64,000 nucleotides of DNA, taken from sequence record PP892525.1. One strand, given 5' to 3'. The notes under the pieces are model-generated. The model did no database searches. It was not told where the DNA came from and saw only the letters and a list, made by a program, of their open reading frames with translations. Below, piece after piece: positions 1-64,000 of this stretch (its first letter is position 1; every line of letters begins with the position of its first letter). This DNA comes from Escherichia phage vB_EcoS_I14. The translations under genes and the position numbers were made by a program.

Positions 1-573
1 CATCACACATAGCTTCACCGATCAGATCGACATCCGCAGCATATTGCTTAGATTCCGCACTGTTAGGATCTTGCAGCTTAATCTGGAACTGCATAGCAGC
101 AATCTGCTGTACATCATACTCAGTATCGAAACCTTTACCTTTTTTCTCGATAGAAATATCAATATCAAACGGAGTTGCCAGGCTCAGCTGCTTCATGATA
201 GACTGGATGCCTTTCAGAATAGTGGCCTTAACTTCCATTACTTTCAGTTTGTTATCAGAACGGTCAATAACAAAAGCGATATAGTTTTTCTTCGGTTTCA
301 GCGGAACACGATTACCATCTTTATCCAGCTCTTTCTCGAAGAAGCCCATCTCATGAACTGGATCAGCTTTACCACGAACAAAACTCTCTTTGTCACGGTT
401 AAAACGGAGACATTCGAAAGGAGCTACGTTACCCTCTTTATTAGTCAGCCAATAGACATAACGTGGAAGAACACCAGAAACGATACGAACACGAGTGATA
501 CCGTTGTTGAACTTCAGGAATTCGATTTTATCGTTAGAACCGCCAGTAGTTTCGCCCCAAGACTTAGCCATAT
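1..573 (-). CDS. hypothetical protein, 5' part of a gene that continues past the window start (N-terminus MAKSWGETTGG...)
   Basis: ATG at 573 on minus strand with upstream AGGAAATAAAAT; frame open to window edge; plus ORF 44..589 is its shadow. Confidence 0.55.
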
Positions 574-848
574 TTTATTTCCTCTTTAAAGATTAATTTT
601 GATTTGTTAATTGCGATTAGTGGGTTAGTGTCGATTACTAAACGTGGTATCCATACTGGAACATATTGCATGTCCAAACTAGGATCGTTTGTAAACTTGT
701 ATTCGGCATAATTTCGTAGACTTAAAATTCCTAGATATTCTGCCAGTTGTCTAATAGACAACTTATTTGGATTATCAACTATTGTTGATTCATTCAAAAT
801 GAATGAGGAACCGACCAATAATTGGTGAGCATCAGGCTCTGTAAGCAT
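564..848 (-). CDS. hypothetical protein (94 aa)
   Basis: ORF downstream of two tandem minus-strand promoters; weak RBS; no recognisable motif. Confidence 0.4.
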   Translation of the reverse strand: MLTEPDAHQLLVGSSFILNESTIVDNPNKLSIRQLAEYLGILSLRNYAEYKFTNDPSLDMQYVPVWIPRLVIDTNPLIAINKSKLIFKEEIKYG

Positions 849-955
849 TCTTTTGAAGAGCTTAATAATTAGGTCGGAATTTCCTCTAGCTAGTAAGTAT
901 AGCTTTTCATAATCGAAGAATTTAATTTTTGTTTTCTCCTCGAATTTATGTATAT

Positions 956-985
956 ATTATACTAGATTTCAAGAGAATTTAGCAA
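956..985 (-). promoter_or_regulatory. T5-type promoter (minus strand): -35 TTGCTA, -10 TATAAT
   Basis: plus strand shows ATTATA at 956-961 and TAGCAA at 980-985, 18 bp apart; followed by ATATACATAAATT start region. Confidence 0.6.
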
Positions 986-1056
986 CTAAAATTTTTATTT
1001 TTCTGCTTCGGACTTTCTTATCAATCCGAAACTTTCTCTCTCAAATTTATGTATAT

Positions 1057-1085
1057 ATTATACATCATTTATGAGCTGTTGCCAA
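1057..1085 (-). promoter_or_regulatory. T5-type promoter (minus strand) overlapping the 3' end of the helicase gene: -35 TTGGCA, -10 TATAAT
   Basis: ATTATA 1057-1062 and TGCCAA 1080-1085 on plus strand, 17 bp spacer; near-duplicate of promoter at 956. Confidence 0.55.
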
Positions 1086-2421
1086 ATGCAATTTTAGCTA
1101 ATTGAACTGCTTTCTCCGGAGTCATGGTAATAGTTTTCCACCCGTTGTTACGATATACTGACATACGTCCAGAAGCCTGTCTTAGTCCAGTGCCTCCTTT
1201 CATAATTAGATCTACAACAATAGGGTCGAGTTTACCTTCAACAATACGTTGAACACGACCTGCAAGCTGTTCAATGAGAGACTCATTATTAATAAGACTT
1301 CCCATTATTAAACAAGATAGCTCATTAAGGGAGATACCTTCAGAGAAGATACTCTGAGCTGCTGCAAGTACACAAGGTCCACCTTTTGCTATATCTTCCT
1401 GGATTTTTAATCGGTCATCTAAGTGGGTTGCCCCTATAATTTCATATGTTGTAACACCACGCTGTGCAAGAGCTTCTAGTACTGTCTGGATTAACTCTGT
1501 TCTATCGCTTACAATGAGTACTTTATGCCCCATATTCACGTATAAATGTGCTAGATTTATAATAGTCTCTCGATATTCAGGATGATTATATACATCGTTA
1601 GCACGTAATGCCCATGGTACGTTTTGGTTCCCTGATAACTCAACAGGTACGGAGTACCTATGGATTGTAGGTGCAACAGTATTATTAACCGGTGGGCTAA
1701 AGATCTTATATCCAAAGAAATCTTTGAACATAACTTGTAGACCATCTTTTCTTTTTAATGTACCAGATAGTCCAATCTTATAGCGAGCACATGATATTTC
1801 TAGGAAGTTAGTGAAAGTTGTAGCCACACAATGGTGAACTTCATCAACTATAACAGTACCGAATACTTTAGAAAGATTATTCGCATGTTTATTCACTGTT
1901 TGAATATTACTGACCACAATTGGTGGATCAATATTGTATTTTCCAGAACCTATGATACCTGGTTCAAACCCAAACCATCTACGAACTTCTGCCGCCCACA
2001 TTTCACGAATAGATGTATTAGTACAAATTACCAAAGTTTTCTGGCCAAATTTATATGCAAGTGCAAGGGCTAGGATAGTTTTACCAAATCCAGGCTTACC
2101 ATTAATAATACAGGTATCATCGCACTCTTCATATATTGGGAGTTGGTCTTCTTCACGCAGCGTGAACTTAGGTTTTGGTATATCTACCGGAGCTAATGTA
2201 CGTTTATCGACTAATTCGTATTTTACTCCTTTAGCATCTAGTAAATCCAGACGCGTGATAGGAATCCACTTAATCTCTTTGGCAACAACACCACTATTCT
2301 TATACATAATAGGGTATTTACTAGTCATTGTCTCTATGTGATAAGTGGTTTGCTTACTACAATAATCCCAAAGTTCATCATCGGGCTTGAAATAGGCTTT
2401 ATTAGATATAACAACCTTCAT
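1069..2421 (-). CDS. SF2 DNA helicase (T5 D10-like)
   Basis: Walker A GKPGFGKT, DEVHH motif II, C-terminal helicase domain; 450 aa. Confidence 0.8.
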   Translation of the reverse strand: MKVVISNKAYFKPDDELWDYCSKQTTYHIETMTSKYPIMYKNSGVVAKEIKWIPITRLDLLDAKGVKYELVDKRTLAPVDIPKPKFTLREEDQLPIYEECDDTCIINGKPGFGKTILALALAYKFGQKTLVICTNTSIREMWAAEVRRWFGFEPGIIGSGKYNIDPPIVVSNIQTVNKHANNLSKVFGTVIVDEVHHCVATTFTNFLEISCARYKIGLSGTLKRKDGLQVMFKDFFGYKIFSPPVNNTVAPTIHRYSVPVELSGNQNVPWALRANDVYNHPEYRETIINLAHLYVNMGHKVLIVSDRTELIQTVLEALAQRGVTTYEIIGATHLDDRLKIQEDIAKGGPCVLAAAQSIFSEGISLNELSCLIMGSLINNESLIEQLAGRVQRIVEGKLDPIVVDLIMKGGTGLRQASGRMSVYRNNGWKTITMTPEKAVQLAKIAFGNSS

Positions 2422-2915
2422 AATTTTATTCTAAGTCTAGGAATTTCAGGCTCCTCTTGATGGACTTGGTAAATAACAGGGCTATTATTTACCAGAATAT
2501 AGCTTATATAAGCTGGAACATAGGATAATACAAATGGATATGGAACTTTAGCTACATAGCATTGGTATTTTCCGTTATAAATTCTAGCTGAATGCAAAAC
2601 TTTAGAGGTGACAACATCATAGAACGTAGTTTTCTTCCAGTTAATAAGATTTCCATCAGAATCTATAAATTGGCTACGCTTTGACCCAACTAATTGAGAC
2701 AACATTGATATTCTGCCTCTAATAGGGTAGAGCTTGTATGGTAATTCTTTCCGTTTCTCAAATAGAATAAGCCTACGTTGAGAAAACGTGCCAGGCAACT
2801 TCCTGTTATCTAGCACATATTTATTATATCTTGTTGTAATTACGGAATAATCACCTTCTTGCTCAATTGATACAAACGCCCGTAAAGCATATACGGGCAA
2901 TTTGAAATCAAGCAC
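2418..2915 (-). CDS. hypothetical protein (165 aa)
   Basis: ORF start overlaps polymerase stop; no motif recognised. Confidence 0.5.
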   Translation of the reverse strand: MLDFKLPVYALRAFVSIEQEGDYSVITTRYNKYVLDNRKLPGTFSQRRLILFEKRKELPYKLYPIRGRISMLSQLVGSKRSQFIDSDGNLINWKKTTFYDVVTSKVLHSARIYNGKYQCYVAKVPYPFVLSYVPAYISYILVNNSPVIYQVHQEEPEIPRLRIKL

Positions 2916-5475
2916 CGAGAATCCTTCTCACGTTATCCAGATCTTTACATACAGCAATAAACTTATCATCCTTGTATTTGCTGTGATCTGGATGCTCTTT
3001 ATCCATTGCAGCTAGTTTCTTATACTCGAACTCTGCATCAAGTAATACACCCTTGACATAACGAGTATATTCATCATCATCAATACAAGCGATTGATGGG
3101 TGCTGCTTCTTCATCTTACCACAAGAGTAGTCACGAGAACCTCCAGCTTCAGAATCAGAATCAATACCAATCGGACAACCAGGAATACTGATACCACGGT
3201 CTTTCTGAATATTACGAATCAGGATTTCATTGTATTGGTCGATCAAATCCTCACGAACAATAGCAACTACGGAGTCGTGAACCAGCATAACAATCTTCAT
3301 CTCTTGTTCTAGGCCAAGAGAAATGATCTCATTATCTGCATCTACAGCACCTAAAAGGAGGCTATCAGAAGAAGCAGACTGAATGATTGCGTTAAATCCA
3401 GAACGGATTTCTTCACCTTGAACACCACGGTCTTCGGAGTGGATATTATGCAGACGACGTTTACGACCAAAGTGACTATAGATAAACCCATGATTCTTGA
3501 TCTGATCATGGCACTTATCAATCCAACGCTTAAGCTGCGGGAACTGACCGAAGTATGTCTCAATGTACTCTTTAGCATCTGCAACCGTACACTCTACAAA
3601 CGGTTCGCCTGTCTTAGCAGCCTGTTCCAGAAGAGCTTCGTTAACAGAATGAGCTACTTTAGCCGGGCCGGAACCATACAGAATACCAAAGGTGATTGCT
3701 TTAGCTGCTTGACGCAGAGCTGGGAATAACTTTTTAACATCACGAGGTTCGCATTGAAGCTTAAATACCATGTGTGCGATGTTAGAGTGGAAGTCAGGGT
3801 ATTTATCAGGCTCATTTCTCATGTTGATAAATACTTGTTGCATATTTCTATCACCAGATAGAACAGCAGCATAATAAACTTCCGCAGTTGTTAAGTCCCA
3901 TGCGATTACACGATACCCGGTAGGAGCTACTACACAACCCTTGATAATAGATTCATCACGAGGTAACTGTTGCAGGTTCAGTTTACCAGAAGAACTCAGA
4001 CGACCAGAAGTGGTCATGTGTTCGTGGAAGCCAGTACGAATGCAACCATCAGCATCAATACTCAGAAGAATCTTCTCAACATAAGTAGAGATCAGCTTAG
4101 TCAGCTTACGAATCTCTAGTAGAGTCTTAGCAATTGGATGCTGCGTAGACAATTCGTTCAGAGCCTCTGCATCTGTAGAGTCTGCTCCAGTATCCGTCAA
4201 TTTACCTGTTGGAGTTAACCCAACATAATCAAACAGAAGAACACGTAGCTGCTTAACAGAGTTTGGGTTAAACGCTTCGTTCTGGTCTTTCTCTAGCTGA
4301 ACGACTTCTGGATAAGTATACAGCTTCTCACGAGCTTTATTCAGATTATGAGTTAACTGGTACTGAGCTTCTTTTAAACGATCAATAGAAATAGGTACAC
4401 CACGATCCTCAACACGCTGGAGAAATACACAACCAGGCATTAGAACATCATAATACAGACTGCAAAGTTTTTCATTCTTCTCAATTTTTGGTAAGAAGAA
4501 GTTGTGCAAACGTATGGTGGCATCGGTATCTTTTGCAGCGTAAGGCCACATAATATCAAACGGAATTAAATCATAGGTGAAATCTTCTTTCTTGATTTTA
4601 TGTGCTTTGCAGTAATCCTCCTTGAACTTATCTAGCTCAAAGTCATAGTCACCCATATCGGTATACTTCATTGCTAGAGATTTCAAGCCATGAGTACCAC
4701 GACGCTCATCTAGAACATAATGCTGCAACATTGTATCATGGAGCCTGCGTTCTTTATGTGCTTTATCAAAAGTAAGTCCCAGATGGTACTTATAAAAGTG
4801 CATATCGAACTTCAAGTTGTGAAAAACAATAGTGTGGTTTTCACTATCCAGAATTTTCTGGAGATAATATACTGCAACCTCTGTGAGACAATCAGAATCG
4901 ATATATACACCCTGATACTCTTGGTGAGACATAGAAACACCAAGCAGATAACCATCTCGACAGTATAGTGCTGAGGTTTCGGAGTCGAATGCGACAGGTC
5001 CGATAACCATATTATACACCATCTTGATATATTCTTCCGCCTCGTCAGGGTCAGTAATAGGACGGTAATCACCAGCTTTTGCAATCTTCTCACGACCATT
5101 GATAATATCGTGGATATTCTCTACTGTTGCATCAAAAACTGGTTTCATTTCAGGCTTAAAGTGTAACTGGGCTGGGCTGATACTCGCAATCCAGTTAGCA
5201 TATCCATTATACTCTACACGTTTACCAGTATAATCCCCAATGCCTTTCTTTCCTGCAAAGTATAGGAAAGGTTCAGCACCTACCAGTATAACAAAATCAT
5301 AATCATTCGGGTCAAATGGGTTTTCTGGTGTTCCAATAGTAATATGCTTTTTAAGCAAACGACCAGATAACTTCTCGTTACACATATGGAATACATCAAC
5401 TTCCTCGCCGTATAGCTGGAAATGTTTATCATAACGAGTGTTATTTAGAGCTTTATCAACTACTGCGATTTTCAA
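2908..5475 (-). CDS. DNA polymerase, family A, with 3'-5' exonuclease domain
   Basis: 855 aa; exo motif VAFDSETSAL; PolA-type palm region with LVHDS; size matches T5-type polymerase. Confidence 0.9.
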   Translation of the reverse strand: MKIAVVDKALNNTRYDKHFQLYGEEVDVFHMCNEKLSGRLLKKHITIGTPENPFDPNDYDFVILVGAEPFLYFAGKKGIGDYTGKRVEYNGYANWIASISPAQLHFKPEMKPVFDATVENIHDIINGREKIAKAGDYRPITDPDEAEEYIKMVYNMVIGPVAFDSETSALYCRDGYLLGVSMSHQEYQGVYIDSDCLTEVAVYYLQKILDSENHTIVFHNLKFDMHFYKYHLGLTFDKAHKERRLHDTMLQHYVLDERRGTHGLKSLAMKYTDMGDYDFELDKFKEDYCKAHKIKKEDFTYDLIPFDIMWPYAAKDTDATIRLHNFFLPKIEKNEKLCSLYYDVLMPGCVFLQRVEDRGVPISIDRLKEAQYQLTHNLNKAREKLYTYPEVVQLEKDQNEAFNPNSVKQLRVLLFDYVGLTPTGKLTDTGADSTDAEALNELSTQHPIAKTLLEIRKLTKLISTYVEKILLSIDADGCIRTGFHEHMTTSGRLSSSGKLNLQQLPRDESIIKGCVVAPTGYRVIAWDLTTAEVYYAAVLSGDRNMQQVFINMRNEPDKYPDFHSNIAHMVFKLQCEPRDVKKLFPALRQAAKAITFGILYGSGPAKVAHSVNEALLEQAAKTGEPFVECTVADAKEYIETYFGQFPQLKRWIDKCHDQIKNHGFIYSHFGRKRRLHNIHSEDRGVQGEEIRSGFNAIIQSASSDSLLLGAVDADNEIISLGLEQEMKIVMLVHDSVVAIVREDLIDQYNEILIRNIQKDRGISIPGCPIGIDSDSEAGGSRDYSCGKMKKQHPSIACIDDDEYTRYVKGVLLDAEFEYKKLAAMDKEHPDHSKYKDDKFIAVCKDLDNVRRILGA

Positions 5476-5568
5476 ATTTAATCTCCTCTTGGTAAGTAAG
5501 TATAACTTCAGTGTTTCTTCTCTAACTTACCAATATATTATATCAAAATATTGGGATAATAGCAAATA

Positions 5569-5898
5569 CTATTTATAGGTGTGTAGTAATTTACGCATTT
5601 CATTGCGCTGCTTTTCTAGCACTCGAAATTCTTCATCTATACACAGAAAAGCATCTAGCACTTTCATAGATTGCTCAGTATTTTCTACAACAGCCCAATC
5701 ATATGTTAGGTACACCTCTTGACCTGTATCTTTTACTTTAAAGTAAATATAAGATGCAGGCAATTTAGGATCACCAAATAAATGGAAATTCTTTCGTTTA
5801 TTAATGGACTCCAGTGTTGTAAACCGCTCTAGTTTAACCTCTTTGTGTGTTATACTATCGTACACCGGAACATCCGCATAAATATATACATATTCCAT
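5569..5898 (-). CDS. hypothetical protein (109 aa)
   Basis: ORF between primase and polymerase genes. Confidence 0.5.
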   Translation of the reverse strand: MEYVYIYADVPVYDSITHKEVKLERFTTLESINKRKNFHLFGDPKLPASYIYFKVKDTGQEVYLTYDWAVVENTEQSMKVLDAFLCIDEEFRVLEKQRNEMRKLLHTYK

Positions 5899-5924
5899 AG
5901 TAGCTCCTCAGTTATTTAGGACTA

Positions 5925-6815
5925 TTATACCAAATCTTTAAGCGACTCAGCAACTAAAATTTCAATACGTTTTGCTAACATATCAATTTCATCTTTGTTT
6001 AAATCACCCGGATCTTTGCCTTCTGGCAGAAGAAAGTTAGCAACTACAGGTGTTAAACGCGTTTTTGTACGAATTAGCTTGGCCAACGCTTGTGCAGCTT
6101 TGTTACCAGAAGCATCATTATCTAGTAAGATAACAACAACTTTTACACCAGCAATAATATAAGGACTGAACTTATCTGCAATGTTATCCGAAGTAAACTG
6201 ATGTGTACCAAAGCAGCAAGAAGCATAGTCTATACCATTATCCTCTAGGTTAAGCATATCAAAGATACCTTCAACTAGAATAAGAACTGGAGTATTATAT
6301 CGTACAGGGAAAATCGGTGGTGAAACTTGTTTTGGTTTTACTAAGTATTTAGGAGGGGCAGAACTGTTTATAGAACGACCCAAAAATAGGATATTGCGTC
6401 CAACAGCATCTGTGATTGGGAATACAATTCTGCCTTCCCAGTCTGCTTGGTGTTGGAAAGCAAAATATTTCTTCAAGGTTTTAGAACTTATACCTCGGAA
6501 ATCACCTTCGAAAAGGTAAGCAGATTCAGGAATTGCAAGATTTGTAGATCCATTCCTAATCTCTGAAATCTTTTTACGTACCTGCGATAGTCTTGGAGAC
6601 TGTCGGTACTGAGTCTCGTTAAAATAATGGTAAATGCTCGGTATACCTTTACCGAAGCCACAACTCAAGCAGTGCATAATACCTGTTTCAGGATCAATAC
6701 GCAAACTTGGGTGTTTATCGTCATGATCTGGATTGAGACAACAGATGAGGATGTCCCCACCTGTGTCTTTATATTCAATGCCTTTCAGATCAAGTAGTTC
6801 TGTTATTCTACTCAT
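5925..6815 (-). CDS. DNA primase (zinc-binding plus Toprim)
   Basis: Cys/His cluster CCLNPDHDDKH...HCLSCGFGKG; Toprim acidic motifs LVEGIFD and VILLDNDASG. Confidence 0.85.
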   Translation of the reverse strand: MSRITELLDLKGIEYKDTGGDILICCLNPDHDDKHPSLRIDPETGIMHCLSCGFGKGIPSIYHYFNETQYRQSPRLSQVRKKISEIRNGSTNLAIPESAYLFEGDFRGISSKTLKKYFAFQHQADWEGRIVFPITDAVGRNILFLGRSINSSAPPKYLVKPKQVSPPIFPVRYNTPVLILVEGIFDMLNLEDNGIDYASCCFGTHQFTSDNIADKFSPYIIAGVKVVVILLDNDASGNKAAQALAKLIRTKTRLTPVVANFLLPEGKDPGDLNKDEIDMLAKRIEILVAESLKDLV

Positions 6816-8335
6816 ATATCGCTGGCCTGTTCACCTGTTGAATTTTCAGTTTTGTCTTTCTTAGCACGTTTAGGTTGAGCCGGCTTATCCTTCTCAATAG
6901 GGATAACGAACTCAGCTTCCATTTGAGATATATCTTCCATTGCTAGGTTGGTAGTGTTATCCATTCGCAGAGTTTCCCAATTCATTTTAGGCATAAACTT
7001 CACGCTATCAGAAGAACGAGTCTTAACGAAGTCAAACATAATAGCACCTTGACCATTATCAGCTTTAGCAGCATTAAGATTAGCAGCCATGTCTGCGGAA
7101 TCAAGAATCCCCTTTGACATACGTGTTCTACCATCTTGATCGATCTGGTAGGGAGCTACGCCAGCCACGTTATGTTTCTGGCAGATGGATTTGAAAGACG
7201 AGCTAACAACCATCTGTTCCTTCCAGTCATACATATCAATGGTTTTAGAATCTGGAAGTCGGGTTTGGTTAATATAGTCCAGTAAAGCTACTGTAACTTT
7301 ATCACCATATCTAGCAACTAATTTATTTAATTCTACGTCAACTGTTGTAATGGACAGTTCAGGGTCATAAACGATAATCATAGGAGTATGTAGTTCATAC
7401 CCTTCTATTAGCTTACTCTCCATATCGTAGAAATCACTCATCTTAGCCATTGTATACTGTTTAACGAAGTTATCGAAAAGCTCTTCACCCCCGTTGAACA
7501 TTCTAGCTCTAGTTCTGGCTAATCTCAATAGAGCTGCACCTTCTAGAGTATTATTACGCATTGCTAGTGCTGATACCCCGGCTAACATGGCTAGATTACG
7601 TCTAAATACTTCATGTTCTTTCATCTCAATTGAGAAGTATGGAGCAATATCTCCATTCAAATATTGCTGAACCTGTATGTTTGAACAGATAATGGATTTA
7701 CCAGTACCACGCCAACCACCAAGCAGTAACGTTTCTGTGCGAGCTAAACCAATTTGAGCGTCGAACTCATTACAAATACCAAGAGCGATTAAGTTCAGTT
7801 TGGTATCTTCTTCTCTCTGGAAAATACGCATGTTATCTGCGTTGAATACTTTTCCAGTATTCGTTACTTTCTCTTCTAATTTTAAGTGAAGGGAGGCAAC
7901 TCGGTTGAGAATTTCTCCCTGATCCAGCATTGTTAAATCTTGAAGCACGTCTGTTTCTAGAAGCTTCAGGAATAAATCCTGTGTATATTCAGCCTCTAGG
8001 ACTTCAAGTGCCTGTTCCATGCTCACTTCTGGAATTTGAGTGTTAGCTAAGACGACTAGAGCTTGAGAAAGGCGGGCGTTCCTATTAGCTTCAAGCATAA
8101 GTGCGTCAATGGACGGCATTGTGTTATATTTTTTATAATAATTCTGGACGGCTTGGTAAATTGAGGAGAAAGCGTCATTAAAATGATCTTTATGCAGTTT
8201 TGAGAATGTTTCCAATGCTATTTGCTTCTGTTCGGAAGCTAGAAGCATCTTTAACACTACAGCTTGCACGTTAAACAAGGTCATTCTCCTTTGCACGCTT
8301 TCGTGCCTTCTAAATGCAAAAAGGGGAAGGAGCAT
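6812..8335 (-). CDS. replicative DNA helicase (DnaB-like, RecA-fold)
   Basis: Walker A GGWRGTGKS, Walker B-like IIVYD; 507 aa; adjacent to primase. Confidence 0.75.
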   Translation of the reverse strand: MLLPLFAFRRHESVQRRMTLFNVQAVVLKMLLASEQKQIALETFSKLHKDHFNDAFSSIYQAVQNYYKKYNTMPSIDALMLEANRNARLSQALVVLANTQIPEVSMEQALEVLEAEYTQDLFLKLLETDVLQDLTMLDQGEILNRVASLHLKLEEKVTNTGKVFNADNMRIFQREEDTKLNLIALGICNEFDAQIGLARTETLLLGGWRGTGKSIICSNIQVQQYLNGDIAPYFSIEMKEHEVFRRNLAMLAGVSALAMRNNTLEGAALLRLARTRARMFNGGEELFDNFVKQYTMAKMSDFYDMESKLIEGYELHTPMIIVYDPELSITTVDVELNKLVARYGDKVTVALLDYINQTRLPDSKTIDMYDWKEQMVVSSSFKSICQKHNVAGVAPYQIDQDGRTRMSKGILDSADMAANLNAAKADNGQGAIMFDFVKTRSSDSVKFMPKMNWETLRMDNTTNLAMEDISQMEAEFVIPIEKDKPAQPKRAKKDKTENSTGEQASDI

Positions 8336-8366
8336 AGCCCCCTCCCCTTAGGTTTAATTTACCAGA

Positions 8367-9134
8367 TTATTCAGCAGCCGCAGCTTTTGCATCCAGTTTA
8401 GCACGCTTAGCGGCACCATCATAGTCCTTAGCAACCAGACCACGACGAGACAGCATAGATTTAACACCGCGCTCAGACTTACCAGTTTTCTCAGCGATCT
8501 CAGCAACAGTCATGTTAACCAGATCCAGACCTTCTAACAAATCTTCACGAGTTTTAGCACTTGAAGTTTCCTGTACCGGCATAGCAGCGATACGACCTTC
8601 ACGAAGCAGGCTCAGAGCTTTACCACGGATCTGCTTGATATTACGACCGAAGTGAGCAGCAATAGCTTCAATAGTAGCACCAGCAACAACCTGATTAACA
8701 AAATCAGTTTCTTCATCCGGAGTGAAGGAACGAACAGCGGCAGCTTTTTCAGTTGGTTTAACAGAAGCGGTCATTTCCAGACTCAGGATCTTACCCTGTA
8801 CCTGCTTAGCACCGAACTGACCACCAGCTACAGCAGCAGCGATTTCAGCATAGGTATACTGACCAGCATGAGCGTTCAGGAAATCAACCAGTTCAGCTTC
8901 CTGCTCGGGAGTCCACGGGGATTTCTGTACTTCGTTAGCTTTCTGTACTTCAAAACCTTCTTTACGCAGTTTAGAGCCAACAGAGCGAGCAGTAACATCT
9001 TTGCCAGTTTCAGCAGCCAGTTCAGCAGCGATAGCAGCTACTTGTTCTTGAGAGATTACAGCAACACCCAGAGCAGTGGCTTTTGCTTTCAGAGACTCGG
9101 TTACACCTTCTACGTTCCAGTTCAGTTTAGACAT
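8367..9134 (-). CDS. Ala-rich putative DNA-binding protein with four internal repeats (possibly T5 D5-like)
   Basis: 255 aa; repeated about 25 aa motif G-K-x-V/L-x-S-x-L-R-x-x-G. Confidence 0.55.
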   Translation of the reverse strand: MSKLNWNVEGVTESLKAKATALGVAVISQEQVAAIAAELAAETGKDVTARSVGSKLRKEGFEVQKANEVQKSPWTPEQEAELVDFLNAHAGQYTYAEIAAAVAGGQFGAKQVQGKILSLEMTASVKPTEKAAAVRSFTPDEETDFVNQVVAGATIEAIAAHFGRNIKQIRGKALSLLREGRIAAMPVQETSSAKTREDLLEGLDLVNMTVAEIAEKTGKSERGVKSMLSRRGLVAKDYDGAAKRAKLDAKAAAAE

Positions 9135-9909
9135 TATTATTTTTCTCCAATAGTTCTTTAATCGACAGGATTTCTATCCCATTCGTTTCGGCTTTCTTAT
9201 AAGATGAGGAAGAACGTTTTGATTCATCCTCACAGATTAGGTATTTGACGTCTTTAGTAACGGATTTCTTAACCGTATACCCTAGACTTTCTAAATAGTT
9301 TGTTGCATCCGTTCTATTTGCAAAATCTTGCAAAGATCCGGTAATACATACCGCGATTCCATTTGGCTGGGCAACTAATTCATCTGTAATGATGATATTA
9401 GCTTTAGTGCCCCTAATACCAGTTGAAAATTTCCACGGTAGTTCGATAACATCTTTGCCTTGTGGGGAATTTAGCCAGGCTTTATAATTTTCTCCAGCCT
9501 TGCCGTCAGCCTTCACATCGTGGAAGCTAGTGCAATTTTGGGATAATTTCTTTGCTGCAACCTCTCCAATTAGAGGGATTCCTAAAGAACCGAGAACTGA
9601 ACCAAAGTCAATGTCTCCGCGAACTTTAGTATTTAATTCGCTAATTAACTTAGCGGCAACCTTGCTACCCACGGCTCTAACCAAATCTTCTTCGGTTAGG
9701 TAAAATAGTTCTGAAATCTTCGTCAGCTCCAGCTTCTCAATAGTTTTTGGGCCAAAGCCCTTTAACTTCATTTTTGTACAGAAGTTCTCAATTAACTTAC
9801 TTGATTGTGCTGGACAGTTGGACTTATTACGACAGAATAATTGTCCGTTGACAAGATCTAGCTTAGAACCACAAGAGGGACATTGTGTTGGAATTTCGAT
9901 TTTCATCAA
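9127..9909 (-). CDS. lig: NAD-dependent DNA ligase, C-terminal half (Zn finger, HhH, BRCT)
   Basis: CPSCGSKL...CRNKSNCPAQ zinc motif, HhH GPKTIEKL, BRCT-like tail; separate ORF from the adenylation domain. Confidence 0.85.
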   Translation of the reverse strand: MMKIEIPTQCPSCGSKLDLVNGQLFCRNKSNCPAQSSKLIENFCTKMKLKGFGPKTIEKLELTKISELFYLTEEDLVRAVGSKVAAKLISELNTKVRGDIDFGSVLGSLGIPLIGEVAAKKLSQNCTSFHDVKADGKAGENYKAWLNSPQGKDVIELPWKFSTGIRGTKANIIITDELVAQPNGIAVCITGSLQDFANRTDATNYLESLGYTVKKSVTKDVKYLICEDESKRSSSSYKKAETNGIEILSIKELLEKNNNV

Positions 9910-9936
9910 ATTTCTTCCTTATCAATTTATATAAAT

Positions 9937-9965
9937 ATTATAGCAAGTATTTAAGCATTTAGCAA
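9937..9965 (-). promoter_or_regulatory. T5-type promoter (minus) in the gap between the two ligase ORFs: -35 TTGCTA, -10 TATAAT
   Basis: plus ATTATA 9937-9942, TAGCAA 9960-9965, 17 bp spacer; RBS AAGGAAG before ATG at 9909. Confidence 0.7.
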
Positions 9966-10108
9966 CTACAATTTTAACTAACTTTGCTTACCCTCGCCAT
10001 AACTTTCTATCCCTCAACTGAATGATAATAGTATATACCTAAGCGGCGAAAATGTCAATAACCACTTTATAATTCCGATATGGTAGATGGGTAGCAAAGG
10101 GTTATGTA

Positions 10109-11080
10109 TTAATCGTATACTCGCTCTACTATGCACGGGATTACACCACCAGCACGAATCACTCGAATCTGGCAACCGATCTCTAGATCAAGAGAGTTAA
10201 TATAATCAACGTTATTAAGAGTCGCTTTAACAATTGTAGCGTCATCAATAATTACCGGTTCGAAATAACCAACTGGAGTTACTTTACCAGAAGCCCCTAC
10301 CTGCCATTCAACTTTAGTAAGAGTTGTAATCTCGCCTTCTTCATCCTCTTTAATAGCGAATGCCCCACGAGGGAATTTATTAGTCCAGCCTTCACGGAAG
10401 AATTTGTTGTTGTCATTAATACGAACAACTTTACCGTCCGTCGGAATCCATTTAAAGAAGGAACGCACATTAACAACTGTTAAGAAATCTTCATTCTCTA
10501 GCCAGAGCATATCTTTTAAATATGATTCTGTAATACCTACAGATTCAGCAGAACACTGGATACCGTATGCAACAAAGATTAAACCACCTTCCCCGATACG
10601 TTGTACGAAATCATCGCTATCTTTGAGGTTAATAGCGCCAGAGGCAAAGTTACGTTTATTTTCTACTTCTTTTGTAATTAGAACTTCACCAGTAATTTGA
10701 GTAGGTACTTTTTGGGAAATCTTTTTAGGGATGTTCAGCAATCTTACGTTGCTTGTGACATCATTCCCTAGAATGCCATTACCGCGAGTTAGTGCTTGAA
10801 CAAATTCGCCATTAATATATAACAGAGAAATCGCACAACCATCTAACTTATCAGTTTCTACCTGACCTAATGGGTTAAACGGAGGTTTATCCCCACGATT
10901 ATAATAAACTTTCTGTAAAGAATACATACGATACAGATGTGGAATATCTCCCTTAGGCCCAATCTCTTCCTCTAGTGGGAATCTTTTAATCAGACGATCA
11001 TATTCTTCGTCAGAGATTAAAGACATTCCCTGGTAATACGCTTCTTGGCAACGTTTAATAAAGTCTTTTACATTAGTCAT
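10109..11080 (-). CDS. lig: NAD-dependent DNA ligase, N-terminal adenylation and OB domains
   Basis: KxDG adenylation motif in TDKLDGCAISLLY; 323 aa. Confidence 0.85.
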   Translation of the reverse strand: MTNVKDFIKRCQEAYYQGMSLISDEEYDRLIKRFPLEEEIGPKGDIPHLYRMYSLQKVYYNRGDKPPFNPLGQVETDKLDGCAISLLYINGEFVQALTRGNGILGNDVTSNVRLLNIPKKISQKVPTQITGEVLITKEVENKRNFASGAINLKDSDDFVQRIGEGGLIFVAYGIQCSAESVGITESYLKDMLWLENEDFLTVVNVRSFFKWIPTDGKVVRINDNNKFFREGWTNKFPRGAFAIKEDEEGEITTLTKVEWQVGASGKVTPVGYFEPVIIDDATIVKATLNNVDYINSLDLEIGCQIRVIRAGGVIPCIVERVYD

Positions 11081-11111
11081 TTATTTGTATCTCTCATTAA
11101 TTTATATAAAT

Positions 11112-11140
11112 ATTATATAACAAAACTGAGTTGAAAGCAA
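11112..11140 (-). promoter_or_regulatory. T5-type promoter (minus): -35 TTGCTT, -10 TATAAT
   Basis: plus ATTATA 11112-11117, AAGCAA 11135-11140, 17 bp spacer. Confidence 0.65.
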
Positions 11141-11149
11141 ATACATTTA

Positions 11150-11183
11150 TAAAGAAAAAGCCAAGAACTAGGCATTCTTGGCT
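11150..11183 (-). terminator. rho-independent terminator (minus strand)
   Basis: hairpin GCCAAGAA/TTCTTGGC followed on minus strand by CTTTTTCTTT. Confidence 0.65.
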
Positions 11184-11476
11184 TTGAGTTCTTCAGCTCG
11201 TTTCTGTACTTCATGTAAAACCTCAGATTCGCTAAGAATCTGGGTAAACGCATAGAAAAGCTGTGATGTTGTTTCTAGGGTGTAAGGAAAAGAGAAGCCA
11301 GATTTCGTTGGAAACCATTCATCATTAATATCAAGAAGCCAGTAACGAATACCCATGTATAGATTCCCACGAAATTCAGATACTGTTAATCTTACTTGTT
11401 CTCCCTCCTTCTCCCAGAGTATGATGGACTGGTCATCAACGTGTCCTTCATAGTTTTGATTTACCTGTTCGCTCAT
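11168..11476 (-). CDS. hypothetical protein (102 aa)
   Basis: ORF ending in the terminator hairpin. Confidence 0.5.
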   Translation of the reverse strand: MSEQVNQNYEGHVDDQSIILWEKEGEQVRLTVSEFRGNLYMGIRYWLLDINDEWFPTKSGFSFPYTLETTSQLFYAFTQILSESEVLHEVQKRAEELKAKNA

Positions 11477-11526
11477 TTACATATCCCAAATACACAAAAA
11501 GCCCCATATAGGGGCTAATTGGTTTC

Positions 11527-11823
11527 TTATCGGCCTACTGGAGAAGCACGATCTAACTCTGATTGGAGGCTAGTCACACGACGGACTTTCTCGACAGGAA
11601 TAAAACGGAAGCTATCATTAGTACGAGAGAAGACAAGGATCTCATCATCTTTCGCTTTACGAATACGTTCACGTTTAATACGCTCAGCCAGATATTTATC
11701 TTGGGCTGGATCAAATTCCATCGTACCCTGAAGGTACGTGGTTCCTTTCTGACGAAGTTTCTCGTAATGAAGATAAAACTCACCAAATTTTTCACATTGT
11801 GCGATAATTTCAGCTTTGGTCAT
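11527..11823 (-). CDS. hypothetical protein (98 aa)
   Basis: ORF; overlapping ORFs on both strands judged spurious. Confidence 0.5.
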   Translation of the reverse strand: MTKAEIIAQCEKFGEFYLHYEKLRQKGTTYLQGTMEFDPAQDKYLAERIKRERIRKAKDDEILVFSRTNDSFRFIPVEKVRRVTSLQSELDRASPVGR

Positions 11824-11859
11824 AACTGTGTTCCTTTTGTTGGTGGATTTATCTAAAAA

Positions 11860-12270
11860 TTACTTAGTGATAGCTCGGATTGCTTCTGCCAGATGAGCAG
11901 CCGCTTTACCGGTCAGTTTGTCGATAATTGCATCATCCAGAAAATCTGGTGCTAGGCCAGCATCAGAGAATGCTGAACGAAGGTCGGCATGAGCTTGGGC
12001 TTTGGAAGTACGAGAACCACCAGAAGCTTTTTCTCCAGTAGATGCGCTAGATTTAGAAGCAGAGCCAGCAGCTTTCTTGATATACAAACCTGCTTTAGTC
12101 AGCTTCATACGAAAACCGTTCGGAGTTACACCATTTTCCTGGGCAATTTCGCTAACAATTTCCATGCTAACACCTGGACGTTCATCCTCTGGGAATTGCT
12201 CCATACGAGCAACGTATTCGGAAGACATTTTTTCGAACAGTTCATCAGTCCACTGAGTTGGAGTAGTCAT
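11860..12270 (-). CDS. hypothetical protein with a motif shared with the 8367..9134 product
   Basis: 136 aa; segment NGFRMKLTKAGLYIKK resembles the repeat unit of the upstream gene. Confidence 0.5.
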   Translation of the reverse strand: MTTPTQWTDELFEKMSSEYVARMEQFPEDERPGVSMEIVSEIAQENGVTPNGFRMKLTKAGLYIKKAAGSASKSSASTGEKASGGSRTSKAQAHADLRSAFSDAGLAPDFLDDAIIDKLTGKAAAHLAEAIRAITK

Positions 12271-12376
12271 ATTTTATATTTCCTTAATTAAGAATTAAAC
12301 AGAATAGTTCTTTCAAACTATGAGAATATTATATCAAGAATTATAGGATTAAGCAACTGAAATTTTTCTGTAATTG

Positions 12377-12664
12377 CTACACATCTAGCTCAACGATCTC
12401 CCAATCATCCGCCAGAGCTTCTTCTAGGGTTAGGGAGGAGGTTTTCCATGTTGCGTCTTTTATATCGAACTTGGTATACCCATCTTCATTGGGCCACCAG
12501 GTAAACTCGACAATATCATTATTATCAACATCTACTTTTATAATAGTAGAGTAATAAGTACGAGAGTCCCAATTACCCCAGCTATCCCGCTGGAGATATT
12601 TTACATCTCCATCTTTGAGCAAATCTGTTAGCTTACTCACGGCGTTTTCCTTTTTCTTTATCAA
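12377..12664 (-). CDS. hypothetical protein (95 aa)
   Basis: ORF. Confidence 0.45.
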   Translation of the reverse strand: MIKKKENAVSKLTDLLKDGDVKYLQRDSWGNWDSRTYYSTIIKVDVDNNDIVEFTWWPNEDGYTKFDIKDATWKTSSLTLEEALADDWEIVELDV

Positions 12665-13337
12665 GCTTCAGGGCGGCCTTAACAGCTTCGTTAATCAACG
12701 TAATAATTTCTTCACGAGTCCACTTGTACCCTAGAGATTTTACGTCAACCCCTAGTTTTTCCAGATGTTTAACAGAAGCCAGCTCGTAATTCATATAATG
12801 AACGTTCTGTTGTTTGCCTTCCGATAGAAGCCATACACGGTAACAACCAACAGGATTATCCATTGCTTTTTTGATTTCACCGATACACTGGTATCCAGGA
12901 ACCCAAACAAGCTCACCAACTGCAAATTCTTCTGCTACAGCATCATCAGGAATAATCGGAGGATTCAATGGATCTACAATATCGTTCAAACGAAGTAGAG
13001 CACCATAGCGTTCCAGAACAGATTTAACCATTGCTACAGAGCGGTAATTACGATCGGCAATTTCTTCAAAAGAATCACCAGATAAATACTGCTCAATAAC
13101 GTTAGCTAACTCGATGCCTTCAATAAGTGTGCCACGTTTCTTTTTCTTCATTTCGGCAACTTGAATTTGGCGATCTTGCCACTCTTCAATCATCCTTTCC
13201 ATAGTTGGATTGGATGATACGCCGAGCATTTCACATGCTGCTTTCTTAGTACCACCGTTCTCCAGATGCTCTATAACCTTTTTAAAGACTTCATCAGGGA
13301 TTTCATGGATATGTTTCTTTCTACGAGAACCAGCCAT
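12633..13337 (-). CDS. putative HTH DNA-binding protein
   Basis: 234 aa; N-terminal segment TKKAACEMLGVSSNPTMERMIEEW looks like a helix-turn-helix. Confidence 0.5.
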   Translation of the reverse strand: MAGSRRKKHIHEIPDEVFKKVIEHLENGGTKKAACEMLGVSSNPTMERMIEEWQDRQIQVAEMKKKKRGTLIEGIELANVIEQYLSGDSFEEIADRNYRSVAMVKSVLERYGALLRLNDIVDPLNPPIIPDDAVAEEFAVGELVWVPGYQCIGEIKKAMDNPVGCYRVWLLSEGKQQNVHYMNYELASVKHLEKLGVDVKSLGYKWTREEIITLINEAVKAALKLDKEKGKRRE

Positions 13338-13405
13338 ATTTAAACTCCTCTCTCAAATTTATAAATCTATTATACAGAAATTTTTTGCACTATGCAAATA
13401 AATTT

Positions 13406-13648
13406 TTACGATTCCTTGAGCAAAGAAGCAAGTTCAGCATAGACTTTATCTAACTCAAAGCCGATGCGAAGAGACACGTTAGTTTTCCGTTGTTTAAGTA
13501 ACCACTCGGATATGTTAGGGATGCCAGCTAATCTATGTGGTACCACCCTACATAGCTTTTCCGAAGTGTCGTAAACAGGAACTTTACGTTCTTTTACTGG
13601 GAACTTCCTTGTTTCCCATTTTTTATTCTTCACTGTCATTTCTAGCAC
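13406..13648 (-). CDS. hypothetical protein (80 aa)
   Basis: ORF. Confidence 0.45.
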   Translation of the reverse strand: MLEMTVKNKKWETRKFPVKERKVPVYDTSEKLCRVVPHRLAGIPNISEWLLKQRKTNVSLRIGFELDKVYAELASLLKES

Positions 13649-16490
13649 CTAGCTCTGCCATTGCTTCATCATGCATATGTTTCTCCTCATCAGTCATAAA
13701 CTTATACGGGATTGGCATACATTCGATTTTACAATAGGTTCTGTACCAGTCTACAATATTCTCCGTGTTCATATCCTTACCAATACCCATCATACCAAGA
13801 TACATTCTGGCATATTTTGGGTTAGCACTCTGACCTGTTTTAAGGAAGAAATCTTTCTTCTTACCTTTCAGAGCTTCTATGAATGGTTTGATAGTGACAT
13901 TTGAGCACTTCTTAATATCTTCCCAGAACATCTCGTGCATTTTATGGAAGAATGCCGCTCGATCATTCGGTTTATCCTTGATATACTGCTCAACATGCTC
14001 AACTGTTACATCTTTAATAGACTCAAGATGATAATAGCGAACAAGAAGTAGTTTAGCTTCATACGCATCTGCATGACGTGGAGCACAATAATCAGGAGTT
14101 GAATACAAAATAGCTTTGATTCGCTCTTCCGTATATTCTTTTCCTGCACCTTCGATAGTTCCCCAGCTTTCACTGAAAATATCAATAGTTGCACCCTGAT
14201 CAAGCAAGTAATAACGTAAAGTACTAGTATAGTTCCTAGATTCCAGCTCCCTACGACGTGCGTATAATTGCTGTGCTAACTCCAGCCAACCTTCATCAAT
14301 GTTATACTGTTCAGAACCTGCGGAGAATCCACTCGTAGATTTATCAATAAAATAATAAATGTTCTGGGCACCACGGTCGCGCCTGATTGCTTGGAAACGC
14401 ATGTTTGGCGCTTGGTTGCTAGTTCTAGTAATAACGAATACGTTATCAAAATAGTTGAAGTCAACACCACTCGTTACGGATGGACTACATAATAAGCAAT
14501 CAATTTGTTGGTCAATTAACTCATTAGTTGTGTAATCCAGAATACGTCGAATATCTACATCAGACGTAGAGTTTGAGTGGATTTCCTTAACTAACGCACC
14601 CGTATTACGACGCAACGCCATGCCCTTCTCATTCAGTTCATCCGGCCCACAGTCAGATACTAGGATAGATTTCTCCCCCATCTCTAGAGATGTCTGAAGC
14701 GCAACCCAAATACTGGATTCATCAGGGAACTCATAAGCATGAGCTTTTGACAGCATTTTTCGGTGATGATTATAAAATGCAACCGGTTTATCAAACTCAA
14801 TCAAGGAACCATATGCTTCAATTGTTTCTGCACTAATATCACCATCAGATAATATAATGATTTTTGCAGTTGCAAGAATATCCCGAAGAACCTGAATGCA
14901 TTCACGACGTTGTTTAACAACCGGGGCGAATAGTAGGTCATTCATTACAGCATCACATTCATCGATAAAGATTGCATCAATTTGACCAATAAAACTCTTG
15001 AACTTATGCAAAGAGTGAATAGTTGTGGACATACGGTCAATAGCACCACGCTTAAAATTAAGCATATCTACAGACTTATCATATTGTCCTGCACTAAATT
15101 TCTTAGCATTTGAAGACACCAGTGCTCTAGTATTGGTAATTGCTAAGAAATTACCTTTAATAACTCCCGAATCTAACCAACGCACAACCGCCGTGGTTTT
15201 ACCTGTACCTAGACTTGCTTTTACAAAAGTCATATAACCTTCTGGTGGCACAGTATTTAATTTCAAGAAGTTATCAGTTTCTAGGGAGTTAGTTTCTAGC
15301 TTTTTAAGTGGAATACCTTTTAAAACATCAGGTATATCGCGTTTAGAATTATTAACAAACGCTTTCAGAGCCTGTTTACGACCGTTATTAAAGTAATCTT
15401 GAATATTACGACTATTATCTTTAGTTGCAATATATTCTGATAAGGCTGGGCGGATTTCTTTTTCTAGCCATGCAAAATCAACACCATCCTCTAAAGCCCT
15501 GTGATAGAGTTTAGGAATAATACGTAGATACACTCCATCCTCAGCTTCTTCTAGTTCGCTGATAGTTTCTTCTACTTTATCAGAGGCAGCTTTTTTACCC
15601 TTAATTTGGTCGAGTAAAGAGTAAAACTCCTCCTTAAACTCACCTCTAGTTGTTTCATAGTCAACCAGATTATTTGGTAAATTTACTTTAGAACCTTTAA
15701 CAAATACCAGACGTGAAGCACCCTCCGCCTTAAACGGATCTACTATACCATCGGTAAATAACGGATCTGCAAAATAATGGAGCTGTACGGAAGAGTAATA
15801 AGCTAAGTCGGCAATATCAAAGCCATACTTTTGTCTACTACTTTCGTTGATAGATGTAAATAAGAATTTGATTTGACCCTGAGTTACTTTAACATTAGAT
15901 TCTAGTATTAAGTGCATTCGGATACCTGGTTTTAGCCCAGCCGAAGATGATGCATGAGCGATAAACCCTGCATCAAGAGGAAACATATCCTCACTAATAC
16001 TATTTAACATTCTAATAATATGTCGAGCCATACCAACAAGATCAAACTTGTTACAACCACCTGTATCTACAATACCATCCACGTCCATTGCAATTATATG
16101 ACTTGGGTTAGATACATTAAAGTTGCCCTTCTTACGTCGCACATTATTTTTAGGTGCAAGACATCGACCTCGTACCGCAACGATATGAGGGTCAGACGTT
16201 AAACGCCTCATAAGAGGGAGCATTTCTACTAGGGTTTGAGGATCAACTTCATCAATTACATCAAACTTGAAGGGCATTGAAGCTGGTTTACCTTCAGGAT
16301 GCTTTGAGGAAAATCTTTTAGCAAAAAGATAGTCTTCTGCTTTAACTTCTCGCCAAATGCCTGTGGCTAAGTCGCGATGAAATCCTGCATGACCTTGTAG
16401 GATTGAGAACACAACAATACTCCTGTGTTGGAAATGAAATAAGTTTTCTTTAGGACTATTCAGAAAGAATAGAACAACTGTTACTGTCAA
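13623..16490 (-). CDS. large P-loop ATPase, helicase/origin-binding-like; start uncertain
   Basis: Walker A SLGTGKTT, Walker B IFIDECDAV; first codon of longest ORF is TTG at 16490, first ATG is at 16277. Confidence 0.65.
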   Translation of the reverse strand: MTVTVVLFFLNSPKENLFHFQHRSIVVFSILQGHAGFHRDLATGIWREVKAEDYLFAKRFSSKHPEGKPASMPFKFDVIDEVDPQTLVEMLPLMRRLTSDPHIVAVRGRCLAPKNNVRRKKGNFNVSNPSHIIAMDVDGIVDTGGCNKFDLVGMARHIIRMLNSISEDMFPLDAGFIAHASSSAGLKPGIRMHLILESNVKVTQGQIKFLFTSINESSRQKYGFDIADLAYYSSVQLHYFADPLFTDGIVDPFKAEGASRLVFVKGSKVNLPNNLVDYETTRGEFKEEFYSLLDQIKGKKAASDKVEETISELEEAEDGVYLRIIPKLYHRALEDGVDFAWLEKEIRPALSEYIATKDNSRNIQDYFNNGRKQALKAFVNNSKRDIPDVLKGIPLKKLETNSLETDNFLKLNTVPPEGYMTFVKASLGTGKTTAVVRWLDSGVIKGNFLAITNTRALVSSNAKKFSAGQYDKSVDMLNFKRGAIDRMSTTIHSLHKFKSFIGQIDAIFIDECDAVMNDLLFAPVVKQRRECIQVLRDILATAKIIILSDGDISAETIEAYGSLIEFDKPVAFYNHHRKMLSKAHAYEFPDESSIWVALQTSLEMGEKSILVSDCGPDELNEKGMALRRNTGALVKEIHSNSTSDVDIRRILDYTTNELIDQQIDCLLCSPSVTSGVDFNYFDNVFVITRTSNQAPNMRFQAIRRDRGAQNIYYFIDKSTSGFSAGSEQYNIDEGWLELAQQLYARRRELESRNYTSTLRYYLLDQGATIDIFSESWGTIEGAGKEYTEERIKAILYSTPDYCAPRHADAYEAKLLLVRYYHLESIKDVTVEHVEQYIKDKPNDRAAFFHKMHEMFWEDIKKCSNVTIKPFIEALKGKKKDFFLKTGQSANPKYARMYLGMMGIGKDMNTENIVDWYRTYCKIECMPIPYKFMTDEEKHMHDEAMAELGARNDSEE

Positions 16491-16911
16491 TTTCTCAACA
16501 AATTAATTGCAAATACTGAAGTGGGGTGGCAACTTCCACTTTCACGCTACACTGCCGCTTCACTATACCGCACAAATCCTTGAGGATGGCCGCTAAGCCA
16601 GATTTGCTCACCTAATGCTTCATGTACTAGCTCATACTAGATGTAGTATACCTTACGTCATCACTTCTCAGAGTTTTTCACTCTTCCCGTCTCACTTCAC
16701 AACCACCTCACACTAGGTTGCTTCGAGGCCTTACCAGGGTTCCTACGGGATGTAGATCGCTAAGTATTCTATTAATTATTTGTTTAAAAACTAACACGTA
16801 ACAGTTAAAACAACCCTTAATGGGGCAGCCTAACTGTTCCGTATCGCGGATTGTAAACAAGAAAAATTAGCAAAATCAATTTTTACTAATGTCTCTCAAT
16901 TCAATATAAAT

Positions 16912-16940
16912 ATTATATCAAGATTTTGGGCATCCTGCAA
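16912..16940 (-). promoter_or_regulatory. promoter (minus): -35 TTGCAG, -10 TATAAT, about 400 nt upstream of the ATPase gene
   Basis: plus ATTATA 16912-16917 and CTGCAA 16935-16940, 17 bp spacer. Confidence 0.5.
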
Positions 16941-17031
16941 GTAAAATTTTCCGGACGGTGCTATCATTGGTCTTGAGTACGGATAAAACCGAGCCAAAAT
17001 GACTCGGTAATCAGAGTTCAGCTAGTAAAAA

Positions 17032-17424
17032 TCATTCATCATTTAGGCCTGGAACATAGATCCCAACACGGTTTAATTGTTCTTTAGCTTCTTTGAGAAT
17101 ATCTGGAGTGTACTCCCAAATATCATCTTCCACCTGTAAAAGATGGGGCGAACAACCGTCATCCGGCACACGACATATGGCCAAACCACGTGGATGGAAC
17201 AAAGAGAAATTTAGGGCAACAATTAAACCCATAGCAGACAATTCATTCCAATCCAATTCCCATTCCCCCGCGTAGCCGGATAGGAAAACACCAACACAGG
17301 GATCATCTATTTGCTGCTCCGGAAAAGTGAGGGAGGCTTGTCTTACCCCCAACCAACGTTGTAGCAGCTTCTCCGCACGTTTCACCAAACTAGGGTCAAT
17401 CTGACGCCAATATACTTGTTCCAT
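17032..17424 (-). CDS. hypothetical protein, paralog of 17434..17862
   Basis: shared segments MGLIVALN, FHPRG, PGL. Confidence 0.55.
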   Translation of the reverse strand: MEQVYWRQIDPSLVKRAEKLLQRWLGVRQASLTFPEQQIDDPCVGVFLSGYAGEWELDWNELSAMGLIVALNFSLFHPRGLAICRVPDDGCSPHLLQVEDDIWEYTPDILKEAKEQLNRVGIYVPGLNDE

Positions 17425-17433
17425 TCTGCCTCC

Positions 17434-17862
17434 TTAAGCAGTTAAACCTGGGATCATATACCCGAAACGGCGAAGTTTTTGAATCCCCTCATTTACTTCT
17501 TCCGGTGAGTAAGACCAACCATAACGTTCATTAATCTGAAAACCAGGAGATTCACTAGTTTTATAGTTAACAACGAGGCGGTGCTTAGCAGGCATAAACA
17601 GCTTATAATTTAACGCAAAAACTAAGCCCATTTCGTCTAACTCTTTCCAGCCCACAATCTCTTCAAGACCATCCTCTACCTGAACAATTAAACCAATACA
17701 GGGAGCCTCATCAATATCATCTTTAAAAGCAAAGGAGATTTCGTTATTCTCACACCATATTTTCAAAGAGTTAATAGCCTCATTATACAGGCTAGCTGGG
17801 AGGGTACGCCAAAAGTTAACCAAAATTGGGTTAGCCTCTTTAGAGAAGACATTATTAAACAT
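17434..17862 (-). CDS. hypothetical protein, paralog of 17032..17424
   Basis: shared segments MGLVFALN, FMPAK, PGL; tandem arrangement. Confidence 0.55.
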   Translation of the reverse strand: MFNNVFSKEANPILVNFWRTLPASLYNEAINSLKIWCENNEISFAFKDDIDEAPCIGLIVQVEDGLEEIVGWKELDEMGLVFALNYKLFMPAKHRLVVNYKTSESPGFQINERYGWSYSPEEVNEGIQKLRRFGYMIPGLTA

Positions 17863-17864
17863 AT

Positions 17865-18371
17865 TTACACCTTAAATTGTTGTAGGGCTTTACACATTTC
17901 AAGATCTGGACTAAATTCTAACATATAGCTAACAGCTTTTAAATCTTGAAGATTTATTCCAGTCCTACCGTTGACTATAACCGTTGGATACTGATACATC
18001 ATAGCACCCGCATCATCAAGCACACACCAATGTTTGAGCTTATGCTTTTCAACGAAGCGAAGAACAGAATTGCCCCTAGATAATCCACCCCCAGTAAAAT
18101 CCGTTGTACCAAGAAAACGATCGATAAGGCCTAATCCGGTCATAATCTGAACGTTCTCCATCTCATTTCTGACAGAGAACCAAGATGATACTCCAACAAT
18201 CATTATCGGAGAAGGACGAATAAAGTCCTGAAAAGCCTTGAGAAGCGGTTTGAAAACCCAGTCACTTCCAAAGAAAATCTTTTCATTATCAGGTGCATGA
18301 TGGTGGGAGATGCTCGAATTGAGCACCCCATCAATATCTAGAAAAATAATTGGAGTATTACTTATTTCCAT
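17865..18371 (-). CDS. HAD-superfamily phosphatase (putative 5'-deoxynucleotidase)
   Basis: N-terminal motif FLDIDGVL (DxDG nucleophile). Confidence 0.65.
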   Translation of the reverse strand: MEISNTPIIFLDIDGVLNSSISHHHAPDNEKIFFGSDWVFKPLLKAFQDFIRPSPIMIVGVSSWFSVRNEMENVQIMTGLGLIDRFLGTTDFTGGGLSRGNSVLRFVEKHKLKHWCVLDDAGAMMYQYPTVIVNGRTGINLQDLKAVSYMLEFSPDLEMCKALQQFKV

Positions 18372-18567
18372 TTTTGTTCCTTTCTAAGAACGTATCATAC
18401 TCAACCGTATCAACATATATAACACCATAGTCATCGGATTTATAGTCCATTTCCCACAGCTCACAGCGATAGCACCAACTACCATCTGCCCATACAAATA
18501 TATCATCGGGATGTGTATAAACAGATTTAACTATGGACATATCTGTTTCCCTTGCTTCTCGACACAT
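18358..18567 (-). CDS. hypothetical protein (69 aa)
   Basis: ORF. Confidence 0.4.
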   Translation of the reverse strand: MCREARETDMSIVKSVYTHPDDIFVWADGSWCYRCELWEMDYKSDDYGVIYVDTVEYDTFLERNKNGNK

Positions 18568-19363
18568 AAGGTCTACCCTCTAAATGAGCTTCTACACGAG
18601 CAATAAAATCAGGGTCACTAAAAGCATCTACCGCACCTTTACTCCAGTAAGGGATACCGCGTTCTTCCAACTGGTACATCTCACTACGAGTCATACCTTG
18701 ATAGCCCGGTTCTGCTGCGAGGGCACTATCATAGTAGTTAACAACCATAAGTTTCGCAGCAGTCAAATTAAGAACAGGAAATAATTCCCAGTAGAAGTTA
18801 ATTACTTGGTTAGAGCAACCAACCACAATGATCATATCTTGACTGGTAATACCATCAAAAACATTATACATTTCTGCGTATGCAGGAGCATGTTCTCCAA
18901 AGAAGATTACATTAGGTTTAACCCATTTATAATCATCTGGATCAATAGAATTATACCCTACATCAATAATCCGTTTATTGCTACTATTGTAGCTATCAGC
19001 TACAACAACCTCTTTTAAATATCCGTGAATGTGCAGAATGTCACTATGTGGAACGCCAGCACGCTCAATAAGGTCATCAACGTTGGTAGTCAAGTTTACT
19101 ACTTGACCTGGATATTGTTTATACCATTCACCAATACGCAAATGTGCAAGATTGGGTTCAACAGTTTTTAGCTCTTCACGACGTTTGTTGTAAAACATAT
19201 GGGTTTTATGGTAAAAATTACCACGAAAGGCATGAATATTACATACTTCTTCTAGATCATAATCATCCCACAATGCTTTACCACTAGCAGTATCAGTACG
19301 AAAAGCTCGTACACCACTTTCAACACTCAAACCTGCACCGCTAATAATAATTACCCTACGCAT
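18527..19363 (-). CDS. Sir2-family NAD-dependent deacylase-like protein
   Basis: GAGLSVESGV..FR, TTNVDDLIERAG, HIHG, PNVIFFGE, IVVGCS match sirtuin motifs. Confidence 0.7.
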   Translation of the reverse strand: MRRVIIISGAGLSVESGVRAFRTDTASGKALWDDYDLEEVCNIHAFRGNFYHKTHMFYNKRREELKTVEPNLAHLRIGEWYKQYPGQVVNLTTNVDDLIERAGVPHSDILHIHGYLKEVVVADSYNSSNKRIIDVGYNSIDPDDYKWVKPNVIFFGEHAPAYAEMYNVFDGITSQDMIIVVGCSNQVINFYWELFPVLNLTAAKLMVVNYYDSALAAEPGYQGMTRSEMYQLEERGIPYWSKGAVDAFSDPDFIARVEAHLEGRPYVSRSKGNRYVHS

Positions 19364-19577
19364 TTTTCACCTGTTCTCTGAAGTTTTGCCCAATACTGTC
19401 TAATAGCTCAGCTAATTCTTTATTGCCTTTCTCCATTAAGGTATTAGCAATAACTTCTAGCATAGTAGCACAGGATTCAACACCATCCTTATAGCCAGTT
19501 TCCCAGTGCTGCATTAATGCGTTTTCCAAAGCGGAGTTTAAACCCTTATCTGGCAGCATCGGCTTCGAGAATGCCAT
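19356..19577 (-). CDS. hypothetical protein (73 aa)
   Basis: ORF. Confidence 0.4.
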   Translation of the reverse strand: MAFSKPMLPDKGLNSALENALMQHWETGYKDGVESCATMLEVIANTLMEKGNKELAELLDSIGQNFREQVKNA

Positions 19578-19749
19578 AAAGTTTCTCCTCTAGTTCCATA
19601 ACACGATTTTCATAAGAGGCACGCAACTTTTCAATTGCTAGCGCACGCACTGTAACCTCATTAGAATTAATAGCTAATTGGGCCAGATCTTCTGTTTCCA
19701 TACGTCCGTTGTAAATTAAGCGATATTTAAGATGTTTTACGTTTTTCAT
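19546..19749 (-). CDS. hypothetical protein (67 aa)
   Basis: ORF. Confidence 0.4.
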   Translation of the reverse strand: MKNVKHLKYRLIYNGRMETEDLAQLAINSNEVTVRALAIEKLRASYENRVMELEEKLYGILEADAAR

Positions 19750-19758
19750 TCTTGTTCC

Positions 19759-20040
19759 TTAGTTCTGTACTGTAAATTCATTCTTATCACAGTGAGCATA
19801 ATAATACCCGTACATACGATAAATTTTCACAGCCTTAGTAGACCCCTTCGATTCTTCATAATCGATCCAGAGCCACTTGTCTTTACCTACATAGTGTACC
19901 CGAAACTTCTTAACCTTCTTATCATTCCATGTTGCAACAACACGACGATAATCAAATCCACCCAACCAATCTAGAGCCTTACGTTCTTCACTAGGCTCTC
20001 CAAGATGGGAGACATCTACTTTAGGAAGCAACTCGCTCAT
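19759..20040 (-). CDS. hypothetical protein (93 aa)
   Basis: ORF directly downstream of the minus promoter at 20069. Confidence 0.45.
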   Translation of the reverse strand: MSELLPKVDVSHLGEPSEERKALDWLGGFDYRRVVATWNDKKVKKFRVHYVGKDKWLWIDYEESKGSTKAVKIYRMYGYYYAHCDKNEFTVQN

Positions 20041-20068
20041 AGCTTTCTCCTATCAAATTTATAAATCT

Positions 20069-20097
20069 ATTATATATAAATTTTTGGCTGAAAGCAA
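20069..20097 (-). promoter_or_regulatory. T5-type promoter (minus): -35 TTGCTT, -10 TATAAT
   Basis: plus ATTATA 20069-20074, AAGCAA 20092-20097, 17 bp spacer. Confidence 0.65.
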
Positions 20098-20132
20098 ATA
20101 AAATAAAAGCCAGGTCGACTAGCAACCCGGCT
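20098..20132 (-). terminator. rho-independent terminator (minus) after nrdD
   Basis: hairpin AGCCGGGTTGCTAGTCGACCTGGCT followed on minus strand by TTTATTTTATTT. Confidence 0.6.
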
Positions 20133-20139
20133 GATTAGC

Positions 20140-22014
20140 TTATTTAGCTCGAATATCCTGATGTTTCACCCTGCCCATAACCTCATGCTGTTTGCCTGGG
20201 TTAAATGGACGAGCACCTGGATTTCCAAGATACCCACAAACTCGACGAGTTACTTCAAGAGTTTCAGGGTCATGATTACCACAGATAGGGCACTTAAACC
20301 CATCTTCGGATGCTATTGTTTCACCTAAGAATCCACATTTACCACAAGAATCCACTGGAGTATTAATACCGAAGTAATGAACCTTACTAGCAGCATAATT
20401 AATAACCCATTCCAGTGCATCTGGGAATCGTTTCATATCCGGTAGTTCTACATAGGAAATACACCCACCAGAAGCAATCGGAGTAAAGTTAGATTCATAA
20501 TCAAATTTGACGTTAGGAGCAACTTTACGTTCCACATCAAGGTGGTGCGAGTTAGTGTAGTATCCTTTAGACAGAATATCTTCATGCTCTGGGAAATATT
20601 CACGGTCTAGACGACAAAAACGATCACATAGGGATTCTGATGGTGTAGCATACAGGCTATAACCTAACTTAGTTTCTTCCTTCTTCTGATCGACTCTATC
20701 CCGCATGTACTGCAATACACGCTGAACAAACTTGATGCAGGTCTCGGACATTGTGTCTACATCTTTGCCAAACATGAACTGTAGCATTTCATGGCAACCA
20801 ATATACCCTAGAGATACAGAAGCACGGTTATAGAAATGATCGAATACATATTCATCAGGCTCCAAGCGTAAACCAAAGGCTCCTGACATATAGAGGATAG
20901 GTGCAGCTTTAGCTTGGATGTATTTTAAGCGATCAACTCTCCACTCCAATGCTTTTAACGCTGTATCCACACGTAGCTCAAGCAAATCAAAGAATAGATC
21001 AATATTTCCTTCAGCTTCGATAGCAATTCTAGGCAAGTTTACAGAAACAACACCTAAGTTATTACGACCGGCAGTTTCACCATCTTCTGTAGCAGCTAAG
21101 AATGAACGACAGCCCATAGAAACTTTATAGTCTCCAGTAACTTCCACAACCTTATCATAGCTGATATAATCTGGATACATACGTTCAGCAGTACATTTCA
21201 TAGCTAACTTCTTGATGTCATAATTAACATCCCCTGGTTTCATATTTACGCCATCACGAAGTACAAATACCAGTTTCGGGAAGATAGCTGTACGTTTATT
21301 GATACCTAAACCATCCATGCGTACTTTGAGTATTGCTTTCTGTACTAGACGTGCTTCCCAAGAAGTTCCCAGACCAAAGCCAAAGGTAATAAATGGACTC
21401 TGACCATTAGAGTTGAACATGGTATTGATTTCATATTCTAGACCCTGACAGGCATCATAAACTTCTTTTTCAGTCATCTCCGTAGCCATTACTGATGCTT
21501 TGGCCTCATCCTTAGTCCAACGTTTTGCAAACGCATGATTTTTGTCATAGGATTTACGAACATAAGGAGCTAATACTTCATCAAGGCGATCCACGGAAGT
21601 ACCACCATACTGATGGGAACTAACCTGTGTGATAATCTGAGCTGTAATAGCCGCCGCAGTAGTGATAGAGTTTGGAGTGCTAATTTCAGCATTACCAACC
21701 TTCATACCATTCTTCAACATATCTTCCAGAGCTACCAGACAACAGTTAGTCATGCCTAATGCAGCATAATCAGCATCATGGAAATGAATATCCCCAATCA
21801 TATGAGCATTTCGAATCTGAATTGGCATTTCTTCTAGAATCAGATACTTACTCAATTCACCTGCAAGCATATCCCTTTGTGTAGGGAAACGTTCTGAGGG
21901 TTTATTGGCATTATTAAACAGCAGTTCTTCATCTGCTGACCCTTCGATAATCTCTTTGCAGTTTCTAATTAACGCCTGCATTCCTTTATACTTTAGTTCT
22001 TCATTGCGATTCAT
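20140..22014 (-). CDS. nrdD: anaerobic ribonucleoside-triphosphate reductase (class III)
   Basis: 624 aa; C-terminal glycyl-radical motif RVCGYLG; Cys cluster CGKCGF...CPICG; RBS AGGAGG. Confidence 0.9.
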   Translation of the reverse strand: MNRNEELKYKGMQALIRNCKEIIEGSADEELLFNNANKPSERFPTQRDMLAGELSKYLILEEMPIQIRNAHMIGDIHFHDADYAALGMTNCCLVALEDMLKNGMKVGNAEISTPNSITTAAAITAQIITQVSSHQYGGTSVDRLDEVLAPYVRKSYDKNHAFAKRWTKDEAKASVMATEMTEKEVYDACQGLEYEINTMFNSNGQSPFITFGFGLGTSWEARLVQKAILKVRMDGLGINKRTAIFPKLVFVLRDGVNMKPGDVNYDIKKLAMKCTAERMYPDYISYDKVVEVTGDYKVSMGCRSFLAATEDGETAGRNNLGVVSVNLPRIAIEAEGNIDLFFDLLELRVDTALKALEWRVDRLKYIQAKAAPILYMSGAFGLRLEPDEYVFDHFYNRASVSLGYIGCHEMLQFMFGKDVDTMSETCIKFVQRVLQYMRDRVDQKKEETKLGYSLYATPSESLCDRFCRLDREYFPEHEDILSKGYYTNSHHLDVERKVAPNVKFDYESNFTPIASGGCISYVELPDMKRFPDALEWVINYAASKVHYFGINTPVDSCGKCGFLGETIASEDGFKCPICGNHDPETLEVTRRVCGYLGNPGARPFNPGKQHEVMGRVKHQDIRAK

Positions 22015-22045
22015 TATACCCTCCTTCTCTAACTAAGACTACTAT

Positions 22046-22074
22046 TATAACTCATTCGAAGGCGGATGTCAACA
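22046..22074 (-). promoter_or_regulatory. consensus sigma70 promoter (minus) for nrdD: -35 TTGACA, -10 TATAAT
   Basis: plus ATTATA 22046-22051, TGTCAA 22069-22074, 17 bp spacer. Confidence 0.7.
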
Positions 22075-22123
22075 ATATTTTACTATAAAGTTCTATAACA
22101 TGATCTGAGTCAAAAAATTTTAT

Positions 22124-22152
22124 TTGCCAACCTCTACTAAAAATAGTATAAT
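22124..22152 (+). promoter_or_regulatory. T5-type promoter: -35 TTGCCA, -10 TATAAT
   Basis: 17 bp spacer; divergent from nrdD promoter. Confidence 0.6.
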
Positions 22153-22264
22153 CACGCACCCGTGTACGCGATATAAAATGATTATCTAGTACCATACATC
22201 TCCCAATAAAAGCAAGCAAATTTTTTATTTAAATGCAATATCATAGGCTTATTTAAAATTGTAG

Positions 22265-22293
22265 TTGCTTTCTCCCGTATATATTGGTATAAT
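22265..22293 (+). promoter_or_regulatory. T5-type promoter: -35 TTGCTT, -10 TATAAT
   Basis: 17 bp spacer; about 75 nt upstream of phoH. Confidence 0.65.
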
Positions 22294-22366
22294 ATATTTG
22301 TAAGTTGATAAACAAGATCTTTTTGTTGATCCTCTGTTAGCGAAGTACACTATAGGAGTGTTATTT

Positions 22367-23119
22367 ATGGGAAAAGCACGTCAAAAAAGAGAGAACCGCA
22401 ATGGTTCAAGAAAGCGTGGCAACAAGTACGAGAGTAACGTAATTCAAGCAGATTTCTCTGGTGATTACGCCAATCCAGTTGCTAAATCCCTAGTTGGTAA
22501 AAACCGTGAGCAAAAATCATATATCAATATGATCAAGAACAACACAGTGACTGTGGGTATCGGTGAACCAGGTACTGGTAAAACCTTTATCCCGTCCGTT
22601 CTTGCAGCTCAGGAACTCGTAGACATTCACTCAGATATTGAGCAAGTGATCCTCGTGCGTCCGAACGAACCTCTAGGTAAATCTCTTGGTATGCTCCCAG
22701 GTGATCTAGCAGAAAAGCTAGAGCCTTGGTTGGAACCAATAGCCGATGGCATGAAATGGGCAATCGGTGATCACGCCTATAAAGGATATGTCGAACGTCA
22801 GAAAATCAAATTCCTGGCTATCGAACATGCCCGTGGCCGAACTTTCAACAACTCCTATGTAATTGTCGATGAAGCTCAGAATATTTCCGTTGAGGCAATG
22901 ATTTGTCTTCTAACTCGTGTAGGGCAAGACTGCCGTTTAATTATCTGCGGAGATATAGCTCAGAAAGACATTAAAGGTGACTCAGGTCTAGCACTCCTTA
23001 TGGAAGTCTATGAGAAATACGAAAATGCCCCATTCTCAATGATCGAATTGATTGATAACGTTCGTTCTGTTGAGTCTAAAGCATTCTATGACATCTTTAA
23101 AGACATGGGGAAGGTGTAA
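22367..23119 (+). CDS. phoH: PhoH-like ATPase
   Basis: Walker A GEPGTGKTF, Walker B VIVDEAQN; ATG at 22367 with RBS AGGAG. Confidence 0.85.
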   Translation: MGKARQKRENRNGSRKRGNKYESNVIQADFSGDYANPVAKSLVGKNREQKSYINMIKNNTVTVGIGEPGTGKTFIPSVLAAQELVDIHSDIEQVILVRPNEPLGKSLGMLPGDLAEKLEPWLEPIADGMKWAIGDHAYKGYVERQKIKFLAIEHARGRTFNNSYVIVDEAQNISVEAMICLLTRVGQDCRLIICGDIAQKDIKGDSGLALLMEVYEKYENAPFSMIELIDNVRSVESKAFYDIFKDMGKV

Positions 23120-23120
23120 T

Positions 23121-23342
23121 ATGGGAAACGTCGTTCATCTGAGCCGTAAAACTAAAATACATCGTACTTCACTGAGTGCTGCTAATATAATTACACGTAA
23201 GGAAGGGGAAGAAAGTCCTAAGACAACCCTAGCGTGGAAAATTGTAACCTCAAATCCAAATAAACCATTCAATTATAATGAGCTGAGCACCTCCATAGAT
23301 ATTCTATTAAAAGAAGTGGCTAGAGCTAAAATAATTGAATAA
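23121..23342 (+). CDS. hypothetical protein (73 aa)
   Basis: ATG immediately after phoH stop. Confidence 0.45.
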   Translation: MGNVVHLSRKTKIHRTSLSAANIITRKEGEESPKTTLAWKIVTSNPNKPFNYNELSTSIDILLKEVARAKIIE

Positions 23343-23417
23343 ACTAAAAAGCTAGACTGGTAATATACAGGGCCTGGGTATGAAAATACTCGGGCCTTTT
23401 CTATCAGAAAATTTTAT

Positions 23418-23446
23418 TTGCCTAATGACCGATAATAAAGTAGAAT
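23418..23446 (+). promoter_or_regulatory. promoter: -35 TTGCCT, -10 TAGAAT
   Basis: 17 bp spacer; upstream of nrdA. Confidence 0.5.
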
Positions 23447-23475
23447 ATTCCTTAAATCCTGATAACTATAAAAAG

Positions 23476-25815
23476 GAAAGCCAAATGAGCCATCGCATTG
23501 AAAAAGTAATTAAACGTGACGGTACTGTAGAAGACTTTGCTCCTGAAAAAATCAATGGTTGGGCAGAGTATGGGTGCAAAACAGTTGATGTAAGTTGGTC
23601 AGCCATTACTATGGCTGCTCAAAAAACTCTGCCTAAAGGGGTTGTAGATTCCGACACTCTGATGGATGCATTAATTAAAGCTGCTGAAAGTCTTATTAAA
23701 GATAATCCAGCATATGATGTGCCAGCAAAGGAATTACGTCTTGCGCAAATGCGTAAACGCCTTTATGACTCTTTCGAACCACCTTCTCTACGCTTCTTCC
23801 ATGACCATATGGTTAGCGTAGGTGCATGGGAAGACATGAGTGCATGGATTACCGATGAGCAATTTGAAGCTCTGAATCAGGTTATCGACCATGACCGTGA
23901 CCGTCTTTTTACTAGTGGTGGGCTGAAGCAGTTCTTTGATAAGTATTCCCGTCGTAACATAGCCACTGGTGAAATTTACGAAACCCCGCAGTTTGCCTAC
24001 ATGGGTATGGCAATGGCGATGCTTTCTCAACCTAACTGGACAATTCTAGATGCAATCGACCTCTACAACGCAATGTCACTCCACAAAATCAACGTTCCTA
24101 CGCCGCCACTGGTTGGTCTGCGCTCTAGTGACCGTGGATTTGCTAGTTGCTGCCTCGTGGATTCCACTGACACGTTGGATTCAATCGACACCGCCGAGCA
24201 CATCGTCTTCAAAATGGTCGCAGCCAGAGCGGGAATCGGGTATCATCTTGAAAGCCGATCAATTGCTGATCCGGTGCGAAATGGGGCATTCCCGCATTCC
24301 GGAAAACTGCCATATTATCGACACATTGACCGCTCAGTAAAGGCCAATACTCAGCAAACTCGTGGTGGTTCTGCTACAGTGTCTTATCCGTACTTCGACC
24401 CTGAAATCATTCAATTGATGCAGGTTAAGCAACAACGTGCTACAGATGAGAATAAAATTGATAAGATGGATTATTCTCTAAGCTTTAACAATCTTTTGTT
24501 AAAACGTTATCTTAAAAACGAAGATATTACGCTAATGTCATACTTCTATGCTCCAGAAGTTCATGAAGCGTTTTATAGTGATGACGAGGCTAAATTTGAA
24601 GAAATCTACGTGGCAGCGGAGAAACGTGTGGCATCTCTTACAAAGATCGACCACGAAGGAAAAACAGTTCCAGCAGCTCCTAAAGTCTCTGCAAAAGAAA
24701 TCCTAGATACTTGGCTACGTATCCGAATGGAAACAGGACGTATGTATGCTCATCACATTGGGGAATCTAATCGTCACGGTAACTTCCTTGATCCGATCCG
24801 TATGACAAACCTTTGTGTTGAAATTACTCAGCCTACACGCCCGTTCCATCACATTACAGAGCTGTACAAGACAAAAGAGCAGCTTAATCAGATGAAGCCG
24901 GAGGATATTGGTGAAGTATCCCTGTGTAACTTAGGTGGTGTTGTACTTGGACGCATGGAATCTCTGGCTGAGTGGGAAAAAACTTGCTACATCCTTCTGA
25001 AGTTTGTTGATACAATTATTGAAATTCAGGATTACCCGTTCCCAACTATGGAATATACGGCTAAGAAACGTCGTAATGTTGGTATTGGCCTGATGAACGC
25101 AGCAGGTGCAATGGCAGCAGAAGGTCTGGCTTACGAAGGTATTGAAGCTCGTAACTGGATCCACCGTGAGGCTGAAAAACTGTCTTACTTCCTGCATAAA
25201 GCCTCTGTACGCCTGGCTAAGGAACAGGGTGCATGTGAGTGGTTTGATCGTACTAAACCATCTAAAGGAATTCTGGTAATCGACACGTACAAGAAAACTG
25301 TTGATGAGTTGGTATCCGTAGGTCTAGAAATGGACTGGGAGTCTCTGCGTGCAGATATTCTGAAATACGGTATGCGTAACTCTGTTCTGACTGCTCAGAT
25401 GCCAGGAGAAAGTTCTTCTGTTCTGTTAGGTGTTACTAACTCTATTGAACCGCCTCGTAAGATTGTATCTATCAAGGGTAGTGCAGTGAATAAAGTAATT
25501 GCAATTGCCCCGGGTGCAACCGATTGGGAAACGTTAATGAGCTATAAACTGGCTTATGATGTAGATCGTATAGAGTGGATCAAATGGGTAGCAACTATGC
25601 AGAAATTCTTCAGTCAGTCTATCAGTACGAATATGTACTATGACTACACCAAGTTTGAGAATGAAATCATTCCTGGCCCAGTAGTAGTTCGTGATTTCAT
25701 GACTGCTGTTAAATACGGGTGGAAAACTTGGTATTATGCTAACTTCAACACCGCAAATGGTGGTGGTGCTGGAGAAGAAGCAGCCGGTTGTGCATCAGGC
25801 GGTTGTACTATTTAA
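23476..25815 (+). CDS. nrdA: ribonucleoside-diphosphate reductase large subunit (class Ia)
   Basis: N-terminal ATP-cone KRDGTVEDF; about 780 aa; RBS AAAGGAAAG; ATG at 23380 lies upstream of the promoter and was not used. Confidence 0.9.
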   Translation, partial: ESQMSHRIEKVIKRDGTVEDFAPEKINGWAEYGCKTVDVSWSAITMAAQKTLPKGVVDSDTLMDALIKAAESLIKDNPAYDVPAKELRLAQMRKRLYDSFEPPSLRFFHDHMVSVGAWEDMSAWITDEQFEALNQVIDHDRDRLFTSGGLKQFFDKYSRRNIATGEIYETPQFAYMGMAMAMLSQPNWTILDAIDLYNAMSLHKINVPTPPLVGLRSSDRGFASCCLVDSTDTLDSIDTAEHIVFKMVAARAGIGYHLESRSIADPVRNGAFPHSGKLPYYRHIDRSVKANTQQTRGGSATVSYPYFDPEIIQLMQVKQQRATDENKIDKMDYSLSFNNLLLKRYLKNEDITLMSYFYAPEVHEAFYSDDEAKFEEIYVAAEKRVASLTKIDHEGKTVPAAPKVSAKEILDTWLRIRMETGRMYAHHIGESNRHGNFLDPIRMTNLCVEITQPTRPFHHITELYKTKEQLNQMKPEDIGEVSLCNLGGVVLGRMESLAEWEKTCYILLKFVDTIIEIQDYPFPTMEYTAKKRRNVGIGLMNAAGAMAAEGLAYEGIEARNWIHREAEKLSYFLHKASVRLAKEQGACEWFDRTKPSKGILVIDTYKKTVDELVSVGLEMDWESLRADILKYGMRNSVLTAQMPGESSSVLLGVTNSIEPPRKIVSIKGSAVNKVIAIAPGATDWETLMSYKLAYDVDRIEWIKWVATMQKFFSQSISTNMYYDYTKFENEIIPGPVVVRDFMTAVKYGWKTWYYANFNTANGGGAGEEAAGCASGGCTI

Positions 25816-25821
25816 TAAAAA

Positions 25822-25850
25822 CAAGGGGATCTTCGGGTCTCCTTTTTCTT
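25822..25850 (+). terminator. rho-independent terminator after nrdA
   Basis: hairpin around GGGGATCTTCGGGTCTCC followed by TTTTTCTTT. Confidence 0.55.
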
Positions 25851-25861
25851 TGAAATTTTAC

Positions 25862-25890
25862 TTGCTAATCGCTACCAGATTTGCTATAAT
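25862..25890 (+). promoter_or_regulatory. T5-type promoter: -35 TTGCTA, -10 TATAAT
   Basis: 17 bp spacer; RBS GAGAAAGAGGAAA before nrdB. Confidence 0.7.
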
Positions 25891-25921
25891 ATTCCTGAAA
25901 TAGTGAGAAAGAGGAAAATCA

Positions 25922-27067
25922 ATGACTACTTTACTAAACCTGAACTGGGATCATACTAACGCTGACCTTTTCCTGGGAGATTCTCTCGGTATCGCAGATT
26001 ATGTACGTGTAGCACATCCAGAACTAGAACGTCTGGCACTACTGCAACGCTCTCAATTTTGGACTGAAACTGAAATCAGTCTGGAAGCAGATAAGAAACA
26101 ATGGCCTAATCTCCCACGTGAAATTCAGGAAATTACACTCCTGAACTTAGCATGGCAAACCCAAACCGACTCCTTTATCAGTCGTGCCCCTGAAGCAGCT
26201 ATTATGCCGCTTGTAAGTCGTCCAGAATTGGAAGGTATGCTCAAGCAGTGGAGCTACTTCGAAGATCTGCATAGTCGTGCTTATAGTAATATTATTCGTA
26301 ATGTGCTGACTGATCCAGCAGAATTTATTGATTCTGTAACCAAAAATCAAGAAGCATTCGCACGAATCGCTGATTCTGTTGAGCTATTTGATGAGCTATA
26401 TCAGTTAGGCCAGTATTTCATCGCAGTACGCGATCATCGTGGTGACAATACATATCCAGAAACTGAGTTCCCTGAAGTTAAACGTGAAACTCAGGCTAAA
26501 CTATTAGACGCTTACTTTGCGATCTATGGTCTGGAAGCAATGCAGTTTTACGCATCCTTTGCATGTACTTTTGCATTAGCAGAGAATGATATTCTGCAAG
26601 GTATTGCTAAAAATCTGCAATTAATCGCTAAAGATGAAGCTCTGCACACTCAGATGTCCAAAGCAATCATCCAGATTATGTTCCAGCAGTTTGACAAAGA
26701 TCTGGTGGATGAAGCAGTGGCTAAAGCACCAGCACAGCTCCTGAAAACTCTGAAAACTGAAATTGAATGGGGTCATTTCATTTTCAAAGGTCGTAGTCTG
26801 ATTGGCTTGAATGCAGAACTTCTAGAAGAATATCTGTACTTTGTGGGGCGTAATGCATTTATGCACATCGGTGTAGAATGGCCTAGTCATTTACCAGTAA
26901 TCACCAAGAACCCCATTCCGTGGATCATGAACTGGCTGGATACCACTTCTTTACAGCCTGCTCCACAAGAAATCCAGATTGGTGCAGCATATCGTGTAGG
27001 TCAAGTCACCGAAACCTCTACTGATACTCTGAAAGATCTGGGTAATGAATTTGGAGATTTCTTATGA
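25922..27067 (+). CDS. nrdB: ribonucleoside-diphosphate reductase small subunit
   Basis: 381 aa; ferritin-like di-iron helices with E/H ligands; follows nrdA. Confidence 0.85.
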   Translation: MTTLLNLNWDHTNADLFLGDSLGIADYVRVAHPELERLALLQRSQFWTETEISLEADKKQWPNLPREIQEITLLNLAWQTQTDSFISRAPEAAIMPLVSRPELEGMLKQWSYFEDLHSRAYSNIIRNVLTDPAEFIDSVTKNQEAFARIADSVELFDELYQLGQYFIAVRDHRGDNTYPETEFPEVKRETQAKLLDAYFAIYGLEAMQFYASFACTFALAENDILQGIAKNLQLIAKDEALHTQMSKAIIQIMFQQFDKDLVDEAVAKAPAQLLKTLKTEIEWGHFIFKGRSLIGLNAELLEEYLYFVGRNAFMHIGVEWPSHLPVITKNPIPWIMNWLDTTSLQPAPQEIQIGAAYRVGQVTETSTDTLKDLGNEFGDFL

Positions 27068-27597
27068 TTACAGCAATGTATGCAGTTGGGCCGAATGGGG
27101 AGTTCGGCCTCCACGGTAAACTTCCGTGGGGTTCCTTCAAAGAAGAACTAGATGCTTTCTATTCTCAACTGGACGTGTTGAATCCAGATAACATCATCAT
27201 TGGTGCTGGTACTTATTTAGCTCTTCCATACGCCGTTAGGGAACGTATGATTGGAGCTTCTGATCTATTTATTCGTGCTGATCGTCCACTGCCAGACGAT
27301 ATTACACATGGTATTTACACCCCAATTTCTAAGATTGGGGATACATTGCCTACGTTCTTAAAAGATCAACAGACAGTGGTTTTAGGTGGCGCAACATTAC
27401 TGTACGAAATGTATATTCACGGTCATATTGAAAGTGCTTTCGTATCCACAATCTTTAGTGATCAAAAACTAGAGGCAGATGTACATCTGGATAATACGAT
27501 TCTAGATTACAACTATGAATCTACTCGTTTAGTTTACGCAACTGGCGCAAACAGTGATAACAGCCTGCGATTTGTACAGGAATTGGTTACTTATTAA
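27064..27597 (+). CDS. dihydrofolate reductase
   Basis: N-terminus AVGPNGEFGLHGKLPW matches the DHFR glycine-rich signature; start overlaps nrdB stop. Confidence 0.75.
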   Translation: MITAMYAVGPNGEFGLHGKLPWGSFKEELDAFYSQLDVLNPDNIIIGAGTYLALPYAVRERMIGASDLFIRADRPLPDDITHGIYTPISKIGDTLPTFLKDQQTVVLGGATLLYEMYIHGHIESAFVSTIFSDQKLEADVHLDNTILDYNYESTRLVYATGANSDNSLRFVQELVTY

Positions 27598-28436
27598 TGC
27601 AACAATATTTAAAAATTCTAACAGATGTAATTTTACTGGGTGAACCACGTAACGATCGTACAGGAACAGGCACAGTTTCAATTTTCGATTCCTATGCTAA
27701 GTTCGACCTACGTGAAGGATTCCCTGCCGTAACTACTAAACGTCTAGCTTGGAAATCGGTAGTTGGGGAACTCTTATGGTTCCTATCTGGATCTACAAAT
27801 CTCCATGATCTGCGTGTATTCACGTTTGGGCGTGACCAAGGACAGTGGACTATCTGGACCCCAAATTATGAAGACCAAGCTATAAGCATGGGTTATGACA
27901 ATGGTAATCTAGGACCAGTATACGGTAAACAATGGCGCAACTTTGGCGGACGAGATCAGATTTTAGAACTCATTGAGGGACTCAATAATAATCCACATAG
28001 TCGTAGACACCTAGTATCTGCATGGAACGTTGCTGAACTGGATAAGATGGCACTACCACCATGTCATTATGGTTTTCAGTGTTACGTAAGTAATGATGGA
28101 TACCTAGATCTTAAATGGACACAACGTTCTGTAGACTGTTTTCTAGGCCTACCTTTCAATATTGCTAGTTATGCTTTATTAACACATATACTAGCAAAAC
28201 TGACTGGACTAAAACCTCGTTATCTCATCTTTAGTGGTGGAGATACACATATTTACAGTGATCATATAGAGCAAGTAGAGGAGCAAATGAAACGTAAACC
28301 ACGTCCTCTGCCAACTCTAGTAATGCCAGAATTTGTAGATCTCTATGATTTATTAGAGAATAATACTGCGGCTTGGTCCTTCCAGCTTGAAGGATATGAT
28401 CCGCATCCAGCTCTTAAAGCTAAAATGTCTTCTTAA
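27597..28436 (+). CDS. thyA: thymidylate synthase
   Basis: active-site Cys in MALPPCHY; conserved RRHLVSAWN and DTHIY segments. Confidence 0.9.
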   Translation: MQQYLKILTDVILLGEPRNDRTGTGTVSIFDSYAKFDLREGFPAVTTKRLAWKSVVGELLWFLSGSTNLHDLRVFTFGRDQGQWTIWTPNYEDQAISMGYDNGNLGPVYGKQWRNFGGRDQILELIEGLNNNPHSRRHLVSAWNVAELDKMALPPCHYGFQCYVSNDGYLDLKWTQRSVDCFLGLPFNIASYALLTHILAKLTGLKPRYLIFSGGDTHIYSDHIEQVEEQMKRKPRPLPTLVMPEFVDLYDLLENNTAAWSFQLEGYDPHPALKAKMSS

Positions 28437-28440
28437 TTTA

Positions 28441-28470
28441 AATAGCCCTTCGGGGCTATTATATTTAAAT
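28441..28470 (+). terminator. rho-independent terminator after thyA
   Basis: hairpin TAGCCCTTCGGGGCTA followed by T-rich tract. Confidence 0.6.
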
Positions 28471-28475
28471 TTCAT

Positions 28476-28504
28476 TTGCTTATTTAGTGAAATTTAAATA
28501 TAAT
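28476..28504 (+). promoter_or_regulatory. T5-type promoter: -35 TTGCTT, -10 TATAAT
   Basis: 17 bp spacer. Confidence 0.7.
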
Positions 28505-28529
28505 ATATTTTATAAATTGGAGGTATATA

Positions 28530-28811
28530 ATGATTTCAGCCAAAGAAGCTCAAGAACTTGCAGGATTAACAGAAGTACCCGCATTTCTAAAGTTTATAGA
28601 AGAAAAGATTGTAGAAGCTGCTAAGTCTGGAAATACAGAAGTAATTATTCGAGATAATCCTTACGCTAGGTGGCTATATAATCCTAGAGAAATGCCAGGA
28701 GCCGCTAAATCGGTACTAAAAACCTTATCGGATAAGGGGTATCATCTCTCACAATACTACCGAGAAGCCGCCTTTGTAGACATGGGTCTTAAAATTAGTT
28801 GGGAGGTATAA
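28530..28811 (+). CDS. hypothetical protein (93 aa)
   Basis: RBS GGAGG before ATG. Confidence 0.5.
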   Translation: MISAKEAQELAGLTEVPAFLKFIEEKIVEAAKSGNTEVIIRDNPYARWLYNPREMPGAAKSVLKTLSDKGYHLSQYYREAAFVDMGLKISWEV

Positions 28812-29287
28812 TGTCGGTTTTCCACATTTACACAGATGGTGCTTGTAAGTCTAACCCAGGTCCGGGTGCTTGGGGTTTTATTGTCTATGATGGTAACGAC
28901 GATCGTTTAGGTTCTAAATCTGGTTATAATCCTAAAACCACAAATAATGAGATGGAACTCACAGCTATCGTAGAAGCCCTACGTTGGTCTGTTAAAAAAG
29001 ATAATAGACCAATTGCTATCTATACTGACTCTGCTTATTGCAAAAATGGCATGGAAAGTTGGATGTTTTCTTGGCAAAGGAAAGGCTGGAAGAAAGCAGA
29101 TGGTGAAGTCCCTCTTAATCTAGAACTTTGGCAGGAAGCATTTAAATTAACACAGCAGTATATCAACTTTCATAATACTAACCCTACCTTTATTAAGGTT
29201 AAAGGACATTCTGGTATTAGTGGTAATGAAGCTGTAGATGCATTGTGTAACACAGTTATTACTGAAGCTGAAATGGCTGAGATGTGA
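28811..29287 (+). CDS. rnh: ribonuclease H (RNase HI family)
   Basis: HIYTDGACKSNPGPGAWG and TNNEMEL motifs; ATG at 28811 with RBS GGGAGG. Confidence 0.8.
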   Translation: MSVFHIYTDGACKSNPGPGAWGFIVYDGNDDRLGSKSGYNPKTTNNEMELTAIVEALRWSVKKDNRPIAIYTDSAYCKNGMESWMFSWQRKGWKKADGEVPLNLELWQEAFKLTQQYINFHNTNPTFIKVKGHSGISGNEAVDALCNTVITEAEMAEM

Positions 29288-29307
29288 TAAATAAATTAAA
29301 AATTTTC

Positions 29308-29336
29308 TTGCTTAAAGCCCTCTAATTTAGTATAAT
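29308..29336 (+). promoter_or_regulatory. T5-type promoter: -35 TTGCTT, -10 TATAAT
   Basis: 17 bp spacer. Confidence 0.7.
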
Positions 29337-29363
29337 ATTCTTATTGAAAGTGAGGAGGGCTTT

Positions 29364-29642
29364 ATGCGAATTTATAACTCAAATTCACTAGGATTTAAAC
29401 CATTGAGAAAACGTGCACAATCACCTCGTCAAATAAGAAAGGCTAATATTGGTGAGCCAGAAACACGTCTTCCACCTCCTCCAGAGCAACGTTTAGTTTA
29501 TCTGGATGAAGAATTAGCTGAACGCGAAAGAAAAGCTCAGGAAGAGATTGAGCGTAAGAAAATGTGTACTGCTCCGGCGTATAATAAAGGAGCGTATCAA
29601 TATGTCTCAGATGCTGAACAAGCTAAGATGGTTGGTAGATAA
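29364..29642 (+). CDS. hypothetical protein (92 aa)
   Basis: RBS GAGGAGGG. Confidence 0.5.
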   Translation: MRIYNSNSLGFKPLRKRAQSPRQIRKANIGEPETRLPPPPEQRLVYLDEELAERERKAQEEIERKKMCTAPAYNKGAYQYVSDAEQAKMVGR

Positions 29643-29660
29643 TTTTTAAAAAAAATTCAT

Positions 29661-29689
29661 TTGCTAAACGCTTCAAATTCTCGTATAAT
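29661..29689 (+). promoter_or_regulatory. T5-type promoter: -35 TTGCTA, -10 TATAAT
   Basis: 17 bp spacer; downstream CATAAATTGATAAAC. Confidence 0.7.
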
Positions 29690-29727
29690 ATACTTCATAA
29701 ATTGATAAACAAAAAGGAAAATAAATA

Positions 29728-30243
29728 ATGGCTAAGCAGAAAAACGCAAAAACTCAAGCAGCTCCGGCAGTTAAAACTTTCCCACAGACCGAGGCTAATC
29801 GCAAAGCTCGTCTGGAACGCCACCTGCGTAAGCATCCTACCGATGCTCAGGCTGCGCAAGCACTGAATAGTCCGGCTCCGATTCGTCAGAAGCCTAAAGC
29901 TAAAAATGCCACCCGTAAATCCTACAAAATGGTTATGTATGTAGAAAATTACGGCCACAAATCTGTCTCAGTTTCCCTGAGCTTTAACGCTGGGGCTGAA
30001 TTGTTCTCTCGTAATGGTATGTCCATGAAAGACTATGAGAAAGCAGTTAACCAGAAGCGTAAACCAACAGCAGATGTATTACGTGATACTCGTGGACAGT
30101 TTGGTTCTGTTAAGCCAAATATCTTTGGCGTAGAGTATAGTAAAGATAATGTTCGTGCTCTGTGTTACGGTGTAGGCATTAAGTTCACTGGTGATTCTGC
30201 TCGTAAATCTGCTAAACCAGCTCGCAAGCGTAAAGCGAAGTAA
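29728..30243 (+). CDS. hypothetical basic (Lys/Arg-rich) protein
   Basis: 171 aa; RBS AAGGAAA. Confidence 0.5.
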   Translation: MAKQKNAKTQAAPAVKTFPQTEANRKARLERHLRKHPTDAQAAQALNSPAPIRQKPKAKNATRKSYKMVMYVENYGHKSVSVSLSFNAGAELFSRNGMSMKDYEKAVNQKRKPTADVLRDTRGQFGSVKPNIFGVEYSKDNVRALCYGVGIKFTGDSARKSAKPARKRKAK

Positions 30244-30307
30244 TAGATAAATAGGGGCAGAAGCCCCTACAATCTACTAATTCTCTAACTAATCAAGGAT
30301 ATTTTTT

Positions 30308-30523
30308 ATGTTCTCTAAGAAACCACGTTCTGTTACTGAAATCGTTGCTTCCTTTACCACTATCACTGATGAGCTTCAAGCTCGTATTGAGGCTGATCAA
30401 AAAATTGCTGCGGATATTCAGAAACAGCAGGAAGAACTCGCTTTAAAGTTGGCTGAAACCAACAAGAGTGAAAAATCTGCCCAAACTATTATGGAAAATA
30501 TCTTTAAACTGCTGGGCAAGTGA
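30308..30523 (+). CDS. hypothetical protein (71 aa)
   Basis: ORF flanked by two GNRA-type hairpins. Confidence 0.45.
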   Translation: MFSKKPRSVTEIVASFTTITDELQARIEADQKIAADIQKQQEELALKLAETNKSEKSAQTIMENIFKLLGK

Positions 30524-30564
30524 TTTAAATCAGGGGGCGAAAGCCCCTCTTATTTGGAGAAACT

Positions 30565-30801
30565 ATGCGTAATTTTGTAGCAAAGAATGATTTTAACCGT
30601 GCTAGCACTCATAAGTCCGCTAGAGATTATACACGACTTTCTAGTCATGAGGTAATGGATACCTGTTATGAAGAGCTGGAAGGTAGCTGGAATGAATGGC
30701 CCGGCCTCTCTATGGAAGAGAACTGGGATGTCAGTGAGGATATGCTTCCTGGTTTTAAAGACCCCAAGAAGTGGGAGTCTATTAAAGAGACAGCTCTTTA
30801 A
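30565..30801 (+). CDS. hypothetical protein (78 aa)
   Basis: ORF. Confidence 0.45.
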   Translation: MRNFVAKNDFNRASTHKSARDYTRLSSHEVMDTCYEELEGSWNEWPGLSMEENWDVSEDMLPGFKDPKKWESIKETAL

Positions 30802-30829
30802 TAGTTTTCTACACAATAAAGGATAAGTT

Positions 30830-31531
30830 ATGAAAGTAAAACCATTTGGTATGCTAGATATTGAATCTCTAGGAACTCCAGGAGATTGTGGTACTACTCA
30901 TATCGCAATGCCTTCTTTCGCTTTTGTGGCTATGCATGGAATTGATAAAGACCCTGATCTAGTATTTGTTACCTTAGATGTACAAGATCAACTTAATTCT
31001 GGTGCCAAAGTTACAGCATCTACTCTAGCATTCTGGATGGATCAGGCTAAACATAGCCCGTCTGCTATCCACATTATGGAAGCTATGAATGAGCGTAATC
31101 CAAAACTGATTGCCTTCCAAAATGGTAAACATCATTGCACTAATAAACTTGGCTCTAACCATGCTGCCTTCTCTATGGCTCAAAATATTATGGAGTTGGC
31201 TCTAGGTGAAAATGCTTTGTACTATGGCAATGGCCCAGAGTTTGATATGACTATCTACTCTGCAAACACTTTCCATGCTGGAACCAATGAAGAAATAGTT
31301 CCGTGGAAATTCTGGAACTTGGGTAATGTTAGATCTCTTCGTAATCTCTGGATGCAAACTGGCTATAGTTATAAAGCTCTAGAAACCGAAGGTATTAGCT
31401 GGGCAATAGCTAAAATGGAGAAGATGGACACCATTCGTTATGGGATCTATCCGGTTAAGCACGACCCAGCATTCGATGCCCTAGTTGAGAGCTATTGTGT
31501 TGCAGCTATGATCGAAAAAATGAAAATTTGA
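30830..31531 (+). CDS. putative DEDDh-type 3'-5' exonuclease (DnaQ-like fold)
   Basis: Exo I-like FGMLDIESLG; C-terminal H-x4-D in KHDPAFDALVE. Confidence 0.55.
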   Translation: MKVKPFGMLDIESLGTPGDCGTTHIAMPSFAFVAMHGIDKDPDLVFVTLDVQDQLNSGAKVTASTLAFWMDQAKHSPSAIHIMEAMNERNPKLIAFQNGKHHCTNKLGSNHAAFSMAQNIMELALGENALYYGNGPEFDMTIYSANTFHAGTNEEIVPWKFWNLGNVRSLRNLWMQTGYSYKALETEGISWAIAKMEKMDTIRYGIYPVKHDPAFDALVESYCVAAMIEKMKI

Positions 31532-31532
31532 T

Positions 31533-31561
31533 TTGCTTCCGGCTCCAAAATTCTGTATAAT
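31533..31561 (+). promoter_or_regulatory. T5-type promoter: -35 TTGCTT, -10 TATAAT
   Basis: 17 bp spacer. Confidence 0.7.
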
Positions 31562-31601
31562 ATATTCATAAATTTGAGAAAACAATAAAAGGAAAACAAA
31601 T

Positions 31602-31784
31602 ATGCCAGTATCTAAAAATGTTCGTAAAAATGGTAAGAAAGCTACTCGTAATCTGGGTATCCGTCGTATGGCTGAACGTCAATCAGGTATCCAGAAAATC
31701 TTTGATCTGCTAAATCGTGCTAATCCTAAAATTGATAACAGTAACGATACTGTTCTGCGCACCCTGCTGGCAATTGGTCTGTAA
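31602..31784 (+). CDS. hypothetical basic protein (60 aa)
   Basis: RBS AAAGGAAA. Confidence 0.45.
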   Translation: MPVSKNVRKNGKKATRNLGIRRMAERQSGIQKIFDLLNRANPKIDNSNDTVLRTLLAIGL

Positions 31785-31837
31785 TAGACCAAATTTAAAC
31801 AAATTCAAATCTCAAACTTCATATAAGGAAGCAAATA

Positions 31838-32476
31838 ATGACTACTCGTATCTCTAAAACTCGCGCTCTGGCAACTATCAAATCTCTGGAAGCTAAAATC
31901 CGTAAAGCTACTGAACAACAGCTTCTGATCGCTGTTGGTGAAGGTAAGGATAAAAACCAGGTTGTAGTTGGCGCTGCAATCGAAGTAGATGCCCTGTCTA
32001 CTCGTATTAAAACTGATTTCCAATCTCTGCTGGATATGATGTCTCAGCGTGATCGTATTAAATCTGCTCTGATTAAGAGCAATGCAGAAACAATCGTTGA
32101 GATTGGTTCTCGTAAGATGACTGTTGCGGAAGCAATTGAAGCTAAGCGTTCTATGGAGCTTAAAGCTCAGCTGCTGGCTAACATGCGTAAGCAGTTCCAT
32201 GCCGCTACGGTTAAGTTTAATACGCAGAAAGCACAGTTTGATGCTAAATATGAGCGTTTGCAGGATAGCATGGCTACCCGCGATAAGAAAACTTCCGAAG
32301 ATGAAGTTAAAATGCAGCTCAATCTGCTGGAACTCAAGAATACTCCATTCTTGATTGATCCGCTGGAACTGGAGAAGCTGATTAAGCAGCATGACGAGGA
32401 ATACCAGGACTTTGCAACAAATGTTGACTTTGTTCTATCCGAGTCTAACGCCTCTACCTTCATTGAAGTAGAGTAA
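31838..32476 (+). CDS. hypothetical protein (212 aa)
   Basis: RBS AAGGAAG; minus ORF 31805..32392 is its shadow. Confidence 0.55.
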   Translation: MTTRISKTRALATIKSLEAKIRKATEQQLLIAVGEGKDKNQVVVGAAIEVDALSTRIKTDFQSLLDMMSQRDRIKSALIKSNAETIVEIGSRKMTVAEAIEAKRSMELKAQLLANMRKQFHAATVKFNTQKAQFDAKYERLQDSMATRDKKTSEDEVKMQLNLLELKNTPFLIDPLELEKLIKQHDEEYQDFATNVDFVLSESNASTFIEVE

Positions 32477-32859
32477 TAATTTAAAAGCTAGTAAATCGGT
32501 AGACGAAAGCCCAAGCATCTTACCTCGCAGCAGCGGTTGAAATACGAGGTTAAATAAGACCGCTGACCATACTATAAAGTATAATCTATTGGAGATTATG
32601 TTTATTACACCAGCCTTTTAAGCTGACACGTAAGAACAAAGCGTCGTTGATATTACCGACACAACTTCAAAGATCAACATTTAAGTATGAAAGCTGAAAA
32701 GTTTAAAGAACTCAAACTTCTAAACTTCTAAAGCTAAAAGATGCAAAGTATTCGTTGATGATTCAAACCCTAGATCAAAGGTACATGGCTCATAAGATAT
32801 GGCCTGTGGCGCCTCTAGGCTGTTTATCGGTTTACTAGTTTCACAATTTAAAAATGTAT

Positions 32860-32888
32860 TTGCTAATTTACTAAGTTATCTGTATAAT
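32860..32888 (+). promoter_or_regulatory. T5-type promoter: -35 TTGCTA, -10 TATAAT
   Basis: 17 bp spacer. Confidence 0.7.
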
Positions 32889-32918
32889 ATATTTTTAAAT
32901 TGATGAAACGAGGCTATT

Positions 32919-33236
32919 ATGACTTTTCATATTTTGATTGATGATGTGCGTAATCTTCACGGAATGGACATTATCATTCGAACCCCAGAAGCCGCTGTAG
33001 AGTTTCTGAATAAAACTGATACCACCGGCCATTTCGTTTATATGGATAATGACTTGGCTGTAGATGGTATGGAAGGTTATCAAATTCTTCGTTTACTCTT
33101 AGAATTTGGGCAGAGACCAAAGAAAGTGGTACTAGTAACCTCGAACCCAGTAGCTAAGCAAAATATGCGTAATGATTTGCTTGACTTAGGGTATAAAGAA
33201 AATCCCAATCGTGTTGAATATGATTGGCAGGAGTAA
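32919..33236 (+). CDS. small protein resembling a CheY-like receiver (REC) domain
   Basis: ILIDDV acidic pair, FVYMDNDLAVDGMEGY candidate phospho-acceptor loop, VVLVTS, later Lys; 105 aa. Confidence 0.45.
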   Translation: MTFHILIDDVRNLHGMDIIIRTPEAAVEFLNKTDTTGHFVYMDNDLAVDGMEGYQILRLLLEFGQRPKKVVLVTSNPVAKQNMRNDLLDLGYKENPNRVEYDWQE

Positions 33237-33241
33237 AAAGA

Positions 33242-33691
33242 ATGAAGGCAGCTTTGCTTTTAGTAGCTGCCCTTACCTTCAGCTTTAGTAGTCAGGCATC
33301 GCACGATGCAAAAGAAATAGATTGCATTGCTAAAAATATCTATTTCGAGAGTCGTGGTGAGGGCATAAAGGGAATGACGGCAATTGCACATGTTACTAAA
33401 AACCGTGTAAACTCCGGTAAATTCCCAGATTCCTACTGTAAAGTAGTATATCAGTCTAACCAGTTCTCTTGGGTATCTAAGAGACCAAAAGTTGATAAAA
33501 CTGATGAGGCTTGGCAAACCGCTAAGAATTTAGCTAGAGTGATATACTACGTTGATTTACCACAAGATCCTACACATGGAGCACTATACTTCCATAGTGG
33601 TAAAGATAAACCTTACTGGACAAAGAAATTTAAGAAAACAACTAAGATTAAGGGACATACGTTTTATAAACCTGTTGTCACTAAAACTTAA
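33242..33691 (+). CDS. secreted SleB-like cell-wall hydrolase domain protein
   Basis: signal peptide MKAALLLVAALTFSFSSQA; NIYFESRGEG and ALYFHSG resemble the SleB/Hydrolase_2 family. Confidence 0.55.
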   Translation: MKAALLLVAALTFSFSSQASHDAKEIDCIAKNIYFESRGEGIKGMTAIAHVTKNRVNSGKFPDSYCKVVYQSNQFSWVSKRPKVDKTDEAWQTAKNLARVIYYVDLPQDPTHGALYFHSGKDKPYWTKKFKKTTKIKGHTFYKPVVTKT

Positions 33692-33699
33692 AAATTTAC

Positions 33700-33728
33700 T
33701 TGCTTAAATACTTAAATTTCTGTATAAT
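33700..33728 (+). promoter_or_regulatory. T5-type promoter: -35 TTGCTT, -10 TATAAT
   Basis: 17 bp spacer. Confidence 0.7.
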
Positions 33729-33759
33729 ACTTCCATAAATTAATGAGAGGAAGCGAAAT

Positions 33760-33930
33760 ATGAAATCAGTTGTAATTATTGGTGTTAACACTCGCGGTAT
33801 TCGTACTACGAAAACTGTTAAAACTTCTAACGTTGCTGAGATCACTACGAACCCTAAAAAGTTTGATTTCGCCAAAGTCTCAGCAGTTATGACAGAACAA
33901 TCTTTTAACCAAGCATTGGGGATGAAATAA
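33760..33930 (+). CDS. hypothetical small protein (56 aa), below the ORF-track length cutoff
   Basis: ATG at 33760 after RBS GAGAGGAAG; stop overlaps next start. Confidence 0.4.
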   Translation: MKSVVIIGVNTRGIRTTKTVKTSNVAEITTNPKKFDFAKVSAVMTEQSFNQALGMK

Positions 33931-34364
33931 TGGGTACGAATATGATTCGTGTGCTGCGAGAATTAATTGAAAAAGCTCGCAAACACGGTGATACTGTGTC
34001 AGTCAAGCACCTTAGTACGATTTTAGGTGACTTACAACGAATTGATAAAGATTGCGTATCTAGACTAGAGTTTACTAACTGGATTAAATCACAGTTCAAA
34101 GCAATTGAGAGTACAATGACTTCTGCTGCAAAAGCAAATATCGAGTATACTCCAGATGCTGAATATCTCGACTTGTTAGCAGGTCTAGAGTATGAATATG
34201 CTCTAGAGCAGTTAACTGAAGTTCAGATTCGTGAGTATTTTGCAGAACTGGTTAAATTAAACCCAGGTATTACCAAAGCTCTATTAATGAAAACTATTAA
34301 GGCAGAATTTCCTGGACGTTATGACGGTAAAACAACTGCTTTGATTGCTAGTGAATTTTTCTAA
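33930..34364 (+). CDS. hypothetical protein (144 aa)
   Basis: ORF. Confidence 0.5.
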   Translation: MGTNMIRVLRELIEKARKHGDTVSVKHLSTILGDLQRIDKDCVSRLEFTNWIKSQFKAIESTMTSAAKANIEYTPDAEYLDLLAGLEYEYALEQLTEVQIREYFAELVKLNPGITKALLMKTIKAEFPGRYDGKTTALIASEFF

Positions 34365-34372
34365 AAATTCAC

Positions 34373-34401
34373 TTGCTAAATGCTTATAAATTCTGTATAA
34401 T
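34373..34401 (+). promoter_or_regulatory. T5-type promoter at the head of the tRNA array: -35 TTGCTA, -10 TATAAT
   Basis: 17 bp spacer. Confidence 0.7.
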
Positions 34402-34477
34402 ATATTCATAAATTAGAGAGTAATTTCTATCTAATTTATAAATAGTGGGGTGTGGAAATCACTTATGTAGTAACACT

Positions 34478-34549
34478 GCCGTCCTAGTATAATTGGTATT
34501 ATCAAGCCGTAACTGGTGGAAGATGTAGGTTCGAATCCTACGGTCGGTA
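34478..34549 (+). tRNA. tRNA-like element (degenerate; anticodon arm does not fold)
   Basis: canonical T arm GTAGG-TTCGAAT-CCTAC and acceptor GCCGTCC/GGTCGGT with mismatches. Confidence 0.35.
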
Positions 34550-35052
34550 AGAACTGGATAACTGATGCTTTTAACGTAAAAGCTTCCGAGGTTAGTTGCG
34601 CACTGCCTAAACCACGCGGTAGTTGGTTCCAGACTAACCAACCAGTCTGCTGAATAGTTTTATTACGATTTAACTATGTCCAGGCTAAAGAAGAACTTTA
34701 GAAGGTATTTCTAGGATAGTGAAGTTCTTTCTCCATATCGGAGTAGTTTTTCAAGCTATCCACAAAGTGGGAAATGCTGACATGAGAGATGTCACTAATG
34801 GTGCACAATAGCACAGGTAATTCGCGATAACTCCTGTTGAGTAGCAGCAAAAGGCGGGAAGTCATGACCCCAAGCCTAACCGAGTCCTCAATATACCGCA
34901 GGACATAACCACTAAGTCACCCTGACTTAAACTGGAAAATAATAGACGTTACTGTATTTTGTCTTGAAATACTTAATGAGTGAGACTTATGATTCTCCCG
35001 GTATCGTCTGTATTTTTAAGAGTTTTTACGAGAGTTCTTAAAAATACTTAAA

Positions 35053-35127
35053 CGGGGTGTAGTCTAATGGAGAGGCAGGAGTCTTCTAAATTCCTTTATG
35101 CAGGTTCGAATCCTGTCACCTCGGCCA
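35053..35127 (+). tRNA. tRNA-Arg (anticodon TCT)
   Basis: acceptor CGGGGTG/CACCTCG, anticodon loop CTTCTAA, T loop TTCGAAT, encoded CCA. Confidence 0.8.
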
Positions 35128-35161
35128 ATTTTATTAACTGTAACTAAAACAAAGGAAACAT

Positions 35162-36109
35162 ATGTTTAATACTAAAAATATGAAAGAATTGACTTCTGAG
35201 CAGAAAGTAATTCGTACTATTAAACGTTGGGGTATTGGTGCTATAGTTGGTTTAGCAGGTTTAATCCTAGCTTTTAATTCGTATACCATTGTTTCTGATG
35301 GTACGGTTAAAACCCAAACATTCCTGGGTAAAGTAGACCCTAATCCAGTATTACCTGGTTTCCATCTTGTAAACCCGTTTGCATCTTTCGATACTTTTAG
35401 TACAAAAGATATTGCTGTAAAATTAGATAAACTTCAGGTTCCTAGCCAGGATAAGTTTAAATCCACTGTTGACCTGACTGTTATGTTGCAGTTTGATGGT
35501 TCTAAGGCACCAATTAACCGTATTAACGCAGGTACTCAGGATCAAGCGTTAGACAAGTATGTAACTGAAAAATTACTGTCTACTATTCGTGAGTTTGGTA
35601 AGTCTGTACCTAAAGCACAAGATTTGTTTGATGCTAAAATTCAGGCTCAATTGCAAACCGCAATTCAACAAGAAGTTGAAGAGTATGCACGCCCATATGG
35701 TTACACAGTTAAGCAGGTATTCCTTCAGGATATTACTCTACCACCAGTAATCATGGAACAGGTACAGAATACCAAAGTTCGTGAAGAGCAAGTTAATGCT
35801 GCGAAAGCTGAATTGGCTCGTGTTGAACAGGAAGCACAGCAAAAAGTTAAACAAGCAGAAGCAGATCGTGAAGCTCGCAACAACCAAGCTATTGCTAATG
35901 AACGTGACGCAGATGCTAAACTGTACGCAGCTAAGAAAGAAGCTGAAGCTAACGCCGCACTGCAACGTACCATTACTCCTGAGATGATTCGTTGGAAACA
36001 ACTGGAAGTTGAGATGATTCGTGCTCAGAAATATCAAGGTGGTGTACCGCAGACTGTGGTTGGCACTGGCTATGATGGCCAAATGATTATGGATATGCGT
36101 AATAAATAA
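35162..36109 (+). CDS. SPFH/band-7 (prohibitin/HflC-like) membrane protein
   Basis: N-terminal TM helix GIGAIVGLAGLILAF, SPFH-like core, Ala/Glu/Gln-rich coiled-coil tail; 315 aa. Confidence 0.65.
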   Translation: MFNTKNMKELTSEQKVIRTIKRWGIGAIVGLAGLILAFNSYTIVSDGTVKTQTFLGKVDPNPVLPGFHLVNPFASFDTFSTKDIAVKLDKLQVPSQDKFKSTVDLTVMLQFDGSKAPINRINAGTQDQALDKYVTEKLLSTIREFGKSVPKAQDLFDAKIQAQLQTAIQQEVEEYARPYGYTVKQVFLQDITLPPVIMEQVQNTKVREEQVNAAKAELARVEQEAQQKVKQAEADREARNNQAIANERDADAKLYAAKKEAEANAALQRTITPEMIRWKQLEVEMIRAQKYQGGVPQTVVGTGYDGQMIMDMRNK

Positions 36110-36134
36110 TACCCGCACGTAACATCTGAAGTGA

Positions 36135-36170
36135 GCCCTGCGTTCCCTGGAGAGCGCAGGGCTTTTCTAT
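36135..36170 (+). terminator. rho-independent terminator
   Basis: 8 bp stem GCCCTGCG/CGCAGGGC followed by TTTTCTAT. Confidence 0.75.
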
Positions 36171-36205
36171 ATAATGTATTTGTAAATCTAACTAGGAGAT
36201 CAAAT

Positions 36206-36724
36206 ATGAATGTTGATGAGCTAATACAGCACCTCTTATCTAGGGGATTTGATACAGATAAATATCATTGCTGGTTAAGTCCGGAAGGATGGCTAACAGT
36301 CCCGTTGTATGACTTCTCTGGGATGTTGAGAGGCTATCAGACTTATAATCCTTCTGCTCCCAAAAGGCAGGGTAAGTGCCCATTTGAAGCTAAATATTTT
36401 ACCCATTCTACTACACAGTGTGTATGGGGGCTAGAAACTCTCAATGGAGATGAAAAAGTAGTATTGATTGCTGAATCTGTATTTAAGGCAGTTGCGTTAC
36501 ATAACGCTGGTTATCCCGCCCTAGCAATGTTGGGTTCTTCTCCGGGAAAAGCATTATTAAAGCAACTGAAATTACTACCTTTTAAATTGATAGCTATTGG
36601 TGACAATGATCCCGATGGTGAAAAATTTGCTAGAAAATTAAACGGCTTTGTTTCTCCCGTAGATGTGGATGAGATGTCTACCGAAAACTTGAAAAATTTT
36701 CTTGCTATGAAGCTAAATTTCTAA
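36206..36724 (+). CDS. small Toprim-domain protein
   Basis: VVLIAESVFKA (conserved Glu) and IAIGDNDPDGEKF (DxD); ATG at 36206 with RBS AGGAG. Confidence 0.5.
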   Translation: MNVDELIQHLLSRGFDTDKYHCWLSPEGWLTVPLYDFSGMLRGYQTYNPSAPKRQGKCPFEAKYFTHSTTQCVWGLETLNGDEKVVLIAESVFKAVALHNAGYPALAMLGSSPGKALLKQLKLLPFKLIAIGDNDPDGEKFARKLNGFVSPVDVDEMSTENLKNFLAMKLNF

Positions 36725-36730
36725 TATAAT
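36702..36730 (+). promoter_or_regulatory. T5-type promoter overlapping the 3' end of the Toprim ORF
   Basis: -35 TTGCTA 36702-36707, -10 TATAAT 36725-36730; tRNA-Ser begins 16 nt downstream. Confidence 0.65.
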
Positions 36731-36745
36731 ATATCTTATAAATTC

Positions 36746-36834
36746 GGAAGAATAGCATAACGGTATTGCAGCAGATTGCTAATCTGTCGGTTTGAAATAT
36801 AGCCTTGTGGGTTCGATTCCCACTTCTTCCGCCA
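36746..36834 (+). tRNA. tRNA-Ser (anticodon GCT), long variable arm
   Basis: acceptor GGAAGAA/TTCTTCC, anticodon loop TTGCTAA, T loop TTCGATT, encoded CCA. Confidence 0.8.
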
Positions 36835-36840
36835 GATTTT

Positions 36841-36918
36841 GGTTCTCAAGCTCATATGGTATGAGCACCCGGCTCATAACCGGAAGGTACGTAGGTTCGA
36901 ATCCTCGGGGAGCCACCA
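36841..36918 (+). tRNA. tRNA with anticodon CAT (Met, fMet or Ile-lysidine)
   Basis: anticodon loop CTCATAA; acceptor GGTTCTC/GGGAGCC; T stem imperfect. Confidence 0.6.
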
Positions 36919-37134
36919 ATTAAATAGAGGTCACAAATGGATCTATATATATAGTTTATGTTGTGTTTATCCAAGATAGAGAATACCCGGATGAATATAA
37001 AAAAGGATATAGGTTAGCCAGAGCTACTTCTGAAGCCCAAGCTATGGATAAAGTGGCAGATTATATGATTACAGTAGAAAACGTACACTATATCGACTAC
37101 CTTGAAGCCTCAAAAGTAATTGACTAAACTACAT

Positions 37135-37211
37135 GGGGGTGTAATCGAATTGGCATAGGTACTGGACTTAAAATTCAGGTTTTGTGGGTTCGAATCCCAC
37201 CACCCCTACCA
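37135..37211 (+). tRNA. tRNA with anticodon TAA on a short-variable-loop scaffold
   Basis: acceptor GGGGGTG/CACCCCT, anticodon stem CTGGA/TTCAG with loop CTTAAAA, T arm GTGGG-TTCGAAT-CCCAC, CCA; D arm weak. Confidence 0.55.
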
Positions 37212-37226
37212 AATTAAGGAAATAAG

Positions 37227-37394
37227 ATGTATAGACATCCACCTCCGCCAACACGTCGTTCTAGAGAAGTTATCCTCATGGAATTAACTAAAAACTTCAA
37301 GGCAACTCTTGAAGATAGAGATCTAGGCACGGATGAAGACATTGATTTTATTTGTAGACTACTAAAGATGAAACTGGAGAAACAACATGGCTAA
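37227..37394 (+). CDS. hypothetical small protein (55 aa), below the ORF-track cutoff
   Basis: ATG at 37227 after RBS AAGGAAA; stop overlaps next start (ATGGCTAA). Confidence 0.4.
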   Translation: MYRHPPPPTRRSREVILMELTKNFKATLEDRDLGTDEDIDFICRLLKMKLEKQHG

Positions 37395-37593
37395 TCCTGA
37401 AATTACCGCACAACGTTTCATGCTTAAAGGCATGATTGCTGAAGCAGGTATGACTCAAGAGGTTGCAGACTTTCATAAGCAAATTCTTGATATTATAACT
37501 CTAGCTAAAGAGACTGGAGAAAAAGAGCACGCAGCAGCAATTATGGCTATATCTCTTATTAGTCTAGACTTGGCTGAAGAATCTGGAGTTTAG
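37387..37593 (+). CDS. hypothetical protein (68 aa)
   Basis: ORF. Confidence 0.45.
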   Translation: MANPEITAQRFMLKGMIAEAGMTQEVADFHKQILDIITLAKETGEKEHAAAIMAISLISLDLAEESGV

Positions 37594-37623
37594 CTCCTCC
37601 AAACAGAATTTTTAAAAATGTAC

Positions 37624-37653
37624 TTGCCTTTTGCTTTAAATTTCTGATATAAT
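37624..37653 (+). promoter_or_regulatory. T5-type promoter: -35 TTGCCT, -10 TATAAT
   Basis: 18 bp spacer; RBS AAGGAG before 37684. Confidence 0.6.
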
Positions 37654-37683
37654 AGTTATATAAATTGATGAAGGAGTTAACGA

Positions 37684-37959
37684 ATGCAAAATCGTGTTGT
37701 AGCAGCTGGTATTGAAAGTGCAATCTGTAAATCCTGGGAAGGCTGGGAAGGTGAGATTGAATGGCTTTATTTCTACGATGTAGAACTTCTTCCAGAAGTT
37801 AAAGCTAAATGTGTTGAAGCTGGCATGGCTCCAGATGCAAAAGCTGATATTGATATTTCAATGTCTGAACTTAAAGGTCGTGTAATTACTGTTGGTGATG
37901 AGGGCGAAGAAGTTTTCGAACTTCCGTTCTCCTTAACTGTCACTCCTAAGTTCGACTAA
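37684..37959 (+). CDS. hypothetical acidic protein (91 aa)
   Basis: ORF. Confidence 0.5.
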   Translation: MQNRVVAAGIESAICKSWEGWEGEIEWLYFYDVELLPEVKAKCVEAGMAPDAKADIDISMSELKGRVITVGDEGEEVFELPFSLTVTPKFD

Positions 37960-37995
37960 CTAATACAGCACTGAGCAAGTTCTTTAAAATTTGAC

Positions 37996-38024
37996 TTGCT
38001 CAGTGCCTTAAAACTTGGTATAAT
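37996..38024 (+). promoter_or_regulatory. T5-type promoter: -35 TTGCTC (overlapping TTGACT), -10 TATAAT
   Basis: 17 bp spacer; drives tRNA-Tyr. Confidence 0.6.
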
Positions 38025-38087
38025 AGTTATCTAATTTGGAAACATATTTAAAAGTGTTTAAACTAATATTTGAATACTTTTAAATAT

Positions 38088-38175
38088 GGGCGTTTATTCC
38101 GTAAGTGGTAGCGGAGGGGATTGTAAATCCCTGGTCATTGCGACTCGAGTGGTTCGACTCCATTAACGCCCACCA
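38088..38175 (+). tRNA. tRNA-Tyr (anticodon GTA), long variable arm
   Basis: acceptor GGGCGTT/AACGCCC, anticodon loop TTGTAAA, T loop TTCGACT, CCA. Confidence 0.8.
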
Positions 38176-38192
38176 AATTAAAGGTAAAGGAT

Positions 38193-38684
38193 ATGTATAT
38201 TGATAGGATAATTCAAGAAGCTGCAAATAGGGGTATTATACAGTTAGGTTCACCCGCTGATATAAACAAAGATCTAATATTAGAGAGCCTCACATTTGGT
38301 ACAGCTAACTTTGGTCGCGATAGTAATCGTCGGTATAGTTTGAAGTTATCTGCTCTATCTTTTATCAAGTATAACAAAAGTATTGGAGAAAAATCCAGCT
38401 GTGGTTTTATTTATGCAATAACTAACCCAGCTTGGGATAACTATGTAAAAATTGGTATGTCTTCTGATCCTAAAACAAGATTAGGAAATTACCAGACTTA
38501 CTCTCCTTTACGTGATTATAAGTTAATACATTGGTCATTTTGGTTTAATGCTAGAGAAGCTGAGAAAATGCTTCATAATAGCTTTCCCGAACGGCTTAAT
38601 GAATGGGTAGTATTAGATAGAAGTGTAGATGAAATACTTTCTGAGTTTAATAATCTATCCAATAAACAATTTAAGTCCTGTTAG
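38193..38684 (+). CDS. GIY-YIG motif protein (homing-endonuclease-like)
   Basis: CGFIYAITNPAWDNYVKIGMSS...R...Y matches the GIY-(10)-YIG pattern, unusually in the C-terminal half. Confidence 0.5.
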   Translation: MYIDRIIQEAANRGIIQLGSPADINKDLILESLTFGTANFGRDSNRRYSLKLSALSFIKYNKSIGEKSSCGFIYAITNPAWDNYVKIGMSSDPKTRLGNYQTYSPLRDYKLIHWSFWFNAREAEKMLHNSFPERLNEWVVLDRSVDEILSEFNNLSNKQFKSC

Positions 38685-38751
38685 ACAAACTGGTAAAGTC
38701 ACTACCCTTTCAAGGTAGGGTTTGTGGGTTCGATCCCCGCACAGGACGCCA
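38675..38751 (+). tRNA. tRNA-Glu (anticodon TTC)
   Basis: perfect acceptor GTCCTGT/ACAGGAC, anticodon stem CTACC/GGTAG with loop CTTTCAA, T loop TTCGATC, CCA. Confidence 0.85.
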
Positions 38752-38759
38752 ATTTCTGC

Positions 38760-38836
38760 ATTCCTAGAGTGTTACTGGACAGCATGTCGGTCTCCAAAAC
38801 CGTACGGTCTAGGTTCGAGTCCTAGTAGGTTTGCCA
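38760..38836 (+). tRNA. possible tRNA-Trp (anticodon CCA) with a mismatched acceptor stem
   Basis: anticodon loop CTCCAAA, T arm CTAGG-TTCGAGT-CCTAG, CCA; acceptor has two U-U oppositions. Confidence 0.45.
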
Positions 38837-38842
38837 AAATTT

Positions 38843-38917
38843 GCACCTTTAGCTGAGATGGATTAGCGCTTGCCTGAAGAGCTTGAGAGGTTCGTTCGAT
38901 ACGAACAGGGTGCACCA
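38843..38917 (+). tRNA. probable tRNA-Phe (anticodon GAA)
   Basis: acceptor GCACCTT/AGGGTGC, anticodon loop CTGAAGA, T arm GTTCG-TTCGATA-CGAAC, CCA; two mismatches in anticodon stem. Confidence 0.55.
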
Positions 38918-38919
38918 AA

Positions 38920-39207
38920 TTGAAGGAGCTGCTGATGCATCCTGAAAACTTCTTTATTTACTGCGCTGATAAGTCGCTAAAACGTAGAATTAACAAAGTC
39001 TATCATTATCGTGCTAGTCAACAGCCTTATGTATATGCTTTTGACGGTGATCACATTCCACTAGAACAATTATCTTGTGATTACATGATATTGAAGAACT
39101 TTGACGAGACGAAGATCTCAAGCGTTCACAATCGACAGAATCCATTAACGTGGAAATATAAGAAGAAAAAGAAAGGAATCAAATTCTTAAAAAATGTAGT
39201 TGCTTAG
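38920..39207 (+). CDS. hypothetical protein (95 aa)
   Basis: ORF. Confidence 0.45.
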   Translation: MKELLMHPENFFIYCADKSLKRRINKVYHYRASQQPYVYAFDGDHIPLEQLSCDYMILKNFDETKISSVHNRQNPLTWKYKKKKKGIKFLKNVVA

Positions 39208-39228
39208 TTTCCAAAAGTTCTGTATAAT
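39200..39228 (+). promoter_or_regulatory. T5-type promoter: -35 TTGCTT, -10 TATAAT
   Basis: 17 bp spacer. Confidence 0.65.
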
Positions 39229-39239
39229 AATTACATAAA

Positions 39240-39482
39240 TTGAACTGGAGAAGCAACATGACAGAACAAGAATTGAATGAACGTAAGCTGGTAATGCTTC
39301 GCTTACTAAATATTTTCTCTGGTATGGACGGTGGAATTGACTTTGTTCATCTACGTTCTTTCGTAGAAGAAGCCGAAGGCGAATCTATCACTAAAATCCT
39401 TAAACACATGGGATTACTTTTAGATGCTGCTAATGTGGCTACTGAATATAAACTAGAAGATCTACCGGAGCGTGTTAAATGA
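39240..39482 (+). CDS. hypothetical protein (80 aa)
   Basis: RBS GGAG. Confidence 0.5.
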   Translation: MNWRSNMTEQELNERKLVMLRLLNIFSGMDGGIDFVHLRSFVEEAEGESITKILKHMGLLLDAANVATEYKLEDLPERVK

Positions 39483-39670
39483 AACGATTAGTTAGATTTA
39501 AGTGTTGTGGTTCTGAACATATTTTCACACATCTTCGTGAATTTAAAATGTGTGATTGTGGTAAATCAGGCTATGACTCAGGAGATGGGTTCTACGCCCG
39601 TACTCTAGGGAACTTCAATGATCTAGAATTTGAAGATCTCGAAAAGCAAGATAAATCGACCGTTGGCTGA
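39479..39670 (+). CDS. hypothetical zinc-ribbon-like protein (63 aa)
   Basis: Cys pairs CCGSEH...CDCGKSG. Confidence 0.45.
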   Translation: MKRLVRFKCCGSEHIFTHLREFKMCDCGKSGYDSGDGFYARTLGNFNDLEFEDLEKQDKSTVG

Positions 39671-39732
39671 ATGGCTTAGGCGAAGGATTGCAAATCCTTT
39701 TTATGTGAGTTCAAATCTCATGCGGTCGTCCA
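39657..39732 (+). tRNA. tRNA-Cys (anticodon GCA)
   Basis: acceptor CGACCGT/GCGGTCG, anticodon stem AAGGA/TCCTT with loop TTGCAAA, T loop TTCAAAT, CCA. Confidence 0.8.
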
Positions 39733-39739
39733 AATTTTA

Positions 39740-39822
39740 GGGTCGTTAGCCAAGCGGTTTGGCGGCGGATTGTTAATCCGTGTCGAAAGACAACGTAGGT
39801 TCGAATCCTACACGGCCCGCCA
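39740..39822 (+). tRNA. tRNA with anticodon GTT on a long-variable-arm (type II) scaffold
   Basis: acceptor GGGTCGT/ACGGCCC, anticodon stem GCGGA/TCCGT with loop TTGTTAA, 13 nt variable arm GTCGAAAGACAAC, T arm GTAGG-TTCGAAT-CCTAC, CCA. Confidence 0.6.
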
Positions 39823-39924
39823 AATTCTGTGTAGAGTTAAGTAAACCGGTAGCCAACCAGCTATCATTGCTGACATCGAATTCAGCCACAGATACCATTT
39901 TCATTAATAACTGAGGAAACAAGC

Positions 39925-40110
39925 ATGTCCAAGAATGTAATTGCACAGTTAGAAGTTCATCGTGATAACACAGCTAATAACATTAAGTGCCGACAAAAAG
40001 ATATTGAAGCTCGAAAGGCTGATCTTTTAATGAGTATTCGAGAGCTTAATGTACGAAAAGAGTTTCTTAAAGAACTTAATGCAGCTATTGAAAAACTCAA
40101 AGCTGAGTAA
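39925..40110 (+). CDS. hypothetical protein (61 aa)
   Basis: RBS GAGGAAA. Confidence 0.45.
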   Translation: MSKNVIAQLEVHRDNTANNIKCRQKDIEARKADLLMSIRELNVRKEFLKELNAAIEKLKAE

Positions 40111-40119
40111 ATGAATTAT

Positions 40120-40196
40120 GCGACCGGGGCTGGCTTGGTAATGGTACTCCCCTGTCACGGGAGGGAATGTGGGTTCAAATCCCATCGGTCGCGCCA
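40120..40196 (+). tRNA. tRNA-Asp (anticodon GTC)
   Basis: perfect acceptor GCGACCG/CGGTCGC, anticodon stem CTCCC/GGGAG with loop CTGTCAC, T loop TTCAAAT, CCA. Confidence 0.85.
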
Positions 40197-40222
40197 AACT
40201 AAACTAGCACGAGAAATATGAT

Positions 40223-40570
40223 ATGGTTAATGCTAAAGAAGAATTGTTACTTGCCCTAAAGAATACTAATTCTGAAGTTAAGTGTATTAAGATAGAATTC
40301 GGTTATTATGGGGACAAAGAAGTTTGGGTATTACCCATAGGTTATACAGAAAAAGATATTGAAGATTTTCTAAATAATCTAGACTTTAAATATGATTCTG
40401 GTTTCGGTGGACAATTGCTTTATGGTAACGTATGGTTTACTGATGGAACTTGGTTAGAACGTGGTGAATACGACGGTTCTGAATGGTGGGAATATAAGGC
40501 TACACCAGCAATCCCAGAAGAATGCCGAACAATTAATGGTGAAGTAGATCGTACTTTACTATTAAATTAA
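40223..40570 (+). CDS. hypothetical protein (115 aa)
   Basis: ORF. Confidence 0.5.
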   Translation: MVNAKEELLLALKNTNSEVKCIKIEFGYYGDKEVWVLPIGYTEKDIEDFLNNLDFKYDSGFGGQLLYGNVWFTDGTWLERGEYDGSEWWEYKATPAIPEECRTINGEVDRTLLLN

Positions 40571-40692
40571 CAAAATTTCAGTGCAGAACACGGAGCTAGC
40601 AATTCGGAAGTGCTGACTCATGATAAGCTGCCTATGTACTTGCGAAGCGGTCGTGTCCAAGACTCGGACTCTTGCACTGAAAACAATCAAAC

Positions 40693-40813
40693 ATTCTAGC
40701 GTGGTTGATGGGGAAACCAGCTTGGCTAGGGCAGAAGCTCGTTCGATTCGAGTGAAAGAATGGTTCTCGTAAGTCCGCACAAGTGATAGCAGGTTCGAGT
40801 CCTGTCTAGAATG
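40693..40813 (+). ncRNA. candidate tRNA-like RNA of about 121 nt with an enlarged central region
   Basis: 7 bp acceptor-like helix ATTCTAG/CTAGAAT, D-arm-like TGGTT...AACCA, canonical T arm GCAGG-TTCGAGT-CCTGT, but about 68 nt where an anticodon arm should be. Confidence 0.35.
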
Positions 40814-40962
40814 ACACTATAAAGTTTACTTATTATGTAGGTTCCGATAGATCGGCGGGTCTATTCTGGCATTTAAGAGAAGTCTCGCAAACTTTTTTGT
40901 CAGCCGTGGGGTTGGTAGCCTCCAGGTGGCCTACACAATAAGTAAATTTATTAAAAATTCAT

Positions 40963-40991
40963 TTGCTATTCTGCTTTATTATCTGTATAAT
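40963..40991 (+). promoter_or_regulatory. T5-type promoter: -35 TTGCTA, -10 TATAAT
   Basis: 17 bp spacer. Confidence 0.7.
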
Positions 40992-41023
40992 ATATTTTAT
41001 AAAGTGAAGAGAAGGAAAGCAAA

Positions 41024-41182
41024 ATGAAACACAAGATAGCTCAAGTCTTTATGGCATTATGGTGTATGCCAATAGCTATAACAGCATTTAATCTAGATAC
41101 TTTTACTATAGAAGAAAAATATATCGGATTAGTTAGCGGCTTTAGTATGCTGGGCTTATCTTTGCTGTGGTTAAAGAAATAA
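41024..41182 (+). CDS. hypothetical small membrane protein (52 aa), below the ORF-track cutoff
   Basis: ATG at 41024 after RBS AAGGAAAG; hydrophobic. Confidence 0.4.
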   Translation: MKHKIAQVFMALWCMPIAITAFNLDTFTIEEKYIGLVSGFSMLGLSLLWLKK

Positions 41183-41186
41183 TATT

Positions 41187-41264
41187 CTCCGTGTAGCTCA
41201 GTTTGGCCAGAGCGTTTCGTCTGGAGCGATAGGGTCGGGGGTTCAAATCCTCCCACGGAGACCA
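41187..41264 (+). tRNA. possible tRNA-Pro (anticodon TGG), atypical anticodon loop
   Basis: acceptor CTCCGTG/CACGGAG, D stem GCTC/GAGC, loop TCTGGAG with C at position 33, T arm GGGGG-TTCAAAT-CCTCC, CCA. Confidence 0.5.
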
Positions 41265-41270
41265 AATAAT

Positions 41271-41348
41271 TGCGGGTTAGATCTCTGGTAGAGATCGCTA
41301 GTCTCATAAGCTAGAAAGAGGTAGGTTCGATTCCTGCACCCGCTTCCA
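41271..41348 (+). tRNA. tRNA with anticodon CAT (Met, fMet or Ile-lysidine)
   Basis: anticodon stem CTAGT/GCTAG with loop CTCATAA, D stem GATC/GATC, T loop TTCGATT, CCA; position 1-72 mispaired. Confidence 0.65.
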
Positions 41349-41368
41349 TTTTAATAGAGGATTTCGAA

Positions 41369-41536
41369 ATGAAAGTATTTCGATTAGTAGTAAGTGACAA
41401 ACGCTTAGGTAAGAATACATCAAAATCCTTACTTGCTCATTATGGTAGAAATTGGGATGAAGTAATGGCAGAGTTTAGTACTAATCACCCTTACTTGAAA
41501 GTTCACTCTATTAAAGAAGTATACAATGGTTACTAA
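41369..41536 (+). CDS. hypothetical small protein (55 aa), below the ORF-track cutoff
   Basis: ATG at 41369; ends 2 nt before tRNA-Lys. Confidence 0.4.
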   Translation: MKVFRLVVSDKRLGKNTSKSLLAHYGRNWDEVMAEFSTNHPYLKVHSIKEVYNGY

Positions 41537-41537
41537 T

Positions 41538-41616
41538 AGATCGCTAGCTCAATAGGTTTAGTAGCATCCGACTTTTAATCGGAAGGTTCTGGGTTCGAGT
41601 CCCAGGCGATCTACCA
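41538..41616 (+). tRNA. tRNA-Lys (anticodon TTT)
   Basis: perfect acceptor AGATCGC/GCGATCT, anticodon stem TCCGA/TCGGA with loop CTTTTAA, T arm CTGGG-TTCGAGT-CCCAG, CCA. Confidence 0.85.
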
Positions 41617-41620
41617 AATT

Positions 41621-41694
41621 GCTCGGTTAGTTTAATGGGAGAACCCCGTCTTTACACGGCGGTTGCGATAGTTCGATTCTATCACCGAGTACCA
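41621..41694 (+). tRNA. tRNA-Val (anticodon TAC)
   Basis: acceptor GCTCGGT/ACCGAGT, anticodon loop TTTACAC, T arm GATAG-TTCGATT-CTATC, CCA. Confidence 0.8.
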
Positions 41695-41713
41695 ATTAAC
41701 TCAAAATAAGGAA

Positions 41714-42073
41714 TTGCAAATGCAATTATCAAGCAAGGTTCAAGGCTATTTCGGTCATGTAACAATGGAGTTCGCTATCTCTAAAGGTTGGGACTTCGAA
41801 CAAGATTTAGCTGAGTTCTACAAAGATATTGATCTGAACGTACCATATATGGGACTTTCTACTGGTCAGGAGATCACAGAAGCCGATGTATTCAAGGCAA
41901 GTCAAGGTGAGGTAACACCTAGTTTTGCCGAGTTCTGGTTAGGCATTACGTTAAAAGAAGATGCACCAGATAGTGGTGTACTAATGTCTAGTTTGCACTC
42001 TGGAAGTTCCGATTACCTTTTCATTAGCGATGTTAAGGAAATACAAGAAGTCTGCAAAAATGTACTTGCTTGA
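41714..42073 (+). CDS. hypothetical protein (119 aa)
   Basis: RBS AAGGAA; 3' end overlaps next promoter. Confidence 0.5.
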   Translation: MQMQLSSKVQGYFGHVTMEFAISKGWDFEQDLAEFYKDIDLNVPYMGLSTGQEITEADVFKASQGEVTPSFAEFWLGITLKEDAPDSGVLMSSLHSGSSDYLFISDVKEIQEVCKNVLA

Positions 42074-42094
42074 TGCTTAATTTCTTGTTATAAT
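42066..42094 (+). promoter_or_regulatory. T5-type promoter: -35 TTGCTT, -10 TATAAT, driving a non-coding transcript
   Basis: 17 bp spacer; no ORF follows, only a structured region and then tRNA-Ala. Confidence 0.65.
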
Positions 42095-42120
42095 ATTTAT
42101 ATAAATTGATGAGGATTTCT

Positions 42121-42310
42121 CCTCATCATAGTTCACTAAGGTATTAGCTCGACCTAGGACTGGCTGCCAAAAAGCACGATCCCTACGATTCGGGAGAAGT
42201 TCTAGATTAGTCCACTAGATTCAGCGGCAACTGAATAGTGTATTGGGTTTGCGAGATGACGCGGTTCCTTCCGCTCGAAGCGAAGGTGCTGTAGTTACGC
42301 CGAGCTAATA
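42121..42310 (+). ncRNA. candidate structured small RNA of about 190 nt
   Basis: terminal clamp ATTAGCTCG (42143-42151) pairing with CGAGCTAAT (42301-42309); internal hairpins GCGGTTCCTTCCGC and CTTCGC/GCGAAG; no ORF. Confidence 0.4.
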
Positions 42311-42332
42311 GCCTTAGTAAACTAAAGAATTT

Positions 42333-42406
42333 GGGGATATAGTTTAATGGTAGAACATCTGCTTTGCACGCAGAAGACGAGGGTTCAACTCCCTCTTTCT
42401 CCACCA
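42333..42406 (+). tRNA. tRNA-Ala (anticodon TGC)
   Basis: anticodon stem TCTGC/GCAGA with loop TTTGCAC, T arm GAGGG-TTCAACT-CCCTC, CCA; one U-U in acceptor. Confidence 0.7.
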
Positions 42407-42412
42407 AAATTC

Positions 42413-42497
42413 GGGGCTATGCTGGAACTGGTAGACAATACGGCCTTAGATTCCGTAGCTTAAATGCGTGGGAGTTCGAGTCTCCCTAGCCCCACCA
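42413..42497 (+). tRNA. tRNA-Leu (anticodon TAG), long variable arm
   Basis: perfect acceptor GGGGCTA/TAGCCCC, anticodon loop CTTAGAT, T arm GGGAG-TTCGAGT-CTCCC, CCA. Confidence 0.75.
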
Positions 42498-42513
42498 ACT
42501 TATAGGGTAATGT

Positions 42514-43098
42514 ATGCAGTTTGTACCAATAAAAGATGCACCAGGGTATTTAGTAAATGAAACAGGGGATGTGTTATCTACATTTACTAATAAAATTTTA
42601 TCAAGATATATAGTTGATGGATACCCTGCTGTAAAATTACAGATAAATGGTAAGCAAACTTCGGTACTTATACACCGAATTATTTCTCATGTATTTGGGG
42701 ACTTATATAATCTATTTGACCCTGAATTAGAAGTAGATCACAAGGATAGAGATAGGCTGAATCTATCTAAAGATAATCTTCAAGTTTTATCAAAAATAGA
42801 ACATCAGAAGAAAACTAATAAAGATAATGGATGGTCTGATAGTAGAGTACCTTGCCCCTTATGTGGAAATCTAATGCTTCAGAGATCAGTAACATGTACA
42901 AATTGTAAGCCAAAACCTACAGGAAAGTTAATAAAACCAGAGTTGTCCTTAGAAGACATAACTGAAAAGGTTTTATTAATGGGGTGGGTTAAGGCAGCTA
43001 AAGATCTAGAAGTATCAGAGTCCACTTTACGTAGACGATATACTAAACTAACCGGATTAAGCCCAAAAGTATTAACAGAACAACGGAAAAGCAAATAG
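42514..43098 (+). CDS. HNH homing endonuclease-like protein
   Basis: HNH motif in VDHKDRDRLNLSKDNLQVLSKIEHQ plus C-terminal Cys cluster; embedded in tRNA array. Confidence 0.7.
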   Translation: MQFVPIKDAPGYLVNETGDVLSTFTNKILSRYIVDGYPAVKLQINGKQTSVLIHRIISHVFGDLYNLFDPELEVDHKDRDRLNLSKDNLQVLSKIEHQKKTNKDNGWSDSRVPCPLCGNLMLQRSVTCTNCKPKPTGKLIKPELSLEDITEKVLLMGWVKAAKDLEVSESTLRRRYTKLTGLSPKVLTEQRKSK

Positions 43099-43178
43099 AC
43101 TGGTGACTAAACCCGATTGGAAATCGGTTGAGTGGTAGCAATACCGCCTTATGGGTTCAACTCCCATCTTTTCCGCCA
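43085..43178 (+). tRNA. tRNA-Ser (anticodon GGA), long variable arm
   Basis: perfect acceptor GGAAAAG/CTTTTCC, anticodon loop TTGGAAA, T arm ATGGG-TTCAACT-CCCAT, CCA. Confidence 0.8.
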
Positions 43179-43190
43179 AACAATTTATAT

Positions 43191-43285
43191 GGTAGGTCAA
43201 TCCAACGGCTGGCGCTGGACTCCGACTTGAAATCGGTTGATCGTAGTGATACGGTGTAAGGGTTCGATCCCCTTACCTACCTCCA
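43191..43285 (+). tRNA. tRNA-Ser (anticodon TGA), long variable arm
   Basis: perfect acceptor GGTAGGT/ACCTACC, anticodon loop CTTGAAA, T arm AAGGG-TTCGATC-CCCTT, CCA. Confidence 0.8.
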
Positions 43286-43651
43286 AATCTTGAAGTATGC
43301 CGGAATCGGTAGACGGGGCTGCCTAAAAGGTTTATAGGGAACATCCACTCCCTGCAACATACCTCATAAAGCGGCTGAGATAAATGGTCTATCTCGTGAA
43401 GGTTCAAGTCCTTCTGCTTCTTGATACATCTATGGCTCAAAGTGTAACGGTGCTATTTGATGCTCTTGGTAAGACTTCCCCGACATGCGTTCGGGAGTAA
43501 GCTGCTAAGGCTAGGGTAGAAGAGTTTCTGAGAGCCGCCACAATTGAAAATTCGTACTCGTCTTGAGCTGCGTGCAATAGGAGATAACTTGATTAGTATT
43601 CTAGAACATGCTAATTGAGGAAGGTTTCGCTAACCCTGCGAGTTTTCAATT

Positions 43652-43728
43652 GTGGCTATATCATAATTGGTTAATGATCCTGATTGTGAATCAGGCCTAT
43701 GTGGATTCGAATTCCACTAGCCACCCCA
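43652..43728 (+). tRNA. tRNA-His (anticodon GTG)
   Basis: perfect acceptor GTGGCTA/TAGCCAC, anticodon stem CCTGA/TCAGG with loop TTGTGAA, T arm GTGGA-TTCGAAT-TCCAC, CCA. Confidence 0.85.
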
Positions 43729-43752
43729 AATTAACTTAAATAGGAAATAAAT

Positions 43753-43947
43753 ATGGCTGATTTCTGCAAACAATGCTCCATTGATATGTGGGGCAGAGAT
43801 ACTGGTGATCTTTCTGGTTTGATTACAGAAGCTGAAGTTAAAGAAGGCTACGGTGCTGTTGTGGTTTGCGAAGGATGCGGAGTTATTCGAGTAGATCATG
43901 AAGGCAAACGTTTGGAAGAATCTGAGCCAACAACGATTTTTCCGTAG
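43753..43947 (+). CDS. hypothetical zinc-ribbon protein (64 aa)
   Basis: CKQC...CEGCG Cys pairs; RBS TAGGAAA. Confidence 0.5.
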   Translation: MADFCKQCSIDMWGRDTGDLSGLITEAEVKEGYGAVVVCEGCGVIRVDHEGKRLEESEPTTIFP

Positions 43948-43963
43948 AATAAGATGAAATTAT

Positions 43964-44039
43964 TGGGATGTAGATCAATTGGCAGATCGTCGGTTTCTGA
44001 CATCGAAGGTTCCACGTTCGATCCGTGGCATCCCAGCCA
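43964..44039 (+). tRNA. tRNA-Gln (anticodon CTG)
   Basis: perfect acceptor TGGGATG/CATCCCA (U1-A72), anticodon loop TTCTGAC, T arm CCACG-TTCGATC-CGTGG, CCA. Confidence 0.8.
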
Positions 44040-44045
44040 AACAAT

Positions 44046-44120
44046 TGGAAAGTAGTGTAATGGTTAGCACTGGAGATTTTGAATCTCTTAGTTAGGGTTC
44101 GAATCCCTACTTTCCTGCCA
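44046..44120 (+). tRNA. tRNA-Gln (anticodon TTG)
   Basis: anticodon stem GGAGA/TCTCT with loop TTTTGAA, T arm TAGGG-TTCGAAT-CCCTA, CCA; position 1-72 is U-U. Confidence 0.7.
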
Positions 44121-44126
44121 ATTTAC

Positions 44127-44201
44127 GCGTGATTAGTTCAGTGGCTAGAATAACTGGCTTCCAACCAGTAGACACGAGTTCGACTCTCGTATCCCGCACC
44201 A
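44127..44201 (+). tRNA. tRNA-Gly (anticodon TCC)
   Basis: anticodon stem ACTGG/CCAGT with loop CTTCCAA, T arm ACGAG-TTCGACT-CTCGT, CCA. Confidence 0.75.
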
Positions 44202-44218
44202 ATTTTTAAGGAAACGTT

Positions 44219-44440
44219 ATGCACGTTTTTGAATTTCGTAATAAAAGTACCGATAAACGAGTTATTGTTATTGGAGAAACATACCGAGCATACGAACAAA
44301 CTGACGGCTCTGTTATCTTGAATGACGAGAAAGGAGGTTTTAGCTTTTATCCCAAAGAAACTTACGAAGAATTTCGTACAAAGTTTCTTCTACCAGACTG
44401 GCTAGAAGTAGCGCAGCAACGAGAACCCGAAGATGGCTGA
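44219..44440 (+). CDS. hypothetical protein (73 aa)
   Basis: RBS AAGGAAA. Confidence 0.5.
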   Translation: MHVFEFRNKSTDKRVIVIGETYRAYEQTDGSVILNDEKGGFSFYPKETYEEFRTKFLLPDWLEVAQQREPEDG

Positions 44441-44597
44441 TAACCTAAAAGTCAAGATCGATAAACAAAAGAAACGTGTAGAAGTAGAGATTGGTGAAGA
44501 ACGTGTAGCCTTCACCTTTGAATTTCTACAACAAATGGCAATGACAGTTATGACTGATAAGTCTCCTGTTATTGAAAAAGAAATCCCGTTAAAATAA
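44433..44597 (+). CDS. hypothetical small protein (54 aa), below the ORF-track cutoff
   Basis: ATG at 44433 overlapping previous stop; stop codon sits inside palindrome ATCCCGTT-AAAA-TAACGGGAT. Confidence 0.4.
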   Translation: MADNLKVKIDKQKKRVEVEIGEERVAFTFEFLQQMAMTVMTDKSPVIEKEIPLK

Positions 44598-44605
44598 CGG
44601 GATCT

Positions 44606-44692
44606 GCTGGGTTGGCAGAATGGTTGAATGCACCTGATTTGTAATCAGGAGGAGTAATCCCGTTGCAGGTTCGAATCCTGTGCCCAGCACCA
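44606..44692 (+). tRNA. tRNA-Thr (anticodon TGT) with a 15 nt variable region
   Basis: acceptor GCTGGGT/GCCCAGC, anticodon stem CCTGA/TCAGG with loop TTTGTAA, T loop TTCGAAT, CCA; variable region AGGAG plus TAATCCCGTT. Confidence 0.6.
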
Positions 44693-44706
44693 ACTTAAGG
44701 ACTAGT

Positions 44707-44874
44707 ATGTTTAAACTGTTAGTAGTTATCTGGTATAGTCAATCAAATAGAGCGAATACCTCCCACGTTATAGACTTTAATACTAAAAATGAAGCTGAAA
44801 AAGCATACGCTAATTTAATAGAACGTAATAAAGAATCTCGTAGTATAGTTTATGAAGTGACTAAACTTTATTAA
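44707..44874 (+). CDS. hypothetical small protein (55 aa)
   Basis: ATG at 44707 after RBS AAGGA; the longer ORF-track start 44680 would overlap the tRNA. Confidence 0.4.
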   Translation: MFKLLVVIWYSQSNRANTSHVIDFNTKNEAEKAYANLIERNKESRSIVYEVTKLY

Positions 44875-44882
44875 AAATTCAT

Positions 44883-44911
44883 TTGCCTTCTCTCTTATTT
44901 CTTGTTATAAT
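44883..44911 (+). promoter_or_regulatory. T5-type promoter: -35 TTGCCT, -10 TATAAT
   Basis: 17 bp spacer. Confidence 0.65.
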
Positions 44912-44941
44912 ATTTATATAAATTAATGAGAGGGAAACCAA

Positions 44942-45235
44942 ATGAAACGTTATATTTCTGTTATGTTCCAAACTGGTGGTCAACGCTATACATATGAATT
45001 TCCATCTTCTTGGAAAATCAAAGAAGGTGATCAAGTAGTTGTACTAACACCTCGTGATGGGTACAAGGTAGTAACGGTTAAGCAAGTCTTCCCAAAAGAT
45101 TATACGCCATCTAAGTCTATTAATTATAAAATGATTCATGGTGTAGTTCGTCAAGTACCACGAGCGGAAGTCGAAATCAAAGTAGATAAAGATGGTAAAC
45201 TTAAATATACCTCTTGCTTAGAAGAGTTGCTATAA
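44942..45235 (+). CDS. hypothetical protein (97 aa)
   Basis: RBS GAGAGGGAAA. Confidence 0.5.
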   Translation: MKRYISVMFQTGGQRYTYEFPSSWKIKEGDQVVVLTPRDGYKVVTVKQVFPKDYTPSKSINYKMIHGVVRQVPRAEVEIKVDKDGKLKYTSCLEELL

Positions 45236-45441
45236 TGAGGATTACTTTTACAGAAAAGATCATGAGTAATGGTGTTATGATCATTACTGCATGGGATGGT
45301 AATCAGTGGTGTAGTGTCTCAGGTATTAAGCCTGAAGAACAAACACTAGATAATATCTCAAAGATTAAGCGAAGAATGACAGAACGTGCACGACTTCCAG
45401 GTGCACCTAGAAATGGCAAACGTTCTGCTGCAAAATGTTAA
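45235..45441 (+). CDS. hypothetical protein (68 aa)
   Basis: ATG at 45235 overlapping previous stop. Confidence 0.45.
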   Translation: MRITFTEKIMSNGVMIITAWDGNQWCSVSGIKPEEQTLDNISKIKRRMTERARLPGAPRNGKRSAAKC

Positions 45442-45442
45442 T

Positions 45443-45519
45443 GCTTCGGTAGCTTAGCGATCTAAAGCACTCGGCTGATAACCGAGAGATCGGGGGTTTA
45501 AATCCCTCCCGGAGTACCA
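45443..45519 (+). tRNA. tRNA-Ile (anticodon GAT), non-canonical T loop
   Basis: anticodon stem CTCGG/CCGAG with loop CTGATAA, D stem GCTT/AAGC, T arm GGGGG-TTTAAAT-CCCTC, CCA. Confidence 0.75.
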
Positions 45520-45615
45520 AATTTAGGAATTAAGACTATGCGTCCAGGAAAGTTTAAAAAAGCTAATTGGTCTAAAGAGTATAAAGAATACTTACTTAGT
45601 CTAGTAAAACATAAT

Positions 45616-45691
45616 AGTTAGTTGGCAGAGTGGTTATGCACCTCCTTCATACGGAGCGACTACAGTGGTTCAAATCCACTACTAACTACCA
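45616..45691 (+). tRNA. tRNA with anticodon CAT (Met, fMet or Ile-lysidine)
   Basis: perfect acceptor AGTTAGT/ACTAACT, anticodon loop TTCATAC, T arm AGTGG-TTCAAAT-CCACT, CCA. Confidence 0.7.
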
Positions 45692-45728
45692 TTAAAAGAG
45701 CTAGAGATAGCTAACTTTAGGAGCAGCT

Positions 45729-45923
45729 ATGTTAACAATTAAAATAATGTCAGCCAAGAATGGGGAACAGATTCATACAGGCAAAAGTGTAAGCTTTAAT
45801 CCTAGAAATAAAAGACTGGCTATAGTTGGAGTAGACCAAGCCATCTTTTTAAAAGAAGATGAAGTAGCATATGTCATGAACCAAACTGGTAAGACAGTTT
45901 CCGTATACTATGGAAAAGTATAA
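45729..45923 (+). CDS. hypothetical protein (64 aa)
   Basis: RBS TAGGAG. Confidence 0.5.
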   Translation: MLTIKIMSAKNGEQIHTGKSVSFNPRNKRLAIVGVDQAIFLKEDEVAYVMNQTGKTVSVYYGKV

Positions 45924-45965
45924 AGAATAAATAGCTGAGCCAAATTCTAACATCGGGGAGATCTA

Positions 45966-46334
45966 ATGAAAGCATATCAAAACCTTAAATCTGGCGTAAT
46001 TAATATTGTTCATAATAATCAGATCATTCAGCTATACTCCGACAACGGTGAACTTAAACAGAAAGTTCTAGTTGAAGATCTAGAAGGTATCACACCACAA
46101 TTCGATCCTGAAGCCTTCCGTGAAGTTAAGGTGGAAGTCGCCCCTCAAATCGAAGGTGGTCAGCACCTAAATGTCAATGTGTTAAGCCGTGATCAGCTTT
46201 TGGATGCGCAGAAACACCCTGAAAAATATCCTCAGTTGACCATCCGTGTCTCTGGCTACGCTGTTCGATTTAATGCACTGACTCGTGAACAACAGAACGA
46301 CGTTATTAGTCGTACATTTACTCAGGCGATGTAA
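45966..46334 (+). CDS. grcA: GrcA/YfiD-like autonomous glycyl radical cofactor
   Basis: [11 protein letters not shown] and [21 protein letters not shown] match the glycyl-radical C-terminal module of GrcA/PflB as recalled. Confidence 0.8.
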
Positions 46335-46415
46335 TGGGGTTTGGATACGATTTCTCCCAGCTACGCAAGGTAGTCGAGCAAACTCCGTTTATCTCCCAAG
46401 TTTTAGGAGAAATGT

Positions 46416-46721
46416 GTGGATCGAGCATTAAGACGTCATCACAGGCAACGTGTAAAGAACAACCGCAAGAAGTACTGGACAGTCTTTCCACATGAAGAAA
46501 GCCCTAAGCGGTTAGGTATTATCACTACTACTCCTTGCATCTGTTCTTGTTGGATGTGTGGGAACCCTCGCAAGTACTATAAGAATAGTAAAGCAGGCAT
46601 GAAAACCTCGGAGATCAGGAAAATGGAAGCGATGATTGCGGGCATCACCTATACTGGTGGTATTTCAAATGATGAATTTGATGGCTTTGTGTCGTTCGAA
46701 GATGAACGCCCCGATCTGTAA
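46416..46721 (+). CDS. hypothetical Cys-rich basic protein (101 aa)
   Basis: CICSCWMCG cluster. Confidence 0.45.
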   Translation: MDRALRRHHRQRVKNNRKKYWTVFPHEESPKRLGIITTTPCICSCWMCGNPRKYYKNSKAGMKTSEIRKMEAMIAGITYTGGISNDEFDGFVSFEDERPDL

Positions 46722-46730
46722 TTAATAACA

Positions 46731-46768
46731 AACCCCAGCTATTGAATAAGTAGTCTGGGGTTTTTCTG
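46731..46768 (+). terminator. rho-independent terminator
   Basis: stem AACCCCAG/CTGGGGTT followed by TTTCTG. Confidence 0.7.
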
Positions 46769-46842
46769 TATAAAGGTACATAATATATGTATAATAAAAT
46801 TCATCCACATTAGGTTAATTTAAAAGACTTAATGGAGGTAAT

Positions 46843-47190
46843 ATGAGCCGTACTTATCGTAAACAATCTGGTGATCAGTGGTGGAAGTCTAAAGAACACT
46901 TCTCTCAAGAATATTCTTTCTTCAAAGAAAATGGCTACTGGATTCGTGTTATTTATCCCAAATCCTGGGACGACATCAAAAAAGAAATGAAGGAAGCAAC
47001 CATTCGTAATGAGAAAAAGGATGGTTATAACTGGAATTCCATTAGTAAGAATGTTAAGTGGCACTCTAATAAAATGGTTCGTCAAGGGAATCGTCAAGAA
47101 CTTCACCGCGTGATGAAAGATCCAGAAAATTACGACTATAATCGCGATCATGACATGCGTAAGCGTGGGTTATGGTGGTGCTATGACTAA
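46843..47190 (+). CDS. hypothetical protein (115 aa)
   Basis: RBS GGAGG. Confidence 0.5.
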   Translation: MSRTYRKQSGDQWWKSKEHFSQEYSFFKENGYWIRVIYPKSWDDIKKEMKEATIRNEKKDGYNWNSISKNVKWHSNKMVRQGNRQELHRVMKDPENYDYNRDHDMRKRGLWWCYD

Positions 47191-47207
47191 ATTCTGAAAT
47201 AATTCAT

Positions 47208-47236
47208 TTGCTAAACCTCTCTTTTCTTGCTATAAT
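47208..47236 (+). promoter_or_regulatory. T5-type promoter: -35 TTGCTA, -10 TATAAT
   Basis: 17 bp spacer. Confidence 0.7.
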
Positions 47237-47266
47237 ATGTTTATAAATTGATGAGAGAGGTTTGAA

Positions 47267-47548
47267 ATGAAAACTCGTCTAGACTGTGCTGTTCATGTTC
47301 TTGAGCATGATGTTGCTGGAACCTGTATGTCTTACCACGAAGCAGGTCGTTTAATTAAAGAACGTGTGGCAGATGTGTGTGGATTGAAGATTACTGCTGA
47401 GGAAGCTGATGATCTTTTAGGTCAAGCACTGGAGAAAACTGAAATGTTCCTCTGCGATTCTTGTTCTTGGTGGGGTGAAGCTCACGAACGTTCTTTCAAC
47501 GATTATGATGTATGTCGTGATTGTAGTGGGGAGGATGAAGATGAATAA
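47267..47548 (+). CDS. hypothetical Cys/His-rich protein (93 aa)
   Basis: CAVHVLEHD...C...CDSCSWW...CRDCSG. Confidence 0.5.
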   Translation: MKTRLDCAVHVLEHDVAGTCMSYHEAGRLIKERVADVCGLKITAEEADDLLGQALEKTEMFLCDSCSWWGEAHERSFNDYDVCRDCSGEDEDE

Positions 47549-47840
47549 GTTTATTATTGCACTGATGATCTCCGCAGTTAGTTTCGGTTCTCTGGCGTCT
47601 ACCAAAGTTTCTATGAAAAATGGTAATGTTAAAGTTCAACAGAACGGCATTATTACCGAGTATGGTAAAGTTCGTGATGTTAAGGAACGTAATGGTAAAG
47701 TAGAAATATATACTAATAAAAACTTCTCTACTCCAGCCGTTACTATTAGCAAACGCGGTGAAATAACCACTCAACGTACTAATAGCTCCAGTTCTTTTAC
47801 TTGTCGTTATGATTGCGACTTTGAAGGTGAAGATGAATAA
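47541..47840 (+). CDS. hypothetical secreted protein (99 aa)
   Basis: ATG at 47541 with RBS GGGAGGATG; signal peptide MNKFIIALMISAVSFGSLAS. Confidence 0.5.
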   Translation: MNKFIIALMISAVSFGSLASTKVSMKNGNVKVQQNGIITEYGKVRDVKERNGKVEIYTNKNFSTPAVTISKRGEITTQRTNSSSSFTCRYDCDFEGEDE

Positions 47841-48228
47841 TTTAGACCCTAGAATTAAATTTGCAATTACAGAAATCCAAGATCAAATTGATGAGGACTT
47901 CACCGTTTGGTCAAGGTCTGGTAATGGAGAATATTGCCAGCTTTATAGCATGAAAATGGGTATCTCAATTGAGCTTAATATCAACTCTGAAGGTAGAGTA
48001 GAAGCCCAACCCATGTTCAGTGTTCCAGGCTTCTCTGGATTTGTTGCAGGTATAAAATTGTGTCTACCAAATAACCATCTTCATCGAGTTATTTGTCAGC
48101 TAGAGACTATTAAGCATTTCTTGCCAGAAGATAACATTAATGACTACTACCACGAAGTTGTAGCAGCTCATATGATGAAAGAATCTAAACGTCGGAGAGA
48201 AGAACGTGAAAAGACTAAACATCAATAG
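47833..48228 (+). CDS. hypothetical protein (131 aa)
   Basis: ATG at 47833 with RBS GAAGGTGAAG. Confidence 0.45.
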   Translation: MNNLDPRIKFAITEIQDQIDEDFTVWSRSGNGEYCQLYSMKMGISIELNINSEGRVEAQPMFSVPGFSGFVAGIKLCLPNNHLHRVICQLETIKHFLPEDNINDYYHEVVAAHMMKESKRRREEREKTKHQ

Positions 48229-48502
48229 CACGGTGCAGATTCCAGCAACTAAGGATGTTTTAACATTCCTACGAAGTGAAAACGCTCAGTTTTGGCATGA
48301 TCATGTTGTAAAGAACGGTAGTACTCCAGATGTAGTTGCCTTTGCCAAAAAACGTATCGAGGAGTATAAAGATCCAGAGATTAAAGATGGTACGATAACT
48401 ATGCAGTTATGGGTAGCCATGCAAACCTTTGGCCCCACAATGCGTTTAGGAAATATCCCATTATTTACAAATATTTTAATTAATGAAAAGGATCTGAAAT
48501 GA
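48206..48502 (+). CDS. hypothetical protein (98 aa)
   Basis: ORF. Confidence 0.45.
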   Translation: MKRLNINSTVQIPATKDVLTFLRSENAQFWHDHVVKNGSTPDVVAFAKKRIEEYKDPEIKDGTITMQLWVAMQTFGPTMRLGNIPLFTNILINEKDLK

Positions 48503-48783
48503 TTATCTCTCCATTTGCTCTTTGGTTCGTCATTGGATCTATAGTAGCTATTTACAGCTTGGTTGATGATCTGTATATTTCTAAGAATAAAGATGTAATA
48601 TTATACGTTATACATAAAACTCGACCGTTAGATCTGCCTCCTCTTGATGATAAAACATTACTCAGATGTGCTAGATCTATGATATTTATTGTAGATATTC
48701 TTCTAGGCCCAACATCTGTGTTTTTCTTTTATAGAAAGACTCGTAATATGAAAAAATTTAAAGCTGAAATGCAGAATACCTAA
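48499..48783 (+). CDS. hypothetical membrane protein (94 aa)
   Basis: N-terminal hydrophobic helix. Confidence 0.45.
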   Translation: MIISPFALWFVIGSIVAIYSLVDDLYISKNKDVILYVIHKTRPLDLPPLDDKTLLRCARSMIFIVDILLGPTSVFFFYRKTRNMKKFKAEMQNT

Positions 48784-48893
48784 AGAACTCGCGTAGGACC
48801 GAGTTGCGTCACCTGCAACTGTTACGGATAAGGGAGTCGTGCCCCTTAGTGCGGTAAGTGGTGAGGTGGCTGCTAGCCCTAACTGGAGATAAT

Positions 48894-49238
48894 ATGACTA
48901 CATTACTAATTCTTGTTACAACTTGGTTTTTAATCGGTGCTGGATATGCGATAGCTATTATTAGACATCTGGACGAATATTCTGCTGAATGGTTTGTTAA
49001 GTATCTACGTATTGATGATCAAGAACAGAAGTTTAAAGATGAAAAGCAGAAAAAAGCAGTAAATAATATGACAGCCAAAGAATGCTTGTTCTACATGCGT
49101 ATTGTAGGGTTCTTTGGACTATTAGTTGCTGGCCCAATTGGTTCTACCATTGCCCCATATAAAGAAACAGTTGCTGACATCAAATTGTGGAGAAATGCAG
49201 GGGTACTACGCAAAGCTAGAGAAACTAATATTACATAA
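48894..49238 (+). CDS. hypothetical membrane protein (114 aa)
   Basis: ATG at 48894 with RBS GGAG; two hydrophobic helices. Confidence 0.45.
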   Translation: MTTLLILVTTWFLIGAGYAIAIIRHLDEYSAEWFVKYLRIDDQEQKFKDEKQKKAVNNMTAKECLFYMRIVGFFGLLVAGPIGSTIAPYKETVADIKLWRNAGVLRKARETNIT

Positions 49239-49282
49239 GATTGATACTAAATCAACTTACTAGCAAAAGCAAATAATGACAA

Positions 49283-49318
49283 AGCCCAGCCTGCACTTTT
49301 GCGACTGGGCTATTTTTA
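49283..49318 (+). terminator. rho-independent terminator
   Basis: stem AGCCCAG/CTGGGCT followed by ATTTTTAT. Confidence 0.65.
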
Positions 49319-49333
49319 TAATAAAATTTTAGT

Positions 49334-49361
49334 TGCTTAGATGCCCAAATTTTTGTATAAT
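49334..49361 (+). promoter_or_regulatory. T5-type promoter: -35 TTGCTT, -10 TATAAT
   Basis: 16 bp spacer. Confidence 0.6.
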
Positions 49362-49392
49362 ATGTTTATAGATTGAGGCAAGAGGATTAAAT

Positions 49393-50091
49393 ATGAGGAT
49401 CATTTCTAAATTCGCCGATGTATATGATTTGCAGAACAGTTTATTTGATGCAGATCGTGTTTGGGAGCGTAAAACTGAAGAGCTACTGGTTAAAGTAACC
49501 GATGATGCAGAAAAGAACATTGTGCATACTCGCCAGGTATTTCGTGATGGCTCACTATCCTTTCGTGGTGATTTCGAATATTTTGTAAACCCACTATTTG
49601 TTGCAGGTGAAGTTTACTGGTTGCACGAGCTGTACTGCTGGCATCCAGCATTTAGCTTCAAAACGTTTAATCTCGACACTATGTTCGATAAAATGGAAGA
49701 GATGGGATTACATGCTCGCTCTTACTTAATGGATAAGAGTCGCGGAGATGTTCGTGAAACAATGCGTGATTTGCTCGCTGAAGCAAAACCTAAAGCAGAA
49801 CGTATCTTATCCGAACTGCGTGTACCGATTGCATATGTGAAAGGTATTAAGAAGAACGATAACGATGATGTTCGTAACTTCGTGATTCAGACTAATATTC
49901 GTTTCCATCAGTCAGGTATTCCGTGGCAGGAAATTGAAAGTAACTTATACCGTTTACACCAAGTTCTCGAACAGTATATCTTCGGTGTACTAGGAACTGG
50001 TGAGCCTGATATGATTAAAGTATCAGATAAAGACAGGTTAGCAGCGCATGGATTTGATACAAAAACTTCTTTCAGGAATATGGCACGGTAA
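49393..50091 (+). CDS. hypothetical protein (232 aa)
   Basis: RBS AAGAGGA. Confidence 0.55.
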   Translation: MRIISKFADVYDLQNSLFDADRVWERKTEELLVKVTDDAEKNIVHTRQVFRDGSLSFRGDFEYFVNPLFVAGEVYWLHELYCWHPAFSFKTFNLDTMFDKMEEMGLHARSYLMDKSRGDVRETMRDLLAEAKPKAERILSELRVPIAYVKGIKKNDNDDVRNFVIQTNIRFHQSGIPWQEIESNLYRLHQVLEQYIFGVLGTGEPDMIKVSDKDRLAAHGFDTKTSFRNMAR

Positions 50092-50497
50092 GTGGTATAT
50101 CCTGGGAGCAGGTCTAGCGATAGGCATCGGGTTCGGTGCGTATCACTTAGTAAATAAAGTGGAGACTTTAGCGGGAGATCTTGCGGTAGCTACTAAAAAG
50201 ATTTCCTCTCTAGAGACTTCCCTTAATAAGGTGAAAGCTGAAAGTGAACTTCGTGAGACTAGAATGAATCAGTATTTCACAGTGAATAATATTTCGCAAG
50301 CAGATCTAGACAAAAAGATTAAGCAGTTAGATAAAGCTCTTAGTCGACAAGATATTATAGCTGCAAAGCCTGGATTGGTAACATTAATTGCTAAAAAGCA
50401 GAGTAAAGAGTTCGAGGAAAGATTAGCGTGTTTAACTGGAAACTTGGAATACTGCTCGCAGCCGCAATCACAATCACAGGCTGTGCAGAAGAAATAA
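50048..50497 (+). CDS. type II membrane protein with coiled coil (i-spanin-like candidate)
   Basis: N-terminal TM WYILGAGLAIGIGFGAYHLV followed by heptad-rich periplasmic segment; overlaps both neighbours. Confidence 0.4.
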   Translation: MDLIQKLLSGIWHGKWYILGAGLAIGIGFGAYHLVNKVETLAGDLAVATKKISSLETSLNKVKAESELRETRMNQYFTVNNISQADLDKKIKQLDKALSRQDIIAAKPGLVTLIAKKQSKEFEERLACLTGNLEYCSQPQSQSQAVQKK

Positions 50498-50781
50498 AAC
50501 CAGAGCCATCTCATGAGTTAAAGCAAGCTCATGTAGACTGGCCTAAAGGACTTCAACCTTGTAGCTTTGACTTTAAGTTTGAAAAGAAATTAGCTACAAA
50601 TGGAGAAGATGGCGTAGTAGTTGTTGTACCATACAAAGATTGGAATGCAAAAGCAAAATGTGAGGAAGCAGTTTACTCTTACATTTCACGACTGACTGGT
50701 ATGGTTTGCTTCTATCGCCAAGATTTACAAGAAAAACGTTGCTTAGTTTACTATCCACCAATTAACAATAGGAAAGATTAA
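50428..50781 (+). CDS. lipoprotein (o-spanin-like candidate), GTG start
   Basis: signal peptide with lipobox ITGC; starts inside the previous ORF in another frame. Confidence 0.45.
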   Translation: MFNWKLGILLAAAITITGCAEEIKPEPSHELKQAHVDWPKGLQPCSFDFKFEKKLATNGEDGVVVVVPYKDWNAKAKCEEAVYSYISRLTGMVCFYRQDLQEKRCLVYYPPINNRKD

Positions 50782-51533
50782 TGTCAGTATTAGTCGGTTT
50801 ACATGGTGAAGCTGGTTCGGGAAAAGATACCGTTGCAAAATTAATTATCGATTGGTGTAATGACACGTATCCAACATGTTTATCACGTCGTTATAGTTTT
50901 GCTAAGCCCGTTTATGAACTTGCATCCGTAATCCTCGGTGTAACTCCGGAGTTTCTAGGAGAGCGCAGGGGAAAAGAGATTGACCAATGGTTTACTGTCA
51001 CACAATCTCAATTGGAGCGAGCCAGAGATGTGTGGTTTAAGTACGGTATCGATAAGTTTGAAGACTTCTCGTACATTTGGCCTATTTTTGAGGAAAAGTA
51101 TCTTAATCCTCAACAACTTATCTCAGAGAATAAAGAAGACGGACTTTATAGTTTATTTATTTCTCCGAGAAAAATGTTACAGCTCGTAGGGACAGAGCTA
51201 GGAAGGCAGCTGGTGCATGAACGCATTTGGCTCATAATTCTGGAGCAATCCATCGCTAAAGACGACCCAGATGTCGCCGTAATAACAGATGTTAGATTCC
51301 CCAATGAAGGAGAGTTACTCAGAGAAACAAACCATTTAGATATGGATTCTTTGATAGTAAATGTAGTACCCGCTGAGCAGAAGTTCACTATTAAATCAGA
51401 TCATCCATCTGAAAGTGGTATTCCTGCAAAATATATTACGCACGAATTAGTTAATAAATTCGATGGTATCAATAACCTTAAACTAGAAGTTTATAACTTC
51501 TGTGACTTAGAGCTAGAACCACTAGTTGGATAA
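50781..51533 (+). CDS. deoxynucleoside monophosphate kinase-like P-loop protein
   Basis: GLHGEAGSGKDT P-loop near N-terminus. Confidence 0.6.
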   Translation: MSVLVGLHGEAGSGKDTVAKLIIDWCNDTYPTCLSRRYSFAKPVYELASVILGVTPEFLGERRGKEIDQWFTVTQSQLERARDVWFKYGIDKFEDFSYIWPIFEEKYLNPQQLISENKEDGLYSLFISPRKMLQLVGTELGRQLVHERIWLIILEQSIAKDDPDVAVITDVRFPNEGELLRETNHLDMDSLIVNVVPAEQKFTIKSDHPSESGIPAKYITHELVNKFDGINNLKLEVYNFCDLELEPLVG

Positions 51534-51545
51534 TCAAGGATCGCT

Positions 51546-52145
51546 ATGACTAATAAAAAAGAAGAAAAGACTAACCTGTTTCACTCCATTCGCCAATCTA
51601 ATGAGTATACCTTTTTCTTTGATGAAGAATTAGGTCCACCTGATGAATACCGTGATTTATCAATGGTACTTATGCAGGCAAATGAGGACGACGAAATTAA
51701 TCTGATGATTAATGGCCCGGGTGGTTATGTTGATACTGCTGCACAGTTATCTAACTTAATTGCTAATTGCCGTGGAACAGTTATAGGACATCTGGTTGGT
51801 CCTAGTGCTTCTGCTTACTGCACAATTTTTCTATCCTGTCATGGATGGGTAGTACACCCACATGCTACGCTAATGGGCCACACGTTCTCTGGTGGGTTCT
51901 GTGAGAAAGGTCAGGAAATCAAGAAAGCCTATGAATCTTACAACAAGTTTGTAGAAGATATGATGCTAGATGTCTACTATCCCTTTTTCTCAATAGATGA
52001 AATCGACGAGATGGTAAAAGACAACAAAAATATCTATCTAGATAGCAAGGAAATCCATAAGCGTATTGAAATCTTGGCGAAATATCGATCTGAGCAATAT
52101 AATAAAGCCCAGTTACCTCAATCCGAGGAGCACAACGAAGAGTAA
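51546..52145 (+). CDS. ClpP-like serine protease fold protein
   Basis: LMINGPGGYVDTA resembles the ClpP INSPGG segment. Confidence 0.45.
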   Translation: MTNKKEEKTNLFHSIRQSNEYTFFFDEELGPPDEYRDLSMVLMQANEDDEINLMINGPGGYVDTAAQLSNLIANCRGTVIGHLVGPSASAYCTIFLSCHGWVVHPHATLMGHTFSGGFCEKGQEIKKAYESYNKFVEDMMLDVYYPFFSIDEIDEMVKDNKNIYLDSKEIHKRIEILAKYRSEQYNKAQLPQSEEHNEE

Positions 52146-52153
52146 GTAATTTT

Positions 52154-52186
52154 AAGCCAGGGTTTAACGACCCTGGCTTTTCTTTT
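52154..52186 (+). terminator. rho-independent terminator
   Basis: stem GCCAGGG/CCCTGGC followed by TTTTCTTTTAT. Confidence 0.7.
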
Positions 52187-52247
52187 ATCTAAAATTCTTC
52201 TTGACAACGACAAAATTTTGTGCTCCAAAGAAAATCTTTAAAAACAC

Positions 52248-52276
52248 ATTGTAATTTTCCTCCAAAATTAGTATAA
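52248..52276 (+). promoter_or_regulatory. promoter: -35 TTGTAA, -10 TATAAT (also TTGACA at 52200)
   Basis: 17 bp spacer; RBS GAGGAGG before 52302. Confidence 0.5.
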
Positions 52277-52301
52277 TGGTACTGGTTAGAGGAGGTTACA
52301 A

Positions 52302-52958
52302 TTGGAAAAGTTCTTACAATTATTAACGGTACTGCTCCAAGAAGCGAAAGATCCAGCATCGCTTCTTAAACGTCTGCTAACTATCTTAGTTGCTGTCATT
52401 ATTTTCTTATTTGTTAGTAATACTAGCGAGGTGATGTCATTCTTAAAGACTTTCTCCACGTCTGCGGTTCTACAGGATGTTCAAACTCAAAGGATAGATA
52501 ACTTTCCTAATGTAGCTAGAGAAAAGAGCATGGTACTCTTTTCTCAAACGGGTGCGGATGCTGTTTTTGTAGTCAAGTATAAACCCGATGCCATTAATGA
52601 TTATTCTAACATTATTGCATGGGAAAGCAATGCGCAATTAGATAGGGCTGACTTGGCCGATAAAGCAGTAAATAAAACGTCTGAGCTATACAGACGTCAC
52701 TTAGAGGGCTTTAACTACGCATCGGATTTAAGTGTAAGAGTAAATAAATATACGGGGTTAAATATACCTGCGTTTAAGAACGTTACTTTTAATTACATAT
52801 ACACTTGTCCATATTTCAATCTAAACAATATCTATGCTGGATATATTGGTATTGCTTGGAAAGATAATCCTGTAGATGCAGCCGATTCTGAGAAATTTAA
52901 GGAATATTTAACAAAGCTCTGTTCTCCACAACAGAGATCTTTAGGTAGATCAATATGA
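52302..52958 (+). CDS. membrane protein upstream of the endolysin (putative holin)
   Basis: single N-terminal TM LLTILVAVIIFLFV; start overlaps endolysin by 4 nt. Confidence 0.45.
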   Translation: MEKFLQLLTVLLQEAKDPASLLKRLLTILVAVIIFLFVSNTSEVMSFLKTFSTSAVLQDVQTQRIDNFPNVAREKSMVLFSQTGADAVFVVKYKPDAINDYSNIIAWESNAQLDRADLADKAVNKTSELYRRHLEGFNYASDLSVRVNKYTGLNIPAFKNVTFNYIYTCPYFNLNNIYAGYIGIAWKDNPVDAADSEKFKEYLTKLCSPQQRSLGRSI

Positions 52959-53368
52959 GTTTTAAATTTGGTAAAAATAGCGAAAAACAATTAGCTACCG
53001 TTAAGCCAGAGCTACAAAAAGTAGCTCGTAGAGCTTTAGAATTATCTCCATATGATTTCACGATCGTACAGGGTATTCGTACAGTAGCACAAAGTGCCCA
53101 GAATATTGCTAATGGTACTTCATTTTTAAAAGATCCTAGTAAAAGCAAGCATATTACTGGGGATGCTCTTGATTTTGCTCCATACATTAATGGCAAGATT
53201 GATTGGAATGACTTAGAAGCATTTTGGGCAGTTAAAAAGGCTTTTGAACAAGCAGGTAAAGAACTAGGCATTAAACTTCGTTTTGGTGCTGATTGGAATG
53301 CTTCGGGAGATTATCACGATGAAATAAAACGTGGTACCTATGATGGCGGTCATGTCGAACTAGTTTAA
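52955..53368 (+). CDS. endolysin, L-alanyl-D-glutamate peptidase (zinc peptidase M15-like)
   Basis: 137 aa; metal-ligand pattern KHITGDALDF ... GGHVEL. Confidence 0.75.
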   Translation: MSFKFGKNSEKQLATVKPELQKVARRALELSPYDFTIVQGIRTVAQSAQNIANGTSFLKDPSKSKHITGDALDFAPYINGKIDWNDLEAFWAVKKAFEQAGKELGIKLRFGADWNASGDYHDEIKRGTYDGGHVELV

Positions 53369-53378
53369 TTAATAACTG

Positions 53379-53404
53379 AGGCGGGAATATTCCCGCCTTT
53401 TTAG
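53379..53404 (+). terminator. rho-independent terminator after the endolysin
   Basis: stem GGCGGGAA/TTCCCGCC followed by TTTTTT. Confidence 0.75.
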
Positions 53405-53445
53405 GCAAAGGGGGCTTTAATAATTTTTGAAGATAGGAGAAAGCC

Positions 53446-53862
53446 ATGTTTGCAGAACTATTCACTATGATGCTGCTAGGTATCTGGAAAATAAGTCTAG
53501 TAGTATTCGTTTTAATGATAGTCTTTACTATCCTTGCATTAACTACCCGAAATAGCTTGTTAATAAAGGTTATTCACGGACTAGAGTATATAATTATGGG
53601 TTCATTCGGCGTTTGTAAATGCAATTGCCATAGAGATACGAAATATTGTTGGTTATGGATGGAACTAGAGAATCCTATATCCATAGCTTTGGCTGTTTCA
53701 TTCGGCATGATTCTTATGGCCCTTACTCTAGCATTAATACCTTTGATGTTAGCTGGGGGAGTTACAGCGTATTTCACCCTTTTCTCCCCGATACTTATGT
53801 ACTCAATTTACCCAATAACTATGTATCTAGTTAGGAAAAGATTTATACACGCAGAAGATTAA
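53446..53862 (+). CDS. polytopic membrane protein (138 aa)
   Basis: about four hydrophobic helices plus CKCNCH cluster; RBS TAGGAGAAAG. Confidence 0.5.
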   Translation: MFAELFTMMLLGIWKISLVVFVLMIVFTILALTTRNSLLIKVIHGLEYIIMGSFGVCKCNCHRDTKYCWLWMELENPISIALAVSFGMILMALTLALIPLMLAGGVTAYFTLFSPILMYSIYPITMYLVRKRFIHAED

Positions 53863-53874
53863 GATAAAAAAGTA

Positions 53875-53903
53875 TTTGACTTTTAGCCCTAGTTATTATA
53901 TAA
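53875..53903 (+). promoter_or_regulatory. promoter: -35 TTGACT, -10 TATAAT
   Basis: 17 bp spacer. Confidence 0.6.
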
Positions 53904-53937
53904 TATATACATAAATTAGTTAAGAGAGGTATATATT

Positions 53938-54369
53938 ATGTCTGATCGTTTCTATACTCAAATGGCGGAACATTTTCGTATACCACATTACGAGCTAAAC
54001 ATTGCACTCCGTGATCATGACTCTCCTGAGTACAAAAAGCTCGAAAAGAAAGCGGAAAAATCTATTGATACAAAGGTAGGTGCATCTATGTCTAAGGGCA
54101 AAAAGTTAACTCGTCTTGATCTTAATAAAATTTTAACTGAACTTTTGGGTACTGATATTGAAGGTGCTAAATTACCACTTCTTGTACTAGAGACTATGAT
54201 TAAAAAGGTCAAAAATAAAGAGTATAAAAAGGTAGAAGTCCCAGAAGGCAGATTAAAGGCTCCTTATCAGGAAGCATTAACCGAGTGTTTGGGTGTAAAT
54301 CTTGATCTGAGCACCGCAACCGTAAAAACTATGAAAAACTTCTTAGAGGCCATTAATAACTATGAGTAA
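53938..54369 (+). CDS. hypothetical protein (143 aa)
   Basis: RBS AGAGAGG. Confidence 0.5.
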   Translation: MSDRFYTQMAEHFRIPHYELNIALRDHDSPEYKKLEKKAEKSIDTKVGASMSKGKKLTRLDLNKILTELLGTDIEGAKLPLLVLETMIKKVKNKEYKKVEVPEGRLKAPYQEALTECLGVNLDLSTATVKTMKNFLEAINNYE

Positions 54370-54652
54370 ATTAGTATATTTATTAAAAGGTTCCACTTGC
54401 AATCCTTGCAAACTTTTCGAGCCAGTGTTTGATAAAGTAGTCAGTGACTATAATTTGGAAATCCATAAAGAGACTGATAATACAGAATTAATGCAGAAAT
54501 TTGGTGTGCGCCAAGTTCCTGTAGTAGTTCTGGCGGATCGTTTACCTAATGGTCGAGTAGAAGCTAATCATATTTTGATTGGACGTCAGCTTCGTAAAGA
54601 AACTATGCACGAAGCTATTAAAAATTTCCTGGAGGATAATCCAGAGGACTAA
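54362..54652 (+). CDS. thioredoxin-fold CxxC protein
   Basis: CNPC redox motif near N-terminus; 96 aa. Confidence 0.5.
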   Translation: MSKLVYLLKGSTCNPCKLFEPVFDKVVSDYNLEIHKETDNTELMQKFGVRQVPVVVLADRLPNGRVEANHILIGRQLRKETMHEAIKNFLEDNPED

Positions 54653-54658
54653 TAAACA

Positions 54659-54692
54659 AAGCCTGATCTTAGCTGATCAGGCTTTTATTTTA
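54659..54692 (+). terminator. rho-independent terminator
   Basis: stem AGCCTGATC/GATCAGGCT followed by TTTATTTTA. Confidence 0.75.
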
Positions 54693-54693
54693 C

Positions 54694-54722
54694 TTGCTTT
54701 TTGCTAAAAATCTTGGTATAAT
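54694..54722 (+). promoter_or_regulatory. T5-type promoter: -35 TTGCTT, -10 TATAAT
   Basis: 17 bp spacer. Confidence 0.7.
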
Positions 54723-54750
54723 ACTTATATAAATTGATAGGAGTATTACG

Positions 54751-55128
54751 ATGAACTATGCATATCTAATTATTAATAACAATGTAGTTTGTGGTACTCG
54801 CGCCGTTGAGATGGGTATTACAGAAGAAAAGTATAAGTCACTCCCAGGAAAGGAACAACAATATTATGTTGAAGAAGCTGCTTGGGAATATGCTGATGTT
54901 TATCCCGAACAACGTGAAGATCGCGTTACTATTGTTGTTTCTTTGGGGCTGGTTGGCTGTGATACCGAAATTGATACAGACCTAGAGACTTTAGAAGAGT
55001 GGGAAGAATTAGACATTTCAGCTAAAAACTCTTTAATCCGTGAGGCTTTTTGGGAAGCAGTTGACTGCCATGTTGTCTTTGAACCTAACGATGAGGAAGC
55101 TGAGAAGCATACTAACCAATGGAGATAA
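54751..55128 (+). CDS. hypothetical acidic protein (125 aa)
   Basis: RBS TAGGAG. Confidence 0.5.
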   Translation: MNYAYLIINNNVVCGTRAVEMGITEEKYKSLPGKEQQYYVEEAAWEYADVYPEQREDRVTIVVSLGLVGCDTEIDTDLETLEEWEELDISAKNSLIREAFWEAVDCHVVFEPNDEEAEKHTNQWR

Positions 55129-55132
55129 TTAA

Positions 55133-55378
55133 ATGTTAGCGGAACAAGCAAAACGTTTAGCCAGGATAAATAGAGCTGTACTCCTTAAGAGCAAGAAGAA
55201 AACGTATAAGTATGTTAAAAAGAGAATAGTTTCTTCCGTAGGTATTGGAGGTTCTTTTGTACAGTTTAATCGTGATGAAATTAGTTATGAAGCTATAAAA
55301 GCCCTCTATAAAGAGGGGTATACTCTCCAACTATCTAATGATTATGGCACAACTATTTTAACTGTTATTTGGGAATAA
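55133..55378 (+). CDS. hypothetical protein (81 aa)
   Basis: ORF. Confidence 0.45.
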   Translation: MLAEQAKRLARINRAVLLKSKKKTYKYVKKRIVSSVGIGGSFVQFNRDEISYEAIKALYKEGYTLQLSNDYGTTILTVIWE

Positions 55379-55380
55379 TT

Positions 55381-56244
55381 ATGAAAAAAGAATTTAATGT
55401 ACATAAAACTCTAGTAGTGCCGGATGATGCCAACTTGTTTTTCGTTGGTGATATTCATGGATGCAATGATTTGCTAGAAGATGCGTTGAAATTAGCTGGG
55501 TATAATAGCAAAAAAGATTGCGTAGTATGTGTTGGTGACTTAATTGACCGAGGCACACAAAACTTACAAGTTTTAGCCAAATTCTTGTATAATCCACGTT
55601 TTATCAGTGTCCGTGGTAATCATGACCAATTTATGATTGCAGGAGATTGGGCTAATTGGATGTATAATGGTGGTATGTGGGCTATGAATGAGCTGGATGC
55701 AGATACAATTAAAAATATTGCCGAAGATATGGCTGAAAAAATGCCAGTATTCCTAACTGTCAGACATCGTGGTAATAAATTTGGTGTTGTTCACGGTGGT
55801 GTACCTTTTACGTACAAAGAATGTGGTAATGAGGTAGAAACCCCAGTATGGAATAATCTTATTGCACAAGTAGAAGCAGCTAAAGAAGACCCGCATGACC
55901 ATCCTGAATACCATATTGAGCCATATTTATGGGACCGAGATGTAATCCAAGAAATAGGCTTCCACTTGTCCAAAAAGGGTGAGGAACACCCATATTTCCA
56001 GCGTTATGCAGGATTTAAGGAAAAATACATGGTAGAAGTGCCAGAGGTTAAAGGGGTAGATTTCGTATTTCACGGACATACTGGGGTTCCTTACCCACTT
56101 CTTTATAAAAACCGTGTTTATCTTGATACTGGCGGTGTTTTCAACGGGCAGTTGACGGTTGCGCAAGTTAACGATGAAACAGGTAAAATCACCACATTTA
56201 CCACAGACAAAAATAATAGCTGCGGTGTACAGAGGGTTCTTTAA
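55381..56244 (+). CDS. serine/threonine protein phosphatase (calcineurin-like metallophosphatase)
   Basis: GDIHGC, GDLIDRG, GNHD motifs; ATG at 55381. Confidence 0.8.
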   Translation: MKKEFNVHKTLVVPDDANLFFVGDIHGCNDLLEDALKLAGYNSKKDCVVCVGDLIDRGTQNLQVLAKFLYNPRFISVRGNHDQFMIAGDWANWMYNGGMWAMNELDADTIKNIAEDMAEKMPVFLTVRHRGNKFGVVHGGVPFTYKECGNEVETPVWNNLIAQVEAAKEDPHDHPEYHIEPYLWDRDVIQEIGFHLSKKGEEHPYFQRYAGFKEKYMVEVPEVKGVDFVFHGHTGVPYPLLYKNRVYLDTGGVFNGQLTVAQVNDETGKITTFTTDKNNSCGVQRVL

Positions 56245-56543
56245 TGAATGATAGCACAAAAGATACACAAGAACAGCTAGAATCAATGCATATTGATGCC
56301 CTTCGTTGGAGGGCATTAGTTAATGCTTTCGTCAAAGGAGATACCGGAGTAATATATTCTGGAATAGCAGTCAATTTTTGTTTTAATTCTCCTGCTGAAA
56401 TAGAGATAGAAACAAGGCTTACTACCTACCTTAATGAGGTAGATCTTAAGGAAGGAGAGACTCCCGAGGAGTTTAAAACCAAAGTGTTAACCTCTTGGGC
56501 TAATAGTTTAATACGGAATAAGGAAAAGAATAATGAAAGTTAA
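56244..56543 (+). CDS. hypothetical protein (99 aa)
   Basis: ORF. Confidence 0.45.
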   Translation: MNDSTKDTQEQLESMHIDALRWRALVNAFVKGDTGVIYSGIAVNFCFNSPAEIEIETRLTTYLNEVDLKEGETPEEFKTKVLTSWANSLIRNKEKNNES

Positions 56544-57123
56544 ATTCTGGTCAGACTTGCACCTAGACCACCCTGGAGCGTTACGTTTCCGTCCGTGGTT
56601 TAAGAACATGAAAGAGCACGATGAGTATATTCTAGATACTTTGTCCAAGCATATTGGTAAACGAACAAAACTTATTTTGCTAGGAGATATTGCAGTAGGT
56701 CGTGAAGGTCTAGCTAAATTAAAGTCGGTTATCCACAATGTTCCTAATCAACTGATTATGGGTAATCATGATGCGGAGCGTCAAGGACTGAGTATTAGGG
56801 ACTTAGCGGAAGTTTATGATGATATTCAGGCTCTAGGTAAACAGACTGGAGGTGGCAAAAAGTTTTGGTTATCTCACTGCCCTTTGCACCCCAATGAACT
56901 TCGTGGCAAACTAAATATTCATGGACACGTACATACTACTTCTCTACGTGATCCACGTTATATCAATGTTTCATTTGAAATGAGTAAAACTCCAATTTCA
57001 TTAGAGGATATTGTGTCTGGTAAGTTTACTAGTTACGATAGAATAGTTAACTGTACTACCGGCGAGGTATTACAAATAGGGGAAGACGTAGCTGCTGTAT
57101 TGCGTGGTGATATAAATGTATAA
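56533..57123 (+). CDS. metallophosphoesterase (second calcineurin-like fold)
   Basis: DLHLD, GDIAVG, GNHD, HGHVH motifs. Confidence 0.7.
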   Translation: MKVKFWSDLHLDHPGALRFRPWFKNMKEHDEYILDTLSKHIGKRTKLILLGDIAVGREGLAKLKSVIHNVPNQLIMGNHDAERQGLSIRDLAEVYDDIQALGKQTGGGKKFWLSHCPLHPNELRGKLNIHGHVHTTSLRDPRYINVSFEMSKTPISLEDIVSGKFTSYDRIVNCTTGEVLQIGEDVAAVLRGDINV

Positions 57124-57231
57124 GTATATAGCTGAGGCTATTATTAAACGAATCATACAAGCGATAGCAATACTTATAATCATTTGTATTGCTATTGGCA
57201 CAGGACTAGGCATTTTAATTAAAAGTTTTAT

Positions 57232-57260
57232 TTGCTAAAATGCTTAAGTTTCTGTATAAT
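57232..57260 (+). promoter_or_regulatory. T5-type promoter: -35 TTGCTA, -10 TATAAT
   Basis: 17 bp spacer. Confidence 0.7.
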
Positions 57261-57290
57261 TACTTTATAAATTGATGAGAAGGAATCAAA

Positions 57291-57722
57291 ATGAACAAAG
57301 TTGATAAAGCTCTAGTTTTCGCAGCAGCAGATAAGTTTGAACAAGTTAAGGCAACTTTCCGAACCTTGTTCCAGTCTTACGTTCAGGATAAGTCTAATCC
57401 TATCTCTGAACGTTTGATGGTCTGGGAATGTCATGCTTGCAATGCCCTATTAATTGCGGATTATCGTAGCGATATGGATAAAGATCTGTGCGAAATTCTT
57501 ATCGCTGAGGAGGCAGAACGTTATCAGTTAATCTCTTTCCAAGATTTGGCGGAGCATATCATTCCTGATGATCTTTGGGATAAATACTACGGTGATCCTG
57601 AAGATGAGGGAATGACTCCAGAAGCCTGTATTGAGCTGATCTGCAAAGATCATCCTGAAATTGCAGAGAAATTTGAAAAAGTTTTTGCTTCTGAGTTCTC
57701 CGGCGTTGTTAACGATTGGTAA
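57291..57722 (+). CDS. hypothetical acidic protein (143 aa)
   Basis: RBS GAGAAGGAA. Confidence 0.5.
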   Translation: MNKVDKALVFAAADKFEQVKATFRTLFQSYVQDKSNPISERLMVWECHACNALLIADYRSDMDKDLCEILIAEEAERYQLISFQDLAEHIIPDDLWDKYYGDPEDEGMTPEACIELICKDHPEIAEKFEKVFASEFSGVVNDW

Positions 57723-57739
57723 GTAATTAAAAAATTCAG

Positions 57740-57768
57740 TTGCTTTAAGCCTTAAAATTCTGTATAAT
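57740..57768 (+). promoter_or_regulatory. T5-type promoter: -35 TTGCTT, -10 TATAAT
   Basis: 17 bp spacer. Confidence 0.7.
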
Positions 57769-57800
57769 AAGTTTATAAATTAATGAGAGAGGAAATTCTA

Positions 57801-58052
57801 ATGGAAAACATGACTAAAAATGAAATGGCTAACGTTCTGGCAATTCTCCTCGACATGCAGGGTTTTGAAGGCCAGCTCATGAAGATGTCTATTCCGGCAA
57901 TGAAAAAGATGTATGATTCCCTGAATAAGAATGCTATGGCGTTCAACCTTGCAAAACAGGAAGCACGTTTTGCGAAAGAACATCAGGCAACTGCCGAACG
58001 TCGTGCAGCATCTTTTGAGCGTGAAGTTAAGCAACTGAAAGGTAAGAAATAA
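57801..58052 (+). CDS. hypothetical protein (83 aa)
   Basis: ATG at 57801 after RBS GAGAGAGGAAA. Confidence 0.5.
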   Translation: MENMTKNEMANVLAILLDMQGFEGQLMKMSIPAMKKMYDSLNKNAMAFNLAKQEARFAKEHQATAERRAASFEREVKQLKGKK

Positions 58053-58213
58053 TGGAGAATAAACTAGCATTAGTAGCAATAATGGTAGTTTTCCAAGCGA
58101 TATTTTTGGGACTTATCCACAATAAAGTTTCTAAACTAGAAAACTCAGCAAAAGAACTGAAAGTAGAAATGTGTAAATTAGTCCCGGATAACGAAAAATG
58201 TAGGGGTATTTAA
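58052..58213 (+). CDS. hypothetical small membrane protein (53 aa), below the ORF-track cutoff
   Basis: ATG at 58052 after RBS AAGGTAAGAAA; hydrophobic. Confidence 0.4.
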   Translation: MENKLALVAIMVVFQAIFLGLIHNKVSKLENSAKELKVEMCKLVPDNEKCRGI

Positions 58214-58494
58214 TGTTAATTGAAATTCTCATTGGATTGCTAGTGCTTATGACACTAGTAGCTATAGGTGGGATTATTGGTATTGTAAGCATGCGAAAAA
58301 ATATAGAGAGTATGCTTACTACTAATAGTGGACTTCACTGCCGCTTAATAGAACAAGAACAAGATATTGAACTAGCACAGAGACGCTCAGATATTCTAAA
58401 AGAAAAACTAAACAATATTGAAACAATTGCTGGGAATACAAAACTACCTAATAAAGTAATGCGTGCTCAGATAATTACGGAGATTAAAAAATGA
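58213..58494 (+). CDS. hypothetical membrane protein (93 aa)
   Basis: N-terminal TM helix. Confidence 0.45.
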   Translation: MLIEILIGLLVLMTLVAIGGIIGIVSMRKNIESMLTTNSGLHCRLIEQEQDIELAQRRSDILKEKLNNIETIAGNTKLPNKVMRAQIITEIKK

Positions 58495-58736
58495 TGATGT
58501 TTATTCTAGCGTTTTATCTAATTGTGGTTGGTGTACTGGTTACTAAGTATCACACATGGACACCAAAGAATGTAGCTAAGGTAGCTTTATTTGTTATTCC
58601 AGTCCCACTTATTATCTTTTCTATGCTAATGGTGATGTTAGTTGGTAAAGTAACAAAAACAGATATTAAACGAATTGCGGAGGAATTGCAACAGTCTTGC
58701 GATATGGTAGAGGATATTCTTAAAGATGAAGCTTAA
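58491..58736 (+). CDS. hypothetical membrane protein (81 aa)
   Basis: two hydrophobic helices. Confidence 0.45.
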   Translation: MMMFILAFYLIVVGVLVTKYHTWTPKNVAKVALFVIPVPLIIFSMLMVMLVGKVTKTDIKRIAEELQQSCDMVEDILKDEA

Positions 58737-59052
58737 TTTTAATGAATTAAATACCTTACATGAGATATTACAGTTTGTGAATAACAATATTAGTATTCCA
58801 GATGATACACTAGAAGTTCTCATGTTAATAGAGAAAAAGGTAGGAATTGAAATTGAGGACTCTTGGAAACCACTTTCTGTATTAACACCACTTAATATGA
58901 AAGTGATAGTTAAAAATATTGATACTGGTGAAGAGTGTGAAATGATTCGTAAAGAACTAGCTGATAGCTATTCACCAAAGTCTGTAGTAATGTACCATGA
59001 TGATACCGCTAAGACTCTACAGACAGCTAATTACGTATGGCGTCTCCCATGA
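58726..59052 (+). CDS. hypothetical protein (108 aa)
   Basis: ORF. Confidence 0.45.
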   Translation: MKLNFNELNTLHEILQFVNNNISIPDDTLEVLMLIEKKVGIEIEDSWKPLSVLTPLNMKVIVKNIDTGEECEMIRKELADSYSPKSVVMYHDDTAKTLQTANYVWRLP

Positions 59053-59151
59053 TTGATTTAGTACCAATTACTGCGGGGCTAATAGCGCTATTAGTGCTTG
59101 CAGTTTTTATTATTGTGGAGCAGGCCAAAGTAATAAGGAGACTTAAAAACA

Positions 59152-59352
59152 ATGATAAAACGTCTTGTTTATCAGGCACCAAAGATTGTAACTGAGTATT
59201 TTGTATTACTGCCTCAGATTGTATTTCTAACAGCATTATTTAATATACTTTTTCGACATCTAGGAATAACGGAAAATATCTTCTACACTTCTGAACTACT
59301 TCCTTTTATGTACGAAGGCATCATCGTGGCAATTAATGGAGTTCGTAAATGA
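59152..59352 (+). CDS. hypothetical membrane protein (66 aa)
   Basis: ORF. Confidence 0.4.
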   Translation: MIKRLVYQAPKIVTEYFVLLPQIVFLTALFNILFRHLGITENIFYTSELLPFMYEGIIVAINGVRK

Positions 59353-59810
59353 CAGCACTACAACAACTACAGAATTACTGGTTTGATAACCAATTTAACG
59401 ATCTCTTCATCCAGTTGTTTGTCGAAACGAACGGACGCTTCAACTACCGATTCTTTAATAAGTTTCACGAAACAAAATTCTCTCATACAGAAATTAATGC
59501 AGCGATCCAAGACCTAACCGGTTCTAAAGTAATTCAGTATCGTGAAGTAGACTTTACACCTGATTGTTTTGGGTTTGAGCTGTTTAAGAAAGCGTATAAA
59601 TTTGGTAAGTTTGAGGATGCTCGTCAATGGGTTCATGATTTCTGGTACAACACTGATATTGTTCCTAGTCGTGTACTGATTCTTAACTGGATTGCTAAAC
59701 AACATCCACCTAAAGCTCAATCGTCCTTCTTACCAACTGACACAGGAAACCTTTACCATGACAGAAAAGAAAAATCCATTGCTGGAGCAGATGAAGGAAT
59801 GGGAGAGTAA
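59349..59810 (+). CDS. hypothetical protein (153 aa)
   Basis: ORF. Confidence 0.5.
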   Translation: MTALQQLQNYWFDNQFNDLFIQLFVETNGRFNYRFFNKFHETKFSHTEINAAIQDLTGSKVIQYREVDFTPDCFGFELFKKAYKFGKFEDARQWVHDFWYNTDIVPSRVLILNWIAKQHPPKAQSSFLPTDTGNLYHDRKEKSIAGADEGMGE

Positions 59811-60129
59811 TATTGAATCTGGTCTAGTAGACGGAGAAGATATTGTTAACTCTATGCTAGAAGTAACAATAGATAATATTAACCCTATTTTGGCCAGTGA
59901 AACCTCAGATCTTATAGGACTTTCTAGTACTTTCGATTCTTTAGCTAAATTAGCTTTAGATAATGAAGAGATAACCAAAGAAGATCTCGCCTCAGCTATG
60001 AATATGGCTATTAACGCTTACATTGGCAAACGTACCGATGAACTCGACAAACAAATCAAAAAGCGGGATACAACGTTAAATCTTATGGAAACGGCCACTA
60101 TTTTAAGAAGTGGTAAACAACTTCATTAA
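59758..60129 (+). CDS. hypothetical acidic protein (123 aa)
   Basis: ATG at 59758 with RBS AGGAAA. Confidence 0.45.
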   Translation: MTEKKNPLLEQMKEWESNIESGLVDGEDIVNSMLEVTIDNINPILASETSDLIGLSSTFDSLAKLALDNEEITKEDLASAMNMAINAYIGKRTDELDKQIKKRDTTLNLMETATILRSGKQLH

Positions 60130-60132
60130 TTC

Positions 60133-60169
60133 TAGAGGCCAGGACTTAATTGTTCTGGCCTTTTGTGTT
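60133..60169 (+). terminator. rho-independent terminator
   Basis: stem GGCCAG/CTGGCC followed by TTTTGTGTTT. Confidence 0.65.
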
Positions 60170-60381
60170 TCAAGGAACTTAGTATGAAAACATTAGATAA
60201 CTACCTAAAGGCTAGATATAGCCCTACGGAAGATCAATCTGCTGTAACCTGTGAAATAAGCAAAAATAAAACAGTACGATTAGCTCAAAAAGGTGGAGGA
60301 ACATCCCCCAATATTATTTGGCTATCCGAAGAACAAGCAAAAGACTTATACTGTAAACTAAATAAGTTATTTAATAAGTAA
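60163..60381 (+). CDS. hypothetical protein (72 aa)
   Basis: ORF. Confidence 0.45.
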   Translation: MCFKELSMKTLDNYLKARYSPTEDQSAVTCEISKNKTVRLAQKGGGTSPNIIWLSEEQAKDLYCKLNKLFNK

Positions 60382-60382
60382 C

Positions 60383-60829
60383 ATGCGTGATAAAATAAAT
60401 GAATTATTAATCGAGGAAGCGAACAACTTCCCAATAAATAGGTTTACCAAATCAGATGGGTCTATTAATAGAACTAAGATTAAGCAGCTACATCCCGACT
60501 TTCAACAGGAAGCGCTAAACCTTATCTTTATCAAGAAAGCTGTTGCAGTTCATGGAGCTTTCTTTGGATATGAACGTGTAAATTATAAAACAATGCAACA
60601 GCAAGTCGAGATCTATTGTCCAGATCATGATGGTTATTACTGGCAAACTGCTAGATCTCATTTAGAAGGGCATGGTTGTAGACTGTGTGCACACAAGGTT
60701 GTGCAGCGTGTCACGGATTATGGAACTTATACCGTACCAGCATGTTATCATAAATTTGTAGTTGACGATAATCATATAGTTTGGTATAATAAGTTTTCAA
60801 AGTTAAGAATGGAGATAAATAGTGAGTAG
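60383..60829 (+). CDS. hypothetical Cys/His-rich protein (148 aa)
   Basis: CPDHDGYYW...HLEGHGCRLCAH cluster. Confidence 0.5.
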   Translation: MRDKINELLIEEANNFPINRFTKSDGSINRTKIKQLHPDFQQEALNLIFIKKAVAVHGAFFGYERVNYKTMQQQVEIYCPDHDGYYWQTARSHLEGHGCRLCAHKVVQRVTDYGTYTVPACYHKFVVDDNHIVWYNKFSKLRMEINSE

Positions 60830-61112
60830 CTATATTATATGGTCAAATCCATTAGCAGCACTTAGTAACAAACTATTTAAAACAACGTGGGGCTATAATG
60901 AAATAGACTTAAGCAGTCGCCCAATATCAAATACATGCTCTCTAGTCCCAGATCTGTATAAAGTAGTAATAAATAACGTAGAATATTTGGTTGACGAATT
61001 TGACAGAAAGTATATACTAGAGTGCGTTTATGATAACAACACATCAATGAATGAACTGATAGATCATGCCCAAATGTGTGATAAAAGCTGGATGTTAATA
61101 TGGAAATCATAG
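60822..61112 (+). CDS. hypothetical protein (96 aa)
   Basis: ORF. Confidence 0.45.
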   Translation: MSSYIIWSNPLAALSNKLFKTTWGYNEIDLSSRPISNTCSLVPDLYKVVINNVEYLVDEFDRKYILECVYDNNTSMNELIDHAQMCDKSWMLIWKS

Positions 61113-61333
61113 CAATTATTTTAGTAGTTATGTTATTCATCGTAGTACTTGTATCTTTTGCTATTATGCGTAGAGCTAGAGAACTAGCAGAAGATCTGGT
61201 AAAATTACGGGGTGAGTTGGCTGCTCTTAAGTTACAACGTGAAGCTCTCAAGCTATTCGTAGCTCAAGGTAGCGTAGAGCATACAGCAGAAGACTTCATC
61301 GTATATCTTAAACGTTACATGGGAATCAAATAA
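61100..61333 (+). CDS. hypothetical membrane protein (77 aa)
   Basis: N-terminal TM helix. Confidence 0.45.
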   Translation: MEIIAIILVVMLFIVVLVSFAIMRRARELAEDLVKLRGELAALKLQREALKLFVAQGSVEHTAEDFIVYLKRYMGIK

Positions 61334-61518
61334 TGGAAACTCTTTTTCTTTTAATGCTCGTAGGTTCTCTGTTACTAATACTAGCACTTCTACTAATCTG
61401 CAACATTCTTAATAATAAGAATTTAGAGTTAAAGTGTGAGAACCAAATCCTTAATCGTGAACTTAAACAATATAACCTAGCAGCCCATAAACTGTTAGAC
61501 AAACTGGAGAATAAATAA
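61333..61518 (+). CDS. hypothetical membrane protein (61 aa)
   Basis: N-terminal TM helix. Confidence 0.45.
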   Translation: METLFLLMLVGSLLLILALLLICNILNNKNLELKCENQILNRELKQYNLAAHKLLDKLENK

Positions 61519-62138
61519 TGACATTTAATGCACAACAACCTATTCAAGTAGTACCAGACCATGAACTGAATACGTGGGATTATAGCTTTAAAGATTTAAC
61601 TGCTACTGTACAATTCAAATCTATGAAGCTAACATTTGCACACAATGACCTTAGAGCATGTAAAGATCTTGAGGGTAAGCTCGAAGATGCTCGTAAGATT
61701 TTTGGTAAGGCTCGCATCCCAGCTGATAATCTAATTAACGCATTAATCGATGCATGGTATAAACTTGTGAAGACTGAGGTAAATCGGCCCAGTACTCCAG
61801 TGACTATTAGAGATCCGTGGCAGTTAGGGACAATCTCAATGCTGAATAACTCCGATAAAAGATTAATGTCGGATATGCACAATGTTCCTTGTGGGGGTGT
61901 GGGAAGTAGTACGCAGTCATATAAGTTAGGAGAAGATTACGGCCCTTCTGTACAGTTGAAACATACTCAAGAAGCTTTTGAATCTGATATGCGAAGCGTA
62001 GCACCTGCGGATGCTGGAGTTTCTAGGAGTTCTGTTTGTACTATTCATTTTAATAATCCTAGTAAACATGGAAGCTTAGAAGATGCTATTATGGGGGCGC
62101 TGGGAGCCTCTATTAATGAAGATAAAAGAGGTAATTAA
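61518..62138 (+). CDS. hypothetical protein (206 aa)
   Basis: ORF. Confidence 0.5.
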   Translation: MTFNAQQPIQVVPDHELNTWDYSFKDLTATVQFKSMKLTFAHNDLRACKDLEGKLEDARKIFGKARIPADNLINALIDAWYKLVKTEVNRPSTPVTIRDPWQLGTISMLNNSDKRLMSDMHNVPCGGVGSSTQSYKLGEDYGPSVQLKHTQEAFESDMRSVAPADAGVSRSSVCTIHFNNPSKHGSLEDAIMGALGASINEDKRGN

Positions 62139-62626
62139 TGAAAGAAGCACTTAAGTTTGCTAATATACTATTTGAACCGACGGAGGACTCGTCGGTTTAC
62201 TTTCTACAAATAACTGATGGTGCAAATGTACGACGTTATCTAACTGTATTAACTTTTGAAGCTATTACGCTTATTGAAGCTATTAGAAAAGTCTCTTATG
62301 ACTCAGAAGATGTCCAAACTATTGGATTCCTGAATTTCTTGAAGGAACAGAAATGTGCAGTGATTCCTATGAAAGAACATATTCCTGTTGATAGTACGGG
62401 AATACTAGAGTCTTTCCCACTTACTAAATATACTCAATTACATTTGAAAGAGTATACTATATGTCTGGGAGAGGAAGAGTTTGAGGTTCCTAATCCTAGA
62501 GTCTTATTTGACCTAATAAAGAGAACAGCCAAAAATAAATCTGATGCAAAAGATATTATTAATGGTATCTTGAAACGTGAAAGAAGATTAGCAGCAACAG
62601 CTAGTGGACAGGCGGATGATATATGA
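62138..62626 (+). CDS. hypothetical protein (162 aa)
   Basis: ORF. Confidence 0.5.
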   Translation: MKEALKFANILFEPTEDSSVYFLQITDGANVRRYLTVLTFEAITLIEAIRKVSYDSEDVQTIGFLNFLKEQKCAVIPMKEHIPVDSTGILESFPLTKYTQLHLKEYTICLGEEEFEVPNPRVLFDLIKRTAKNKSDAKDIINGILKRERRLAATASGQADDI

Positions 62627-63348
62627 GTATTAAAAAGAATTTAGCAGAGATTATTAAATTAGCTAGAGCTTGTAATGGAAAATGTGTTTCTCAGCTTAAT
62701 GAACTAGAGGCACATGCAGTAGCATTTTGTGCAGAGTTTTATCCTGCATATATTAATGCTAGTGGACAACCTAAGTATAATAAAAATGCGGAAGAAGTTA
62801 CTTTAGCTCCTTCATATATTAGCTTGCGTCGCCTAATCCAAACTGTTGATCCTACTATTAAAGGATTTTCAGCAGACTCATTCCACGTCTTTGCAGATAA
62901 AGAACTCCCACATTTTAAAGAAGGAAATGCAAAGTCATGTCTAGAATGTTATCCAAATATTCTGATGATTCCTCAAAAGCAATGTAAATACGATCATCTC
63001 CCTAGACTTACAAAGAAAGTAGAACCACCTTATTCTTCTCTATCTGAGTTAAAGCTAGGAATTGTATCTACACTTGCGCAGGTTCATCTAAGTATAGTTG
63101 ACGAATCAACAACATCTAACCCTATTCTAGATGCTGCTCACTTTGAAATTTTACGTGATCCTGAACAAGCTAGAAAAGTTGCAAAGTCTGTTAAGTTTGA
63201 TATATCAACAATTCTTGACACTAAACAAGAAACTAGACCTAGAGGAAGTGTAGATTATTCTGCGCTAAATTCCGAGTCATCTTACTTAGCAACATTCCTT
63301 TTCATGGCATCGAAGGGAATCATACTCAAAGTCAATCACGATATATAA
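62623..63348 (+). CDS. hypothetical protein (241 aa)
   Basis: ORF. Confidence 0.5.
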   Translation: MSIKKNLAEIIKLARACNGKCVSQLNELEAHAVAFCAEFYPAYINASGQPKYNKNAEEVTLAPSYISLRRLIQTVDPTIKGFSADSFHVFADKELPHFKEGNAKSCLECYPNILMIPQKQCKYDHLPRLTKKVEPPYSSLSELKLGIVSTLAQVHLSIVDESTTSNPILDAAHFEILRDPEQARKVAKSVKFDISTILDTKQETRPRGSVDYSALNSESSYLATFLFMASKGIILKVNHDI

Positions 63349-63365
63349 ACGTTAACGAAAAATTC

Positions 63366-63394
63366 TTGACATTATTTGAGCTGTATGTTATAAT
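63366..63394 (+). promoter_or_regulatory. consensus sigma70 promoter: -35 TTGACA, -10 TATAAT, reading into the repeat region
   Basis: TTGACA 63366-63371, 17 bp spacer, TATAAT 63389-63394; no ORF follows. Confidence 0.65.
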
Positions 63395-63687
63395 AATCTC
63401 ATAGATTAAAAACATCAACTTGTTTTTACCTCTAGGCCGTAGATTTACATCATTCCTCGTAGGAAAACACTTGATGACGGTTCTGGTACAGGTTCTCGTC
63501 AATTGTTCTTCCACACCGAGACTTAGGAGGATGTATCAAATCGCACGCGCCTAGAGGGGCTAACTCTCATGAAATGGGGGTATATTTACTTTTAAATAAC
63601 TAAAAATATTTAAAGGCAATATCTGTGTTCAAGATGATACACCTGTTGCCGCTCATCTGCTAGGATGGTACAACACTTTCTTCTAGA

Positions 63688-63935
63688 CTCCTAAGTTTCT
63701 AGGAATACTCACCCTTTCTAGGGCGGTTCTCCTAAGTTTCTAGGAACATATACTAGGCGGTTTAATACAGGGCGGTTTAATACAGGGCGGTTTAATACAG
63801 GGCGGTTATTGGGAGGGCGGTTATTTCTAGAAGACATTTTTCTAAAACACATTTCCAGAAATTACTGTCGGATTTGCACACTGACATAAGTTTAAAAACT
63901 GGTCGGATTTGCACAATCGCCTAAGTTTTTAGGAA
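63688..63935. repeat. three copies of an 18 bp repeat (C-T/G-CCTAAGTTT-C/T-TAGGAA, centred on a short palindrome) and two copies of GTCGGATTTGCACA
   Basis: copies at 63688, 63729 and 63918; GTCGGATTTGCACA at 63867 and 63902. Confidence 0.7.
63721..63825. repeat. iteron-like direct repeat array (GGCGGTTTAATACAG x3 plus degenerate GGGCGGTT units)
   Basis: tandem 15 bp units from 63757 to 63800 with flanking GGGCGGTTCT, GGCGGTTATT and GGGCGGTTAT. Confidence 0.75.
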
Positions 63936-64000
63936 CATATAATCTCCTGAAAATGGCAGCATTATTTCGGGCCGAAGGCCCATGATTGCCTGAGTTTTTA

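What the first reader, a model, noticed from the sequence alone, without database searches (positions are those of the whole stretch)
42066..42312. Promoter-driven structured RNA of about 190 nt with no ORF, upstream of tRNA-Ala
A full T5-type promoter (TTGCTT, 17 bp, TATAAT) at 42066-42094 is followed by a hairpin GATGAGGATTTCTCCTCATC and then a domain clamped by ATTAGCTCG (42143-42151) and CGAGCTAAT (42301-42309), with internal hairpins. No start codon with an RBS follows the promoter; the next gene is tRNA-Ala at 42333. A dedicated strong promoter for a non-coding structured RNA suggests a functional small RNA.
Basis: seen in the sequence. Interest (0 to 1): 0.7.

Follow-up and report, generated by a model that had tools for sequence, protein, structure and literature searches.

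The report
Phage T5 stable RNA "RNA2H"
This is the window's copy of RNA2H, a 172-nt structured non-coding RNA already annotated in phages T5 and BF23 as a stable RNA of unknown function, so it is real and conserved but not a new discovery.

Summary
A T5-class promoter (-35 at 42066-42071, -10 at 42089-42094), a leader hairpin (42107-42128) and a stem-clamped non-coding domain lie upstream of tRNA-Ala, with no credible ORF.

It is the orthologue of "RNA2H, stable RNA with unknown functions" and "promoter P13b", annotated in GenBank for T5 (AY543070) and BF23. Mapped onto the window, the mature RNA is 42142-42313 (172 nt).

No Rfam family matches it. None of about 8 million open-access papers and preprints names it.

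New here:
- The clamp is a 21-bp helix, not 9 bp.
- A diverged subfamily sits at the same locus in Klebsiella Sugarlandvirus phages. This gives strong covariation: 22 of 49 pairs change on both sides and 97.7% of cells are paired.
- The core is probably a hairpin-loop pseudoknot, flanked by swappable peripheral arms.
- The annotated ends fall mid-helix with a 2-bp 3' stagger. A second T5 stable RNA, RNAIV, shows a 1-bp stagger. This points to excision by RNase III, which is an inference.

Function remains unknown. The RNA is dispensable: T5 deletion mutants are viable and natural deletions exist.

Verdict: a real, conserved, structured phage RNA that is already known as an entity. Interest is moderate.

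The parts
42066..42094 (+). Early promoter, orthologue of T5/BF23 P13b: -35 TTGCTT at 42066-42071, 17-nt spacer, extended -10 TGtTATAAT at 42086-42094. The predicted start is about 42101.
   Evidence: Sequence. Annotated as promoter P13b in BF23 and T5 and as a T5-consensus promoter in AKFV33. The pattern class is 26 observed against 0.46 expected in the window. The start site is inferred from the -10 spacing and was not measured.
42107..42128 (+). Leader hairpin (9 bp, 4-nt loop) in the roughly 41-nt 5' leader that is removed from the mature RNA. It is not a conserved part of the RNA.
   Evidence: It lies outside the annotated mature RNA. It is absent in Sugarlandvirus, where helix P1 starts about 2 nt after the predicted start. 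Many relatives carry a roughly 95-nt insert in its place. The loop in this window is flipped relative to most relatives.
42130..42151 (+). 5' strand of closing helix P1: outer part 42130-42141 (AGUUCACUAAGG), inner part 42142-42151 (UAUUAGCUCG). The annotated mature 5' end is U42142.
   Evidence: Between the T5-type and Sugarlandvirus forms, 6 P1 pairs change on both sides, 3 change on one side, and pairing is 100%.
42142..42313 (+). Mature RNA2H, 172 nt, as annotated in T5 and BF23 and mapped onto the window.
   Evidence: BF23 misc_RNA at L001 2588-2759 and T5 at 31808..31979. Identity to T5 over 42128-42326 is 99.0%.
42157..42161 (+). S1 (GGACU), the proposed 5' strand of a pseudoknot with the loop of hairpin H (AGUCC, 42209-42213).
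   Evidence: Duplex energy is -7.3 kcal/mol, and hairpin H plus the pseudoknot is energetically on a par with the nested minimum-energy fold. The Sugarlandvirus counterpart AGYC/GRCU shows C-G, U-A and U.G. There is no covariation within the T5-type, and one relative ('ende') has a mismatch. Moderate support.
42162..42177 (+). Conserved A-rich linker GGCUGCC-AAAAA-GCAC. GCAC (42174-42177) may pair with GUGU (42238-42241) as helix Px.
   Evidence: CC-A(n)-RCAC is conserved in both subfamilies and the A-run varies in length. Px is 100% paired but shows only one-sided changes. Weak support.
42178..42197 (+). Variable hairpin, a swappable peripheral arm.
   Evidence: Epseptimavirus, the SB13 lineage and Sugarlandvirus each have a longer, unrelated hairpin at the same point. 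The basal pairs covary.
42201..42219 (+). Hairpin H: UCUAG (42201-42205), loop AUUAGUCCA (42206-42214), CUAGA (42215-42219).
   Evidence: The SB13 lineage has two compensatory pairs. Between subfamilies, 3 of 5 pairs change on both sides. The competing minimum-energy helix CUAGGACU/AGUUCUAG is not kept in Sugarlandvirus.
42220..42235 (+). Hairpin P3: UUCAG, loop CGGCAA, CUGAA. The loop motif GG(C/U)AA is conserved.
   Evidence: 3 of 5 pairs change on both sides between subfamilies. Loop variants are tabulated.
42236..42250 (+). Conserved mostly single-stranded block UAGUGUAUUGGGUUU.
   Evidence: AGUGUAUYG..UUUG is conserved in both subfamilies.
42251..42300 (+). Arm 3, a long hairpin closed by GCG/CGC that abuts the 3' strand of P1. 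This window carries the 'type 1' version.
   Evidence: Two unrelated sequence versions both fold as long hairpins. The closing pair C-G changes to U-A, and 7 internal pairs change on both sides.
42301..42323 (+). 3' strand of P1: inner part 42301-42310 (CGAGCUAAUA), bulged G42311, outer part 42312-42323 (CCUUAGUAAACU). The annotated mature 3' end is C42313.
   Evidence: The annotated ends lie on opposite strands in the middle of the helix with a 2-bp 3' stagger. This is derived and is an inference.
42333..42497 (+). Downstream tRNA-Ala (42333-42406) and tRNA-Leu (42413-42497), co-transcribed from P13b.
   Evidence: No promoter or + strand terminator lies between them and RNA2H. Co-transcription is inferred.

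Best explanation
The feature is the orthologue of bacteriophage T5/BF23 RNA2H. Host sigma-70 RNA polymerase starts at the early promoter P13b, at about 42101. It transcribes a short leader, the RNA2H domain, and then tRNA-Ala and tRNA-Leu as one precursor.

The sequences flanking RNA2H pair into a 21-bp helix, P1. I infer that host RNase III cuts both strands of this helix, after G42141 and after C42313. This would release a 172-nt RNA with a 10-bp terminal stem and a 3' GCC overhang, and would free the tRNA precursor.

The released RNA has a compact conserved core. Hairpin H has a loop that probably pairs with an upstream GGACU to form a pseudoknot. The core also holds hairpin P3 with a conserved GG(C/U)AA loop, an A-rich linker and a conserved AGUGUAUYG block. 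Two peripheral arms are freely exchanged between phages.

The most likely mode of action is as a stable trans-acting RNA that binds a host or phage factor early in infection. It is an accessory function and is not needed for growth on laboratory E. coli.

Shown: identity, conservation, the helices, and the lack of coding capacity. Taken from database annotation: stability and the mature ends. Inferred: RNase III, the pseudoknot and the trans-acting role.
For: Identity:
- 99.0% identical to T5 across the feature annotated rna2H in AY543070. BF23 carries the same RNA 2H and promoter P13b annotation, with 172-nt ends that I checked on the sequence.
- A 1982 paper on cloning genes for T5 stable RNAs exists, seen in a reference list.

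Non-coding:
- No + strand ORF longer than 21 aa. The arms are replaced by unrelated sequences that still fold.

Structure:
- Covariance model R1, built from T5-type sequences, finds the Sugarlandvirus RNAs full length at 92-99 bits, E about 1e-27.
- On the joint alignment, 97.7% of cells pair and 22 of 49 pairs change on both sides. Slid controls give 7 or fewer. The covariation score is 0.425 against 0.10 or less for slid controls.
- Pairs changed on both sides: P1 6, H 3, P3 3.
- Many G.U pairs fix the + strand as the functional one.

Processing:
- P1 is 21 bp.
- The annotated ends give cuts between pairs 12 and 13 on the 5' strand and between pairs 11 and 10 on the 3' strand. This is a 2-bp 3' stagger.
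- UAAGG|NAUUA and UAAUN-G-CC|UUA around these ends are invariant in both subfamilies, while neighbouring pairs covary.
- A second T5/BF23 stable RNA, RNAIV (window 40835-40937), also has its annotated ends in the middle of a 20-bp flanking helix, with a 1-bp 3' stagger.

Accessory role:
- The viable T5 deletions 29191-32442 and 30661-38625 remove the locus. FFH1 carries a natural deletion.

Independent module:
- EPS7 and two other phages have a CDS rather than a tRNA after it.
Against: - No experiment on function is accessible, and no open-access paper names the RNA.
- The mature ends come from GenBank annotation, and I could not see its experimental basis.
- The RNAIV stagger is 1 bp, not 2.
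- The 3' GCC tail also fits a tRNA-like end made by RNase P plus exonuclease trimming.
- Within the T5-type, the pseudoknot strands are invariant, so they are untested there. One relative has a mismatch.
- The nested minimum-energy fold uses a competing helix and is about as stable.
- The joint alignment was fitted to the model structure, which inflates the percentage paired.
- Most covariation is a single split between two clades.
- Dispensability and natural deletions would also fit an RNA of little consequence.
Confidence: 0.6

Rival explanations
1. It is only a cis-acting processing cassette. The P1 helix and its contents exist to direct cleavage and stabilise or release the downstream tRNA-Ala/tRNA-Leu precursor. 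The excised 172-nt piece would be a by-product with no activity of its own.
For: It lies directly upstream of tRNA-Ala in both the T5-type and Sugarlandvirus forms, and is co-transcribed with no terminator between. It is dispensable and sometimes deleted in nature. The most strictly conserved bases surround the presumed cleavage sites.
Against: A processing helix does not need about 150 nt of interior. Yet the interior hairpins H and P3 and the AGUGUAUYG block are conserved, with compensatory changes across genera. The RNA is retained where a CDS rather than a tRNA follows. It is annotated as a stable RNA, meaning it accumulates.
Confidence: 0.2
2. It is a tRNA-end mimic. The 10-bp terminal stem with a 3' GCC tail would behave like an acceptor minihelix. 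RNase P would make the 5' end, exonucleases would trim the 3' end, and CCA-adding enzyme could add the A. The RNA would then act as a decoy or substrate for tRNA-handling enzymes or tRNA-targeting defence nucleases.
For: The mature 3' end is G-C-C directly after the stem, which resembles discriminator plus CC. P1 inner abuts the arm-3 closing helix, which allows coaxial stacking. It is embedded in a tRNA cluster, and T5 tRNAs are known to counter a tRNA-cleaving defence system (PARIS).
Against: Neither ARAGORN nor the Rfam tRNA model matches any variant, even at E up to 10. No T-loop-like motif is evident. In the precursor, the GCC is base-paired to the leader within a continuous 21-bp helix, which favours RNase III over RNase P. 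The PARIS suppressor was mapped to tRNA-Lys, not to this RNA.
Confidence: 0.12
3. It is a conformational switch. The strand CUAGGACU pairs either with AGUUCUAG (the nested fold) or with the loop of hairpin H (the pseudoknot fold), and the choice regulates processing or downstream expression.
For: Two mutually exclusive pairings have similar energy in the window RNA. Both subfamilies have alternative partners for the 3' strand of H.
Against: The nested alternative helix is not conserved in Sugarlandvirus, where most of its positions fail to pair. There is no expression platform such as a terminator or a sequestered ribosome-binding site. No ligand or signal is suggested by anything found here.
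Confidence: 0.05
4. It is protein-coding or antisense: a small protein on either strand, or a minus-strand transcript.
For: Gene callers placed minus-strand 'hypothetical protein' CDSs over it in several genomes. A 66-aa minus-strand ORF exists in the window.
Against: These ORFs are not conserved across the swapped arms. The minus-strand ORF runs into the tRNA-Ala gene. G.U pairs in conserved helices would be C.A mismatches on the other strand. The promoter and all tRNAs are on the + strand.
Confidence: 0.02

Closest known systems
RNA2H of bacteriophages T5 and BF23 (GenBank AY543070 rna2H; NC_042564 'RNA 2H'), with promoter P13b
   Same: Same locus downstream of tRNA-Val and upstream of tRNA-Ala and tRNA-Leu. 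The window has an extra 119-aa ORF (41714-42073) between tRNA-Val and the promoter. Same promoter, 99.0% (T5) and 97.0% (BF23) identity over 42128-42326, and the same 172-nt span.
   Different: Only point differences, plus a flipped leader-hairpin loop in the window. This is the same entity.
Sugarlandvirus (Klebsiella phages Sugarland, Spivey, Sealy, phiKp_27, VAC51) RNA at the tRNA-Glu/tRNA-Ala interval, unannotated
   Same: Same promoter type, the same position upstream of tRNA-Ala, and the same architecture (P1 with a bulged G, H, P3, arm 3). Full-length hits to the T5-type covariance model at 92-99 bits.
   Different: No leader hairpin. P1, H and P3 have different sequences that still pair. 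The S1/H-loop pairing is AGYC/GRCU rather than GGACU/AGUCC.
RNAIV of T5/BF23, another 'stable RNA with unknown functions' in the same tRNA region (window 40835-40937)
   Same: Excised from the middle of a roughly 20-bp helix formed by flanking sequence, with three internal hairpins, and located in the tRNA cluster.
   Different: 103 nt. No detectable sequence or model similarity (R1 scores only 9.9 bits, on the opposite strand). It lies upstream of a promoter rather than downstream of one.
RNase III processing stalks (rRNA operon 16S/23S stems; phage T7 early RNase III sites; the 5' region of the T4 tRNA cluster)
   Same: A helix of about two turns formed by sequences flanking the product, cut on both strands with a 2-nt 3' stagger. 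This resemblance rests on established knowledge and on the title of McClain 1979, seen in a reference list.
   Different: RNase III cleavage has not been demonstrated here. The product is a 172-nt orphan RNA, not rRNA or mRNA.
Phage T4 species 1 and species 2 RNAs (rnaC, rnaD)
   Same: Small stable RNAs of unknown function, encoded inside a phage tRNA gene cluster and matured from the tRNA precursor. This comparison is from my own knowledge and was not tested here.
   Different: No sequence relationship was sought or found. Host range and size differ.
Bacterial and phage Y-RNA-like RNAs (YrlA)
   Same: A long terminal stem with a bulge plus a structured module. Some are phage-encoded near tRNAs. 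This comparison is from my own knowledge.
   Different: No Rfam match at E up to 10. No tRNA-like T/D-arm module. No rsr gene in the context.

Membership tests
T5/BF23 RNA2H (annotated stable RNA) | Sequence homology to the annotated rna2H feature | tested here: met
   99.0% identity to T5 AY543070 over 199 nt, with the match lying on rna2H. 97.0% to the complete BF23 genome, and 94.7% over the longer query to NC_042564.
T5/BF23 RNA2H (annotated stable RNA) | Same genomic position: promoter P13b, then the RNA, then tRNA-Ala and tRNA-Leu | tested here: met
T5/BF23 RNA2H (annotated stable RNA) | Accumulates as a discrete stable species of about 172 nt in infected cells | not testable with these tools
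   This rests on the GenBank annotation. The primary papers are not held in the library.
tRNA / tRNA-like RNA | Cloverleaf recognised by ARAGORN or by the Rfam tRNA model | tested here: not met
   No hit within 42100-42330 or in any variant, even at E up to 10.
Any curated Rfam family (4227 models) | Covariance-model match at or near the gathering score | tested here: not met
   The best non-tRNA hit overlapping the RNA is STnc400, minus strand, 21.9 bits against a gathering score of 80. Nothing matched on the Epseptimavirus or Sugarlandvirus variants.
RNase III substrate | Double helix of about 20 bp or more | tested here: met
   P1 is 21 bp with one mismatch and one bulge, conserved with 6 compensatory pairs.
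RNase III substrate | Product ends on opposite strands with a 2-nt 3' overhang | tested here: inconclusive
   The annotated ends give a 2-bp 3' stagger, plus the bulged G, for RNA2H and a 1-bp stagger for RNAIV. The ends come from annotation, not from data I could inspect.
RNase III substrate | Cleavage depends on the rnc gene | not testable with these tools
   Needs an experiment.
H-type pseudoknot RNA | A hairpin loop pairs with an external strand, and the pairing is kept by covariation | tested here: inconclusive
   T5-type GGACU/AGUCC is invariant, with one U.G and one mismatch. Sugarlandvirus AGYC/GRCU shows C-G, U-A and U.G. The register differs by one column between subfamilies.
Protein-coding gene | A conserved ORF with a start codon and ribosome-binding site | tested here: not met
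   The largest + strand ORF is 21 aa, starts with TTG, and is not conserved across arm types.

The most novel reading that the evidence does not exclude
RNA2H, and perhaps RNAIV, may represent an unrecognised class of RNase III-excised, pseudoknotted phage RNAs that act in trans on a host factor. One possibility is a decoy for a nuclease or a defence system.

Another is a binder of a tRNA anticodon loop. The conserved P3 loop reads GGC-AA in 43 of 45 T5-type sequences and GGU-AA in 7 of 7 Sugarlandvirus sequences. Both are complementary to the UUGCC of the E. coli tRNA-Gly(GCC) anticodon loop.
Probability: 0.15. Interest if true: 0.7.

Novelty: already known. Interest (0 to 1): 0.38.

Why it matters
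T5 is a classic model phage, and T5-like phages are widely used for biocontrol and in anti-phage defence studies. Its tRNA region is now known to carry counter-defence functions, such as the tRNA-Lys that neutralises PARIS.

RNA2H is strongly promoted and is conserved in more than 400 sequenced phages, with a diverged form in about 80 Klebsiella phages. It is highly structured. Yet it has no Rfam family, no accessible literature and no known function, and gene callers routinely mis-annotate it as a minus-strand hypothetical protein.

The structure model, the second subfamily and the processing hypothesis given here make it directly testable. They could also seed an Rfam family. If the RNA turns out to bind a host nuclease, a defence protein or a tRNA, it would add a non-tRNA RNA effector to the T5 counter-defence repertoire.

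Tried and rejected
- Rfam at gathering score, and at E up to 10, on the window, three Epseptimavirus and one Tequintavirus variants, and two Sugarlandvirus loci. Only the tRNAs matched.
- blastn of the core against 5,426 complete E. coli genomes gave no match, so it is not a copy of a host RNA.
- Open-access literature: four topical searches and a direct search for 'RNA2H' found nothing on this RNA. The primary papers are not held.
- A 14-nt core motif scanned against viral contigs gave mostly chance hits and wasted a scan.
- A P1-junction pattern scan of viral contigs, followed by the covariance model, found no further subfamily.
- A metagenome pattern scan found only T5-type and Sugarlandvirus-type copies plus three chance hits.
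- The promoter match in Klebsiella phage Sugarland from the first search was an unrelated ligase-gene promoter.
- The minimum-energy helix CUAGGACU/AGUUCUAG and the lower part of P3 were rejected as conserved features. They fail in Sugarlandvirus and are weakened in the SB13 lineage.
- The small hairpin GGCU/AGC(A)C rests on one compensatory change in one phage, and Sugarlandvirus has no equivalent. I left it out of the model.
- A resemblance of the Sugarlandvirus sequence GAAACGCC...GUAGAGUGU to 5S rRNA was considered and dropped, because no 5S model hit appeared.
- The roughly 95-nt leader insert is not strongly structured overall (z = -1.0), although one of its stems covaries.
- The region 40998-41186, downstream of the neighbouring promoter, is a small coding gene and not another RNA.

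Full report
**What is there.** The window is the tRNA region of a T5-like phage. ARAGORN finds 24 tRNA genes, all on the + strand, between 35053 and 45691.
- TTGCTT at 42066-42071, a 17-nt spacer, and TATAAT at 42089-42094 preceded by TG.
- A perfect 9-bp hairpin at 42107-42128.
- The inverted repeat ATTAGCTCG (42143-42151) and CGAGCTAAT (42301-42309).
- tRNA-Ala at 42333.

The clamp is larger than reported. Arms 42142-42151/42301-42310 and 42130-42141/42312-42323 form 21 base pairs, interrupted by one C.A mismatch and one bulged G. The promoter belongs to a real phage class, because TTGCT-N17-19-TATAAT occurs 26 times in the window against 0.46 expected. No + strand ORF longer than 21 aa lies inside. 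No + strand terminator or second promoter separates the element from tRNA-Ala. The segment 42100-42332 folds at -85.8 kcal/mol, z = -5.9. The mature part alone gives z = -2.4.

**Identity.** blastn against phage genomes finds the element in hundreds of T5-like phages. With the promoter removed, 427 records match, each at one or at most two places (429 places in all). Two records carry a curated annotation. BF23 (NC_042564) has 'promoter P13b' followed by 'RNA 2H, stable RNA with unknown functions', 172 nt. T5 (AY543070) has the same features at 31808..31979. I checked the annotated ends on the BF23 sequence. Mapped to the window, the mature RNA is 42142-42313, running from 5'-UAUUAGCUCG to CGAGCUAAUAGCC-3'. 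So the finding rediscovers a known but uncharacterised RNA.

[quoted passage not shown] No open-access paper contains 'RNA2H'. Rfam 15 has no matching family for the window, for three Epseptimavirus and one Tequintavirus variants, or for the Klebsiella-phage form. The core has no similarity to any of 5,426 E. coli genomes.

**Variation within T5-like phages.** Alignments A1 and A2 show a mosaic. Three blocks are almost invariant:
- P1.
- ACCUAGGACUGGCUGCC-AAAAA-GCAC.
- AGUUCUAGAUUAGUCCACUAGAUUCAG...CUGAAUAGUGUAUYGGGUUUG.

Two arms are replaced wholesale. The small hairpin at 42178-42197 is a longer, unrelated hairpin in Epseptimavirus, and different again in the SB13 lineage. Arm 3 (42251-42300) exists in two unrelated versions that both form long hairpins and whose closing pair switches from C-G to U-A.

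The leader is also unstable. Many phages carry a roughly 95-nt insert in place of the short hairpin, and this window has the hairpin loop flipped. FFH1 has lost most of the RNA. EPS7 and two other phages have a CDS, not a tRNA, after it. Viable T5 mutants deleted for 29191-32442 or 30661-38625 lack the locus. The RNA is therefore a self-contained and dispensable module.

**A second subfamily.** A 30-nt match in Klebsiella phage vB_Kpn_3 led to Sugarlandvirus phages (Spivey, Sealy, phiKp_27, VAC51, Sugarland). These carry a diverged RNA behind the same type of promoter and in front of tRNA-Ala. 79 records cover at least 80% of that query. A covariance model built only from T5-type sequences finds them full length at 92-99 bits, E about 1e-27. 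Pattern scans of viral and metagenome contigs, checked with the model, found no third subfamily.

**Structure.** On the joint model-guided alignment of 16 T5-type and 7 Sugarlandvirus sequences, the nested model pairs 97.7% of cells. 22 of 49 pairs change on both sides. Slid controls give at most 7 such pairs and a covariation score of at most 0.10, against 0.425 observed. Support per helix:

| Helix | Pairs changed on both sides | Notes |
|---|---|---|
| P1 | 6 | 100% paired |
| Hairpin H | 3 | Two further independent compensations in the SB13 lineage |
| P3 | 3 | |
| Arm 3 | 7 | |
| Arm 3 closing helix | 1 | |

The helix that single-sequence folding prefers, CUAGGACU/AGUUCUAG, is not kept in Sugarlandvirus. 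Instead, in both subfamilies the loop of H is complementary to the upstream strand. This is GGACU/AGUCC in the T5-type and AGYC/GRCU in Sugarlandvirus, where C-G, U-A and U.G are all seen. That suggests an H-type pseudoknot. Hairpin H plus the pseudoknot is about as stable as the nested fold. A further helix, GCAC/GUGU, is always pairable but shows only one-sided changes.

Two caveats apply. The alignment was fitted to the model, and most of the covariation is one split between two clades.

**Processing (inference).** The annotated ends lie on opposite strands in the middle of the 21-bp helix. The 5' strand is cut between pairs 12 and 13, and the 3' strand between pairs 11 and 10. This is a 2-bp 3' stagger, with the bulged G adding a third overhanging base. 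The sequence around these points, UAAGG|NAUUA and UAAUN-G-CC|UUA, is invariant in both subfamilies while the neighbouring pairs covary.

While checking for similar helices, I found that another annotated T5/BF23 stable RNA, RNAIV (window 40835-40937), is likewise cut out of the middle of a 20-bp flanking helix, with a 1-bp 3' stagger. A two-turn helix cut on both strands with a short 3' stagger is the signature of RNase III. A 1979 paper title in a reference list also links RNase III to T4 tRNA synthesis. I rate RNase III at roughly 0.6. The main alternative is a tRNA-like end (stem plus 3' GCC) made by RNase P and exonucleases.

**Function.** Nothing accessible tests function. Several features argue for a trans-acting RNA that binds some factor rather than a mere processing signal:
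- A conserved core and expendable arms.
- Accumulation as a stable RNA.
- An early promoter.
- Retention even when no tRNA follows.

The processing-cassette reading remains a serious rival, at about 0.2. One speculative lead is that the P3 loop keeps GGC-AA or GGU-AA. Both are complementary to the anticodon loop of tRNA-Gly(GCC), a sequence I recalled from memory.

**Verdict.** As an entity the RNA is already known. What is added here is the structure with covariation, the Sugarlandvirus subfamily, the modular anatomy and the RNase III hypothesis. Interest is moderate: this is a 40-year-old orphan RNA of a model phage that is now easy to test.

Noticed in passing
window 40822-40949: A second stem-clamped structured RNA. 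It has a 20-bp helix (arms 40822-40841/40930-40949, one A.C mismatch) enclosing three hairpins, with minimum free energy -46.4 kcal/mol and z = -4.4. It is the orthologue of T5/BF23 RNAIV (window 40835-40937), whose annotated ends also fall mid-helix with a 1-bp 3' stagger.
   Followed up: partly
window 43537-43554 / 43639-43656: An 18-nt inverted repeat, 94% complementary, with 84 nt between the arms. It spans the position of BF23 RNAIII immediately 5' of tRNA-His, and its 3' arm runs into the tRNA-His gene.
   Followed up: no
window 42109-42128: The centre of the leader hairpin is the reverse complement of that in most relatives (GAGGAUUUCUCCUC against GAGGAGAAAUCCUC). This is a hairpin-loop inversion. 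Two metagenome contigs (L174, L175) share it.
   Followed up: partly
L003 356-465, L009, L151, L153, L154, L155: Many relatives (GSP044, S132, Ob_P, S126, SelmaRatti, PHZ191) carry a roughly 95-nt insert in place of the short leader hairpin. Its long-range stem GAUAUCAG/CUGAUAUC has a compensatory change in SelmaRatti. Overall folding is unremarkable (z = -1.0) and there is no Rfam hit.
   Followed up: partly
L010 (phage FFH1) 380-448: A natural deletion removes most of RNA2H, joining GCTCGA to AGCGAAGG, while keeping the promoter, the leader and the 3' strand of P1. Phages phiAPCEc03 and Eos match only the promoter and leader part of the query.
   Followed up: partly
L156 (Klebsiella phage vB_Kpn_3) 405-640: A chimeric copy. 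It has a Sugarlandvirus-type interior 5' half joined to a 3' half identical to the Epseptimavirus type. A leader-like sequence sits where the P1 5' strand should be, so inner P1 cannot pair. It is probably a recombination product near tRNA-Ala.
   Followed up: partly
L153 (phage S126); L152 (phage ende): S126 has a 7-nt tandem duplication (AATAGTG) just 3' of P3. In ende, the H loop reads AGUAC instead of AGUCC, which puts a mismatch into the proposed pseudoknot.
   Followed up: no
window 36841-36915 and 34478-34549: The Rfam tRNA model scores 40.3 and 35.5 bits here, but ARAGORN calls no tRNA. These are probably the tRNA-like or pseudo-tRNA RNAs annotated in T5/BF23.
   Followed up: no
L008 320-463 and 537-641; L144 222-365 and 439-543; L160 324-422: Automated annotation placed minus-strand 'hypothetical protein' CDSs over RNA2H in phages SB13, PMBT31 and VAC51. 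These are almost certainly false gene calls.
   Followed up: partly
window 41714-42073: A 119-aa ORF lies between tRNA-Val and the promoter, and its stop overlaps the -35 element. It is present in AKFV33, EPS7 and others but absent in T5 and BF23, where the promoter directly follows tRNA-Val.
   Followed up: no
window 42514-43098: A 194-aa ORF just after tRNA-Leu corresponds to the T5 H-N-H homing endonuclease F-TflI (hegC). The tRNA gene that follows RNA2H differs between relatives (several tRNA-Ala alleles, or a CDS). This fits endonuclease-driven exchange at this junction.
   Followed up: partly
window 42225-42230 (P3 loop): The loop triplet is GGC in 43 of 45 T5-type sequences and GGU in 7 of 7 Sugarlandvirus sequences, always followed by AA. 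Both are complementary to the anticodon loop of tRNA-Gly(GCC). Two singleton variants (GUC, GAC) break the pattern.
   Followed up: no

What the first reader, a model, noticed from the sequence alone, without database searches (positions are those of the whole stretch)
43288..43660. tRNA-like RNAs with encoded CCA that do not fold as tRNAs, plus a 13 bp clamp overlapping tRNA-His
Between tRNA-Ser(TGA) and tRNA-His there are about 360 nt with no ORF. A canonical T arm (GAAGG-TTCAAGT-CCTTC at 43398-43414) has no matching 5' acceptor. An element at about 43432-43540 ends in GAGAGCC-G-CCA like a tRNA 3' end but has only a 5 bp terminal helix and no TTC T loop. A perfect 13 bp helix pairs CCACAATTGAAAA (43538-43550) with TTTTCAATTGTGG (43643-43655); its 3' strand overlaps the first four bases of the tRNA-His acceptor stem. 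That clamp would compete with tRNA-His folding or processing. These look like a family of tRNA-derived or tRNA-mimicking RNAs rather than decayed tRNAs, because the long helices are intact.
Basis: seen in the sequence. Interest (0 to 1): 0.8.

Follow-up and report, generated by a model that had tools for sequence, protein, structure and literature searches.

The report
Known phage T5 stable RNAs rediscovered
The gap between tRNA-Ser and tRNA-His in this T5-like phage holds three small stable RNAs already annotated in phage T5 (RNA1, RNAI, RNAIII), and the "clamp" is part of a conserved 20-bp RNA stem that most likely serves as a cutting site to release them and tRNA-His.

Summary
The window is a T5-like phage (Tequintavirus). 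The flagged 360 nt correspond one-to-one to three misc_RNA features of the T5 GenBank record: RNA1 ("tRNA-like stable RNA", 43289-43433), RNAI (43434-43540, ends GCCGCCA) and RNAIII (43545-43650). All three are annotated "unknown function".

The sequence observations are real, with one error. The T arm does have a 5' partner. RNA1 folds as a class-II tRNA-like cloverleaf with a covarying 6-bp acceptor stem, and a ~48-nt extended arm replaces the anticodon loop.

The 13-bp clamp is the outer part of a continuous 20-bp helix (43537-43556 / 43637-43656). Five mutually unalignable cassettes occupy this slot in related phages, and all keep the stem: 97% of cells paired, 9 of 20 pairs with double changes.

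The RNAIII ends annotated in T5 lie symmetrically about the CAAUUG palindrome and leave 2-nt 3' overhangs. This is the geometry of an RNase III cut, but that is an inference. The cut would free RNAI's CCA end and the tRNA-His 5' end, which the stem otherwise sequesters (ΔΔG about 9.5 kcal/mol).

The elements are already known, their trans function is still unknown, and the processing model is a testable addition.

The parts
43191..43285 (+). tRNA-Ser(UGA), the upstream neighbour (context)
   Evidence: Sub-threshold Rfam tRNA-Sec hit of 38.3 bits. Annotated tRNA-Ser TCA in HildyBeyeler and T5_ev212. Missed by ARAGORN.
43289..43433 (+). RNA1, the 'tRNA-like stable RNA' of T5. The tRNA-like core is 43291-43422 and there is no encoded CCA.
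   Evidence: 85% identical to the T5 rna1 feature. The Rfam tRNA model aligns 43291-43422 end to end at 25.2 bits with a 45-nt insert. The cloverleaf is 98.4% paired, with 11 of 36 pairs showing double changes.
43292..43297 (+). RNA1 acceptor-like stem, 5' strand (GAAGUA). It pairs with 43415-43420 (UGCUUC).
   Evidence: helix 1 is 99.2% paired and 4 of 6 pairs have compensatory changes.
43300..43316 (+). RNA1 D arm (CCG / GAAUCGGUAGA / CGG). It resembles the D arm of the phage's tRNA-Leu(UAG).
43317..43376 (+). RNA1 anticodon-type stem (43317-22 / 43371-76) carrying an extended arm with two further helices. The apical loop ACAUCCAC (43341-48) is conserved (one A-to-G variant, in T5).
   Evidence: helices 3-5: 6 pairs with double changes. 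Alignment.
43377..43395 (+). RNA1 long variable arm (GAGAUA / AAUGGUC / UAUCUC)
   Evidence: helix 6: 100% paired, with an A-U to U-A swap in 5 sequences.
43398..43414 (+).
43434..43540 (+). RNAI, 107 nt. It has a 5-bp terminal helix, discriminator G43537 and encoded CCA (43538-40). The body is rod-like and not tRNA-like.
   Evidence: 92% identical to the T5 rnaI feature. Two body types (107 and 100 nt) share near-invariant ends and a covarying apical hairpin.
43541..43544 (+). CAAU spacer between the RNAI CCA end and the RNAIII 5' end. It would be the 3' trailer of RNAI after the proposed cut.
   Evidence: Gap between the rnaI and rnaIII features in T5 and DT571/2, mapped onto the window.
43545..43650 (+). 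RNAI II-slot occupant RNAIII, 106 nt: a hairpin-type stable RNA with a 12-bp terminal stem and an internal three-way junction
   Evidence: 99% identical to the T5 rnaIII feature. Fold z-score is -2.9. Mean identity among 34 loci is 98.7%.
43537..43556 (+). 5' strand of the 20-bp stem. It covers RNAI G73+CCA, the spacer and the first 12 nt of RNAIII.
43637..43656 (+). 3' strand of the 20-bp stem. It covers the last 14 nt of RNAIII, U43651 (position -1 of tRNA-His) and G1-C5 of tRNA-His.
43651..43728 (+). tRNA-His(GUG). G1 is 43652. Position -1 is U43651, not G. C73 and CCA are encoded.
   Evidence: ARAGORN and Rfam. The T5 and DT571/2 records annotate a 78-nt tRNA-His that starts at this U.

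Best explanation
The region holds three separate, co-transcribed small RNA genes of the T5 tRNA operon: RNA1, RNAI and RNAIII. All three are already annotated in phage T5.

- RNA1 is a class-II (Leu-like) tRNA derivative. It keeps the acceptor stem, D arm, variable arm and T arm, but a ~48-nt helical extension replaces the anticodon loop.
- RNAI is a rod-shaped RNA whose only tRNA feature is a 5-bp acceptor-like helix followed by G-CCA.
- RNAIII is a hairpin-type RNA.

The stem is made of RNAIII's own 12-bp terminal helix plus 8 more pairs between RNAI's 3' end (G-CCA-CAAU) and the sequence AUU-GUGGC that runs into tRNA-His.

Proposed mechanism (inferred, not shown). In the primary transcript this stem forms first and sequesters both RNAI's CCA end and the 5' acceptor strand of tRNA-His. 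Host RNase III then makes a staggered cut centred on the CAAUUG palindrome, at 43544|43545 and 43650|43651. That cut releases RNAIII with a 2-nt 3' overhang. It leaves RNAI with a 4-nt trailer to be trimmed back to CCA. It also frees the tRNA-His 5' end so that the cloverleaf can fold. RNase P would make the 5' ends of the tRNA-like units.

What the RNAs do in trans after processing remains unknown.
For: Identity:
- The region is 99% identical to T5-like phages.
- The T5 record AY543070 annotates rna1, rnaI and rnaIII at the aligned positions. DT571/2 annotates rnaI and rnaIII.

Separate modules:
- Some related phages lack RNA1 or carry other slot cassettes, and the RNA1, RNAI and slot types reassort.

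RNA1 fold:
- 98.4% of cells are paired and 11 of 36 pairs have double changes. 0 of 500 shuffles reach the observed covariation, and slid controls are at most 50% paired.
- The Rfam tRNA model aligns the whole core.

The stem:
- It is continuous for 20 bp in the window.
- Five mutually unalignable slot cassettes (about 28 to 133 nt between the inferred cut positions) all close with a stem of about 20 bp (14+4 bp in the shortest).
- 97% of cells are paired and 9 of 20 pairs have double changes. 0 of 500 shuffles reach this, and slid controls are at most 45% paired.
- G.U pairs fit only the + strand RNA.

Cut geometry:
- With the ends annotated in T5, the RNAIII 5' nucleotide pairs 2 nt inside the 3' end. 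The two cuts are symmetric about the CAAUUG dyad.
- RNA2H shows the same 2-nt geometry inside a flank-extended helix. RNAIV sits in a 24-bp helix.
- From established knowledge, RNase III is the E. coli enzyme that cuts ~20-bp dsRNA leaving 2-nt 3' overhangs.

Sequestration:
- The precursor MFE with the full stem is -100.6 kcal/mol, against -91.1 kcal/mol when the tRNA-His acceptor stem is enforced. Stem pair probabilities are at least 0.99 over the first 14 pairs, falling to 0.76 at the innermost pair sampled, and tRNA-His acceptor pair probabilities are about 0.
Against: - No experimental cleavage or end-mapping data could be read here. The end coordinates come from GenBank features whose experimental basis I could not verify.
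- The annotated RNAIV ends give a 1-nt overhang, not 2 nt.
- The shortest cassette (S124 type) has only 14+4 bp, which is short for RNase III.
- The 12-bp terminal stem of RNAIII equals the length of a tRNA acceptor/T-stem stack. RNase P, or RNase P plus another nuclease, could therefore make the same ends.
- The outermost 5 pairs (GCCAC/GUGGC) are invariant. Each strand is already constrained by RNAI or by tRNA-His, so these pairs carry no covariation evidence.
- The nearest-neighbour energies ignore tRNA tertiary structure.
Confidence: 0.6

Rival explanations
1. The stem is only RNAIII's terminal helix, with a fortuitous extension forced by the neighbours' own sequences (RNAI ...GCCA and tRNA-His GUGGC...). 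The ends would be made by RNase P, at RNAI +1 and at tRNA-His -1 or +1, together with RNase E/G and exonucleases. RNase III would not be involved.
For: - The outer 5 pairs never vary, and each strand is independently constrained.
- RNAIII's 12-bp stem equals the length of an acceptor/T-stem stack.
- The annotated RNAIII 3' end abuts the annotated tRNA-His start, as a single RNase P cut would give.
Against: - The helix is held at about 20 bp, not 12 bp, across four unrelated long cassettes.
- The CAAUUG box between the constrained ends is conserved and covaries (CAAUUA/UAAUUG in the S124 type).
- The 5' cut at 43544|45 lies inside a perfect duplex, which is a poor context for RNase P or RNase E.
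- The symmetric 2-nt stagger also appears at RNA2H.
Confidence: 0.22
2. The clamp is a regulatory switch. It would throttle or time tRNA-His and RNAI maturation by holding their ends in an alternative pairing, rather than simply marking a cut site.
For: The stem is predicted to out-compete the tRNA-His acceptor stem by about 9.5 kcal/mol in the precursor. It is conserved upstream of tRNA-His in every related locus examined.
Against: No ligand, sensor or alternative conserved pairing was found. The annotated mature ends lie inside the stem, so the stem is destroyed by processing rather than toggled. This reading is compatible with the best explanation more than it rivals it.
Confidence: 0.08
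3. The feature works at the DNA level. The 14-18-bp inverted repeat would be a recombination or homing-endonuclease target that drives cassette exchange in the tRNA region, and the RNA helix would be a by-product.
For: Five different cassettes sit between identical flanks. The modules reassort. HNH homing endonucleases are encoded in the T5 tRNA region (PMC3326045).
Against: The inner 10 pairs differ between cassettes yet stay complementary within each one. They use G.U pairs that would be mismatches in DNA and A.C on the other strand. The helix length, rather than the sequence, is what is conserved.
Confidence: 0.06
4. The region is decayed tRNA pseudogenes, non-functional spacer, or a small protein-coding gene.
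For: Several GenBank records annotate 'hypothetical protein' CDSs over the region. ORFs of up to 55 aa exist.
Against: There is strong compensatory covariation in RNA1 and in the stem. RNAIII is 98.7% conserved, close to the 99.2% of tRNA-His. The ORFs are short, lie on both strands, and one runs into tRNA-His. The T5 record lists these elements as stable RNAs.
Confidence: 0.03

Closest known systems
Phage T5 stable RNAs RNA1, RNAI and RNAIII (misc_RNA features of GenBank AY543070; rnaI and rnaIII also in DT571/2, NC_047749)
   Same: Same locus, order and strand between tRNA-Ser(UGA) and tRNA-His. Identities are 85%, 92% and 99%, and the lengths match (145/144, 107 and 106 nt).
   Different: Nothing essential differs. 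The window lacks the small ORF T5.063 that T5 carries upstream of RNA1. This is an allelic copy of a known locus.
Phage T4 species 1 and species 2 RNAs (rnaC 139 nt, rnaD 119 nt)
   Same: Small stable RNAs of unknown function encoded at the end of a phage tRNA cluster. One has a canonical T arm plus long extra arms and no CCA, like RNA1. The other ends in an encoded CCA without a T arm, like RNAI.
   Different: There is no detectable sequence similarity. T4 rnaC does not align to the tRNA model as fully as RNA1 does. T4 has no counterpart of the 20-bp stem linking to a downstream tRNA in the stretch examined.
RNase III processing stems (stems flanking 16S/23S rRNA; phage T7 early-RNA sites such as R1.1), from established knowledge
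   Same: About 20 bp of dsRNA formed by sequences flanking a released RNA, with a staggered cut that leaves 2-nt 3' overhangs. The cut separates neighbouring products of a polycistronic transcript.
   Different: Here one strand of the stem is built from the functional ends of two other RNAs, RNAI's CCA and the first 5 nt of tRNA-His. Cleavage by RNase III has not been shown.
Bacterial tRNA-His 5' maturation (encoded G-1 retained by an unusual RNase P cut; G-1:C73 identity, reviewed in PMC9976931)
   Same: The acceptor stem GUGGCUA/UAGCCAC and C73 match E. coli tRNA-His (E. coli sequence from my own knowledge, not checked with a tool). The T5 records annotate a 78-nt tRNA-His that carries a -1 nucleotide.
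   Different: The -1 nucleotide is U, which cannot pair with C73. It lies exactly at the proposed RNase III cut.
tRNA-like domains in other non-coding RNAs (tmRNA, bacterial Y-RNA-like YrlA)
   Same: They reuse acceptor, T-arm and D-arm modules outside translation.
   Different: ARAGORN finds no tmRNA. No Rfam family other than tRNA matches at E up to 10. The topology also differs: the RNA1 ends are in the acceptor stem and the added helix is a closed anticodon-side arm.

Membership tests
Phage T5 stable RNAs RNA1/RNAI/RNAIII | Sequence homology and synteny with the annotated T5 features between tRNA-Ser(UGA) and tRNA-His | tested here: met
   Alignment to AY543070. BLAST of the T5 features onto the window gives 84.8%, 91.6% and 99.1% over full length. 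Feature table.
Phage T5 stable RNAs RNA1/RNAI/RNAIII | Accumulation as discrete stable RNA species in infected cells | not testable with these tools
   Only the GenBank note 'stable RNA with unknown functions' is available. The primary papers are not in the searchable library.
Canonical tRNA (Rfam RF00005 / ARAGORN) | Covariance-model score at or above the gathering threshold (29 bits), or an ARAGORN call | tested here: not met
   RNA1 scores 25.2 bits. RNAI and RNAIII have no hit at E up to 10. ARAGORN calls nothing in 43289-43650.
Canonical tRNA (Rfam RF00005 / ARAGORN) | Acceptor stem, D arm and T arm in cloverleaf order | tested here: met
   Met for RNA1 only: the acceptor stem has 6 of 7 pairs, with a U.U at 1-72. 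Not met for RNAI or RNAIII.
Canonical tRNA (Rfam RF00005 / ARAGORN) | 5-bp anticodon stem closed by a 7-nt loop with U33 and an anticodon | tested here: not met
   The RNA1 loop is replaced by a 45-48-nt structured insertion with two covarying helices. T5 has G at the position that would be U33.
Canonical tRNA (Rfam RF00005 / ARAGORN) | Discriminator followed by 3' CCA | tested here: inconclusive
   RNAI has G-CCA encoded. RNA1 has U followed by GAU, with no CCA. CCA could be added after transcription.
E. coli RNase III substrate | About two turns (~20 bp) of largely uninterrupted dsRNA | tested here: met
   20 contiguous pairs, 43537-56 / 43637-56. The length is kept in cassettes A-D and the helix covaries.
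E. coli RNase III substrate | Product termini staggered to give 2-nt 3' overhangs | tested here: met
   Using the ends annotated in AY543070, the RNAIII and RNA2H 5' nucleotides pair at -2 from the 3' end. RNAIV gives 1 nt. This depends on annotation that I could not verify.
E. coli RNase III substrate | Cleavage depends on RNase III in vivo or in vitro | not testable with these tools
   No such data were found in the literature searches.
T4 species 1/2 RNAs (rnaC/rnaD) | Sequence homology | tested here: not met
   blastn-short finds only chance 7-mers.
T4 species 1/2 RNAs (rnaC/rnaD) | Small non-tRNA stable RNAs inside a phage tRNA cluster, one with a T arm and one with an encoded CCA | tested here: met
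   for T4; for the window.
tmRNA | tRNA-Ala-like domain plus a tag reading frame | tested here: not met
   ARAGORN reports no tmRNA in the window. Rfam reports none either.

The most novel reading that the evidence does not exclude
The conserved 20-bp stem would be an RNase III site whose symmetric cut at the CAAUUG palindrome does three things at once.

1. It releases an exchangeable 'cargo' RNA (RNAIII or one of at least four alternative cassettes).
2. It unmasks RNAI's CCA end.
3. [quoted passage not shown]

The third step would supply the 5'-phosphorylated -1 nucleotide (here U, not G) that HisRS needs. RNase P would not be expected to leave this nucleotide, because U-1 cannot pair with C73. 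That would make this an RNase P-independent route to tRNA-His identity in a bacterial virus. The cargo RNAs and the tRNA-like RNA1 and RNAI might then act as decoys in the contest with host tRNA-targeting defence nucleases.
Probability: 0.18. Interest if true: 0.62.

Novelty: already known. Interest (0 to 1): 0.38.

Why it matters
T5's non-tRNA stable RNAs, like T4's species 1 and 2 RNAs, carry an annotation of 'unknown function' and are missing from Rfam. Many deposited T5-like genomes cover them with spurious 'hypothetical protein' calls.

Phage tRNA clusters are now known to counter tRNA-cleaving defence systems such as PARIS and retron Eco7 (PMC11464382, PMC10644984). The companion RNAs in these clusters therefore deserve another look.

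This analysis adds three things:
- covariation-backed structures for RNA1 and for the stem;
- the finding that the RNAIII position is a cassette slot closed by a stem of fixed length;
- a concrete, cheap-to-test processing model (RNase III at CAAUUG) that also bears on how a tRNA-His with U at -1 is matured.

It does not reveal a new kind of element.

Tried and rejected
- **Rfam.** Scanned at gathering thresholds and at permissive E-values on the window and on six related loci. Only the sub-threshold tRNA alignment of RNA1 came up. RNAI, RNAIII and the alternative cassettes match no family.
- **ARAGORN**. No tRNA or tmRNA is called in the region.
- **Host mimicry.** blastn of the 362 nt against 5,426 complete E. 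coli genomes found no match.
- **Homology to T4 rnaC/rnaD.** None found, and T4 rnaC barely resembles a tRNA to Rfam.
- **Spliced tRNA.** Reading RNA1 as a tRNA with an intron was rejected. The would-be anticodon loop is not conserved (T5 has G at the position that would be U33), and the insert forms covarying helices.
- **Intrinsic terminator.** A terminator-like hit at 43626-43642 was rejected. Its U-run is paired within the covarying stem, and tRNA-His lies immediately downstream.
- **RNAI structure.** The consensus fold is weak (-11.9 kcal/mol). P1 is invariant, and only the apical hairpin covaries, so I give no confident full model.
- **Literature.** Searches for the primary T5 RNA papers, T5 small-RNA sequencing or RNase III work on T5 found nothing readable.
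- **More homologues.** One metagenome scan and one viral-contig scan added 35 loci but no cassette types beyond A-E.

Full report
**Observation**

The T arm GAAGGTTCAAGTCCTTC lies at 43398-43414. An element ends in GAGAGCC-G-CCA at 43540, with a 5-bp terminal helix. CCACAATTGAAAA (43538-50) is exactly complementary to TTTTCAATTGTGG (43643-55), whose last four bases are the first four of tRNA-His.
- Only short ORFs (55 aa or less, on both strands) cross the region.
- The helix is longer than reported. It is 14 perfect pairs and 20 contiguous pairs once G.U is allowed (43537-56 / 43637-56).
- It is one of eight inverted repeats of this class within 200 nt in the 64-kb window.

**What the locus is**

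- The window is a T5-like phage (Tequintavirus). The region is about 99% identical to HildyBeyeler, IME178 and many Salmonella and Escherichia T5-like phages.
- The T5 reference record AY543070 annotates three misc_RNA features between tRNA-Ser(UGA) and tRNA-His:
  - rna1, "tRNA-like stable RNA with unknown functions", 144 nt;
  - rnaI, 107 nt;
  - rnaIII, 106 nt.
- DT571/2 carries the rnaI and rnaIII features too.
- Alignment and BLAST place them in the window as follows:
  - RNA1 at 43289-43433 (85% identity);
  - RNAI at 43434-43540 (92%);
  - RNAIII at 43545-43650 (99%);
  - a CAAU spacer at 43541-44.
- The finding is therefore a rediscovery of annotated but functionally unexplained RNAs.

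**RNA1**

- GAAGUA (43292-97) pairs with UGCUUC (43415-20) immediately 3' of the T arm.
- A Leu-type D arm follows, then a 6-bp anticodon-type stem. A ~48-nt extension with two more helices and an apical loop ACAUCCAC (conserved apart from one A-to-G variant in T5) takes the place of the anticodon loop. A long variable arm and the T arm complete the fold.
- Across 21 distinct homologues, 98.4% of cells pair. Eleven of 36 pairs show changes on both sides, including 4 of the 6 acceptor pairs. No shuffle reaches the observed covariation, and slid controls pair at 50% or less.
- In a restricted search, the Rfam tRNA model aligns 43291-43422 end to end. It scores only 25.2 bits, below the gathering score of 29, and needs a 45-nt insert in the anticodon loop. 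There is no CCA.
- RNA1 is thus tRNA-derived but is not a decoding tRNA.

**RNAI**

- Related phages carry two body types (107 and 100 nt). These share nearly invariant 5' (about 20 nt) and 3' (about 25 nt) ends and a covarying apical hairpin.
- The rest of the fold is not resolved. No Rfam family matches.

**RNAIII and the stem**

- In the window the stem combines RNAIII's 12-bp terminal helix with 8 more pairs. These 8 pairs join RNAI's G-CCA plus the spacer to the AUU-GUGGC that runs into tRNA-His.
- Forty-eight related loci give 22 distinct slot sequences. These fall into five cassette types that do not align with each other. Their lengths, measured between the cut positions inferred from the T5 annotation, are:
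  - A, which is RNAIII, 106 nt;
  - B, about 121 nt;
  - C, about 133 nt;
  - D, about 63 nt;
  - E, a hairpin of about 28 nt.
- All are closed by GCCACAAUUG.../...CAAUUGUGGC and a continuous stem of about 20 bp (14+4 bp in E).
- Aligned by position from the ends, 97% of cells pair and 9 of 20 pairs carry double changes. 0 of 500 shuffles match this, and slid controls pair at 45% or less.
- G.U pairs fit only the + strand RNA. This argues against a purely DNA-level inverted repeat.
- What is conserved is the stem and its length, not the cargo.

**Processing model (inference)**

- With the ends annotated in T5, the RNAIII 5' nucleotide (43545) pairs two nucleotides inside its 3' end (43650). 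The two implied cuts, CAAU|UG on each strand, are symmetric about the dyad of the CAAUUG palindrome.
- A symmetric staggered cut in ~20 bp of dsRNA that leaves 2-nt 3' overhangs is the signature of RNase III. This is established knowledge and was not tested here.
- Two other T5 stable RNAs show related geometry. RNA2H (window 42142-42313) has the same 2-nt stagger inside a helix extended by its flanks. RNAIV (40835-40937) sits in a 24-bp helix, but its annotated ends give a 1-nt overhang.
- In the unprocessed RNAI-RNAIII-tRNA-His transcript, the full stem is favoured over the tRNA-His acceptor stem by about 9.5 kcal/mol (-100.6 against -91.1 kcal/mol). Sampled stem pair probabilities are at least 0.99 over the first 14 pairs and 0.76 at the innermost pair.
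- After the proposed cut:
  - RNAI would keep a CAAU trailer to be trimmed back to CCA;
  - tRNA-His would be free to fold;
  - tRNA-His would begin at U43651, which is position -1.
- That position is U, not the usual encoded G, in every slot variant recovered. The T5 and DT571/2 records annotate a 78-nt tRNA-His that starts there.
- HisRS depends on the 5'-phosphate of the -1 nucleotide (PMC9976931). The coincidence is therefore worth testing, but it remains speculative.

**Evolutionary behaviour**

- The three units behave as independent modules. Some phages lack RNA1, others carry a different cassette, and the RNA1, RNAI and slot types reassort.
- Among 34 loci with cassette A, mean identity is 98.7% for RNAIII. 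That compares with 99.2% for tRNA-His, 91% for RNAI and 85% for RNA1.
- RNAIII is therefore either strongly constrained or recently spread.
- A viable T5 mutant, T5-123, carries the deletion Δ29191-32442. If the paper's coordinates follow AY543070, which is my inference, this deletion spans the locus (30284-30644). The region would then be dispensable on laboratory hosts (PMC11464382).

**Comparison with known systems**

- The closest analogues outside T5 are the T4 species 1 and 2 RNAs. These are also small stable RNAs in a tRNA cluster, one with a T arm and one with an encoded CCA.
- They show no sequence homology to the window's RNAs.
- The region has no similarity to E. coli genomes and contains no tmRNA.

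**Verdict**

- The features are real and conserved.
These are not decayed tRNAs, and the clamp is conserved and competes with tRNA-His folding in the precursor.
- It is partly wrong. The T arm does have an acceptor partner, and the three RNAs are not one family.
- The elements themselves are already known.
- The trans function remains open. The RNase III reading of the stem and the cassette-slot pattern are new, testable inferences of moderate interest.

Noticed in passing
window 43191-43285: ARAGORN misses tRNA-Ser(UGA), and so does the Rfam tRNA model at gathering threshold. It appears only as a sub-threshold tRNA-Sec hit of 38.3 bits. HildyBeyeler and T5_ev212 annotate it as tRNA-Ser TCA.
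   Followed up: partly
window 36841-36915 and 34478-34549: Rfam tRNA hits of 40.3 and 35.5 bits that ARAGORN does not call. The first lines up with T5's tRNA-Ile2(CAU). The second lies inside the region homologous to T5 'RNAX'.
   Followed up: no
window 43651: tRNA-His has U rather than the usual encoded G at position -1, opposite C73. This U is invariant in all related loci and is included in the 78-nt tRNA-His annotated in T5 and DT571/2.
   Followed up: partly
window 42142-42313 (RNA2H), 40835-40937 (RNAIV), 40692-40816 (RNA2), 39825-39897 (RNA3), 34415-35052 (RNAX): The five other T5 'stable RNAs of unknown function' are also present in the window. RNA2H and RNAIV are likewise enclosed in long helices (17-24 bp) formed with their flanking sequences. 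RNA2 and RNA3 fold with tRNA-like acceptor and T-arm ends.
   Followed up: partly
L006 743-928, L007 761-922, L013 696-902, L009 919-1050 and other records: Many deposited T5-like genomes annotate 'hypothetical protein' CDSs across RNAI, RNAIII or tRNA-His. These are probably spurious gene calls over structured RNA genes.
   Followed up: no
L012 (Salmonella phage PYC03), between RNA1 and RNAI: An extra insert of about 115 nt, with its own hairpins, sits between RNA1 and RNAI. It may be another small-RNA cassette.
   Followed up: no
L011 (Klebsiella phage vB_Kpn_K7_rec14) ~780-1250: A clear RNA1 homologue with compensatory acceptor-stem changes occurs in a Klebsiella phage. A divergent structured RNA and a terminator follow it, with no RNAI-type CCA end or tRNA-His nearby. 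RNA1 is therefore the most widely distributed of the three RNAs.
   Followed up: partly
window 43289-43650 compared with related loci: The RNA1 types (a/b/c), RNAI types (A/B) and slot cassettes (A-E) occur in many combinations. This indicates recombination at the module boundaries within the tRNA region.
   Followed up: partly
cassettes A and C (window 43618-43636; L006 slot): Cassettes that BLAST cannot align still share a small hairpin with a UUCGCUA-type loop just 5' of the closing stem's 3' strand. They may be very diverged homologues rather than unrelated inserts.
   Followed up: no
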